DNA of 64,000 nt from Callorhinchus milii. Its lineage: Eukaryota. How positions within the stretch are numbered: the first letter of the stretch is position 1; every line of letters starts with the position of its first letter. This document shows positions 1-64,000 of this stretch, piece after piece. The notes beneath the pieces are model-generated. The model searched no databases and was not told the origin of the DNA. It saw only the letters and a program-made list of their open reading frames with translations. Made by a program: the position numbers and the translations under genes. The stretch covers positions 36,954,001-37,018,000 of the forward strand of contig NW_024704742.1 in the NCBI RefSeq assembly GCF_018977255.1, in the 5' to 3' direction.

Positions 1-1860
1 CCACCCTGTAAAACCTTATAGTGTTTAAGCATGGATTAATTGGATTTAGAAATATTTTGACAAATAGCTTTGAGGCATAGCAAAGATATAAGAGTCTGTG
101 TGGTGCAATGTTGGAGACAGTTAAGTAAGGAGATATTAGAGAGAACAGTAGAAACAGTCAGCTACACATGGGACATCTGCAGAGAATGCTGTAATTGTTC
201 AAGTTTGGGACAAGATGGTTCACCAAACCAGATGGGCTCCTGAACAAGCAGAAGCAAACCACATCAATCATTGCTGACAGAAAATTGCCTGTAATTTAAT
301 AAGTCGGTTAGTGACATACTCAACTGCAAAGGGAATAGGAGTTATTATAGGAAAATCTTTTGATCCCAGTTAAATGTATTAATCCAGTTCATTGTGATAA
401 AATAACTACTGTATATTTTGCATGCAGAAAAAAATAGAAAATAGTTCAATACAAATTTACATTTATATAGCTCCTTTCACATGGCGAGAATGCCTCAAGG
501 TGCTTAACAATCCTGGCTTGGTACACAAGCTGGGGTTGGAGCTGATGGGAGTGGGGAGGGGAAAGATGATCAAAGTGTGGTCAAAGAGGAAGGTCTTGAG
601 ACAAACGTTGAACAAGGTGAGGGAGCAAGCAAATTGGAGGGACTCCGGGATGGATGTGATGCACCTAATGCAGTGCTCAACAGGAAAATGACATGACAGC
701 TAGCCATGAATATTCTGATGGTCATTAATATCTATGCATTCTGGCTAAAGTGTACATAATGTCCATTGCCAAGGTAACATCTTGTAATGTACTTTCAGAC
801 TGACATTTGCAAACGCTCTAAATCTGATCTGAACCTTCTTTGGATCAGTTTTGTTGCCTGTGAAGGGTGCTGAAAGAGACCAAACTATATCTTTCCAGTT
901 GACTTGTGCAGGTAAACCCAGACCACTGTATCCAATTATAAGTCCATTGGCAGTGGTGACTGTGTCGCCGTGACACATGCACAGTGTGCTGCCATGCCCC
1001 AAGACACAATGTACTGTTCAGTCAAGATTTCCAATGGTTTATATCACAGTTAATCATATCCATAGTGCAGAGCCCTTACTAAAATTCAGCCCACTCTGAG
1101 TTAAACATAGCTCCAAGCAGACCTGCTTTGACCCAAACTCAAACCAGACTGATTTCAGCAAAGAACAGTTCAAGCGCAGCAAGAGAGATGCTGTGCAAGA
1201 GCATTAGTTTGCTGATGCTTGAAACTATTCCTGTCATAGTCTGAAAAATGGTTCTGAGTGTGGCATCATGTGATTCATTGCACATATGCATCAGATTGGA
1301 TTAAACAAGCCGCAGATTCTAATGATTACAATCCTTGCTCTCCTAATGCGTATTTCTGACTGTCTCTAACAACATTTCACTGCTCCACTATAAGATTATG
1401 GCTTAGCTAATGTATAAACCCTCCCGTCACACATTGTTAAGCAAGTTTTCTTAAGTTAATAAGGCATCTTTGATGCTGATTTCTATTTCTCATTTAACCT
1501 ATTGTGTCCCTTATGGGGCACCTCACTAAGAAGGATGGCAAGGCCATATAGAGGGTGCACAGGAGATTCACGGGGATGATCCCATAGAGGAGATTGTGTA
1601 GTGGTAATGTTAGACAAGAAAACCCATGGATTCAAATCTCGCTATGGCAGTTGTGTAATTTAAATTAAACAAAATTGGTAATTTGAGCTTCCAGCAGTTT
1701 TTACAACAATAATGCTGTATTATTGTAAAAACTTAATTGGTTCACTAATGCCATTCGGGGAAGAACATTGTCTGTACACAAAATATTTTTGTTCTCAAAA
1801 TATACGGTCAATTCACTACAGTGTAATCTTTGAAGCACTTTGAGACATCTCAAGGATGTG

Positions 1861-2182
1861 ATAATAATAATAATAATCCTTGCATTTGATATAGCGCTTT
1901 TCATGTCGGGAGGACGTCCCAAAGCGCTTCACAGAATAAACTGTAAAGTGAATTGACTGTATATTTGTGGGCAAACGCGGCAGCCAATTGCGCACAGCAA
2001 TGTCCCACAAACAGTCGTAGATTGAAAATAACCAATTTATTATTGTTTTTAGTTTTGGAGGGATTATTATTAGGCGTGTGGAGTAAGGAAACTTGCCCAA
2101 GGTTTCGCCCTCTGCCTGGAATTGAACTCAGGTCTCTCACTTGCAAAGCGAGTGCTCTAACCACTGAGCCACAGGACTCCAC
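1861..2182 (-). mobile_element. tRNA-derived SINE, short subfamily, full length
   Basis: tRNA-like head with A/B boxes at 2100-2182, shared body, L2-like tail and (TTA)n. Confidence 0.88.
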
Positions 2183-2514
2183 AGTCCAGTCAATAAGACA
2201 TTATATCAAATGCAAGGATTATTATTACACTGGACATTGGATCTGCCACCCATGGTCAGGATGGTCTTAAGCATGATAATGGTTTTGCATATGTGTCAGA
2301 CATCTAGCTGATCTAAAAATAATACGTCTTCAGTTCCATATTACTTGGTTGTTTTTACTGTCCTCTGAAATGACGTAGCAAGCCATGGCACTGGTTTAAA
2401 GAGAAAGGCAACTCCACCACTTTCGCAAGGCAATAAGTGTTGGCTCTGCCAGCATTATCCACATCCTGAGATGAGTATTTTAAAAAAAACAAGGTTTTGC
2501 TTTAAATGTGAGAA

Positions 2515-3010
2515 AATGGGGCTTTTTTCTCTAGATCAGAGGAGATTGAGAGGAGACTTGATAGAGGTGCCTGTCCTTATAAAGGGTTTGACGAGGTAAA
2601 GAGGGAAAAATGATATCCACTGCTCCATCAGTGGTCGAGATCTAGAGAGCAGAAATGTTAAGATAATTGCCAAAATAAAAGGAAGTGATTAGGGGAATAT
2701 TTTTATGCAGAGAGTTGTTAGGATGTGGATGCCCTACCTGGACCCGTAGTTGCTGCAGAATCCATGCAAGCCTTCAGAACCATAGAACTATAGAAATTTA
2801 CATTACAGAAGAATGCCATTTGGCCCATCGTGTCTGTGCCGACTCCCTCAAAAGCAGAATTAAATTAGCAGGTGGAATTGAATAAATACCTGAAAAGAAG
2901 AAATATTAAATGGTGCTTAGAAAAAGCAGGAGGATGGGAGGAAATTGATAGCTCTTTCAGAGTAAGTACAGGTACGATGGGCAGGCTAGTCTCAATGTGC
3001 TGTAACTTTC
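2515..3010 (+). mobile_element. Degenerate CR1-type LINE 3' end
   Basis: GLFSL..RRLRGDLIEV-like translation typical of the CR1 ORF2 end. Confidence 0.65.
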
Positions 3011-3199
3011 CATGGTTCTAGGTTATGTTTTCCTGCATTATTTGACCATGAGATTAATGATTGACTTTTTTGCCCCATCCACTGGTCACAGGACAAAAGG
3101 ACCAGATGTTCAGGGTTCCAACTTTAGGATAGACACCAGGAAGTATTTCTTTACACAAGGGAAAGCAACAGCCTAAAGGTTGCCAGGAACGGTGGTTAA

Positions 3200-3746
3200 T
3201 AATAATAATAATTAATAATAATAATCCTTGCATTTGATAGAGCACTTTTCACGTCTTCTAGACGTCTCAAAGCGCTTCACAGAATATACTGTAAAGTGAA
3301 TCGACTGTATACTTGTGGGTGAAACGCAGCAGCCAATTGTGCACAGCAGCGTCCCACACACAGTCGTGAATTGAAGTGACCAATTTTAATAATCCTTGTA
3401 TTTGATATAGTGTTTTATCACGTCTTTGAGACATCTCAAAATGCTTCACAGAATATACTGTAAAGTGAATTGACTGTACATTTTATGGGCAAAACACAGC
3501 AGCCAATTGCAGACATCAATGTCCCACAAACAGTCATGGATTGAGTGAACAATTTTTTTAAAGGCATTATTACTCCTGGAAAAGCGATCCGTCAATCGAC
3601 TGACAACCGGGTTCCTACTTACTGCTAGGTAAACAGAGGCAAGTGGAGTAAGGAAACTTGCCCAACATTTCGCCCTGCCTGGGAATCGAACCAGGTCCTC
3701 TCGCTTGTGGAGCGAGTGCTCCTACCACTGAGCTACAGGACTCTAC
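3200..3746 (-). mobile_element. Tandem SINEs: tail fragment (3200-3385) plus full long-subfamily copy (3386-3746)
   Basis: two successive copies of the shared body/tail; second has the central segment and tRNA head. Confidence 0.85.
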
Positions 3747-6654
3747 AATGCCAGGACAATGTACTCATTTAAAACATCCTGATGCTGTAATCAGAAGATG
3801 ATAGTGTGGGTGTCCTGTAAGGCTGAGATCTGATAGACCAAAGAGCTTTCTTCAACCTAACCTCTCCCCATCTATACCATGTAATAAAAGAGAAAGAACT
3901 TGAACTTGTATCTTTCTTGTAATTTCACTGTAAGTAGAGTATAATGGCAGCTCGGTAAAAACAATATTGTCGATGGGAATTGCAAGGTGTTCCTTGACAT
4001 TATCCTATGTGAAGACACTATATAAATGCAAGTAGTAGTGATGGTTGTTATTCTAAAATAAATCATTCAACTGATAATTTTGAACCAAACTAATCATAGA
4101 CCAAATATAGGGAATCTAGCAAAATGGCACGACAGCAGTGAGAGTGGTGTGAAGAAGAGCAGCATTGTTAATTTTAAGTTGTAAACACTTCAGCTGGGGT
4201 ATCAGTAGAGTTTTGAGTCAAAGTGTCCCTAAGCTAGAGATAGATCCTGCTCCTCATTATGCTGTAATGCCCTTGTTGGAAAATGATGCATATGGACAAA
4301 AGGTGAGAATGGAATGGGGCTTGACGGATCTCCCCTACGATTAAGAGTGAAGAATGACATCTCCATGATTGAGTCGTGTGAAGTTTGATCAGTTGAGTGA
4401 GAAAGGAGACAGCAGTGTTCACAAAACTCCCCCATTATGATTCGTCACTTGGGTACAATGTGTGGAGGGGGAGGGGAAGAAAACCCATATAATTAAAAAC
4501 TTAGCGTTGAGGCCGATTCAAAGATTAACTCCAGAGAGATCAGAAACCCATGTGGGGGTGTTTCCAATCAGATACCCATGTCGGTATCTCCAATCAGACA
4601 TGTACCTGATACAGATGGATACTTTGGCGGTTGTATTGCATTGTTTCCTCTGTTCTAGGGAAAGGAACATATAAGGGGCTTAATTTGCAATATCCAGAAA
4701 GGCTCCCTATGTGAAATTTGACATGTGGTGGGGTAATGTTGGATTCTGAAATTGGCAGCTGGTGAGTTGTGAATGTATAGCAACAAAGTCTGAAAAGGGC
4801 TGGTGGCCGTTTACTTTTTCCGGACGGTGAAAGCTTGGGATTCACAGTCTTATAATTCCAAAGTAGAAGTTGCAATTAACCCAACAAGTCTGCTTTGTGA
4901 ATAATGCATTTTAGACCCTTTGTGTTTGCATTTTTGTCTTGTCACTGGATGTAGTGTTTAAAGAAGCCCCCGTCCTGACCCTCCACCTCGCTCGGGTCCA
5001 AATCCTTGACTGTCCAGCGCCTTGGGATGTCCTCATAACTTAAAAGCGCTATACAAAAATAATTTTGGATTGTATTGCAAATCTAACAACCAAATAGACA
5101 AGGAAACAGTTGTATAGGATATTTTGACCATGATGATACCACTAGAAGTGAAAATTAAGTCAATGTGACAGCATAAGAGTAATTTTTTTAAAACAAATAT
5201 TTTCCCACCCTCCAGTTCTGCCCCTATATCCCAATGATGCTGCGTTAGATCTCTATCAGTAACACGTTATTGACAGCTGCTGAAACCAACACAGCCTATG
5301 ACTCAGGCATCTATTGCAGGTCGATTGCTAAAAATAGCAATCTTTTTATTATTTGTTATCGATTTCGCATGACAGTATAAATATAGAACATTGGGAATCG
5401 AAGTTGCAGGCTTACATTGACCTCTAATCAGTCATTCACTGCATTCACTGCGCTGTTTTGGCTCTTGAAGCACTGCACAAAATCATGTTAATACACATTA
5501 TTGAGCACTGCAAGATGTTACCCTATGTGAAGGGTGTTATATAAATGAAAATTGTTGTTGTTAAAACCTAGTAAATTTCACAGTTGAGTGCACCTTAAAA
5601 CTATTAGTTAATAATCAAAAGGACTTTGTCCTTTAAATTGCTGATTGTATTGCTTGGTATACCTTGAATTTCAAACAGGGAAAACAGTGTTTTAACACAC
5701 CAGGGTCTGTAAGTTGATCAACGTTTAGAGCATCAGTGCCCTGCCCACCCCCCACCCCCCCACTGTGACTTGTTGCTGCCTTAACATGGCTGGTTTTAAG
5801 TGAGAAGAACCATTTTGTGGGAAAATCAGTGCACATGTAGTTGCAGAGATGCTCAGTGTAAAAGTGTCTGAAATGGTAGGAAGTATATTCATACAGCAGA
5901 GAGAGAACAGAGAGCTGCAAGCAGACTATTGAACCAGCCTCCCCCAAAAGTTAAGCTCAAGTTTAGAACTATTTTACAGCATTGTCAGACTGCTTTCTGC
6001 TCCTGCTCAGACAGTGCTGTCTGTTCCCCAGACCTGGTCTAACTCAGCTTTGTTGTTTACGCAGGGTTATTTGAAATACTGTTTCCTACTCACACCCTGC
6101 TATTAGGGGTGGAAACTGATGGTTCCAAAAAGCCATGCCTAACTTTCCTCTATCTCTTATTGAAATTGGTGGTCACCTTTCTACATAAGCTTGGTTTTGA
6201 CCTATCATTCACCTTTTGTCTGATCCCACAGATAACCACATAATCCAAATGTTTATCCTGGAGTGCCGCATTTCACATATTATTGTTTAAGCCGGGTGGC
6301 TGCATCTCAAGTCATGTAATTACTTCTGACAACCCTGCCACTCAGTCCCTGAAATTATAAAAGGAAACCACTTTCAAACTGGTTCCGATCAAAAAGCAAC
6401 AATGAAACGATTTTGTGTGAATGACAGGAAATGGGTTTTGCTAGTATGCTATTGCTGAAGAAGGGATTTGGGCTGGATCGTCAAATGTAAGCTAGGCCCA
6501 CAGACCATTGCATTAATCACGTGGAAGAGAAAGCCATACTATAGGTTGGCTCACATTGGTGTTATCTGTTACAGATGTGTTACCATGATGTGACACTGGT
6601 AGTTACAGGTCAGTATTAGTGATAGTTAATGCCAGTATTAGTGGTAATTAGTGG

Positions 6655-7026
6655 TCGACGGTCTCCTCAGTTCCACCATTCAAAAAATCCCAGCTTATTC
6701 AGAACTCTGTCGCCTGCATACTGACCCGGACCAATCTCCGTACCCCCATCTCACCAGTTCTGGCCAGGCTCCACTGACTCCCCATCACCAAACAGATCGA
6801 CTTCAGGATCCCCACACTCGTGTTCAAATCCATTCACTTCCTGGCACCTCCCTACCTCTCCGACCTCCTCACTCCTCAATCCACCATCCGGTGCCTCCGC
6901 TCGACTGGTATCGCCTCCTGCTTGTATCTTGCACCCTCTGGCCCACCACCCGAAGACCCGCTAAGCGCTCTGAGACTCTTCCCTGCATGGAGGATGCGAT
7001 ATAAGTGCAAGTTGTTGTTGTTGCTG
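6655..7026 (+). mobile_element. Degenerate L2 3' fragment
   Basis: FKSIHFLAPPYLSDLLTP resembles L2 ORF2 end; (TTG)n tail. Confidence 0.75.
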
Positions 7027-9474
7027 TTTGAAGCACATAGTTTGAGCAGCAGCAGCTGCTTACATCTCTGCACACCAATCAAGGTGGTAATTTCTTTATA
7101 CTCTTCCTACCCCCGTCACTTTGTCATTTGTAATTTACAGCCATTTTGATAGTTAGAGGTCCATGTGGTATTGAAATATCTGAGGTTACATGCCTATACT
7201 GACCTTCTTAGGCTCATACCAATGTCTCTTCAGCTCTGGGTCTGACCCCTCAACCTTCCAGGCTTCTCTCTGAAACTCACTGAAACAGTACGCTACTTTA
7301 ATGCCCAGTTTGATTCTTGACTCTCCTTTCTCCTTCACATCCAGTCCCTTACCAAGACTGGTTTTCTTCATGCCCGCCTCTGCCCCTATCTCACACCAAA
7401 CCTGCTGAATCCCTTATCCACCCTTCCATTACCTCCTTTTCAAATGCAGTCGACTTTTCAAATGCAGTCTCCTTAGCTCCATCATCCACAAGCTGCAATT
7501 TATATTAATAATAATCCTTGCATTTGATATAGCGCCTTATCATGTCTTTGAGACGTCTCAAAGCACTTCACAGAATATACTGTAAAGTGGAGTGACTGTA
7601 TATTGTGGGAGAAACCTGGTAGCCATTTGTGAACAGCAATGCCCCACAAACAGTCATGGATTGAGTGACCAGTTTATTAGTATTATTTATTGATTTATTT
7701 AGTGAGCAAGGGAAGGAGGGAGGGAGCGAACAAATGAGTGACGGAAGGAGTGAGTAAACAATGGAGTGAGCGAGTGATTGAACGAGGGAGGGATAATAAT
7801 AATAATGACAACAATTCTTGCATTTGATACAGTGCCTTTTCACCTTTTTATCCCAAACTCCACCACTTCCATCCTCATCTGCAGCAAACTCCACACACCC
7901 ATCAGTCCAATCCCTGACAGGTTCCATTAGTTACCAATCTTTCAGTCTCTAAAGCAGGTTGCTTGCAAGGTCCTCACCCTCACCTACAAATCCCTTCAAA
8001 CTTCACGCCCTCTCCACTTGACTAACTTGGATTACCTGCACTTCCCCTGCCCTTTCCACAACATTATCTGTGGTCAAGCCTCCAGATTCTACACCTCTAA
8101 CCTCTGGAATTCAATCCCTCTACCCCTACACTTTGCACCCTCTATCTGTCTTTAATTCCCTCCCTAAAACCTACATCTTCGTGCCTATGGTCACCTTTTA
8201 CCTCCCTCGCTCCCTCTCCCCTGCTTGGCATCCGACCCGTCATTGTAAACTGCTCTGAGACGTTATCCTACTTGTAGGTGTTTCAATCACAAAATACAGT
8301 CAATTTACTTTACAGTATATTCTGTGAAGCGCTTTGAGAAGTCTCAAAGATGTGATAAGGGGCTATATCAAATGCAAGGATTATTATTATAAATGGAACT
8401 TGCTGTTGTTATACAATTAGGAAAAGCCCTCTGCATGAGATTTTCACTTGGCTTTATTAACATTACACAAGGATTTTTTTAATAAAAAATGTACGGAGCA
8501 AATAGAAATAAAGGACTTTCATCCAAGTGAACATCATCAGACGTTTAGTATCTTGGTTTATAGACCCAATCAGGAACGTGGATGTAGAACAACAAGCAAG
8601 AACAGTAGCACTGACCTGGACCAAGTCTAATAATATATTTATTGCGAGTTTGTACAACAATAGAAGTCAGCTTACTGTGCTCTGCATTCCTACCAGTGAC
8701 AAGACTTTAAACTGTTGGGCTGTTTGCATTGCAATTACGATTGATGCTAAGCACAATTTATGAGACAAGAGAGCATCGTGTAAGTGAATATCAAATCATA
8801 CTTTGACCTTCGTTCTCACGGTCTCCCAACACTATGTAGGGCAAGTCAACTACCCAGAGATGCTTAAGAGCAGCTTCAAATGAGTTTTCTTCTCTGTGGG
8901 GCATCTCCCACAGCACCACAATGAGATAGGAAACTTGGAAATATAAAGGATGTAACTTACTCTTTCACTGCTTCACTGCCTGTGAGAACATTAGTTCTCT
9001 AACTCATCCCTCCAACAGTCAACTTCATTCACATGTAAAAGCTAGAGATTAGCAGCACTGTGTGAACAGTTCAAATTCAGAACGTAAATGAATAATCAAG
9101 GCAGAGAAACAGTTCAACATGGAAGCGGTTGGATAATGCCAGGTCTGGGTTTAAATCACAATTGATTAGAAGATGAAGTGAAGATTACAGGAGGATACAA
9201 TACCAGAATCAGATTCCCCATTGCTCACTCAATTGAGTGATTTCTGCTGGATAGTGTATATGTATATATTTGTGGGTGTGTGGTATGCGTGTCTGTATAT
9301 GTAGGTGTGTGTGTGAATGTATGTCAGTGCCAGGTGAAGACAGGATAAGACTCTGCTCTGAATCTCTTTCACAGCTGAATAACCTGACATTCACTGTTCA
9401 GGCTTGTGGGACCATTCCATGACATACGTTAGCACTTTTGGTGGAGGGGAGAAAATCTAAACAAATACAATACA

Positions 9475-9755
9475 AAATTACATTTATAAAACGCCTTTCA
9501 CGTTGGGAGGATGTCCCAAGATGCTGAACAGTTGGGGATTAGGACCTGAGTGGGGGGGGGTTGGGGGGGGATGATAGTGATCAGGGAGGGTGAAGGACAG
9601 AGAGGGTAGGAGGGTGGCCGAAGGCACGGTCGAAGAGTAGAGACTTGAGGTGTGCCTTAAAAGTGGCAAGGGAGGGAGCGAGGCAGAGGGAATATGGGAT
9701 AGATTTCCAGAGGGTGGGGGCAGAGAGGCTGACGGCCTGATGGTGGGGCGGACCG
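9475..9755 (-). mobile_element. L2 3' fragment
   Basis: similar to 38365-38705 including tail. Confidence 0.65.
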
Positions 9756-9814
9756 GGCGGGGTTTAATAAACAAAGTCTGTTTATTTCAGCTGTTTCTAG
9801 CAGAGTTCCTTTTA

Positions 9815-10205
9815 TTAGTAATAATTAGTAATAATCATCCTTCGATTTGGTATGTTGCCTTATCACATCGGAAGGATGTCTCAACGCACTTCACTGGATT
9901 TACTGTGAAGCGAAGTGACTGTATTTGTAGGCAAATGCAGCAGCACAATTGGACCCAGCAACGTCCCACAAACGGCCATGAAATGAGGGATCAATTTTAT
10001 TTGGGGGATTGTTGGCCAGGACACCGGGAGAAACTCCCTTCTTTTTTCGAATAGTGCCCTGGGATCTTTAACGTCTGCCTGAATAGGCAGATGGAACATC
10101 GGTTTAACATCTCATCTGAAGGACAGAACCTCCAACAATTCAACACCTCCCCAGCATTGCATTTGAGCATCAGCTTAGACTATGTGAGGCCAAATACTGA
10201 CGTGG
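9815..10205 (-). mobile_element. Deu-domain-type SINE
   Basis: reverse complement similarity to 51620-51970. Confidence 0.72.
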
Positions 10206-10730
10206 GATAACAGAGAATAACAGAGCAATGAAACTCGGGGCAGTGGAAACAACAGTTTAGTACTGAATAACAAGTATGTTCTAGTAATTGCTGGAGATGG
10301 ACCTGGACCAGTAAAATAAGTGACCCTCTCGCACTTTTTTAACTCCAAAGTTTTATTTTGAAAAGTGATCATTTTAATGTGTCCAGTAAAACCACTATTA
10401 ATAACAAAACATAATGTCACTCCCCATTCAGGTGGGAAAGAATTTGAGTGTACAATTAAACAGGAGGAGGTTCTGAAACAATAGTAGTTGGATTCATTTT
10501 AACAAAAATGCACTGGATTCCCCCTTTTTTTTGTAATGGTGATGGGGTAACAATGAGTTAATATATTGGCAGCTAATCTTATGGGGTATTTTTTCGCCCC
10601 AGGAAATGTAATCTGCTGCCTGCTTTCAGATAACACTGGTTACAGTACAAAGGTTTACATTGTTGAATCATGAACTATTGAGCATTGAGGTGAATGTGTT
10701 CAGCATGGAATCAGGGGTTGATCAATTACC

Positions 10731-11329
10731 TAAGCAAGACCATGGAATCTAATGTCAACGCATCTATTTATTCTTAAGGACACAAGCGTTGTATGTTTGA
10801 CAATAGTTTGACCGTGATTTGCTAATCATCCAATTTGTCTTTTCCTCCTTTTTCATACAGTTATAATTATACAGCGTTTATGGGGTTTGTCTTCATAACG
10901 TCGGTATAGTTTTTAAAACAAGAAAATCTGTAGAAATGAAATACATTGTACATTTTATGGTATTCATAAACACTTAATAATTTGAATGAAACAAATCATT
11001 ATCTTGTTTATATGAAGCTACTGTTGACTGGATTGTTGAACCATATTCAGCTAATTTGTTGGAATGCACAATATGTCAACAGCTAGATTGCAATGCTATC
11101 TAATCACCAAGACACAAGAATGTGTCAACAAGTGAACAAGACTGATTGATAACCAGCCTAACAAAAGCCATAAAGTGAATGCCTACTATTTTTAATTCTA
11201 GTAATTAATAATAGCATTTTAATTCAAATAAGATGATTAGCAAATCACCATCAAACTTGTCAAACATGCAACGCTTGTGTCCTCAAGAGAAAATAGATGT
11301 GGTGACATTAGATTTTGTGGTCTTGCTTA
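10731..11329. mobile_element. MITE-like element with about 105-bp terminal inverted repeats
   Basis: 10731-10837 is an imperfect reverse complement of 11225-11329; AT-rich non-coding interior. Confidence 0.7.
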
Positions 11330-12069
11330 TCTGTCAACAGCTGCCTTGCTGTTGACAGATCAGAGAAAGCAGTCACTAATGGACAGACAGTGTGTGTGGC
11401 AGATTATACTGCAGTTACTCTGGTGCTGAAATTCCCTTCTTTATTTTCTGTTGCAAGAGCAGAAAACCAAGTTCCTCAGTAGTGCACTAGTAAACAATCC
11501 ATAATTACTTGCAGGAAAAAGAACTTAATATATGTGTGTCCTATTTTACGTATATGTAATAATAATAATCCTTACATTTGGTATAAATCCCTTTCACATC
11601 AGAAGAAGATATTCCGAAGTGGTTCACAGGAAATACTGTAAAGTGGACTGACTGTATATTTTGTGTTTTGTGGGTGCATGTAGCAACCAGTTTGCACACA
11701 GCAATATCTCACAAGCAGCCATGAAGTGGATTACCAATTTTATTTATAGTGCTGTCTATTTAAGCAGTGCATTATTCAACCCACTTTGAAATCTCTTATA
11801 ATAACTCAAAAAATGTAATCTGATCTGGAGCTAAATGTGTCATCTCTACAAAACAGCAAGAGTTCCTCAATAGCATGAACAAAGACTTAACAAATTAAAT
11901 ACAGTGTAGACCAGTTACAAGGCAGTGTTTGGGATCTGTAAAATTCTAACCCATGTTATTATCAGTAATGGGTTTCCCTGCATGTGTAGTCAAGGTTTCC
12001 ATTCTAAAAGAGGCCCATGACCTGTCTGAGGGATTGCTTTGAAATAACCTGTTATTTGCTTTGTTTCAG

Positions 12070-12202
12070 TAATACAGATGTACACACTGTTGCCTCTTTA
12101 CTGAAGCTATACCTGCGAGAGCTGCCTGAGCCTGTCATCCCCTACGCTAAATATGATGAGTTCCTCTCCTCTGCCAAACTGTTCACCAAGGACGAAGAGA
12201 AT
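12070..12202 (+). CDS. ARHGAP24: ARHGAP24 internal coding exon (RhoGAP domain, [25 protein letters not shown]...KDEEN); upstream exons lie outside the window
   Basis: ttgtttcAG acceptor, GTaaga donor at 12203; 133 nt; contains the RhoGAP signature [14 protein letters not shown]; phase joins next exon. Confidence 0.95.
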
Positions 12203-13036
12203 GTAAGAATTCCATCTGCATTTTCTCTGAACTGATCCTGAGATTTACACAAAAGCTGGCTCCATCCATTTGGACATTTCCTTCTTTCCTTATCTATCTA
12301 CGGACATATTTAATTAACTTGCATGTGTTATATGCATGTGTTCTGTGACAAATGTATGTGTCACAGTACACAACTAGTGTGTATAGATGGATATAGCTAC
12401 TGTGGATATCACTGACTGTAAGGAGAGTTTCTCACTGGCAGCCAGGAGTGGTGCTGCCCCTGTTATAAGAGAATCATGTGCCCTTTAAAATAAATTAGCC
12501 CAGTCAGATGGCAGTGAGCCTGAGGGAGAGAGCGTTTTTCTCTGTTTACTGTGATCTGTTACATCTTTTATCACTGAAAGAGGGAATGCCCGTTGCATGA
12601 CAGAAATACAAACAACAAATTGCATTTATATAGCGCCTTTCTGGTCTGGAGGACGTCCCAAGTCGCTGGATAGATGAGGGTTTGCACCCAAGCTAGAGGT
12701 TGGATTCGGGAGGGGTGGAGGACGAGTAGAGTCGGGGTCAGGGGGGTGGGGTCAGTAATGGAGCATAGGGGGCAAAAATGGGATAATTTGGGAGGGGGTT
12801 GGCAGTTCAGGGGCAGCAGCCAAAATGCGCACGTCCAGACATGCTTCTGATCACAATGCATGAAAGGCACTGTAAACCAACTCCTATTATTGCTATAATT
12901 GTAACCTTGATTTCAAATAGCTGCATTTACCGAGTTATGAAGGCATGTATTCAATGATGTGTAATGAATCCAGCAACAACCTATTGAAGGTAACATCTCA
13001 AGTAATTTGGTGTTGACCTCTTTCCATTTCTTTCAG

Positions 13037-13110
13037 GGGATGAAGGAACTAACTAAACAAGTGAAGACACTTCCCCCAGTCAACTTCAACTTGCTAAAGT
13101 ACACCTGCAG
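13037..13110 (+). CDS. ARHGAP24: ARHGAP24 coding exon (GMKELTKQVKTLPPVNFNLLKYTC-R), not in ORF track
   Basis: tttctttcAG acceptor, GTaaac donor; 74 nt; translated by hand; keeps frame between flanking exons. Confidence 0.93.
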
Positions 13111-13342
13111 GTAAACCTGAATATTGTGTGTATATCAAGTGAATTGACCTTCGTTCAGTGATGGGATTTCGCACAAAATTATCTTATGGATTAAAAAATA
13201 ATAACCCCTGTACTGTAGCACATTTCCCAAACCAAAGTGTGTTATGTGATAATGCATGTGGCCGGCAGTAGGAAGCAGTGAACATAGCTATATAGATATA
13301 GAACCTAGCTGCTCTATGTAAACCCTGTTTGCTTCTTCACAG

Positions 13343-13464
13343 GTTCTTGGATGAGGTGCAGTCTTACTCCGACATAAACAAAATGAGCGTTCAGAATCTA
13401 GCGACAGTGTTTGGTCCAAACATACTGCGACCAAAGATTGAGGACCCAGTCACTATTATGGAAG
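13343..13464 (+). CDS. ARHGAP24: ARHGAP24 coding exon ([40 protein letters not shown])
   Basis: cttcacAG acceptor, GTaaat donor; 122 nt; RhoGAP C-terminal motif [19 protein letters not shown]. Confidence 0.95.
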
Positions 13465-15017
13465 GTAAATTTCCATATCCGGACGTGAAACTTTTTCTTC
13501 TGCAATCAATCACAAAGAATAATGTTTATGACCCAACCATAGAGCTCTTTGCTCATTGCTTATCTATATTGTTACTGCTCTCTGCCCAGCCATTGGAGGG
13601 AGGCTTAGAGACAAAACCTGACCATTCTCTATTTAGTCGTACAGCTTGAGAAGGTGGCGGGGGCTGGGTGTTGAGATCAGATTCACTCTATTTAAATAAC
13701 ATTTCACATGGTGCAGAATTTGGTAAAGTGTTGGATTCAGACTTAACTTTGAAGTTGGTTTCCTGTAGTTTCGTAAAATGATATATAAAATCGGCTTCAA
13801 TTTCAAAATTACAATTTAGAATTTACCCATTTCTAGACCCAATGAAATGCTATGTCAGTTGAGTAAATTTAGACCCAGTGGAAAATCTCTCCAAAGCAGA
13901 GCAAAGAGAGGGAAGAAAAGGGAACAATATTAATTTGTATCATATCTTTGTGCTCATATACGGTCAATACCAAATTTTAAAAAAGAAAGCCATCGAAATG
14001 TACAGCACAGAAGAAGGCCATTTGGTCAAACTTTTTGACAAAAACACCCATAACAGTCTGAGTTCTGATACTTGTATTGGAGGTAGTGATCTGACCAGGT
14101 TGTATAGTTACAAATGCAGTCCCGTTTAAAGGTACGGAAAATGTACTTAAATCTAAAAGAGAATCGAAAAGCCAGATGGAACTGATTTTTCTAACTGTAT
14201 TATATACAAGAGACATCCTCTGCAACATTCCTGAATAGAATTACATCCTCAGCCAATACGATTCATACAATAAACCTCCTGAGGTATAAAGTATACAAAC
14301 TGGCAGTGGTACTGTAAGATAAGCCACTGTGTTTGAAAGCCACTGCTGGCTATTAAAACTTAAATTAAATCAACTTTAATTAAAATGAATTGATATGACA
14401 TGTAAGATTGCTTGGGGAATTAAAGGAATTCCCATGTATTGGAATATTGCATAATTATTGCCATCTGGATGTGAGTTTGAAGGGAATATAATAAACGACC
14501 TTCATGTCATGTTGTAGTCAGTTCAACAGGCTGGAAACCTGAGTTCAATCCTCACACAAGGGGCCAGGGCTGGGGAAGACGGGATCTGTTTAACTAAGCA
14601 CTTTGGCGTTCAATGGGACAGTATTCAAACCATCAAAACACGCCCAGGAATCTCTTTTATATTCTCCATGATAGTTCACCTACAAAATACACAGTTATAG
14701 TAAATTCTGTGAAGCTATATCAAATGCAAACATCATTATTATAATAAACAAGTATAATTTGAAAGGATATAAATCACATTTGAGTACAGGAAAAGATCAT
14801 TCAACCATTGAGCCTGTTCCACTAGTTTATTACAGATCTTTTAATCCCGATGCCCTGCCCTCAGGCGAGAATGTTACCAACTGAGCCAGGCTGACACCTG
14901 AGTCCCAAAACCCATGTTCTTAAACTGCCATCGTCTTAAAATTGAAGATTAACTTAAACTTTGAAACCAGTTTTAAATTAAGCTTTAGTTTGGAAACCAA
15001 ATAATGAGCACTTGCCT

Positions 15018-15333
15018 TGGGTTTGATTCCTGGGCAGGACGAAAATGTAAGCAAGTTCTCTTACTCTACACGCCTCTGTTTACTTAGCAGTAGGTAGGAA
15101 CCTGGTTGTTATTTGATTGGTGGATCATTTTTCTGGGTGTAATAATCCCTTCGAAAGAAAAAAATGTGGTCACTCAATCCATGCCTGTTTGTGGGACACT
15201 GTTGTACGCAATTGGCTGCTGCGTTTCGCCCACAAAATATACAGTCAATTCACTTTACAGTATATACTGTGAAATGCTTTGAGACATCTCAAAGACGTGA
15301 TAAGGCACTATATCAAATGCAAGGATTATTATT
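15018..15333 (+). mobile_element. tRNA-derived SINE, long subfamily, head truncated
   Basis: B-box remnant, central ctctgtttacttagcagtagg segment, shared tail. Confidence 0.85.
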
Positions 15334-15903
15334 AATGACAGTATCTTTTCAGGACTAGCTTGCAAGATACGACTGTATTGTATTCTAAAGTTACACACCA
15401 CGCAATCTTAAATTTTAAGATGAAGAACATGAGAGATTTCAAGCTTAGTCTTTCGAAATTCAGACCGGAGAACATCATAGTTGATCCTAAGAAAGCGAGA
15501 GAGACAGTTTAATTTCCCTTTTAGCCTGTGGCACTGAGGCACATTGTATCTCTGCTACCAACAGCTTCTCTCAGATCAGCTAACTCTGCATAGACCTACG
15601 TAAACACCTACCTAAATAAAAAAAAGATTTACGTATTTACCTACGTAATTAAAAAAAATTGTTATACTGCTATTCAAGTCAGGAAGAATCACAAACTCAT
15701 TCACAGGGCTTTTACTGTAAAGTGTAGTGGCTATGTATTTTGTAAGTGTATTTACAATTTGACCTAAGATGAAACCTAGGTCTTTGTGACTCAGTTCCAA
15801 ACGGACAGCACGGAGTCCAGTGTAATAACTGTCATATGAGTGCAACCTGTAGACTAACCAATATGCTCTTCCAGAGAATTAAAAATTGATATCCCTTTTG
15901 CAG

Positions 15904-16987
15904 GTACAGTGCTGGTTCAGCAATTAATGTCGGTCTTGATAAGTGAACATAACAGGTTATTTCCCAAAGAAGGAGAGGAGATTCAGACCAGGCAGGATGG
16001 GTGCAACAACAACAATGAAATGCCAAAGAAAACCACAGTAACGTTTCCACAGCCTCTGAATAAAGAGAACAAAAAGCCAACGCCCGAGGCAGTTCGTCAG
16101 TGTTCCTGGGACAATTCAGAAACTTCACAAAGGGCAAGCAATGAGTGCGGGTCTCCAACTGCCCTGAACAGCAGCAACAGATCGGGGAGCCCCAGGACCA
16201 GCCTGAGCAAAGTGGATGTTAACAGAAGTCCACCTGTCATGGTGAAAAAAAATCCTGCGTATTCCAAGGGTAGTGGCATAGTCACCAACGGCTCCTTCAG
16301 CAGTCCTACCGAGAACCAGGAGAAAATGCAATCGTTGCCAAACGGAAGCCTGCAGGCCAGAAGGAACTCATCACTAAAAGGAACTGGGACTAAAATGGGG
16401 ACCGGCAGTGTGCAGAATGGGGGAGTGAGAATGGGAATCTCCAGTGCAGATATGATGAATTCCTCTTTAAACAACCGAATTGGAAGCTGGATGCCCAATG
16501 GGTATGTGACATTGAGAGACAGTAAGTCCAAGGACTTGGGACTCAGTGAATCTATGCAACAGAATAGACTGTCCACCTATGACAATGTTCAGCAGCAATT
16601 TTTACTTTCAAACTGTGACGACAAGCAAAGCGTGGACAGTGCCACCTGGTCCACCTCATCCTGTGAGATCTCTCTGCTAGAGAATTCAAATTCCTGTCGC
16701 TCCTCCACGACCACCTGCCCAGACCAAGATATTTACGTGGGGAACTATGAGGACCCGGCGTTGGAGGGACCGGCACACGAGCAGTCCCTTCAGACGGAAT
16801 ACGAGAACAAGTATGAGCGGAGTAGTGGGGGCAGTCGCAGTAGCCGTGGGACTAATAGCAGTGATAACAGTGACACATTTGTCTCTAATGCTTCTACGGG
16901 CAATCACAGTGCTTTGCACAGTCTGGTTGCAAGCCTGAAGCAAGAGGTAACCAAGCAGAAGATTGAGTATGAAGCAAGAATAAAAAG
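15904..16987 (+). CDS. ARHGAP24: ARHGAP24 large penultimate exon (Ser-rich spacer and start of coiled coil)
   Basis: ttttgcAG acceptor, GTaggc donor; 1084 nt; motifs KGSGIVTNGSFSS, NRLSTYDNV, SATWSTSSCEIS, HSALHSLV are those I recall from ARHGAP24/FilGAP. Confidence 0.95.
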
Positions 16988-17689
16988 GTAGGCACCTTTC
17001 AGTGAATAAAATCACTTTTGTTTCTGGTGCATTTTGTGCACATCGGGGGGGGAATGTGCTAGGAAATGGAACATTTTTCCATTTTAGGTCCGTGGTATCA
17101 GCATCAAACTCTGCAGTTAAGTTCCACACATTCTGCTGCTCCGTAAAGCTACTCAAACATTAAGCCTTAAATACAAATTCAGAAGAATTCCTTTCCGATA
17201 ATGGGAATCCCTGATGATGGACATCATGTCTATCATTGGCACTCATACTTAACCCCATAATATATGCCTCAAAATTGTCTGGTATCTTATTGTCACCACA
17301 CAGATGAGCTGACATCACCTTTGAAAGCAATACTTTGGCTGAGGTAGGTCTTAACAGTTGTATCCATTATCTACATGTGGTGCAAGCAAAATAAAATTTG
17401 CTTGCAAATAAATAGGAATAAGTACTGTTTATGTAAATTTATTAGAACATCTGAGATTTGTTTTCAGCTCATGTTACTATATTTTTAGAAATGTTGCTCA
17501 GTGTTAGGTGTACATCAATGATGCTGAGCATGAAATCGTAAAGAGACTTTCCCAGCACTGTACTATGTACTGCCTGGGCCTTGGCTTACAGGACTGTGGT
17601 TATGTCTACCTTGGTTGACTATGGACCTACAACTCCTGAGCAGCATGCTATTATAGTAATACATAAATATATAATGCCAACATTTGATA

Positions 17690-18004
17690 TAATAATCATA
17701 ATAATCTTTGCATTTGATATGCCGCTTTTCACGTCTTCTCGACGTCTTAAAGCGCTTCACAAAATATGCTGTAAAGTGAATTGACCTTATATTGTGGGCA
17801 AAACGCGGCAGCCAATTGCGCACAGCAGTGTCCCACAAACAGTCGTGGATTGAAAATGACCAATTTATTATTGTTTTGTTTTGGAAGGATTATTATTAGG
17901 TGTGTGGAGTAAGGAAATTTGCCCAAGGTTTCGCCCTGCCTGGAATTGAACCCAGGTGTCTCACTTGCAAGGCAAGTGCTCTAACCACTGAGCTACAGGA
18001 CTCC
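17690..18004 (-). mobile_element. tRNA-derived SINE, short subfamily, full length
   Basis: close match to 1861-2182. Confidence 0.88.
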
Positions 18005-18084
18005 TGTAGGATATGTAGGATAAAAAACCCTTTCATGTCAAGAGGACCTATCAATAATTATTACCTGATAATAATCCTTCAATN

Positions 18085-18308
18085 AAAAAAATAATAATTT
18101 GGACAATCAATCCACGACTTTGTGGGACCACTAGCTTATGCAGTGCATACCTGGAGAGTACTTCATGTTTTGATTGCTGTGTGCAATTGGCTGCTGCGTT
18201 TCGCCCACAAATATACAGTCAATTCACTTTACATTATATTCTGTGAAGCTCTTTAAGACGTCTTGAAGACATGAAAAGCGCTATATGAAATGCAAAGTTT
18301 ATTATTAT
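18085..18308 (+). mobile_element. SINE 3' half carrying a 46-bp insertion
   Basis: shared body/tail interrupted at 18131-18176. Confidence 0.8.
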
Positions 18309-18344
18309 TTATCAAAGGGTGGTGACTCTAGGGTCGTGACTGCA

Positions 18345-18830
18345 ATAATAATAATTTGGTATAGCACCTTATAACGTTGGAAGGACGTCTCATAGGACTT
18401 CACAGGATTTACTGTGAAAGGGAGTGACTGTGTATTTCTAAGCAAATGTGACAGCACAATTGCGAGTAGCAATATCCCACAAACAGTCATAAAAAAAGTA
18501 ACCAATTTTATTTGGGGGGTTGTTGGCCAGAACAGTGGGAGAAACTCCCTTCTCTTTTCAAATATTGCCATGGGATTTTTAATATCCTCTTGAAGAGATG
18601 GATGGGGCATCAGTTTGACATCTCATCCGAAAGATTGTGCTCTGAGATGCAGTCCGGCGTGGAGGGCGCTATATAAATCCAAATAGTTGTTGTTGCCTGT
18701 GACAATGCAACATCCCTCCCAGTGCTGGATTGGAATGTCACCTTAGACTATGTGAGTTCAAGTCCTGACATGGGATTTGAACCCACACAACCTTCTGATT
18801 CAGAGGATAAACTTCTGCCATTGAGCCAAA
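18345..18830 (-). mobile_element. Deu-domain-type SINE interrupted by a short L2-tail fragment (about 18640-18695)
   Basis: same core and head as 51545-51970. Confidence 0.7.
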
Positions 18831-19194
18831 ATGATTGTATAGGGTGGGTGGTGATTAGAAAGGTCCTACTGGTCAGGTTTAGGTTAAGCAACCTCTAGTT
18901 TATGCAGTGCATGCCTGGAGAGCACTTCATGTTTTGATTGGATAAACAGTATCAAAATAGGGTTTGATCAAGTCTGTTTCTACTTCTGAACATACTTACA
19001 CACCTATCATTTTAAACAAGTTTTGTAAAAAAATATATTTCCAGACATCACTATTCACTGTAACGTATCTCTCTCTGGCTCCAGACCTCAATTTTTATAT
19101 ATTTAAATGCAACATGGGCGCTCAGACAGAGACAGCTACAACTAGGGGCTGATGTCTCACAAACAAGTTGCCATTACTTGCTTTTCTAAATCAG

Positions 19195-19585
19195 CCTCGT
19201 TCAGGTAGTACTCTTGTCTCTCATTCAGAAGTTTGTGGGTTCATGCCCTCTGATGGGACTTTGAACTCACAAGCTAGGCTGGTTGGGAGAGCTGCATTGT
19301 TGGATGAAATGTTAAATGGAGGTCCCATCTGCCTGTTCAAATGAACGTTAAAAATCCTATGGCACTCTTCGGAAAAGAGAAGGGATTTTTTTCCTGGTGT
19401 CCTGGCCAACATTCCTGCCAGATAAACTTGGCTGTTTGCTTCATCGCTGTTTGTCGGACATTGCTGTGATTATTTGGCTACGTTTTCTCACATAAAATGT
19501 AGTCACTGCACTTTAAAGCCCTTGAAGCTTTTTGAGACATCCTTCTGATGTGAAAGGCTATTTAAAATGCAACAATTATTATTAG
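19195..19585 (+). mobile_element. Deu-domain-type SINE
   Basis: same head and core; further copies at about 20640-21005 (+) and 60690-60975 (-). Confidence 0.7.
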
Positions 19586-20207
19586 TAGTATTTTCTATGC
19601 CAGTTAACCATGACAGTAAGATGCCAGCAGGATGACAGAGAACGCATGTTGACTTGAGAACAGAGGCAGACCAATCTATAGCATTGAACGGACATATTTC
19701 TTGGTATTTGCTTGATGCAAACTTTATATTTTAAAATGTAAACTAGTGTCGTCATCTACTCCAAAAATATATCTTAGCCCCAATCTCACAAAAGCATTTC
19801 CATAATCTTAACTGTATGACATTTTCCAATTACCACATAATCTTTCTCTCTTGAGTGAGGTTGTCAATTTATTAATAATAAGAACAATCCTTAAATTTGG
19901 TGTCACCCTTTCACATCGGAAGGAAGTCCCAAAGCGTTTCATGTGATTTATTGTGAAGTGTTTCTTTGTGTTTTTGACTGTTTTTTGTGGGCTAACTCTG
20001 CATTTGAGGTTTGGGAACCAATACCCACTGAAGCTGGGAAAAATTACTTATTTTAATATTATTTTCTTTTTAAAACAAATTAATGAAGTTCAAACAACCA
20101 CACTTTTCTGGATGTTCTGAAGTAGAACTGGACTAAACTTGGTGCACCTATACCAGTTTACATGGAAAAGTTTCTTTTTGTTAAGAAAAGTTGTGTTAAA
20201 ATTGTGT

Positions 20208-20423
20208 AATAATAATAATAATAATCCTTGCATTTGATATAGCGCTTTTCACGTCTTCTAGACGTCCCAAAGCGCTTCACAGAATATATTGTAAAGTGAA
20301 TTGATTGTATATTTGTGGGCGAACGCGGCAGCCAATTGCGCACAGCAATGTCCCACAAACAGTCGTGGATTGAAAATGACCAATTTATTATTGTTTTGTT
20401 TTGGAGGGATTATTATTAGGCGT
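20208..20423 (-). mobile_element. SINE, short subfamily, 5' truncated
   Basis: near-consensus body and tail. Confidence 0.85.
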
Positions 20424-21078
20424 ATACATAGATGTAGAGAAAGACATAATAAACTGGCAGGACATCCTGGATGGGCTGAAGGGCCTCCTCCTGCCTATTA
20501 TATTCCTGTAACTATTGTATATGCCATATGGATATATATCCACTGTGTTGAAATAATCATCTTAAACTGACTGTCCAAAATGAATACCACGAACTTTCGG
20601 TCCACATCTACCCATCACATTTAACTCACACAATCTAGGCTGATGCTCCAAAACAGTGCTGGAGTGTGCTGTATTGTTGCATGAGACATTAAAAAAAATC
20701 ACGGTCACATCTTTCTGTTCAGGTGGCTGTTAAAGATCCCGTTGGTACTATTTTGAAGGAGAAGGGAGTTTCTCCCTGGTGTCCTAACCAACAAGCCCGC
20801 AGATAAAATTAATCACTCACTACATCGCCTATAACCCACAAACAGCCAATGAAGTGAATGACTTCACTGAAGGCAATTGGTTTCTCCCCACAAAATACAC
20901 AGTTCCTACACTTTACAATAAATCCTGTGAAGCGTTTTGAGACGTCCTCCTGACATGCAAGGCTTTGTATCAAATGCCGGTATTATTATTGGGATTATTA
21001 TTATTATTCATCAGCATTGAGTATTTTGCCACTTTCTTGCTTATTTGTAATTAATCACTAATTTTATGCTGTTATCAG

Positions 21079-21322
21079 TGTGGAGCAGAAGAATGTAGAG
21101 CTGGAGTCTGAATTGATGGTGCTGCATGAAGAGCTGGACCAGGAGAGGAAGAAGTACACCATGGTGGAAATCAAAATGAGGAACACCGAACGTGCCCGGG
21201 AGGATGCGGAGAAACGGAATGAAATGTTACAGAAGGAAATGGAGCAATTTTTCTCAACGTTTGGAGATCTGACTGTGGAGCCAAGAAGGCCAGAGAGGAA
21301 TAATACCATCTGGATACAATAA
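21079..21322 (+). CDS. ARHGAP24: ARHGAP24 last coding exon (coiled coil, ...[28 protein letters not shown])
   Basis: gttatcAG acceptor; TAA at 21320-21322; the TIWIQ C-terminus distinguishes ARHGAP24 from ARHGAP22/25. Confidence 0.95.
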
Positions 21323-22029
21323 AGGTCAAAGCATTGAGACTGTGGCTATAGAGTACAAAACCAGGTGACTGGTCACCTGTCTGGAGATAGCACTCAATAA
21401 CATTAAACACGTTGGAGGAAAAGAAAGTACATTTCAACATGAGTTGCCAGTATTTTAGTTGTGTACTTACCACGTTACTATAACCTATAAACTCCCATGT
21501 AATTATGTTACTGTTAAGTGTTACAGCTGGTTGTGTATATAGCTTAAAAACAAAATCAGTGGCATCTGTAAGACTATGTATTTCAAAGCAAAACAGGAAA
21601 CCTTTAATGAAAGTCTTGTATTTAAACTGCAGAAATTAATATTGTTGTGTCGCAATTAAGCTTTTTATCGAGGCTTTTACCTTGCACTTAATGTAAGCTA
21701 TTTTTTAGCATCGTGGTATGGTTGGGTTTTTTTGTAATTAAATTTTTTTTGAAAACTGCCCGCGCCCCCCCCCCCCCTCCTCCCCATCCCTTTTTCTTGC
21801 AGGGGATGAGAGAATCCTGAGAGGTCCAGAGGCGATTCGGAAGAGGGATTCTAAATATTGACTTGTGTGATGCCGCTTTACTTGCTTTACCATTTTACTT
21901 GTTCATGACCAAAAAAATGTGTACATATTTTATAAAAAATATAACAGATGGATTACCTAAACCTCCTTCTTGGTGTGTTGCTTTGTTCCATAATGCCGTA
22001 TTGTCATACTCAGCAGAGTACACTAACAG

Positions 22030-22565
22030 CAATTTACATTTGTATATCATCTTTCACATCTGGAGGGCATCCCAAAGCACTTCAAGCAACTCACTGGGAG
22101 CCTGAATTGGGAGGGGAAGAGGGTGGGGGAGGGGGGCTGAGATGGAGTGGTGGTGAGGATAAGAAAGTTGACTGAAACCTGTGGTTGAAGGGATTGGTCT
22201 TAAAGGGAGATTTGAAGGTACGAAGAGGGAGATGGCAATACAGTGGGACCCTGTGATGGAGTTTCAGAGGGTGGGGGAGGATGAAGCAGACCAGTGTTTG
22301 CTTAACGGAGAGAGCAGCCTGGGGCAATAGGTCGCAGGAAGTCACAAAAGTAAGGAGGGTTGAAGCCATGGAGGCATCAGAAGATGAGGATGAGAATCAT
22401 GAATTTGATTCACTGGGGAATGGGAAGCCAATGGAGCTGAGTGAAGTTGGGGGTGACAGGCTTGAAGATCCCAGTGCAGGAGAGGACATAGAATGCAGAA
22501 TTCTGGATAGTTTGTAGCTTGTGGAGAGAGAAACGGACAAATTCAGTGAGAAGCCCAATGCAATA
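22030..22565 (-). mobile_element. Degenerate L2 3' fragment
   Basis: purine-rich plus strand similar to the 38400-39000 L2 segment, with tail at the left end. Confidence 0.65.
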
Positions 22566-22798
22566 GTCAAAGATAGATTTTTTTTCTGATCAGCTGGGTG
22601 TCTGATACATTCGGAAACTTATCACCGTGCTTAAGAGTATCCAAACCAAACAGTGTTCCATGATTCCCACCAATACATGGAAATTCCTGAGGCATTTATT
22701 GGAATGGAATACGCACTTCCTGGAGGGACACATCCTGCTTACTTAATTCCTGAGAGTATGAGGCACAGGTTGGCAACAGCCAAGGCTTGGGGACTCTA

Positions 22799-23060
22799 AT
22801 AATAATAATAATAATAATAATCCTTGCATTTGATATAGCGCTTTTAACGTCGGGAGGACGTCCCAAAGCGATTCACAGAACACACTGTAAAGTGAATTGA
22901 CTGTATATTTGTGGGCGAACGCGGCAGCCAATTGCGCACAGCAATGTCCCACAAACAGTCGTGGATTGAAAATGAACAATTTATTATTGTTTTGTTTTTT
23001 GGAGGGATGATTATTAGGCGTGTGGAGTAAGGAAACTTGCCCAAGGTTTCGCCCTGCCTG
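22799..23060 (-). mobile_element. SINE, short subfamily, 5' truncated, with 8-bp target-site duplication
   Basis: GGACTCTA at 22791-22798 and 23060-23067. Confidence 0.88.
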
Positions 23061-23289
23061 GACTCTAGATGGTGCATCTGGTACCACTGGTGTCTAACCA
23101 GCTAAAACCGCAGCTAGAACTCCCTCTCCAATAGGGCTTTGGCTTACAGGGTTGCAGGAAATGAGGGGCAAGAGTCCCTGCCCCCAATCAGTGGACTGCC
23201 CTTCCAAGTCCCGCCGATGGGCTGGCTTTGCTGTCATCAGCAGTGCCCTGGAATAGTGCATACACACCTGGCTCAGGAACTGGACTACC

Positions 23290-23630
23290 TGTAGAGTCCT
23301 GTAGGTGTATTGAGGAACTGGGTTCGATTCCCAGGTAGAGTGAAACATTGGGCATGTTTCCTTGCTCCACACGCCTCTATTTACTTATCAGTAAGTCGGT
23401 TAGTTGATTGGTGGATCGGGGGTAATATTTCCTTGAAAAGTAAATAATGATAACAATACTTTGTTCACTGGGGATACGACTGTTTGTGGGACACTACTGG
23501 GCGCAATTGTCTGCTGTGTTTCTCCCACAAAATATACAATTATTGCACTTTAAAGTATATTCTGTGAAGTGCTTTGAGAAGTCTCGCAGACGTGATAAGC
23601 GCTATATCAAATACAAGAACTTATTATTAC
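23290..23630 (+). mobile_element. SINE, long subfamily, diverged
   Basis: head remnant, central segment, tail. Confidence 0.8.
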
Positions 23631-23974
23631 CGAGACCACCACAGGGGATGGACTCGATTCTGCCATTCTGTTGTCAAGCTATTCACCTTGGAGACATTTC
23701 AGCTCCAAGAAGACCCAGCTTACGTCCCCCTTCCTCAAGGAGGATAGTCACTAGTTGGTCATTCGACATCCAACAAGCGCGGGTATCAAAGATAGCTGGG
23801 GGTGGGGGGGGGCACACCAGATTCCACACAAACTCAGTGAGGTAGAGTGAGCATCCATGCAGGTTGATAACTTGATGTAGTTTGCCTGAGGTGAGGAGGT
23901 CCTGATAGAAGCCAACTAGAAGTGCCTTGGTCTTGTAAACATTGAGCTGTGGAAAGTTAGAGCTTATCCAGGTT

Positions 23975-24230
23975 TTGGTATCTGACAGGCATAATTACGG
24001 TCAGCACAGCATTGATCCTTAAATCACAGGTATAGGCAGAGAGGTGGTGTTGGGTGTCATCTGCATCCAGAGGAAAGTGGACGCCATACCCCAGGAAGAT
24101 ATCATCAAGGGGGAATTATAGAGCTGGTAAAGAAGAGAGAACTGAGGATAGAGCCCTGAGGAACAATACATGTGACTGGGCGAGAGTGGGAGGAGAAGCC
24201 ATTAGAGAACCCAAATTGTAGGCTCTGGGA
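23975..24230 (-). mobile_element. Old L2 RT fragment
   Basis: minus strand reads a degenerate ADDTQ motif (plus: gggtgtcatctgcat) and GVPQGS-like segment. Confidence 0.5.
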
Positions 24231-25277
24231 TAGGACAGAGACATGGAGATGAGGCTTGAGGCTTTTTAATTCTAAACCTGTTGCTCTTTAGTTCTCTTAT
24301 TGTCTTAAGTCGAATAAACCTGTTTGCATCTATGCCTCTCATCAATTTAAACAGCTGGATTATGTCTCTTCTCCATGCTCTTTCATCTTTTTTTCAAAAA
24401 AACGATTAAACCCTGTCCGTCTCTTTTCATAACTTGGTGCTCAAAATCTTTGAGTCAGTCCTCTATTGTTCTCTAAACTTGGCAGATAAAGTTTAATATA
24501 ACATGTAAGGTGGTACAAATAGTGGATGGGAACATGTTCCAAATGGGGAAACAATCGGAAGTGTAAAGGAGCAAATAAATAAAAATAATCCTTGCATTTG
24601 ATATAGTACCTTATCACGTTGTTGAGATGTCTCAAAAGGATCTAGGGATCCAAGTCCTTAAATTGTTAAAATCTAGTTTGTAGGTAGCTCAACCTATTCT
24701 ACAAATGCAACTTGCATTTATATAGCGCCCTTTTTGTAGTCTAGCAACATACATTAGTTTTGAGATTGTGTTGGGGTGAATCACTAGATTAATGGCTAAA
24801 AAAAAGGTTTAGCTGAACTGAATCAAAGAGGCTAAGGGGTGATCTGATTGAGGGTTTTAAAAATAATGAAGGGAATTGACAAGCTAGATGATACAGCAGC
24901 AGAGGGATCCAAAACAAGGGGCATAATATTAAAATTAGAGCTAGGATGGTTAGAAGTGAAGATCACAATACAAGTGTATTTTTTCACACAAATGGATGTG
25001 AAAATGATGGGAACTCGGTTTTAACAATTCACCTGAAGGATGGCACCTCAGACAATATAGCGCTTCCCCAGAATTGCACTGGAGTGGCAAACTAGACTTG
25101 TGATCTCTACATCCTCCTTTTTACATGATCAATAGCTAAATCACTCCAGCACCTCATCTCGAGGCCAAGATATGGATGCAATTCCAAAACTGTCATGAGA
25201 ATCACGGATGGCAACGTGCCATGTAATTGATCAATCATTACACAATTGAGAAATCATTTCCCATTTCAAAGGTATCT

Positions 25278-25283
25278 TTTATT
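25278..25283 (-). terminator. Candidate distal polyadenylation signal of MAPK10
   Basis: AATAAA on minus strand preceded by several TGTA motifs, at the edge of a repeat-poor block. Confidence 0.4.
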
Positions 25284-28200
25284 TTTTTAATCACATACAT
25301 ATATTGTCTACATACACAGTAGCTTTAAAATCTTGAGTGCTTTTTTTCCATTAAATCTCAATTTTTAAAAGTCGAGGTGCTTTCCTGGGAGCTGGGCCTT
25401 GAGAAGCTTATCTTACAAAGCACTGCTGTAGGGATCGGATATACATCTAATCCTTACATCTTAACAAAATTGGTCACAAACAGTACAAAAAAAAATCAAC
25501 TGACCGAGTTTGTTTAAAATCAAACTTGACACAAAGTCATCACATCAGATATCAGTTGTGATTGCAGCTGACCCCCAGCACGATGGTGCGGTCTCCGAAT
25601 TAAATCTTATTGCACCGCCATTAAGTGAAAGTATCTGGACATATGAACACATTCTGAGCTCGACTGACAAATGGTTTAGAGAAGTCTCGATAAAAGATTT
25701 TTTTTTGAATTTTATTATTTTTTAACAAAATTCTCTTCCCCAAAACAAAACCTATTTGAAAACCCGATCAAGGTCAGAAAGACAAGAATATGTACTCAAA
25801 GATTACATGTATGACTTGTCTGTTACCCTTGACTCAATATATGTATGGTAGTGCATTGTGAGATTCACCGCACTGTTGAGCACGTCATTATTTCTTATTT
25901 AAACAATCTACGCAGTTAGTTTGTTAACTAATGTTTTTGTGGTCAGTTAATCAAATAATGATAATGCACTTAGAAAGGCATTACCTGGCTTTGGTGTTTT
26001 CCCTTTTTATTTTAGTAGTTTGATTGTCCACCCTCCAACGCCTCTCCGAACCCCATCCAACCTCTCCTAAACCTGTCTTCGCCAACCACTCTCCCTTTCT
26101 TCCAAACCCTCTCCCTCTCTTTCTCCCCTCCAACCCAGCTTGTTGCCCTCTGTCATTGTAATTGCTTATAAACACACCTCAGCCATCAAGAAGTTTTCTC
26201 CAGGGCAAACTAAGAATACCATTCCTCTACTTCTCTCTCCCCCAGACACCCCTTCCCATTCAAGTTGGGGCTCACTATTGCTCTGAAGAAAACTGAAACA
26301 TGTTGATATTGCTATGGTTGTTTAAACCATTTAAGTGCAGGGGTTTTTAACCATTGAAAATCCACATTAATTCATCATAACCCCTCCCCCCAATTCTAAA
26401 ATAAAAATCCGTATCTGTATGAGGGGAAGAGAAGTACATTCTGCTTAAGATGATCATTATAAAAATGTTTGACAATCTCTTGACAACTTCTGGAAACTTT
26501 ATAGTAATCCCCGCCCATTGTTAGTACAACCACATAATGTTTCACACATCTTGAGAAAAAGAAATATTCTGCATACTCTAAATAGACCTTTATGCCATGA
26601 AGTTCATAGGGGCATTTAGCTAATAGTCTTTTTGAGAAAAGAGTCAGACAGGATTCATGCAGAATGTTGTGTGATTATTATTTTTTTTAATTTTAAAACG
26701 TCAATCTTGTAAATGTAGACGTGATGTTTGAAACTATCTTATAAATGTTCTGTGCCTACAGCCGTGACCTGGAACTAACTTCACCCATGCAGTCTGCATG
26801 AAACTTTGCGGGTGAACAGTTTTGCAAGCACCTTTGCAGGAAAATCAGAAAAGAATTGTCCATTTACATCTTGTCAAGCCAGCGATATTAAAAGACAAGC
26901 CATTAGCAATAAGACGAGGAGTTAAGAGTGGTTGCAACATCATTCTTTAGTTATATGTAGTTATATTATGCTGGAAAATAAATGTAACTCCTCAGAGCAC
27001 ATCTTTCACGAGGTGATGTCCTTTGCTTATGGAGTTTCTGGGCTGCTGAATTCAACCCTTTCCTTCGGAAGTGTTCTGGACTTAATAGTCCTGTGCTTGA
27101 GGCACACTAATGTCAGCCCAACAGAAAAGACCAGAAGTCTTTTTAAAGAACTGAAATTAACATTGATCCATCAACTTATCCATACCTACAGTTTTGCCTA
27201 TGGACTGTATCAGTTAAATTGTGATCGTCAGGAGCACAATGATTAATAAATCCAGTAAATTATGAAGTTCCTACAATTAATCTCCACCAGTTTGCAAAAA
27301 AGGGAGCATTTCAATTCCAGTTGTCTGTTTATTGACTGAGCCCCTCAGGTGGACCAAGTGTAGGTGAACAGCGCCCACTTCAGCTGGAGCTTCGTGCTAT
27401 ATAAAATCTATGTCATGCTGGATACAAGCCTTGATTTCAGCACTGTTCTTGGTTCTTTGTTTCGTTCAATCCAATCTGGCAAGATTAGAATGGAAAAGGG
27501 ACTGTTTATTCTTGGGCACTATGACTGCAGTGATATTTGAGGGGTGTCTTCACCAACAATGTTATAGATTGAACTGGAAATACGTCTTTAGGAGAATAAC
27601 TGCTGCGTGGTGCACACATTGTGAGTGTTGTCACATTATAATACCATGCCTGGCTAATTTTTGCCCCTTTGTTATATGCAAACATTTGGTCAGTCGTTAT
27701 TTAAATATCAATCGCAATTCCATTGCTTACTGCAAAAACAAACTGTTTAGAACAGATTTATTCTGTTTCAGGATTTTGCATTAAACCACTGAGCATGTGG
27801 AGTAAGAGGCACAGCACAGGCAGGAATAGTTTCCTTCATAGCAAAATCACGGTCTGGGCTCGTTTGGTACTGTGGGCCTTCTGGACATACACTTACACAT
27901 AGTAATAATAAAGAAATCCTATAATAGTTGCACAATTACAGCAAAATGTAAGTGTTTCCTCAATTCCAATGAACGCTGCAATTGGACTGGCAGATGGAGG
28001 CAGATAAGTTCAATAGGACAGAAGGATATTTTGATAGTGTTACAAAGATGCTGTAACATAATACACCAAAGATTTTCACACAGCTATGTAATTTTTCTGA
28101 TCGGGATCATATCATAACTCACAAGTTATTGTTGGCAGAGAATCACCAAATATTAGAGAGGGAAAAAAGTAAGTTCCAAGCTGAAATGGAATCTCTGCTT

Positions 28201-29700
28201 AATATGGTAAATCGGCGGGTGGGGGGGGGGGGGGTTGGGGGAGGAGCAGGAATTGCAACATTCATAACCAATTCAATGTGATAAATATCACATTGAATCT
28301 GTGATCAATTATCACAATTTTTTTCCTTTTTTCAGTTATTATGGCTTCTGAAACTGCTGTTTTATTTACTGTGCAGTATTTGTGGAACTCACTGCCGGAA
28401 GCTGTGCTTGAAATAAATAACATGAATATACTTGAGAGAAAATGTGTTGCATGCAAGGGGAAGGGAATAGAGAGGTGAGGTATAGAAGAGGAAATAAGCG
28501 GAGTGGGGCCTCATGTGGAAAATAAAGACTAGCACAGCCTGGTTGGGTAAAGTGGCCTCTTTCTGGTATCACGCGATGTAATTTTATGGAGTATCCCCTT
28601 AGATGGTAAATCAAGTGCTCTGGAACGCTACCCTGTGAGGGGCACTGTATAAATGCAAGTTGTTGTGGTTATTGTTGTTAAGAGGAACAGCAGTACATAA
28701 CCCTCCAGCCCAGCAGTCATTGTGAACCAATGACCAGTATAGTAGCATCAACTGTCGCTAATAGACAAAATATATCACTCATGGACATCATTGCTTAGAT
28801 CGATCACTGGGGTTGAGTTGAAGTCTCAATAATTATTTAAATGAAATCTTTTTCAAGTGGCATTGAGTGTTGGAGGACTGTAAGGAAATGGGAGTACGCA
28901 GGTTCAATTTCTTCATTCCATTCAGATTCCAATAGGAGCCACACTAAATGGGAATGCACTGGGCAGAGGCTGTGCCAACATCCTGTGAAGAGTGGGAAAG
29001 AAGATGGAGTGGTTCAGCCTGGACAAAACTTTGAACCTTCGGGGAGCCACGCAATGAGGTACCAGTAGTACTTAGGACCAAGATGTCTTGCTGTATCCAA
29101 ACATCACAAGGAAATGAAGATCATAACATGTACTGTAGCTTAAAACAATTGTTTGGAATTGAATATCATTAAAAAGATGGGCAATGTAAAATCCGAGATT
29201 CTACTTGATATTCATCGATAGAGTGCATGACACCATCATGTCAGTGAGTGTGCAATCCAGATTACACTAACATCATTTTGTAGAATGGTCTGGAGAAAGG
29301 TAGAACCTACATACCTGATCAATGTAAACTATTCACCAAGAACAAACACAATGAATCTCAAGATGTTGCCTGCTCATGAAATTAGAAATCTGTTCTTAAA
29401 ACAAAATGTAAGGATGCCTGGATAGCAGTGAAGAAAGAACAGTTCATTCTGACTGGGTCAGACTGTTAACATTTCTAACCTAGCTAGTGCCTCTGCAATC
29501 TGATCAGCAGAGGGCAATAGCACTCAATTTTCAAACATCTCCATCGCAAATCTGAAAAATGCCAACACTTCAAATTAAGCTATAGATGATAAATTAACAG
29601 AAAATACCAAGCCTGGAAACCGTGTAAGAATCTTGCAAGTAGTATTTTGCACCAATTATATAATTACAATTAAAATTATATTTTCTATAAATTTATCATA

Positions 29701-30007
29701 AATAAATAATCCTTGCAATTGATATAGCGCTTTTCACATCTTCTAGACGTCTCAAAGCGCTTCACAGAATATACTGTAAAATGAATTAACTGTATATTTG
29801 TGGTAAAACGTGGCAGCCAATTGTACACACAGTATCCCACAAACAGTGGTGGACTGAAGTGACCAATTTATTATTTCTTTTCTTGAGGGATTATTACCAT
29901 GCGTGTGGAGTAAGGAAACTTGGCCAAGGTTTCGCCCTGCCAGGAATCAAACTCAAGTCTCTCGCTTGTGAGGCGAATGTTCTAACCACTGAGTTACAGG
30001 ATTCCAC
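29701..30007 (-). mobile_element. SINE, short subfamily, full length
   Basis: head, body, tail as 1861-2182. Confidence 0.85.
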
Positions 30008-31418
30008 ACTTGTTTATCATCACTTGTTTATAGAAATCCTGGACTGCAGTTCAAAAGATGATAGTCAATGGCAATGTCAAACTCCAGACAGATGCTACGA
30101 CTGATGGGCTCACTCTTTAAACTCATTCCTTCAACCATTTTGTGTGTCCTTGGTGTATTAGAAGACAAGACAAGGATGTTGTTTCATTTCAGAATAGGTA
30201 TTTGCCTTAATGTCATGTTGTGTCCCCAGCAGTTAGAGGGATGGACTCGGAGAAATGACTAAACAGGCTTGAAAAAGTTCTTCAGCCTTGAAAGGAAATA
30301 GCTCAGGCCAGGCCTTATACAAGCAAATACCATGCTTAATGGGATTGAAAAAGTAAATTCAGAATAATACTCCCATATACTCCAAGGTAGCAAAACAAAA
30401 GGACAGAGGTCCTACATGTGAACTTTTTTTTAAGACAGACACTGGGTTAAGTATTTCTTTAAACAACAGGGAATAAAGGACTGAAATGAGGTACTAGAAA
30501 GGTTGAAGTCAGGATACTGGACTCATTGAAGAAACAGCTGGAGTCTATAATGGGAAGATGGAGGATTGGGTGTTCTGGAGAGATGAGCAAAGAATCCTCT
30601 TTATTTGTGATCTTGTAACTTGTCAATTTTCCAAGTCAGCAGGAATGACCATCAATTCTTTCTGTGCTGTGTTTGTATTGTACCTTTGACTATTTAGAAC
30701 CATTTAGCATTAGTGAATGAAGTGTTCCCAAACCCAAACTGCTAATTTGAATTAAGTTTGATTTTGTAATATTTCATCAAGATGTCCCAAGTTCTTTAGA
30801 TACCCTGTTATCCAGTTATTTTCAATCTTCTCTGAAGAAATAGTCATTTTGCCTAAAAAGGATTTCTGCAAAGTTAATTTAGTTCAGACCAAAGCTGATC
30901 AAAACTGTCAATGTTGACAGTTTTGTCCTTTTGGCCTTATTAGTAACGTCAATCTTTCCTCTCAGTAAAAGTAGTTTCCAACTACGGTTGTATAGACTGA
31001 GGGTGTTTTGTGTGCCGTCCATATCACTGATGTCCTCAAGGTTGGTCTCTAATATTCTGCATCCAGCAGTTAAGCTTGTGTTTTAACTTCACACGTAACG
31101 TTAATAAAATTGGTTCTGATTAACATATGTCACAGCAATTCAAAATAATGCTTACTTGTGAGTAGAGAAGTCGTATCGCAGGTCCATGCAGGTTCAGCAT
31201 TTAAGGGTTTTAAAATTGCAGCAAAATTGTGCAGGTTCTTGGCTGCATACATTATGTACCACATAATAACCTACAACACATCTAGGTATATGTTCCCTTC
31301 CACTTTACAGTTATATATTTGGAAGTTTGGTCATGCACATCTACAGGCAAGTGCAACTAAAGAATCTGTTCAGCTGACGATGGTAAGGTGTGCAGTTAAT
31401 TTGTATGTGCATGTCTTT

Positions 31419-31424
31419 TTTATT
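31419..31424 (-). terminator. Candidate proximal polyadenylation signal of MAPK10
   Basis: AATAAA on minus strand about 1 kb after the stop, with two TGTA motifs immediately upstream. Confidence 0.45.
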
Positions 31425-32399
31425 TGACTACAAATACAGGTATGAACAGTAATTCTAGGATCTCTCAACTCAGATCACAAATCCTAACTGAATGTATGAT
31501 GCTCACTCCAGTTTATTTTTAAAGAGCTATCACCATCATCTGCAGAAGCATTTATTTATAACCTCTCAGTGAGAAAAAAACATATCATCCTCTTTACGGA
31601 TACTTTGTCATAATTTATTCGATTGCTTTAAATTTAGTTCAAGAAATGGCATTAGCAAACCAGATTTTAAACGCCACCTTTCAGTGTCACATTAGTTTAC
31701 AGAAATTGCAGTTTTTTTATGAAGACTGGGATTGTAATACAATTTTTTCTTGATGTTTGGCAGACTGTGACTCTAAACTAAACAGGACAGGTAGAAAGTA
31801 TACCGTCCCTTTAAACATTACCCTTTCTTTAGTCTACTTCATAGCTTATAAGGGAATGGTTTGTGACTCTGCGTATCCCATTAATTCTATTCATAGGAGA
31901 TAATTGCAGATAGAAGAGTTGCATTCAGTACTAAAAGGATTAATAATTTGTTTTTGATTATTCCCTTAGTTTCTATCAAGAATGCATGCGTTTTGAGATC
32001 CCGGGATTGAAGATCTTTTTGGAGTAATGTACAAATGGCCATTCATAGGAATATATTTATACATTGTGTTTATACTCAGCAAGTACATGAAGGGCAAAAG
32101 AATGTACACATATTGCATCTTTAAAGAGACAAAAGTGCATTTAGTTTTAACTATAATGCTGTATCTTTTCTGCTCATCTTGCCTTATCAAAGCAAGGGAG
32201 CAGGGCGCAAATTTATAACCACATATTTACATACTGTGAAATGGTGCTGCCTAGTACTCTTAATGAACTTCAGCCTCATCTGGAATGAGACGTAAGCAAA
32301 GCATTTTGACATAATATTTAAGCATCAAGTATATCCATGTTCCTTTTTTAAAGAGAAGTTCATTTTCCAAACAGGCGAGCTGAGTAATTAGTATGTGCA

Positions 32400-32444
32400 T
32401 CACGTTCTAAAGAAGAGGGGGTTTCGCAGGCAGGCGGCTAGTCA
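32400..32444 (-). other. MAPK10: Stop-codon readthrough extension of MAPK10 (X-LAACLRNPLFFRT*)
   Basis: TGA CTA G context followed by 13 sense codons and a second TGA at 32402-32400. Confidence 0.8.
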
Positions 32445-32584
32445 CCTGCAACAACCGAGGGGTCCCGCTGAAGTTTCCAGGCTGCTGTCAGTGTCCGAGG
32501 CCAGGGTCTGATCGGTTGACATAGATGAAATGTCATTTACTGATGAAGACGGAGGAAGGCTTTCACTGCTATTCACTGCTGCAC
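32442..32584 (-). CDS. MAPK10: MAPK10 last coding exon, long (p54-type) C-terminus [47 protein letters not shown]
   Basis: distal AG of ctcAGcgcAG; TGA at 32444-32442; this tail identifies JNK3 rather than JNK1/2. Confidence 0.95.
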
Positions 32585-32589
32585 CTGCG
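32573..32589 (-). CDS. MAPK10: MAPK10 last exon, short (p46-type) C-terminus AQVQQ* via acceptor 5 nt upstream
   Basis: proximal AG gives G|CG CAG GTG CAG CAG TGA. Confidence 0.85.
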
Positions 32590-34578
32590 CTGAGAAAATG
32601 AACGGTAAAGCCATAAAATCTGAGAACACAGCTGAACCAGGAGAAAACCTTCAATCTTACCTTCAGTCGACTGTAAAGAGCAGCGAAGCAATGGAAAGGA
32701 ACGTATTTGATTGTTTAATTGCCTAAAACATTATCCAGCCATGATAAAGAGAAACTACTTCACACCAGTGGTAGGCTGGCACCCCAAAAAGGCTTGGGAT
32801 TTTCAGATAAAATGGGGTACCAATTCATAGGAGGCACTGATTTGCAGGAGTGCCAATTTGGCTTGAAACCTCCACGTGTTTAAACATTTTGTCGAGACTT
32901 AAAGGTGGGGTGGGGGGGGGGGGGTTCTGGGGATCAATCTAACCCTCTTACATCTTCATCTTCAGGGGTTACTTTGGCGAAAATAAGGGTTTGACACTAT
33001 CACAAATCTTGGTTTTAATAGAAATGTTCCGGAAAATGGTTCAAACATTAAACATCTTTTAAAAAACATCATAAATAGTCGTAATAGTCGTAAAAAGTAA
33101 AGCACATTTTCCAGGAATCCTTTTTGTTGCAACAATTTTAATAAACCTATGCGCCCTGAAGTCTGCAAACTTGCCTCATGTCCTGCTTTAACAAGATAGT
33201 TAGGTTACCGATCATTTCTTCCATGCATTGCTGACTCAGAGCTCATTTAATTGGGAACAAAGTAAGTTCTGCACCAGGGAAAAGAATGGGTAAATGTTAA
33301 AAGTCCCCCAAAAATTCTAAAGAGCAAAAATAAGTGCATTAATTTGCTTCAGTTGTGAAAATTCTTCATTTCTGCGTGGCTTGCATTTTACTCCTGCTCT
33401 GTTGTAATTTATCATGCTAACTATTTAAAGAACACTGCTATTCTAAAACCATACACTGCTTTAAATTCACCACACACTCCCCATCCCCAACAAGGTCCAA
33501 ATCCTGAGGTTGGTTTTGCAACATAGGGGTTGATAAGCGCTCAGCAGGAAAACTACAGAGTGAATGAAATCTCACACCTGAAAAATGGACCTTGGGACAT
33601 AAAATGCTGCTACTGTAGGGAACTCCACATACACCTCACCAATCTGTGCACCTCGGCTCCAAGTCTACTTCAAGGTAGAAACTGAGCTTCCACAGGTTGG
33701 CATGATGTACAGAAGGTACTGTGCATGAGATGCATTTTATGTCCCGATGCGTATTTGTGTTTTACCTTTTAATTTAAGACATTCTGCCCTGCCATTTTTC
33801 CACAGAGTGTTTTTTTAACCAACCTTTTTTGACCAGTTAGTTGCTTGGGACCAGTTAGCTGTTTTCTTATTTTAAACCACAAATAAAATGTTGATCAAAA
33901 TCGCAAAATATATAATAAGGATTTTACCATTACCAGATTGAAATTTTTATGATTAACATTAAATACATATGCATATATGACGACAAGCCTGAATATCCCT
34001 CATTGAATTATTTTCTCTTCAGTAAACAGAATGTAACAAAATCAACACATTAATAATAATAGCCCTTGCATTTGATGTACAGAAGTGTTTTTGCATTTGT
34101 TTTTTTCATGTATTGTACAGACTTTCAATTCACAGCATGCCTCAAAGTAGCTCAGATTTTACTGTAAAGTGTAGTGATTATGCATTTTATGTCCTATAAC
34201 AAGTACCTCAGTTTAGAGCACACTCTAAACCAAATGTAGAGGTACGTTTGTGAAATAGTATTGCATTGGACAAGCAGAACATTTTCTGCAAGAATAGCCC
34301 TCACTGCTGGTCAGATTCAGAGCAAATGAACAAAGCGTTATCATTTTTCCACTGATAATCTGAAAATATTTTTTTTATATACTGCAATAATAACAGAAAA
34401 GGCGGAAATCTTTGGTGAAACTAACATTTCTGTGGAAAACATATTAAGAGATATCTGTTTTTGCAACGTACTTAAGATTAACCAACAAAACAAAGCAAGG
34501 AGAATTCATTTGTATGTCCAGAAGTAATATCCTGTGCAATTTTGGTTTATTATCTATGTACAGGGTCACTGGATTTAC

Positions 34579-34656
34579 CTGAGGGGGACGGCTGTCCCTT
34601 CACAACACCATTTTTAGTTTTCTCCTCGAAATCCATCACCTCCTTGTAGATCAATT
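34579..34656 (-). CDS. MAPK10: MAPK10 penultimate coding exon ([26 protein letters not shown])
   Basis: aaacAG acceptor, GTaaat donor; 78 nt; translated by hand. Confidence 0.94.
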
Positions 34657-35592
34657 CTGTTTATAAAAAGACAAAGCACTATTCAGCTCCAGAAGCCAGG
34701 CTTGCCAGTCAGTGTACCAGCCCAACAGTCACGCTGACCTCTGAACCCTCCTCTCAATAGCCAGTAACAAATTTCCACTGGCAGTAAACCTGCGCACTTA
34801 TACTTTTCACAATAGTATGAAATATTTCAATGATCTTCCATTTGTCTTCTGATGTTGAGATCATAACGGCAACCAACCTCTTACAGTATCGAACAGCATT
34901 CTGTCCTGGGAAATAGGAACTTCATCTAGTCTGAACCAATAAGATCATTTTTGTCTTAAAATATAAGATAGTACCGAATTGCAGAACATTCTTATACTCA
35001 GTCTTAATTTAGAAGCTGGTTTGGGTTTAAGAATTGCAAAATAAAACAATTTCCAAACTGCAGGCTGAGGCCAGGTGGGATTTGAGGTCTGTCTGATCAG
35101 TAAATGCATCCTGGATTATTGAAACAAATTAAATTGTTATAGATTTTCTTCTCTCTCCTTCCACAGTTTTTGGAAGGCACTACGGACAGGAATTTGGTCA
35201 TTTCCAAGAACATGTATTTTTTTTACAAATTGGTAGTGTAATAACTATAAATGAATCTTAACAACAAAGACTGGTAAATACATAAACAGTTTGGTACTGC
35301 TATCAGTCTGCCCTTGTTTATTCTATTCCCTTCCTTTGGCTGCAATTACGTACTGACAGTTTCACTTTGCAATGGATATTACCACCAGACAAAATCACTT
35401 AGTAACTGATAATACATTAATCTGTCCAGAGGAATAGTCAATGATTTTTTGTGTTTTTTTTTCAGTTTCAAACATGTCATTTCTTACTCAATGATGAAAT
35501 GTACCCTAACATTTCCCCACTATCAAATTTGCAAAGGAAATATAACATGACATATTTATATAATAATGTAGTAAATACCCGAGTTTTACTCA

Positions 35593-35982
<390 letters not shown>

Positions 35983-36371
35983 TTACAATATATTCTGTGA
36001 AGCGCTTTGAGATGTCACAAAGACGTGATAAGGTGCTTTATCAAATGCAAGTATTATTATTATTATTATTATACAAGTTCCTGAATTTGATTGTTTGAAT
36101 TAGCTGATGCCCACCTTGGTTGAATATCTCACTGACACTCATTTGAGTCTATTTTATGCTACTTGTTAAAAATAAGTCTTTTCAATATAACTTTGTAATC
36201 CCATTGTAAAGATCATCCTGCATGCAGAGATCACTGTTTTAACCATTTTTGTAAGAAAAAACCGACTGTTTAGGCTCATTTGGGATAATGGAATAAAACT
36301 ATAATATCCCACTGTTAGTCAACAACAAATTACATTTGTATTGCGCTGTTCAATACAATACAATTGTTCAA

Positions 36372-37248
36372 TACAATTTCCTACAGTTGAATGCGAACAA
36401 GATTGACGCCCTCCTGATTGGCTCACGCCAGCGCCTCAGCACCTCAGGCTCTGGCAGCATCAACCTCCATGGTTGCACATTACAACTCACCAGCCAGTCA
36501 GGAACCTGGGTGTCTTGTTCGACCCTCAACTGTCTTTTCTTCCCCACATTCAAGCCATGACTCGCTCTGCCTTCCCTCACCTCCGTAACATCGCCGAACT
36601 CTGCCACTACCTCACCCCTCAGGCCACTGAAACTCTTGTTCATGCCTTCATCACCTCCAGGCTCGACTATGCAAACGCCCTGCTTGTCAGCCTTCCCAAC
36701 TCCTCCCTCCACAGGCTGCAGATAATCCAGAACTCTGCAGCCCGTGTCCTCTCCCGCACCAAACTCCGTGACCGCATCTCCCCCATTCTCGCCCGACTCC
36801 ACTGGCTCCTTATCCTTCAGTGGATCCTGTTCAAGATCCTGGTCCTCACATACAAAGCCTTCCAGGGCCTCGCCCCACCCTACCTCTGTGACCTCCTAAC
36901 CCCCTACCAACCCGCCCGCTCCCTCCGCTCAGCCGGCTCTGGCCTGATCCACGTCCCCCGACCCACCTGCCCCACCATTGGCGGGAGAGCCTTCAGCCAC
37001 TCTGCCCCCAACCGCTGGAATTCCATCCCCCAGTCACTCCGCCTCATCCCCTCCTTAGCTTCCTTCAAGTCCCGCCTCAAGACCCTCCTTGTTGACCATG
37101 CAATCGGCCACCCCCCTTCCCCTGCCCTCCCTTCTCCCTACCCCCCCGACCCCAGCTCGGGTCTGAAATGCTGTACTCTGTCCAGCGCCTTGGGACGTCC
37201 TCCCGATCTGAAAGGCGCTATACAAATGTAATCTTGCTGCTGTTGTTG
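36372..37248 (+). mobile_element. 5'-truncated L2-clade LINE (ORF2 C-terminus plus tail)
   Basis: [32 protein letters not shown] motifs; tail gggacgtcctcccg...ggcgctatacaaatg + (TTG)n. Confidence 0.9.
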
Positions 37249-38335
37249 ATGTGGAGAGGACATCCCAAGACACTGAAGCAAATTTGTGAGGAAATACCAA
37301 AAAAAAAGCCCCAGAATAATGATCGTTAAAAAACACAGAAGTAAAACAAAATTAAGCTAAATGTTAAGCTTATTTTGCTCCTTAAGGACCAATTAAAACA
37401 GAAACTTTATTTTGAAATTAAGTTGAAGTCAATTACTTTTGATTATTTTTACACAGTAACTGCTTGCGGATCAGCACAAAAATGAAAGCAAGGAGACAGA
37501 TATTGCTAGACAAGCAATGCTGAGTAGTGATGGACGGTGAGTGGAGATACTCTTTCATGTGATAATTCTTTGATTTATACCAGCAGAGATTTTGCAGCTC
37601 AGACAATTTTAGTGCCAATCAGAGGAAGAGGTAATCAATACCTTGATAGGAAACCAATTGGCTTGCAATGTGTAATAAAATGTTAATACAGTCAGAAGAA
37701 TCACCAGATGTTATAAGCCCAGAGAGTGAAGCTTGATTGGTTTACAAAGCTAAGCGCTTTGGGACATTCCCCTGACATGAAAGGCACTACGTAAATGTAA
37801 ATTTGTATTGTATTTGAAATTTGTGTATTGCATCTCAGTTGTGAGAGCTCATTATCCAAGTAGCTGCTATATTTGCAACCTTCCCTTTTGTGATTCAGGG
37901 GATTTAAATTTCTCATAGTTTTAGCCTTAAGGCCACTGTTTTGAAATTTAAGATTCTGTCAAATTTTGGAGAATTTCTAAAGTCACTCTTAATTTGGAAG
38001 CCATTGATCTGATCACTAAAAAGTCAACACTGATATGAAAATAATAAGAGTATGACATTTAACCCCTTCTTATGCAGATCAATTCTGGGAAAGCAAAATT
38101 AAACATAAAATATAAACAACAGCTCAATGCAGGTCACACAAAATCCCAGTACTAGAACCCTGAGAGAAATAAACAACCTGTAGAAGAGCGCCACCTGCTG
38201 ATTTCCTTAACACATTGCTAAATAAGTTTAGGAATGCTTTATAGAATACCGCAAATTTTAACTATCTCAATTGACCACGCAGTTTAGATCAGGAATACAC
38301 TGAGTCAGAAATCATGTACAAGAAATATCTAAATT

Positions 38336-39780
38336 AACAACAACAACAACAACAACAACAACAAGATTCCATTTATAGAGCGCCTTTCACGTCAGGAGGA
38401 CGTCCCAAGGCGCTGCACAGTTGGGTCATGACCCGAGCAGGGGGGAAATGGTCAGGGTGAGGGGAGGGAAGGGAGGGAGAGAGGAGGGGGGAAATGGTCA
38501 GGGTGAGGGGAGGGAAGGGAGGGAGCGAGGAGGAGGAAGAGAGTCGAGAGGGGAGCTGAAGGCACGGTCAAAGAGAAAGGTTTTGAGACCGGCCTTGAAG
38601 GAGGAAAGGGAGGAAGCAAGGCGAAGGCACTGGGGGATGGAGTTCCAGAGCCTCGGGGCTGAGAGGCTGAAGGCCCGACCACCGATAGTAGGGCGGTTGG
38701 GGCGGGGGACGTGGAGCAGACCGGAGCCAGAGGAACGGAGGGTACGGGCAGGTAGGTAGGGGGATAGTAGGTTGGAGAGGTAGGAGGGAGCGCGGCCGTG
38801 AATGGCCTTGTAGGTGAGGATGAGGATCTTGAAATCAATCCTCTGGGGGATGGGGAGCCAGTGGAGGCGAGCGAGGGTGGGAGTGATGTGGTCCCGAAGC
38901 CTGGTGCGGGACAGTACACGAGCTGCAGAGTTCTGAATGACCTGCAGCTTGTGGAGGGAGGTGCGGGAAGGCCGGCGAGGAGAGAGTTCCCATAGTCCAG
39001 CCTTGAGGTGACAAAGGCGTGAACCAGGGTTTCAGCAGCGTGAGGGGTGAGGTAATGCCGTAGTCTGGCGATATTCCGGAGGTGATGGAAGGCGGTGCCA
39101 GTTGTGGTGCGGATGTGAGGGAGAAAGGACAGCTCAGGGTCGAACAAAACGCCGAGGTTCCTGACTGGCTTTGAGAGGTGGAGAGTGCAGCCTTGGATGC
39201 TGATGGTGTCAGCGCCTGAGGTGCGGAGGCGCTGACGTGAGCCAATCAGGAGGGCCTCGGTTTTTCGCACGTTGAGCTGAAGAAAGTTGTCTCTCGTCCA
39301 GGACTCGATGTCGGACAGGCAGGCTGTCAGGACATCGGTGGTCGTGGAGTTGAGAGTAGAGGAGGAAAGGTAGAGTTGGGTGTCATCCGCATACATGTGG
39401 AAGTTAACCCCATGTTTGCGGATGATGTCACCGAGGGGGAGCATATAGAGGGTGAAGAGGAGGGGACCGAGGACAGAGCCCTGAGGGACACCACATGAGA
39501 CAGTACGGGGGGTGGAGGAGAAGCCATTCGTTGAGACGAAGTGAAGACGGTGGGAAAGGTAAGAGCTAAACCATTCAAGGACAGTGCCTTGAAGGTTGAG
39601 GTGGGAGGACAAGCGGTGGAGTAGGATAGCGTGGTCGACCGTATCGAATGCTGCCGATAGGTCGAGGAGGACGAGGAGACAGAGGGAGCCCTGGTCACAG
39701 ATAGTCAGGATATCATTGGTGACCTTGACCAGGGCAGTTTCTGTGCTATGAGCAGCACGGAAACCTGACTGAAGGGGTTC
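38336..39780 (-). mobile_element. 5'-truncated L2-clade LINE with RT domain, 3' UTR and (TTG)n tail
   Basis: [26 protein letters not shown] and YADDTQLY motifs; one frameshift near 38964; tail microsatellite 38336-38362. Confidence 0.93.
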
Positions 39781-40139
39781 AAAATTAAGAGCAGTAAGAT
39801 CTCAGAAAGTCATGGATCACGTAACAGATCAGGCAACAAGCCAGGAAGGTTAAGGGGATAATGAATAAAATTGGTTGTTTAAGCATGAATGTTAAAAGCA
39901 TTCATAACCTGTCTTTCATGGTTTAGTGCTGACGTACTCCATCAAGACCTTGTTGTTGTCTCATGCCTTTATCAGCTAAAATAGCAATGTAACAACAACA
40001 ATAACAAAAAAAATAATCCCAGGTGATTTGCAGGTAGATTGGTAGATTTTTGTTGTTCTCATTCAGTAATGTCAAGTTGTAAGATTTTTGCTAATTTCAA
40101 CATTGAGAATGATTACTCGGAACTCAGGTACTATGATCA

Positions 40140-40331
<192 letters not shown>

Positions 40332-42141
40332 TCATTTACATTGACTTTATAGTATTGTCCTCCAAATCAATTGGTCATTCACCGCATTGTGGTCTCTGGG
40401 ACCATCCTGCAATATGGCTTCCACGGTGGCCCATAATAACTGTCACAACACTAGACAATAATTGGCTGTGAAGCACTTTGAGATGATTTGATACAATAAG
40501 ATATTATAAAAAAAACAAGCTCTCTCTTTTGTTTGGCAATGAGCAAAACTCTAGAAAATAGAGTTGGAGAGATTACATTACATCTATATTTTGTCACATT
40601 CAAACACATTCTTACCATTTCAGAGCTGTCAAATTTTGAACAATTCTTAAACCCAACCTTAATCAATTGTAGATAAGATTAATAACTATAGAAAAACAGG
40701 CTCCAAATTAAAATTGAATTTAAGAATTCTCCAAAATTTGGACAGTCTGAAATGCTAAGAAAGTCTAAATCCAGACCAGATATAATTTCTCTCCATAATA
40801 GTGTAGCAATCATCTCCTAGCTGTCTGCAGTAAATCAAAATAGTTAGATATATGCATGAAGAGATGGGGAGAGAGGAGCAGCATATGTTTGAGACATCAA
40901 TCATACTGTCCAGGAGAATATCTCCAAACTATCCTCTTAAAGATGGACCAATGTTCTAGCTGCAAATAACACTAGTGCAAAACTACTGCTGATAGCTTCC
41001 ATTTCCATATTGTTTTATGGATATTGTGATCACCAAAGGACACAGATTAGGTCCTTGTGAAACTCTATTAGTCCCTGTTTCCAGTCAGAGCTTTTATCTT
41101 GTATCATGGATCTCCTGCTTTATGTTGCCAACCAATTCTCAATCCATCCTGTTGATCTATCATTAACCCCTGCACTGCTGCCTCTATGGGCCTGAATGGT
41201 TCTGTACATTTTCAGCTCACAGACCGTCACGGACAAATACAGTACTAATATTACACTAATGCAGCTCTTCAATTACTGGGGGCAAGGTGTCCTGTAATTG
41301 TACCTCTAATTCATTAAAATAAATGCAAAATCACAATTTAAATAAATATTAATATGAAATGGTTGTTTGTTCTTATCCGGTCACCACTCTTTTCCTTCCA
41401 TTCTCTCTTTTTCGTGTCATTCTTTATTTTTTCCCCTGTCCTATTTATTTTCTATCTATCTAATCTTTTATTACTACCTAATTTTAAATTGAAACATATT
41501 CCTTACCTTTATGCTTCTTGCTTCCAGTTTTCACTGTCCATTTTGGTAGATGGGAGTAATATTTTTAAGAAAAATAATTTGCACCATTTACCAATTCTAA
41601 TATTTAGCAAGAATGTACATTTGAGAAATAACATTGCTATAAACATTATCAGTATTACTAGCATTGGTTTAACTTCTACAGCATTCAGAAGCCAACCTGC
41701 TTCCCAGAGCTACAAGCTGCAATTCCACAATTGTCTGTCACTCAATTTCATGTGTCCTTGTTGGTTTTGTTAAGATCACCTCTCACGGTTGGGTGTTGAG
41801 TTTCTGGTGACTGTTACTCCAGCCCATCTTGTTATTCCAGCTCAGATTTATATTTATACCAAATAAGATCACCACCAGCAGCGGAGATAGCCTTATGCTG
41901 CAACTTTCTCAAACTTACCCATCACCCTCGAATGCTCTCCATTACTCTACAATGCCTCTAATTGCTTGGAGTGAGGCTCGTGCTCAAACTCTGCTTGTCC
42001 TGTCAGCAGCAAGGCGCGATTCCCTCACTCACATTGCTCCTGTATGTGATATATTCTAGCTTCAAATCAGACCTTTGGTTTTCAGTTTCTATTAGTGATA
42101 TCAGTGAAATGACTTGCCCAAATAATTAAAGCCAGTACTTA

Positions 42142-42378
<237 letters not shown>

Positions 42379-44134
42379 CTACGTTTAATGCTGACGGATG
42401 TGGCTAAGCAGAAATAAGGAAAAGCTCAGAGAGGGTATCTTTAAATGTATTCACTGCAGTTCAGTAAAACAGTACCAATACAGTACTAATTTCTTATATT
42501 TCTCTTCTTATTGACACTTATCAAGATTGTTATACTGTACAGCCCTTTCCTTTTTTAGATAAACACTTGGCTCCCCTAATTTAGATAACTTGCAGGTCAG
42601 TCGACTTTCCATTTTGAATGTTCAGTGAGAAATTACCATTTACTGTGACAAAATGTCCACAAGCATTTCATTATAGATGATAATGTTTTGTAACATTTTT
42701 CACTGAGGTTAAAACAGTCCTCTGCAGGAAAGAACTTTAGCATTGCTGGTGCTTTGAGACACTGGGACAACGTACAAATTGCTGTTGTTGCTGTCTCATT
42801 GCCGGGAAAAAGTGCCTCATGGTACAGTAAGCTGCACTTTCAGCAAGATTTCTATATACATCATGCCATCACTTCAGAGCTGAGGATGTGTGCGTGAGTC
42901 AGTATAGTCTACATGCTGGGGATGCAGTGTACATCATGAGACACCTTTCCAGGTAGCATGAGTAAACCTCCTGGTTTCTTGTAAAGGGCTTTTTCAACTC
43001 AAAGATGATATATCTTGCCTCCTTCAAGGCACATCTCTTCGACTAGGCCTTTGTCCACCCTCCTACCCTCCCTCCTCCCTGATCCCAACCCACCCTAGGT
43101 CCAAATCCCTGACTGTCCAGTGTCTTGGGACGTCCTCCCGCCTCTATACAAATGTTATTTTGCATTTGTGGTTTGGATCTTTTTCAGTTAGTTCCTGATG
43201 AATTATGCATCTCACGATTCAGAACTACAAGCTGCATTTGAAACTACATTCAGCAGTGTAGACAAGCCATGAAGAGTCTCCCATGTGACGGACAGTCTGT
43301 CAATGTGCTGAGGAGAAGTCAGTGTGAACAAAAACTTGGTGACGGCTCTGAAAAGCTGTCAAGGGATTACTGTTAACATTTTGTTATGCTTAGGTGACGT
43401 TCCTGTAAAAGATGCTTTGTCTCTTCAAATTACTAAAAGGTAACTTTGCTGTGGATTTGTCAGTTCATGTGGTGCATATATTATAGGAGCAAATCTTATA
43501 TCTATTTTATCAAAGATTGCCTGCATACGTGTGGTGTCATTTGTGGCAACCTAAAATTAAATACAGATATAGGGCTAAAACATTGAAGAACATTAGAATA
43601 AAAGTTTTCAAAATGATGAATGGTTCTGACAGAATCAAAAGAGAATGACTATTCCACTGATTGGCAATACGTGAAGGAAAATAATATTATAAAGAAAAGG
43701 GATAGAGGGGTTAACTCCAGTGAGGGAGCGAGCGTCAGTACAGACACAGTGGGACCAATGGGCTCCTTCTGTAATAAGAACGCTCAATGATTCCATGTTT
43801 CAATGGCCAGAGAATGATAAATAAAGTGAAGGAAATTATATTGTTGGAAAGCAAGCATTGGCAGCAGGTATCTTGTTTTCTAGACCCCGAGTGACATTTG
43901 GGGAGAATGTGAATGGAATACACAACAGATGCTGTCTTGAGTCTCTCCAGGGATATAGGCTACAGAAATGCAATTGTGCATAAAACATGGACCTAACTAT
44001 ATAAGAATAGTCCAGAAAGGAAACCTCCATTGAATGGTGTTCTGACAATTGGGACTTGTCTAACATTACAGTGGTAAACCAGTAACTTGTTTGTTCTGGC
44101 ATGGACTAGTTGGGCCTAATGACTTGTTCCAGTG

Positions 44135-44530
44135 CCACTCTACCAGTTCTTGCCAAGCTACACTGGCTCCCTATCGCCGAAGGGATTGATTTCAAGATCC
44201 TCACACTTATTTTGAAATCCCTTCATGGGCTGGCATTTCCCTATCTCTCAGACCTGCTTACTCCCCAACCCACTACCTACTGCCTCCACTTGACTGTGTC
44301 CAGCGTTCTTTGTACCCTTCATTGAGCCACTATGCCCTGAAACTCTGGAACGCTCTTCGTCTAACCCTCTGCCTTGCCTCTTCCCTCCCCATCTTCAGAT
44401 CGCACCTGAAGACCTTCCCCTTCGATCGTGCCTATTGTCATCTCCCCATTCCCCTTGGCTCGGATCATGCTCTGACTCTCTGGGAAGCTACCCTCCGTGA
44501 GGGGCGCTATATAAATGCAAGTTTTGTTGC
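44135..44530 (+). mobile_element. Degenerate L2 3' fragment
   Basis: LAKLHWLPI..IDFKILTL..KSLHGLA.PYLSDLL; tail ggcgctatataaatgcaag. Confidence 0.8.
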
Positions 44531-46752
44531 TTTATCATTCTACAAGACACATTGGATGTGTTCAATGCACAAACCCTGAGATGGGTTTTAAATTCAATAA
44601 TAATACTTTATGATACAAAGAAATACATAATTCAAACCTTTGGTGAGGAAAAAGTCATCCTAGCTTACAAGATACATTTTTGATAACTGAGGACACTTCC
44701 ACCCTTATTAGGTTTCACTAAAAAGTTTTTGGCAAAATTTCAAATATAAGAAATGATAACAACAACAGCGCCGGTTGCTAATCACTGGTTCACTCGAGGT
44801 CTCTACGAGCTTGCTCTTGTGGAGCATTATTTCCACTTTCATTCATGCCACATTCATGCCAAAATATATTGACATACATGATCTTAATTGAGAACACTGA
44901 AGCTTGGACCTTCTCCCTCTTCAAGAGAAGAAAAAGGATTGCAAATATGCTTCAGTAAGGATGGTGCCCCTTTAGCAAATAGGCTGCATGGGAAAATGCA
45001 AATGTAAATGGTGTCTTGTTCCCCCCCCCCCCAAAAGTGCCTCTGGACATAACGGTGCATTGTCGGCAAAGAGGATTGTTTTCTAACATTAATCAATAAC
45101 CCACCCACATTGTTTTTGTGTCCACAATCTGGACATATCTGCCGCTATCTTATTCCATTCAACTTTCCATTGAAAACTTCAAATTATTCATTTTTCACCC
45201 TAGCATTATTGCAAGCCAAACTTTTGAGCCAACTGACATCCAACAACTTGATTTATCTGCAGCTCACTTAGTTGAATTCAGTTAATGTTTCCTGGTGGAA
45301 TTGTCTGTAGCCTCATGAGCATAAAAGCCTTGCTTGCTATCTACTAGTTTGAGGCACTATGCATTTATTAGTGCATGCCATATATACTGGATCAACAAAA
45401 TAGATTAGATGAGGAGGCAGCAAAAATGTCACTTACACCAGCAGAGCAAGGAAACAGTTTGACAGAATATAGTACAGTGAATGCTAGAGAGAGTTTGATA
45501 ACTGTTGAACAGCAGCATTATAATATTTTGATACACATTATCATCAGCATTTTGAAGGATGTGAGCATAGTAGCTGACACAGTGAGAATCAGTAACTGGA
45601 TCAAGGAGTAAATTGGCTAAGAATTTCCTTGTCTATTTTCAATAAAGAATTCAACAAACTTCTCAGTTGCAAAATATTGACACACACACTTGGGACCCTT
45701 ATTGTGTATCAAGGAAAGAAAGCTTACACATGTTTTCTCTGAGCTGCACCTGAGCTGGAATTTGCGCCATTGTTTAAAACTAAAGAAATCCTTATACCAC
45801 GAAAGTCAAAAGTTAATGTTCTTTATATTTCTACAGCTTATTTGTAATAACAAAGCTTTTTGCCACCTTTGACAATTTGATCTTCAGATGAAATGTTTGA
45901 TGTGGAGAGCATACTTTTGAATTTAAAAAAATGTCTTTGAAGAAATCAGTACGGATTTGTAAAGGATTTCATTGAGTTGACATGTTCAATTCGATTGATG
46001 TTACCATGCCAACATTCTATACTTTGATACCTCCACCTCTTTGGGATGATATAGCCCCTTTGAATCACATCATTCTTTGATCAAATCAATGTATTGGAGC
46101 CTTGCTCGCTGCTTTGGTCCAGAAAGGTTAATGCTGCCCCCAACAAATTGTGCTTTGCACAGATGCTCCCTGCTTTCCACTGAGAGTGATGAGGTAAACA
46201 TTTGACTGAACGTGCCTTGGGATGTCCTCCCAACGTGAAAGATGCTTTAATTTGTAATTTTGTGGTTGTTACTGAAGGCGACAGGAATAACTCAGCCTGT
46301 GCTATGATGCCTACATCCCAAGTCATCGATGATTCAGAAAATTAAATTATTTTTGGTTGAATGTGACAAAATTCAAATACCGAGGTCTATCATATCCATT
46401 ACAGTCTGAGACAGGTATATGTGTGTTTGGATATAACGTAGGAACAAGGTGGACCTGAGGTGCAATGCACTTTTTGCTTTCACTGCTGATTGACCAGCTT
46501 CCTGTGCACTGTGCCCAGGTATAGAGATCCCACAGTGATTCCAGAAACTATTGAAAATGTTCAAGAGAGCTGTCACTGCTGAGTGGCATGCTCTCCATGC
46601 ACGGCTCACCTAAACAGAAACTCCGACAACCCCAAGGGTGCTGGCGAGAGGCCGGAGTGTACTGTGCTCTGTTATATTGTGGGTTGTGACTTTATGGATG
46701 CTGCACGTCATGTTATAAAAGGAGTCAGGCTGTAAAGGTTCCAAATAAAAAG

Positions 46753-46925
46753 ATAATAATAATAATCCTTGCATTTGATATAGCGCTTTTCACGTCGGGA
46801 GGACGTCCCAAAGCGCTTCACAGAACACACTGTAAAGTGAATTGACTGTATATTTGTGGGCGAACGCGGCAGCCAATTGCGCACAGCAATGTCCCACAAT
46901 TGTAGATTGAAAATGACCAATTTAT
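46753..46925 (-). mobile_element. SINE 3' half, young
   Basis: nearly identical to 22805-22985; about 135 nt from the downstream mutually exclusive exon. Confidence 0.85.
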
Positions 46926-46977
46926 AAATTATTTATAGATAAACATAATGCCACTAGAATTCACCGAATTCAATTCA

Positions 46978-47220
<243 letters not shown>

Positions 47221-48538
47221 TCAACAAAAATATTCACAACTTAGTTTTAAAATAAAAATCATTCAAAAGATTTCTACAGAATGCTCAGAAAAAAGAAAAT
47301 AAAAGAACATCATTGCAGCAACAGAAATAAAGTGAAATGATGTTTCCTCACCAGAAGCTCAAATTAAACCAATTTGCATGGTCAGTGTTTTCTATAAGTA
47401 CATTTGGTATTTAAAAATTGATCTATTTCAGGACAATTCTAAATTCAGCTTAACTGTAGCATTCCTGGTTGACCTACGAGGAAAAAGAAAGTTCTTCATC
47501 AATGGACCAAATAGGCGCTGGTGAGGAGATGGTATAAAATATAATTAGGCAGCTGGCAAACTGTGAGTGAAAGAGCGCTCTAACACAACAGTACCCTGTC
47601 AATCAGTTTGTAGGACTAAATCATCAAAGCTCAGCAAATAAATCAGAATTTTTTTCAGCTAATATAACAGCTGCTGTGAAAACCAGAGTTTTCTTTTCAG
47701 CCACTTCTCTCTCTCTGTTTCACAACCCATCTCTTTCTCTTGCCTCTCCCTAAACGCCTTCCCTTTCCCACATCTCTCTCCCTGCTAAAGCTTTCATTCA
47801 GTCTTTGTAATGAGGTTTGAGATATTCTGCCAACATGAAAAGCGCTGTATAAGTGCAAATTATTGTTGTTATACCTTCTGTCAATTTTGTACTAGTTGCT
47901 ATTGCAATCCTCTACCAATATTCAATTAAACCACATTTCCAGTTAATACAGTGCAACTCTGGAGTGCTGGCCTGGATATGTAAACAATCTAATACCTGTA
48001 CACTATTTTATCAACTGCAGTATTATTAGTTTTCACACCGACTTTTACACTTTCTACTTAATGGGATGTTGATGTTAGTAATTTCTTCCTTTCATGCCAG
48101 AAATTCCAGCTTGTAAAGAAATAGACAGACCAACTGAAAAAAGTTTATACAGATTAGATATTGGATCACAATGTTTCAAAAAGGTGGTCACTCCAGGCAG
48201 AAGAATTTGTATGAACACTATGCTTTTGAATTTCTTCAAGCAGCCTTATTTACAGTGATTATTATCATGAGCATACACTGTTCTCTCATTTTTAATGGCT
48301 GCGAACAGTTCCCATTACTAAGGTATGCAAAATCACTAAAGCTTTTTCAAACAGAATGCTACCACCATTTTGGCTGATTTTTCTTTAACTTGAATGTGCA
48401 ATATATTTATGTTAAATCCTGCACGCCAGCCTTTCAAAACTATAGGAAGCTTTTGTAATTTCATGTACACTACTGTATTAAAAGACGAGACCAATAAGGT
48501 CAAAGAGATACAGCCAACTGCTGTACATGACAATAAAA

Positions 48539-48583
48539 CATGTGTTGTTTTATTAACATGACACGTTAATAAAACAACACATG
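48539..48583. repeat. Perfect 19-bp inverted repeat, 7-nt loop
   Basis: catgtgttgttttattaac-atgacac-gttaataaaacaacacatg. Confidence 0.9.
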
Positions 48584-50782
48584 CCATTGTTTTGCGCAAC
48601 CTCAACTACAACTGCTTCAACCATCAAATTCTTACCAGCTACCATATGGAAGTGCTTCAGGATGCTATCCTACAAGACTTACATGAAGGATGTTATATAT
48701 CTGCAAGTTCTGGTTATTTCATTTCAGCTTCTTGATCTTCATCACAAGACAATGGGGTCTAAAATACATCGATTTCTAAAGGAATTCCTAAATAAAAATT
48801 CCTACTTGCAAATAGCGAATCCTTCACCATCTATATCCTGCAGGTTGGAGAGATCTCAGGTTCTGGAAGGAGTCCCCAGTTGTGACTTTGTTATCCTTAA
48901 TAAGGAATCCTCTTTTTGCAGCTGCATAATTGAGATCTCATTGCTATTTATAATCTTCAGTATTTCATTTTCAGTGAATAAATGCCAGAATTTTCACCCT
49001 GAAAATCCATAGAAAACAAGAATGTTGTCTGCCCTGACAAAGACAGTGACATACTGCATACCTTTCATCTCTGTCACAAGCAAACTTTGAGCTCTGTGGT
49101 GATGGCTACTCTAAACTCTCCACATTAACTCTAACTCACAATCACAATACGAGCAAGTTAAATGATTTGTTGCAATACATATCCTCCCATTGTGAAAGGT
49201 ATTGTACCAAAGGCAAGGATTATTGTTATTATGCTATCCCTACACTTTCCAGCAGTGAGTCATAAGATGATAATCAAAAGTAGGAGTCTTAATTTCAAAG
49301 CAATAGCCATTACAATCCTCAAACAGTTGACCGTATATGGGGGGGAATCAGGAATCAAGGCATTAATACAGATCCAAATTTCTTCATTCTAGTGCTGCAC
49401 AGCATAGCATTGCTTGAGAGTTTCATTTGACAGAGGTAATGTGAGGCTAGAAATGTGATGAATCTTTTAAGAAGAATTCAATTTAAAAATAAATTGGAAT
49501 TCAATATTAGATTTTCGTTTGAGATGACTGGGATGATTCTTAGGCATGGAAGATTAGCCAGATGGTAAAAGGTCATTTATAGTAATAAAAGAAAATTTCC
49601 TTTACTGTCAAAAGACATATTTGAAATAGCACTACATTTCCAGACACCTTTCCCCTCCCACACCCTCAGCTCTCACCCCCAGCTCGGGTGCCCACCCAGC
49701 ATTGCCAATGCTTTGAGAAGCCTTCCACATGTGAAAGGTGCTATATAAATGTATACTGTATATGTTAAAAAAAAGTTGAATAGACTTGTTCAAAATTACA
49801 GATATACAAACAACAAACAAAAATTACATTTGTATAGCGCCTTTCATGTCAGGAGGACGTCCCAATATATCTTATTAATGAGCAAATATTGTCTGAAGAA
49901 TCTTGTGACTGTATTGCTCAAGTGGTAATTTTTATGTCTGAATTATGGATAGTATTCACAGGTGGAGCATACAAATTTCCTCTGTCAACCAACCCCCAGT
50001 AATTATACTCTCCTTGACTGGCTGCAGTTGCCCTCTGCTGTTCAAAAAGCATGTTCAATAATTAGCTTTGTATGGCTGATTGTTCAAAGCACACAAGAAA
50101 AACTTTTAAAAAGAGATTTTTATATTGATTTGTGCACCTCTGACATACGTTCAGGATAAAATAATTCTGTAATAATAATTCTGTAAATAATTCTGACATT
50201 AAATTGCAAGGCTTACAGTTCAGTGAGCCAGTCAGTACAAAAGAACAATTCTTCTCACACTCTTGTGGTTGCTCTTAATGAGTCTGGTAGTCACCACGTA
50301 CATGTCAAAGAGTTGTTACATGACTATATATTTGTGGTACCTGTGCAGAAAGAGCAATGGGGAACCTGGAGCAAAGTATTGCTCAAAGCTGCAAGCAATC
50401 ATCTCACATTCACATCAATCAACCCAAAACTCTGGTCTTGTTTGCATCAAATTCTAGGACACCGATCTTTATCTTATTGTTTTGAGTCAGGAAAGTTTAC
50501 AAGCAGATATCAACAGCTCATGAAACTGTTAAAAAAATGCAGCACAGATCAAATGGGTTCAGACTAAAGCTAAGGGTAGAGCACTACAAGACACATAAAC
50601 CTGTGTGCAAGATGCTATATAAAGTTGTTTTTACTGTTGAAATCACCTGGCAGGATAATAGCTTTATTAAGATGATGATATTTCTGCCACTTTTATTAAT
50701 GCTTATCAATTGATCATACCTACACAATAAAGTGTAAAAGGTAAGCTAAGAAAGCCTGATAAGTCCAAGTTGCAATCAAACA

Positions 50783-51310
50783 GTGGAATCCTCTAGCTCA
50801 GTAGATAGAGCACTCGCCTCGCAAGCAAGAGACCTGGGTTCAATTCCCAGCAGGGCGAAACGTTGGGCAAATTTCCTCACTCCACACGCCTAATAATAAT
50901 CCCTCCAAAACCAAAAACAATAATAAATTGGTCATTTTCAATTTATGACTGTTTGTGAGACATTGCTGTGCGCAATTGGCTGCCGCGTTCGCCCACAAAT
51001 ATACAATCAATTCTCTTTACAGTGTGTTCTGTGAAGCGCTTTGGGACGTCCTCCTGACATGAAAAGTGCTATATCAAATGCAAGGATTATTATTATTGGC
51101 AGATTGCTTTTCTGGAGGTAATAATTCCTTAAAAAAATGATAAGAAATTGGTCACTTAAACACAAAAAACAGTGTTTGTACGACACTGCTGTGCACACTT
51201 GGCTGCCACGTTTTGCCCACAAAATATACAGTCATTTCACTTTACAGTGAAGCGTTTTGAGATGTCTCAAAGACAAGGTGCTATATCAAATGCAAGGATT
51301 ATTGTTATTA
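50783..51310 (+). mobile_element. Full short-subfamily SINE (50783-51096) followed by 3' part of a long-subfamily copy
   Basis: head tagctcagtagatagagcactcgcctcgcaag...gggttcaattcc; two successive tails. Confidence 0.87.
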
Positions 51311-51544
51311 TGAAACATCGGACTTCAAAGTGTGCTTATCGTGAACTATGGCTGCAATTCTGAAATGTCAGCTCATGCAGGAGATCCCAGTCCAAACATA
51401 ATCCAGTGAAACTACATAATATCATAGTACACATGACATGAGGTATTTTGTTTTGAAATCTAGGCTTCGGAGAAATGTCCTAATCATTATCTCTATGTAA
51501 CACTGTGTTGCACAAGAAACTAGCGAGGTTGTGATGACTGGGTG

Positions 51545-51970
51545 CAAGCCTGGCTCAGTGGCAGCATTCGTGCCTCTGAGTCAGAAGATTATGGGTTGAA
51601 GCCCCACACTGGGACTTGGTATCACCGATGCTCCAGTGCAGTGCTGGGGGAGGGGTTGGATTGTCAGAGGTGCCATCCTACGGATGAGACATTAAAACGA
51701 GTGCCTGTTCAGGTGGACGTTAATGATCCCATGGCACTATTCGATAAAGAGAAGGGAGTTTCTCCCAGTGTCCTGGCCAACAATCCCCCAAATAAAATTG
51801 ATCACTCACTCCATGGCTGTTTGTGGGTTATTGTGGTATGCAATTGGCTGCCAAGGTTTGCCCACAAAATAGTTAGTTAATCCACTTTACAGCATGTCCC
51901 TTGAAGTGCTTTGAGACATCTTGACAACGTGATACAACATTATATCAAATGCAAGGAATATTTATTATTA
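51545..51970 (+). mobile_element. Deu-domain-type SINE (AmnSINE/SacSINE-like), near full length
   Basis: gtggacgttaatgatcccatggcactattcga...gggagtttctcccagtgtcctggccaac core recalled from DeuSINEs; different head from the Ala-tRNA SINE but same tail. Confidence 0.72.
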
Positions 51971-52199
51971 TTAACTATTCAAATTCAACTGGTGTCCTGT
52001 TAACCAGCACCAGCAAATGTTACAATCTGTGGGCCTGCAACGGTGTCCACAGGCGACTTTGGATTCAACCATTTTGGCAAAGTCATTGGCGGGGATTAAA
52101 CCTACGGCCCCTCCACAAGTATCAACTAGTCTCAAACACATGTATCATTGATGTGCTAATGCTCGTAAGCCACTCCTCTGCCCACCCCCTTCACTCAGG

Positions 52200-52480
52200 T
52201 AACACAGAAGTGCTGCCCATCCCCCAACCCCTCCACATCACTAACAGCAGCCATGCCTTCTGCCACCATGTCTCTAATCTCTGGAAATTCCTGCCTCAAT
52301 CCCTCCAACTCGCCCTGTATTAATCTAATTTTAAATCCCACTTGAAGACCTACCTCTTTGACCACACCTATGGTCACCTCCTACGCCCTCTTCTCCCTTC
52401 CTTGGCATCCAATCCGAACACCAAACAGCACTCTGAGACATTATCCCCATGAAAAGCACTATATAAATGCAAGTTGTTTT
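52200..52480 (+). mobile_element. L2 3' fragment
   Basis: AFCH..NLWKFLPQSL-like sequence and L2 tail. Confidence 0.6.
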
Positions 52481-52890
52481 TTTGGTGCTGATATCACCAC
52501 ACTTAGCAATTTTTACTACCACATTCAATGACTTTTGCTATTCGAAACAGTGATCTCAAATGGTGGTTTTTGAATTCTATTCGCATGTATTCCAAATATT
52601 CCAAATGTAGTCCTGTAGCTCAGTGGTTAGAGCACTCGTCTCGCAAATGAGAGACCTGGGTTCGAGAATTACTCATTATTTCTGAGAAAGGAGGGGGGAA
52701 AAGTGTTAACTATGAAAACATTTTTTAACATAAGGACATTAAAAGACATCTGTGATATATTTCAACATATTGCCGACTGAATGTTTTCATGAAAGAGATG
52801 TTGCTGGTAAAAAATGATGATGTGAAATATATGCTTCTGGGATGTGCTCTGCAATAAGAAACAATCACTTGCGCAGGCTTGTCTGGTCTA

Positions 52891-53139
<249 letters not shown>

Positions 53140-56100
53140 TTAGGGCTTTAGAAAGAAACGCAAATCGGCAAAAGTTAAATGACGGTCCCCAGGTAAACAC
53201 TCTGTTTTCTGCACTGCGATGTGACGATAAGAGAACAAATTTGTGAAACTGGCTTGAAAGCATTGGCCTGTCATTCTCAGCTTTGTGCCATCAAAGAGAG
53301 CCATCTTTAAGGTGCATTGAGAAGTTTATGCTTTATGCAGAAAGTGAATGGCATTCCTGCTTTAATATGTGCTCAAGCCAATTTGTTGGCACATGTGGAA
53401 GCCCATCACTATGTTTAAGCATATCCAAATCAGACTGAGAGTTCCATGCATCCCATCTACACAACAAAATATAATCCTTATACGCATATGTCCAGTGACA
53501 ACACCATGCAGGCACAGCAAGTGGATATTGATAGCATCAGTGGTGGCTTATTAGCAGAGAATGACCTTGTTCATAATAAAAGTTTAAACAGCACAATGCA
53601 TATCCTCAATAGCAGCAGGTCTTACCTAGACAGAAGCAGTGTGAGAATTGAAAGCAGCTATTTATTTTCCAAGTACAACAATCTGTATTCTGTCACGTCC
53701 TTGGCCACAAATTATTGCTACCACCAGCTCTTGGTCCTTAACATTTATTCTTATGCATAACTAAATCTCATGCTTCAATTTAAATGTTGGCAGTCAGATT
53801 TCTACATTGTGAAAGAAATATTTTTTGTTTAAAAAACACAAAATTGCAGCAATGTAGTTAGAGGAACGTGAAGGAGAAATTATGTGAATGTTTAGCAATC
53901 CTTGTGAAACTGAAAGACTGAAACAGTGGTTCAGATTCCCAGTGAGAAATTTCAGGAAGTATTTCTTTACCTAAAGGATAATTAATGACTGGAACAAGTT
54001 ACCAGGAAGAGTGTTTGAGACCAGGGTGCTGGATTCAATTAAAAAACAGTTTGATGCTATAGGAAAGATGTTAGGATAAGTATTCTTGAAGAAAGAAATT
54101 AAATAGGCCAAATCTTGTGAACTTGTGTACTAAAAGTAATTTCCAAGTTTAACTCAGCTCCTATAAAAGAAAACTCCGAAAAATTGAGTTGTGTCTTGGT
54201 CCATCCCAAATGAAAGCAATGGCCAAAATCTTTCAGAAAGACTTCTGGAGCAGAAACCACGTACCAAAGCTGTAGAAATGCTTAGAACTGAAGCCAGTTG
54301 ATAAATACTTACTGAGATCCCACTGTTTTCTAACAGATGTGACATGTTCTGTAGTGTCCTAAATTTGACCCAGCTAAGTTACCAAAGTTTGTAAGAATAA
54401 TTCTTAGTTTGGTTTAGACTTGAATGATACTCCACTCCTACTGTCTCTGATACAACTAATCACCGTGACCATGCTGGGTTTGCCAGTAACTGTTACTTGT
54501 TAGTGTCTCAATTGCCAGACATTGTGACTTCTAGCTGACAATCAGCAGTGGCATCAGGAGAATGCATGAAAGACTATGAGGTCTCCCCGAACCAGCCAGG
54601 TCCAAATAAGTAAAAAAAAACAATATAGTGAGAGAGGTTGCTTTACCTCTACCACTGTTATTTAGTTACAGGGTTTTGTGCAACTGCGTGTGATATCATA
54701 CAGAATCCCATTGTGTCAAACTTATGATGGGTAGCTGCAAATTGACAACCAAAGCTGGGAGGAAACTGGCCTTTGGGAAAGTAAATCTGGTAACAGGAGT
54801 GATGCTCTGTCCTCAGAACCTCAACATGGGTGGTATTCTTTGTAGCGCTCTAAACCTGGCACAAAGAACCTGGCACCTCTTTGATCTCAAACTACATCCA
54901 CTCTATCAGATACATTCCCAAGAACTGCTGGCTTGCCACATACTCCTCTTTCCAATTTATTTTTATGTCTATTAAATCGAGCAATGCTCGATGCCCTTGA
55001 TAATGATTACAATCTAGAGAACCATCCCTGTGCAATAACACTTTTGCACTACCAAATGTGTTTTTAGCTTTACCATAATTCAAAGTAATAAATTCCACAA
55101 CACTCAAGGGTGTAAAATTGACAAAGTAGCAAGAATGGTGATGAAGCAAATCTGGAAATGCGTTATTGCTGTGCACTGGGAGTTTTATACATTCATTATA
55201 ACTCAAAATGTGCAGAGGACACAGAAAAATAAGTAACTTCTTCATTAAACACAGTATGAACTTTCAATCGGATACTTTGTAGTGATATATGAAGAATTAT
55301 TGCTGAAGACAGAAGCTGCCATAAATCCCTTGTTGCTTTTCTAGCTGTTAAGTTTGGCATTTTCAATGGAAGAGTGCTCAAAGTGAGTGCAGCTCAATTT
55401 CTTTTCCTTTAATAGTTAAAGGTGCTTATATCTAGCCAGCCCTGTGAGGTGCCATGTTGGTTCGCAAGTACTCTGTGCTGGTGGGATATGAGTTTGTGTT
55501 ACCATTCAATTAATTCCAATCTCAGCCAGGTTAACTGGGGGGAGGAGTGGTGCTAAATGGATTACAACACACTTCTTCACTACACAGAAATGTTCCAGGT
55601 AGTTAAGTTTAAATCTCAATGGGCCTCTCAGCCCTTCACCATTTTGTGGTTGATAATAGTGAAGTAGGTAGGGTCTCCCTGGGGTTGAACTAGCTCTGAG
55701 AGGGACACTTGGTAAACTTTGGCAGGGCCGCAGACATGCAAAGCATTCTTGATAGTTCACTTGCCTATCTAGCTTACGGAGGTGTAAACATGCCCTCTAC
55801 CATACAAGTTAAACATAAGGCATTGTGTTTGGGCATTCCTAGTAGAAGTAGAACCATGTTATGGGATTGTCAATATATGTGCATACTTATATTCACAAAT
55901 GCCTCGATAATTTTCCTTCAGATAAGTGCTATTCAAGTCCATTCAACCTTTGTCACCTAGAGAAGCTACAATGGTCTGGGTTGTATATCTAGTCACTATC
56001 AGTGTTATAGAATTTGATCAGGCAATTTTTTTAAAATTCCCTATGAAATGTGACAATTCACTGCTGCTCAATACATAATGTAGAAGTCTGTTTGGAGAAT

Positions 56101-56326
56101 GACAAATTTATCTGACCAGCACATCAGATTATGCGATAGTCAACTATGGGATTCGAACACACACCATCCAGTTGGGTTCATAAAGCTCCCATTGTTGCTT
56201 TGTAACTCTTAAATCTGGCAATTACAGTGGAATAGTCTTCCGTGGAAAGTGCAACTCAATTTCATATCCTTAAGAGTGTTCTACCTTCGGATAAGATTAC
56301 CTTTAAATAAGGTCATTGCAGTATTA

Positions 56327-56728
<402 letters not shown>

Positions 56729-58061
56729 TTACAGTGGTGAATAAGTGAGCAACTAGTAATAATGCTGACAGCGATTAAGCCAATCCCAGTCTTCATATCA
56801 CTAATTCATATTAACTGCTTGGAAAATTAGGTGTACAAATGTTCTCAATAAATATTATTTTGCCTAGGGATTTAAAATATCTTTCTGAACATTATATATG
56901 CGACATGAAAATGGCCATAATAACATTGATACAAAATAATACCAAATATTAATACTTGAATTTTACACTTGCTATCAATCATTAAACATGGTCTGCAGAA
57001 AATGGGAGGTATGCAGGGTCTCCTTGGGGCTGAATTGACTTGACAATTGGATGTCAGAATCAAACCAATGCTTTGCAGCAGTCCTGACAGTCCGGTTCCT
57101 GATCCAGGTTGGTCTGCACTCCACGGCAATGCAGATGACACACCAGACAGCCTGAATTAGGAGTAGAACCAGGAGGGAAAAACCAATGCTTGGGGGTAGG
57201 GAATCTTCCAACTCAGCTCCTGTTAACTCTGCAAGCCAAAGCCCTAATGGATAAGATGCTCCTGCTTAGACGGATAGTGGGAAGCTTGCCAGACAGTGCT
57301 CAAAAATGGCAGGCTCTAGGGCTTTAGCTGATTAAACTTCAGCAATGCACACTCGGGGGACCCGAAGTCTTGACTCTTGCCAATCTAGGTCTAATACAGG
57401 GAGTGAGTAAGCATTCCATTCTACTTCCATGTTTGGGTGGCATATATATGCAGAACTTTCAGTCTGGATTAAATACTCAAAGCATCCCAATGGGTTTCTG
57501 CACACTTCATACGCCCAGTGACAAAAGGATTTTATTAACCATGCCATTCAAACCATATCATGCTTCGTATAAGACCCTACAAAGGATGGATTTTCTAAAA
57601 GTCATTCACGGTTTAAATTATAGGACTTCAAAATGTCAATGGCTTGGTATGTAAAGAAACAAATTTGAATAATACAGTACTTGTATTTGATAGAGAGCTT
57701 CATATTGCCAAAGCATCTCACAGCACCTCATGCTGTCTTACATGATTTTTGCAGTGTTAGATGCCTGTTGTGTAGGAAACTACATCAGTTAATCTATGCC
57801 AACACTGGCTCCCAGGACTGAGCTGAATGATCAATTCATCTGCTTTTTGGTGAATGTGGATGAGGGAGTATTGTTCACTAGCGCTCCATGCTCTTCTTTT
57901 CAAATAGGGCCTTCTTAAAACCCTCTAAAACTGCAAGAAGAGGTAGACAGGCCCTCTGTTTAACATCTCATTTGAAGAACGGCACCTCAAACAACGTGGC
58001 ACTCACAAGGTCACACCCTCCACAACCTTCAAACACCGAGGCACGAACAATGTTACTAAAT

Positions 58062-58438
58062 AATTATAATAATCCTTGCATTTGATATAGCACTTTTCAC
58101 GTATTTTAGATGTCTCAAAGCGCTTCACAGAATATGCTGTAAAGTGAATTGACTTTATATTTTGTGGGTGAAACGCAGCAGCCAATTGCACACAGCAGTG
58201 GCCCACAAACAGACGTGGATTGAGTGACCAAATTATTATTGTTATTTTTTCAATAGGGATTATTACTCCTGGAAAAGCGATCCACCAATTGACTAACATC
58301 TGAGTTCCTACTTAATGCTAGGTAAACAGAGGCATGTGGAGTAAGGAAACTTGCCCAACATTTAACCCTGCGGGGAATCAAACCCAGGTCCTCTCGCTTG
58401 AAGGCGAGTGTTCTAACCACTGAGCTACAGGACTCCGC
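58062..58438 (-). mobile_element. SINE, long subfamily, full length
   Basis: colinear with 3386-3746. Confidence 0.87.
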
Positions 58439-58759
58439 ATGAGCCCAAGTGCCACTTGGGTTAAACATTTAGTGTTCTACATCAGAATTTTCATGTTTAA
58501 CTCTTGACTCCCCTGAAGCACAATAATGTGATAGCCTGAATTGTATTGCAGCAAAGCAATGTCCAAACAAGTTTTGTTCGTGGCTCCCTCTGGTGGACAA
58601 TGACACTGATCGCCCTAGTATCAGAATTTTCAGAGAAATCATTAAAACACGCTAGTAATACCTCGTCATTTAAAATGTATTGTGAATAGTTTACTGAATA
58701 GTTCAACTCTGCAAAAAATATATGGGAAATTCTACCTGGGTCCAGATTGACTAGCATAG

Positions 58760-58915
58760 CATAGATGTATTTAAGGGGAAGCTGGATAGGTACATGAGCG
58801 AGAAAGGAATAGAAGGTTATGCTTGAAGGCTTAGTTAAGGAAGGGCAGGAGGAGGCTCATGTGGAGCATAAACACCGGCATAGACCAGTTGGGCCGAATG
58901 GCCTGTTTCTCTCCT
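58760..58915 (+). mobile_element. CR1-type LINE 3' UTR fragment
   Basis: ends ataaacaccggcatagaccagttgggccgaatggcctgtttct; highly similar inverted copy at 62020-62166, weaker copies near 28430-28570 and 59830-59950. Confidence 0.65.
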
Positions 58916-61900
58916 TTATACTCTAATGTAATGTACTATATTTCCGTTGCATCCTCTCGGAGTCTGGAAACTGTCAAATTGTTAAATTTGGTCTTAACTT
59001 TGAAGTGTTTTTTCTGTAGCTTCTTAAAAGAACTTGAAAAACATTGGCTTCAAAATTAAGGATGTATCATAAGTGTGTCAAATTCTAGACATTGTAAACT
59101 ACTACATACATAGAGTTCAGCTCTATTGACGCTAGAGAGTGAAGGCGAGGGTAATCCTGTAAACACTTTAATTGCACTATAGTCAGTGATTCAACTTCTG
59201 CTCTCTGGAACTCTAACTTGGAGTCCATCTGACTCGTTCCTTCCTTCCCTTCCCTCATTCAAGGCCCGTCGCAAAACACATGGACCTCTTTAACCATGTG
59301 TTCGATCATCTCGAAGACGTCTAAAAGACATGAAAAGCACTATATCAAATGTAGGAAATGTAGGAATTATTATTATTATCTTTCCCCTCCCCACTCATGG
59401 CTTCTACGCCCAGCTCGGGTTCACTTTGCATTATATTCTGTGAAGCGCTTTGAGACGTCAAGAAGATGTGAAAAGCGCTATATCAAATGCAAGGATTATT
59501 ATTATATTAACTGTTTGTTAAAGTAAGTTAGTTGTAAGTTAGTTTACTCACTCATATCTGTACCTTTAAGCAGCTTTAACACTAACTTAAATATCAGTTT
59601 TTATTTATGGCTTTTAAATCTTCCCTAAACATCTCTATAAGCTGTTAGCATAAAATTGGTCACTTAATCAACGACTGTTTGTGAGACACTGCCATGCGCA
59701 ATTGTCTTTCATGTTTCGCCCACAAAATATAGTCAATTCACTTTACAGTATATTCTGTGAGTTACTTTGAGATGACTCAACTACGTGATAAGGTGTTATA
59801 TCAATGCAAGGAATATTATTATTATTAGCAAACATGATGGAGAAGGAAATAGAGAAGTATGGGAGAGGGGATTAGGACGGGTGGAGGTTTATGTAGACTA
59901 TAAACACCGGCACGGTGGTGGGCTGCATGGCTTGTTTCTGTGCTGTAACTTTCTATGTGATTCTATGTAAAAGGGTCAAATGTCAATTTGAAAAGCAGGT
60001 TCATTGCAAACAGATCCAGATTCAAGTCTGTCAAATTCCAATGACTGACTACCCTCATGTTGTGTTTTCAGTTGATACTCAGTTTTGTAGACAATGCTAC
60101 TCGCTGATCAGCATCGAGAATGGAAGAGGTTACCAATCTGCATCAGGCTCAGTGGATGCAGTTAAGCTGATTCAGTGCTAAAATCTTCCATATTAATATT
60201 CACAGTGAATGCTGGCTGGCAGAAACACATAGGAGCTCAAGGCTAATGAGAGGATATAACTACCCTCGGTTCAGTGATCCTGTGTTGAATACCAGACTCC
60301 TAAGGGCATTTCTCCTGTTGGTGGAGAATAATGTTGAGATTGTAATTTATTGTATAGGTCAGATGACTTATATAAATGAACTTGTTTGATTGTTAGATGG
60401 AGTGTGCTTTTGATCTCTTCTGTTGTCTCTCTACCGAGTGCATTTTTAGTTGTACAGAAAAATCCTCTTACGTTTGTTTCTAGATTTTCACTTCTGAAAT
60501 ATTTGACCCTTTTTTGTAACCCTCTTCTGCCTGCTGTTACCTGCTCCACACTTACCATTTATCAGGTGAGTGAAGTATTGAATTTTCCATCTATTAGTGC
60601 CATGGAAATTTCCACACCTGTCAATAATATCTACATGTGTCCAGCCTGACCTCGCACAACATCTCGCAAAGATCACAAGTTGAGGAAGATAATAAATAAA
60701 TAACAATCTTTACATTTGATATAGCACCTTCCACATCAGGAGGATATCTCAAAGTTCTTCACAGGATTTAATGTTAATGTTACATGCATTTGTAGGCAAA
60801 TATGACAGCTAATTTGCCTCAAACAGCTAAGCAGTGAATGACCAATTTTATTTGGGGGATTGTTGGCCAGGACATCGGGAGAAAGTCCCTTCTCTTTTCG
60901 AGGAGTATCATGGAATATTTAACATCCATTTGAATAGGCAGGTGGGACCTTGGTTTAACGCCTCATCCAAAGGATGGATTTAATAGAAAAAAGACATAAC
61001 ATACCTTAACAAAAGTAATCAAATACTTAAGATGTTCCAGTTAAGATGAAATTATTGCAATAAAAACTTATGTTAAAGTGTTCCAATTGGTGCTGTGGTG
61101 GTCTTATTATGGTACCCAGTTTTCCACTGCGTTTAATGCAACTGAATTTAAACTGCGTGCTTAAATTAAGAGGCATGTGTGTAAACTTGTGTTCTTTGTA
61201 AAGTTGTGCCACAGTACATTGGCCTGGTTCCACAAATATTTCTCTGAAACTGTGGCTTCTTAGTGCAGGTAGTTTCTGACTGTTTCCAGCTGAACCAGAT
61301 TATCCACAACTCCACAGACTATCCTTTACTGCACCAAGCTCCTCATCACCCTCATCTTTGCTAGGCTCCTTTGACTCCTATTTCTCTAGTCAACTGACTT
61401 TAAGATCTTTATTCGAACCTTGAAATGCCTCAGTGCCCTTGCTCACCTTATTTCTGCAATCTCCCGAGGACCTGCTGCCCACCCATTCCCTCTGTTGTGA
61501 TATCTCAATCATTGGTAAATAAACTTTCAGCCACTTTGCCCCTGTTCTGTGAAACCCTCTTCCTGCATCTCTGCCTCACACCTTCCCTCTCCACTCTCAA
61601 ACCCAACTAAAAGACTAGCTCTTTGTGCCTTCAGTCACCTCCCTCCTGCCTCCTCTGACCTCCCGCACCTCCTGCCCTCCTCAGTCTTCCATTTTGAGAC
61701 ATTTTCCTAAATAAAATGAGCTATATGTTGTTGCAGTTTGTTCCAGAACTATCAAATACAGCCCCACAATGATACCCTTTTACATTTGACATTTTTTGAA
61801 TAACAGTGTTTACTTGAAAAATAAAAATGCTTACTATGGAGATGGGCTTAGGTTAGGAATCATGAGTACTATAACTTATTGATATTTTTCCTTAATTTCA

Positions 61901-62019
61901 GTGAGTTTTTTAAAAAAAATTCAAATGATCAAATTGTTGCAAACGCTGTATAAGAGTTGATGCAAAAGATATCGAACACAGAATTCCAGGGACTTGATAT
62001 ATTAGAATACTTTATAGTA

Positions 62020-62166
62020 TACAGCACAGAAACAGGCAATTCAGCCCAACTGGTCTATGCCGGTGTTTATGCTCCACATAGCCTCCTCCTGCCCTTCCTC
62101 AACTAAGCTTTCAAGCTTAACCTTCTATTCCTTTCTCCCTCATGTACCTAGCTTTCCCTTAAATAC
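62020..62166 (-). mobile_element. CR1-type LINE 3' UTR fragment
   Basis: reverse complement of 58765-58915. Confidence 0.65.
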
Positions 62167-62220
62167 TTTTATTTTCTTTAAAAATAAAGTGTTATTTTAG
62201 CATAAAGTACTTACATTCAA

Positions 62221-62570
62221 ATAAATAATAATATTAATAATAATCCTTGCATTTGATATAGCGTTTTATTATGTCTTTCAGACGTCTCGAAGCACTTCAC
62301 GGAATATACTGTAAAGTGAATTGACTGTATATTTTGTGGGCAAAACGTGGCAGCCAATTGCACACACCAGTGTCCCACAAACCTTCATCGTTGAGCGACC
62401 AAATTATTATTATTATTTTTTTGAAGGAATTATTATCCCAAGAAAAGCAATCTGCCAATCGATTAACAATCGTCTTCTACTTACTGCTAGAACATGTCGC
62501 CCTGCCGGGAATCAAACCCAGGTCGCTCGCTTGGGAGGCGAGTGCGCTAATCACTAAGCTACAGGACTGT
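62221..62570 (-). mobile_element. SINE, long subfamily with internal deletion
   Basis: head, partial central segment, tail. Confidence 0.82.
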
Positions 62571-62643
62571 ACATATTAAGTTATAGCAAAGCCTATTTGC
62601 TTTTATGCGAATCTATTATTCCTACGGTAAAGTAGATGTCTTA

Positions 62644-62868
<225 letters not shown>

Positions 62869-63072
62869 TCACATCTTGTAATATGTAATGATTGATAGAT
62901 GGAAGGGAAAGTTAAAGATTCATGAAAACTGTAGATACAATAAAAGACTCATATTTATATCATAATCCACATTACCCCTGCCCTTTGCCACTGTGTATAC
63001 ACAGGGGCTGATTCTCTGATTCTTTCTACATTTACTGACCTTCACAGTGTGAGCTTGGCTCTTTAGTAGGAA

Positions 63073-63310
63073 AATGATTGAGAATATTGTATGCAAATCT
63101 ATCAATGCTCTTCCAAAGACGCTATAAGGAATAGTCCAAATGGATTATAATAATCCTTACATTTGCATTTTTTCCCTTCTAAAATGATAATCCTTACATT
63201 TGCATTTTTTCCCTTCTAAAATGATTCTGACTCCATTCAGCCTATTCCTTGTAGATTCTATTCTCTTCAGATAAGCATTGATAGATTCTCATATAATATT
63301 CTCATGCATT
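63073..63310. repeat. Fold-back element with about 75-bp imperfect arms and an internal perfect 37-bp tandem duplication
   Basis: arms 63073-63144 and 63232-63310; unit ataatccttacatttgcattttttcccttctaaaatg at 63150-63186 and 63187-63223. Confidence 0.75.
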
Positions 63311-64000
63311 TCCCCACTCCAAAGCCCATTATAAGGTCATGATTTCAAAGTCAGGAAATGTACTGAGGATTGGAGAATTAGCCCTTATACTTTATATACA
63401 ATGAAACAATGGTCAGGTCTGTGTTATAATTTTGTCATGGAATGAGCTTGGGATGATCATTAACTATTGCTTGTAACAATAGTGAAATGTCGTGGAAACA
63501 AACTACTTTTATTTTGCTCTAGTTTTAAAATAACTTTACTTTGGTGGAAGATTTTAAAAAAGTTTTGGCTACATATGAAGATACAGTTAGCAACGGAAAT
63601 GTGAGGGTAAGAAAGATCAGGGCTTATATTACTGAAGAATGATGGTTATAATGTTATAGGCATGAAAAAGTGACACCTGATCACGATGATAATTATCACA
63701 TCAAATATAATAAACACCAATAGTTATCATAATTAAGAATCATTTGAAGAAGGCCCTTTAGCTCATTTAATCTCATCCTTCCAGAGTCCCTCCCTACTAT
63801 CTTTCAATTAAAGCACCAAGTGGTTTCTTAAATTCGTTCAACATACTGACCTCAAATACTCTTCCTGATAAGCTGTTCCAGTTGTTAATTACCTCTGGGT
63901 AAAGAAGGACTTTTCTTTTCCAACCTCTTGTTCTGCTGCCTTGGTGCATCCAAAAGTATTGTTCTGAGTTTACTTTCTCAATCCCATTTAAAATCTTCCA

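What the first reader, a model, noticed from the sequence alone, without database searches (positions are those of the whole stretch)
32400..32444. TGA-CTAG stop-codon readthrough signal with a 14-codon extension
Seen: ...TGC AGG TGA CTA GCC GCC TGC CTG CGA AAC CCC CTC TTC TTT AGA ACG TGA, i.e. GCCR-X-LAACLRNPLFFRT*. Established: UGA-CUAG is the strongest known mammalian readthrough context and MAPK10 is one of the reported readthrough genes (with AQP4, OPRK1, OPRL1). From memory the human extension starts with the same LAACLRNP and has the same length; this needs checking. Inference: a readthrough JNK3 proteoform conserved across jawed vertebrates, which would change the context of the C-terminal Cys-Cys palmitoylation motif and add another Cys. 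It applies only to the long splice form.
Basis: partly seen in the sequence, partly recalled or inferred. Interest (0 to 1): 0.75.

Follow-up and report, generated by a model that had tools for sequence, protein, structure and literature searches.

The report
Known JNK3 stop-codon readthrough signal
This is a cartilaginous fish's copy of an already published leaky stop codon in the neuronal kinase gene MAPK10 (JNK3), which lets a few percent of ribosomes add 14 extra residues; it is real but not new.

Summary
The gene is MAPK10/JNK3 of a cartilaginous fish (319 of 322 residues identical to shark MAPK10, 284 to MAPK8). Only the long splice form ends at this stop. The element is published: Loughran 2014 reports a 13-residue MAPK10 extension conserved to lampreys, with about 14% readthrough in fused reporters; a 2026 preprint measures 1.2-1.8%. 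All 26 database relatives that were called through the stop keep the 13-residue spacing (7 distinct sequences), and the window matches 9 of 9 human positions named in that preprint. No function of the extended protein turned up in my searches; the palmitoylation idea is untested. Two side points I did not find in print: the stop overlaps a 5' splice-site-like sequence, used by 35 of 222 fetched gene models and covered by a 7-bp stem; and 4 of 4 JNK1-like relatives also have Leu right after the stop, without a conserved extension. Verdict: already known, low interest.

The parts
32442..32444 (-). Annotated stop codon (TGA) of long-form JNK3; the leaky stop
32438..32441 (-). CTAG core readthrough motif (+1 to +4)
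   Evidence: motif defined in PMC4132726
32430..32437 (-). +5 to +12 element, reported as conserved at nucleotide level and needed for full MAPK10 readthrough; 32436-32430 is the 3' arm of the predicted stem
32403..32441 (-). 13 sense codons of the extension, LAACLRNPLFFRT; extra Cys at 32432-32430
32400..32402 (-). Second stop codon (TGA)
32445..32453 (-). Cys-Cys-Arg codons: C-terminal palmitoylation motif of long JNK3; last two codons TGC AGG
   Evidence: palmitoylation from papers; invariant codons
32438..32448 (-). 5' splice-site-like 11-mer overlapping the Arg codon and the stop (exon would end at 32446)
   Evidence: use in other species' gene models
32430..32449 (-). Predicted 7-bp stem: 32449-32443 (last codons plus UG of the stop) with 32436-32430
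   Evidence: pairing potential already noted in PMC4132726
32445..32584 (-). Coding part of the last exon, long (p54-type) form, downstream AG acceptor
32573..32589 (-). Coding part of the last exon, short (p46-type) form, acceptor 5 nt upstream; ends SAQVQQ at a TGA followed by ATAG, not a readthrough context
34579..34656 (-). Penultimate MAPK10 exon (78 nt)
35757..35820 (-). MAPK10 exon (64 nt)
40167..40291 (-). MAPK10 exon (125 nt)
42156..42338 (-). MAPK10 exon (183 nt)
47061..47132 (-). 72-nt alternative kinase-domain exon, beta type
52956..53027 (-). 72-nt alternative kinase-domain exon, alpha type
56512..56677 (-). MAPK10 exon with the TPY activation motif (166 nt)
62671..62809 (-). Most 5' MAPK10 exon found in the window (139 nt)

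Best explanation
This is the cartilaginous-fish orthologue of the programmed UGA-CUAG readthrough site of MAPK10/JNK3. Splicing to the downstream acceptor gives the long isoform ending Cys-Cys-Arg-UGA (shown from the sequence). CUAG plus the gene-specific +5 to +27 context makes release-factor recognition inefficient, so a near-cognate tRNA decodes UGA in a minority of ribosomes (shown for the human context in reporters, 1-14% by assay; inferred here). The residue inserted is probably Trp, Cys or Arg (recalled, not from a call). Translation runs 13 more codons to a second UGA, giving a minor JNK3 form whose Cys-Cys pair is now internal and which gains one more Cys (follows from the sequence). 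The likeliest role is altered S-acylation and hence membrane or vesicle targeting of a small JNK3 pool in neurons (inference only).
For: Orthology. Human readthrough about 14% in fused dual luciferase, 4-5%, 1.2% and 1.76% in a single-copy T2A reporter where 120 second-stop controls gave about 0%. Published invariants met here: TGC AGG before the stop, CUAG, 13 residues. 9 of 9 downstream positions whose human base is named in the preprint's mutant labels match. 26 of 222 fetched proteins were called through the stop; all 26 show W, 13 residues, W; 9 of 13 positions are invariant over the 7 distinct sequences and the window, while positions 2, 9, 12 and 13 vary. Two more such proteins. CCR palmitoylation and vesicle targeting of JNK3.
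Against: No readthrough measurement, ribosome profile or peptide for this species, and no read-level evidence that the long form is expressed in it. Loughran 2014 could not detect the full-length extended MAPK10 protein because the constructs expressed poorly. The best-controlled reporter gives under 2%. The W residues in the relatives are inferred to be TGA read as Trp by a gene caller; I saw no DNA for them, they are unnamed, and 18 of 26 are one sequence. The last residue differs here (Thr against Arg in 25 of 26), so no fixed C-terminal motif is supported.
Confidence: 0.85

Rival explanations
1. Readthrough is real, but part of the nucleotide conservation around the stop serves splicing: the Arg codon and stop form a 5' splice site (AG|GT), and the +6 to +12 bases pair with it and mask it, tuning a minor switch to alternative last exons.
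For: The site matches 8 of 11 bases of the U1-pairing consensus (dG -8.1); the gene's eight real donors score 4-8 of 11 and -1.3 to -11.6; 60 of 3491 minus-strand GT sites score as well. 35 of 222 fetched proteins go on past Cys-Cys with Arg (26) or Ser (9), the only residues an AG| junction allows, then unrelated tails; one is a 551-aa isoform labelled human and chimpanzee. The 7-bp stem has pair probabilities near 0.9. The preprint finds the MAPK10 block just upstream of the stop lowest of all and rescued only by MAPK10's own downstream sequence, and other -1 codons raise readthrough up to 7.2%, so AGG is not kept for maximal readthrough.
Against: The tails are alike only among close relatives (primates and bats, seals, a few fish pairs) and none maps to an exon here except one that is antisense to the neighbouring gene, a likely mis-prediction. 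The 222 proteins were enriched for such tails by my choice of clusters. Many are automatic models. The donor core is no more paired (0.66) than some real donors (0.16-0.86); the stem's z is -2.9 for 24 nt but -1.5 for 48 nt. Loughran 2014 found no conserved structure by RNAz. -1 codon effects correlate across genes that lack this donor.
Confidence: 0.15
2. Readthrough happens, but the peptide has no function of its own: selection keeps a leaky stop and a nearby second stop to trim output or stability of long JNK3, and the extension is a tolerated by-product.
For: Loughran 2014 describes the bases after CUAG as conserved mainly at nucleotide level. 4 of 4 JNK1-like proteins called through the stop have Leu next but no shared extension, which suggests the leaky context can persist without a conserved peptide. 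No function found in print.
Against: PhyloCSF above 99.96% of 3' UTR controls and an invariant 13-residue length in 73 sequences; RNP and FF are fixed beyond the +5 to +12 element while neighbouring positions vary.
Confidence: 0.2
3. The region is ordinary 3' UTR with no meaningful readthrough in this fish.
For: Motif and open 13 codons are each common by chance; no species-specific data.
Against: 11 of 13 residues match the commonest relative, both stops sit where published, and all 17 further human UGA-CUAG contexts tested gave 1.3-6.7%.
Confidence: 0.04

Closest known systems
Human/vertebrate MAPK10 (JNK3) readthrough extension (Loughran et al. 2014, PMC4132726; Toledano et al. 2026, bioRxiv 10.64898/2026.07.14.738498)
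   Same: Same gene, same TGC AGG TGA CTAG context, same 13-residue length, same bases at 9 of 9 named downstream positions, 11 of 13 residues equal to the commonest relative.
   Different: Leu at extension position 9 (Ala, Met, Val or Thr in relatives) and Thr as last residue (Arg or Gly in relatives). Whether this species was among the paper's 73 sequences could not be seen (supplement PDFs unreadable).
Other UGA-CUAG readthrough genes: AQP4, OPRK1, OPRL1, MDH1, LDHB, VDR
   Same: UGA followed by CUAG, low-percent readthrough in reporters.
   Different: Unrelated extensions. MDH1 and LDHB gain a peroxisomal signal; no targeting motif was found for MAPK10. Determinants beyond -3 to +4 are gene-specific.
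MAPK8 (JNK1) long isoform
   Same: Also ends in a CCR-type motif; 4 of 4 JNK1-like proteins called through the stop have Leu as next residue.
   Different: 284 of 322 identity and the other side of a 100/100 split; no conserved extension; no readthrough report found.

Membership tests
MAPK10/JNK3 orthologue | Closer to named MAPK10 than to MAPK8 or MAPK9 | tested here: met
   319 of 322 to two shark MAPK10, 311 to mammal MAPK10, 284 to MAPK8; tree of 17 rows puts it with 9 MAPK10 rows against 6 MAPK8 rows at 100/100, no MAPK9 row included; one exon against the PDB ranks MAPK10 118 bits, MAPK8 112, MAPK9 94 or less
MAPK10/JNK3 orthologue | Two last-exon acceptors 5 nt apart giving short and long C-termini | tested here: met
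   Acceptors open exons at 32589 (ends SAQVQQ) and 32584 (ends PLGCCR); named proteins with each end
MAPK10/JNK3 orthologue | Tail-to-tail neighbour ARHGAP24 (synteny recalled, not from a call) | tested here: inconclusive
   A + strand RhoGAP-domain exon lies at about 13330-13440 (Pfam E 1.6e-9); the gene name was not established
UGA-CUAG programmed readthrough genes | Annotated stop is UGA followed by CUAG | tested here: met
UGA-CUAG programmed readthrough genes | Conserved in-frame extension with fixed second stop | tested here: met
   26 of 26 read-through-called relatives, 7 distinct, at protein level only; published for 73 sequences
UGA-CUAG programmed readthrough genes | Coding-type substitution pattern (PhyloCSF) in DNA alignments | not tested
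   No DNA of relatives was obtained; published for mammals
UGA-CUAG programmed readthrough genes | Measured readthrough above background | not testable with these tools
   Measured for the human context only
Functional translational readthrough (extension confers a new property) | Endogenous extended protein detected and shown to behave differently | not testable with these tools
   Not found in print for MAPK10 in searches; tagged constructs failed in Loughran 2014

The most novel reading that the evidence does not exclude
The JNK3 stop region is a three-way overlap: a leaky UGA-CUAG stop, a 5' splice site written across the Arg and stop codons, and a 7-bp stem that hides that splice site. 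One 25-nt element would then decide between a palmitoylated CCR end, a 14-residue readthrough end and spliced alternative ends. It would explain the invariant TGC AGG codons and the MAPK10-specific upstream-downstream epistasis in the 2026 scan, part of which could be cryptic splicing of the reporter. The Leu after the JNK1 stop would make the leaky context older than the JNK1/JNK3 duplication.
Probability: 0.12. Interest if true: 0.5.

Novelty: already known. Interest (0 to 1): 0.13.

Why it matters
As found, it adds one cartilaginous-fish data point to a conservation already published back to lampreys, and shows the last residue of the extension is not fixed. The open question belongs to the human gene too: what the extended JNK3 does. 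JNK3's C-terminal cysteines are palmitoylated and target it to DLK-positive axonal vesicles, so moving them 14 residues inward could define a separately localised pool of a neurodegeneration kinase. If the overlapping splice site is used and masked by the stem, some published reporter effects at this locus would need re-reading.

Tried and rejected
No whole genome is held for this window, so no genome-wide count of stop contexts was possible. Sequencing runs: no RNA holder listed; no read-level data were obtained, so expression, use of the two acceptors and use of the stop-overlapping donor in this species stay open. Supplements of Loughran 2014 (the vertebrate alignment) were too large to read and those of the preprint were not seen; both bear on whether this species and the stem were already examined. 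The ESM Atlas gave no usable hit for the neighbour's long exon and the PDB named only generic RhoGAPs. A downstream stimulatory structure free of the ribosome was not supported: +1 onward folds worse than shuffles (z about +2). MAPK8 as the gene's identity was rejected. A downstream alternative last exon in the window was sought with 28 tails and not found. Two exon borders used were off by 1-2 nt; the acceptor test and two donor scores there are void and were redone. One label in the preprint (5G>T) conflicts with three that give C at +5; I used C. Papers PMC13526858 and 10.64898/2026.05.28.727796 held nothing on MAPK10 readthrough. Earlier scan findings: none matched.

Full report
Observation. 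The feature is on the minus strand. First TGA 32444-32442, CTAG 32441-32438, second TGA 32402-32400; 13 sense codons lie between, 14 residues with the decoded UGA. Taken alone neither trait is unusual: the 7-mer occurs 4 times in the window against 8.3 expected, and half of sampled 13-codon stretches are open (4552 of 9135). The case rests on position and conservation.

The gene. Nine JNK exons upstream of or including the last one were mapped between 62809 and 32445, all with AG acceptors and GT donors; with either of two 72-nt alternative exons they form one frame of 322 codons with stops only at codons 323 and 337. That core is identical at 319 of 322 residues to Heterodontus and Chiloscyllium MAPK10, 311 to mammalian MAPK10 and 284 to MAPK8. 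In a 17-row tree it lies with the 9 MAPK10 rows against 6 MAPK8 rows (100/100) and is 100% identical over 298 columns to a Callorhinchus milii JNK entry (no MAPK9 row). One exon searched against the PDB ranks MAPK10 above MAPK8 above MAPK9. So this is MAPK10/JNK3 of a cartilaginous fish, most likely a chimaera. A RhoGAP gene faces it tail to tail; that this is ARHGAP24 is recalled, not shown.

Isoform restriction. The last exon has two AG acceptors 5 nt apart. The upstream one (exon start 32589) gives ...SAQVQQ and stops at 32575 in a TGA ATAG context; the downstream one (32584) gives ...PLGCCR and reaches the TGA CTAG stop. Named proteins with each ending were among those fetched.

Conservation, tested at protein level. 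A search with the last exon read through the stop returned 239 proteins among 368 candidates, 120 listed; the top 10 covered the extension as well. Of 222 proteins held, 145 end at CCR, 26 run CCR-W-13 residues-W, 35 have other tails and 16 lack the motif. The 26 are unnamed; I infer that a gene caller read both TGA codons as Trp, and I saw no DNA for them. They collapse to 7 distinct sequences (18 of 26 are one), all with the second W at position 14. Nine of 13 positions (L.ACLRNP.FF) are invariant over these and the window; the window matches the commonest one at 11 of 13, differing at position 9 (Leu) and 13 (Thr). Two more of the same pattern appeared.

What is published. Loughran et al. 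2014 (PMC4132726; passages, Discussion, supplements unreadable) identified MAPK10 by PhyloCSF. They report an extension that is always 13 residues, conserved to the ancestor shared with lampreys, invariant UGC-AGG before the stop, CUA always and G next in 68 of 73, eight further bases conserved mainly at nucleotide level, seven of which could pair with the last codons and the stop, and about 14% readthrough in fused dual luciferase; tagged full-length MAPK10 expressed too poorly to show the product. Later values are lower: 6-17% as the range for the four genes (PMC5868278, passages; assay caveat in PMC5513072, passages), 4-5% (PMC12233894, passages), and 1.2% and 1.76% in a single-copy T2A reporter with second-stop controls near 0% (bioRxiv 10.64898/2026.07.14.738498; abstract and sections 5, 7, 9, 10, 13, 14, 18; passages; supplements not seen). 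That scan finds strong effects at +5 to +12 and out to +27. The window has the same base at 9 of 9 downstream positions whose human identity can be read from its mutant labels, and TGC AGG upstream. The finding is therefore an orthologous instance of a known element.

How it most likely works. Shown here: the splice geometry, the motif, the frame. Shown elsewhere for the human context: low-percent readthrough that depends on CUAG and on gene-specific flanks. Inferred: the same happens in this fish, a near-cognate tRNA inserting Trp, Cys or Arg (recalled). The product carries Cys-Cys-Arg internally and one more Cys five residues after the Arg. JNK3 is palmitoylated at the CCR motif, about 25% of it in DRG neurons, and this targets it to DLK-positive vesicles (bioRxiv 10.1101/2020.11.17.387191, passages; review PMC7464089, passages; neither mentions readthrough). 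A change in acylation or targeting is the most natural function but is untested; searches for JNK3 or MAPK10 with readthrough terms returned no functional study.

A side result: an overlapping splice site. The Arg codon and stop spell an AG|GT donor matching 8 of 11 bases of the U1-pairing consensus (dG -8.1), within the range of the gene's eight real donors (4-8 of 11; -1.3 to -11.6); 60 of 3491 minus-strand GT sites score as well. All 35 'other tail' proteins continue with Arg (26) or Ser (9), as a junction after AG requires, including a 551-aa isoform labelled human and chimpanzee and RefSeq models of eel, chinchilla and zander. A 7-bp stem joins 32449-32443 with 32436-32430 at pair probabilities near 0.9 and covers the donor core. 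The preprint reports that MAPK10's last upstream block is the weakest and is rescued only by MAPK10's own downstream sequence, and its main text has no word starting 'splic' or 'hairpin'; a search adding 'splice donor' found no paper with that term. Against this reading: the tails agree only among close relatives, none maps to a plausible exon in the window, my second cluster look-up was chosen for such tails, many are automatic models, the donor is no more paired (0.66) than some real donors (0.16-0.86), and the stem's z-score falls from -2.9 to -1.5 in a longer context. I give it about 0.15.

Paralog control. A search with the C-terminal 50 residues of a named MAPK8 returned 33 proteins among 42 candidates; I read 14 of the 15 new ones. 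Four are JNK1-like by resemblance and were called through the stop; all 4 have Leu next and then unrelated sequence. The conserved peptide is thus specific to JNK3, while a Leu codon after the stop may be older than the duplication. The codon itself was not seen, and no MAPK8 readthrough report came up.

Verdict. Observation confirmed, interpretation supported, novelty already known. Interest 0.13: a specialist would recognise it at once. The unanswered parts (function of the extension, the overlapping donor) are questions about the human gene as much as this one.

Noticed in passing
window 53027-52956 and 47132-47061, minus strand: Both mutually exclusive 72-nt kinase exons are intact and in frame; the beta-type one matches MAPK8 beta at 21 of 23 residues. 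bioRxiv 10.1101/119891 (passages) says this exon is absent from JNK3 transcripts in its seven species and diverged; fish models P0012 and P0064 carry a beta-like exon. This fish may still make a JNK3 beta form.
   Followed up: partly
window 32448-32438, minus strand: 5' splice-site-like sequence across the Arg and stop codons, apparently used by 35 of 222 fetched gene models from other species, and covered by a predicted 7-bp stem.
   Followed up: partly
proteins P0226, P0227, P0236, P0237: JNK1-like proteins called through their stop all have Leu next, then unrelated sequence.
   Followed up: partly
window about 13300-21315, plus strand: 3' exons of a RhoGAP gene facing MAPK10 tail to tail: RhoGAP exon near 13330-13440, a 377-codon open frame at 15858-16991, and a stretch at 21076-21315 hit in antisense by the tail of gene model P0030. 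Probably ARHGAP24 (name recalled).
   Followed up: partly
proteins P0156, P0163: Two shark MAPK10 entries end GPLCCR, one Gly shorter before the Cys pair than this window and bony vertebrates.
   Followed up: no
window 31619-31424, minus strand: Four AATAAA hexamers about 0.8-1.0 kb after the second stop, candidate poly(A) signals.
   Followed up: no
window 52956 and 47061 donors: Both alternative exons have weak donors with the same GTATCCTT start (4 of 11 consensus matches), as expected for a regulated mutually exclusive pair.
   Followed up: no
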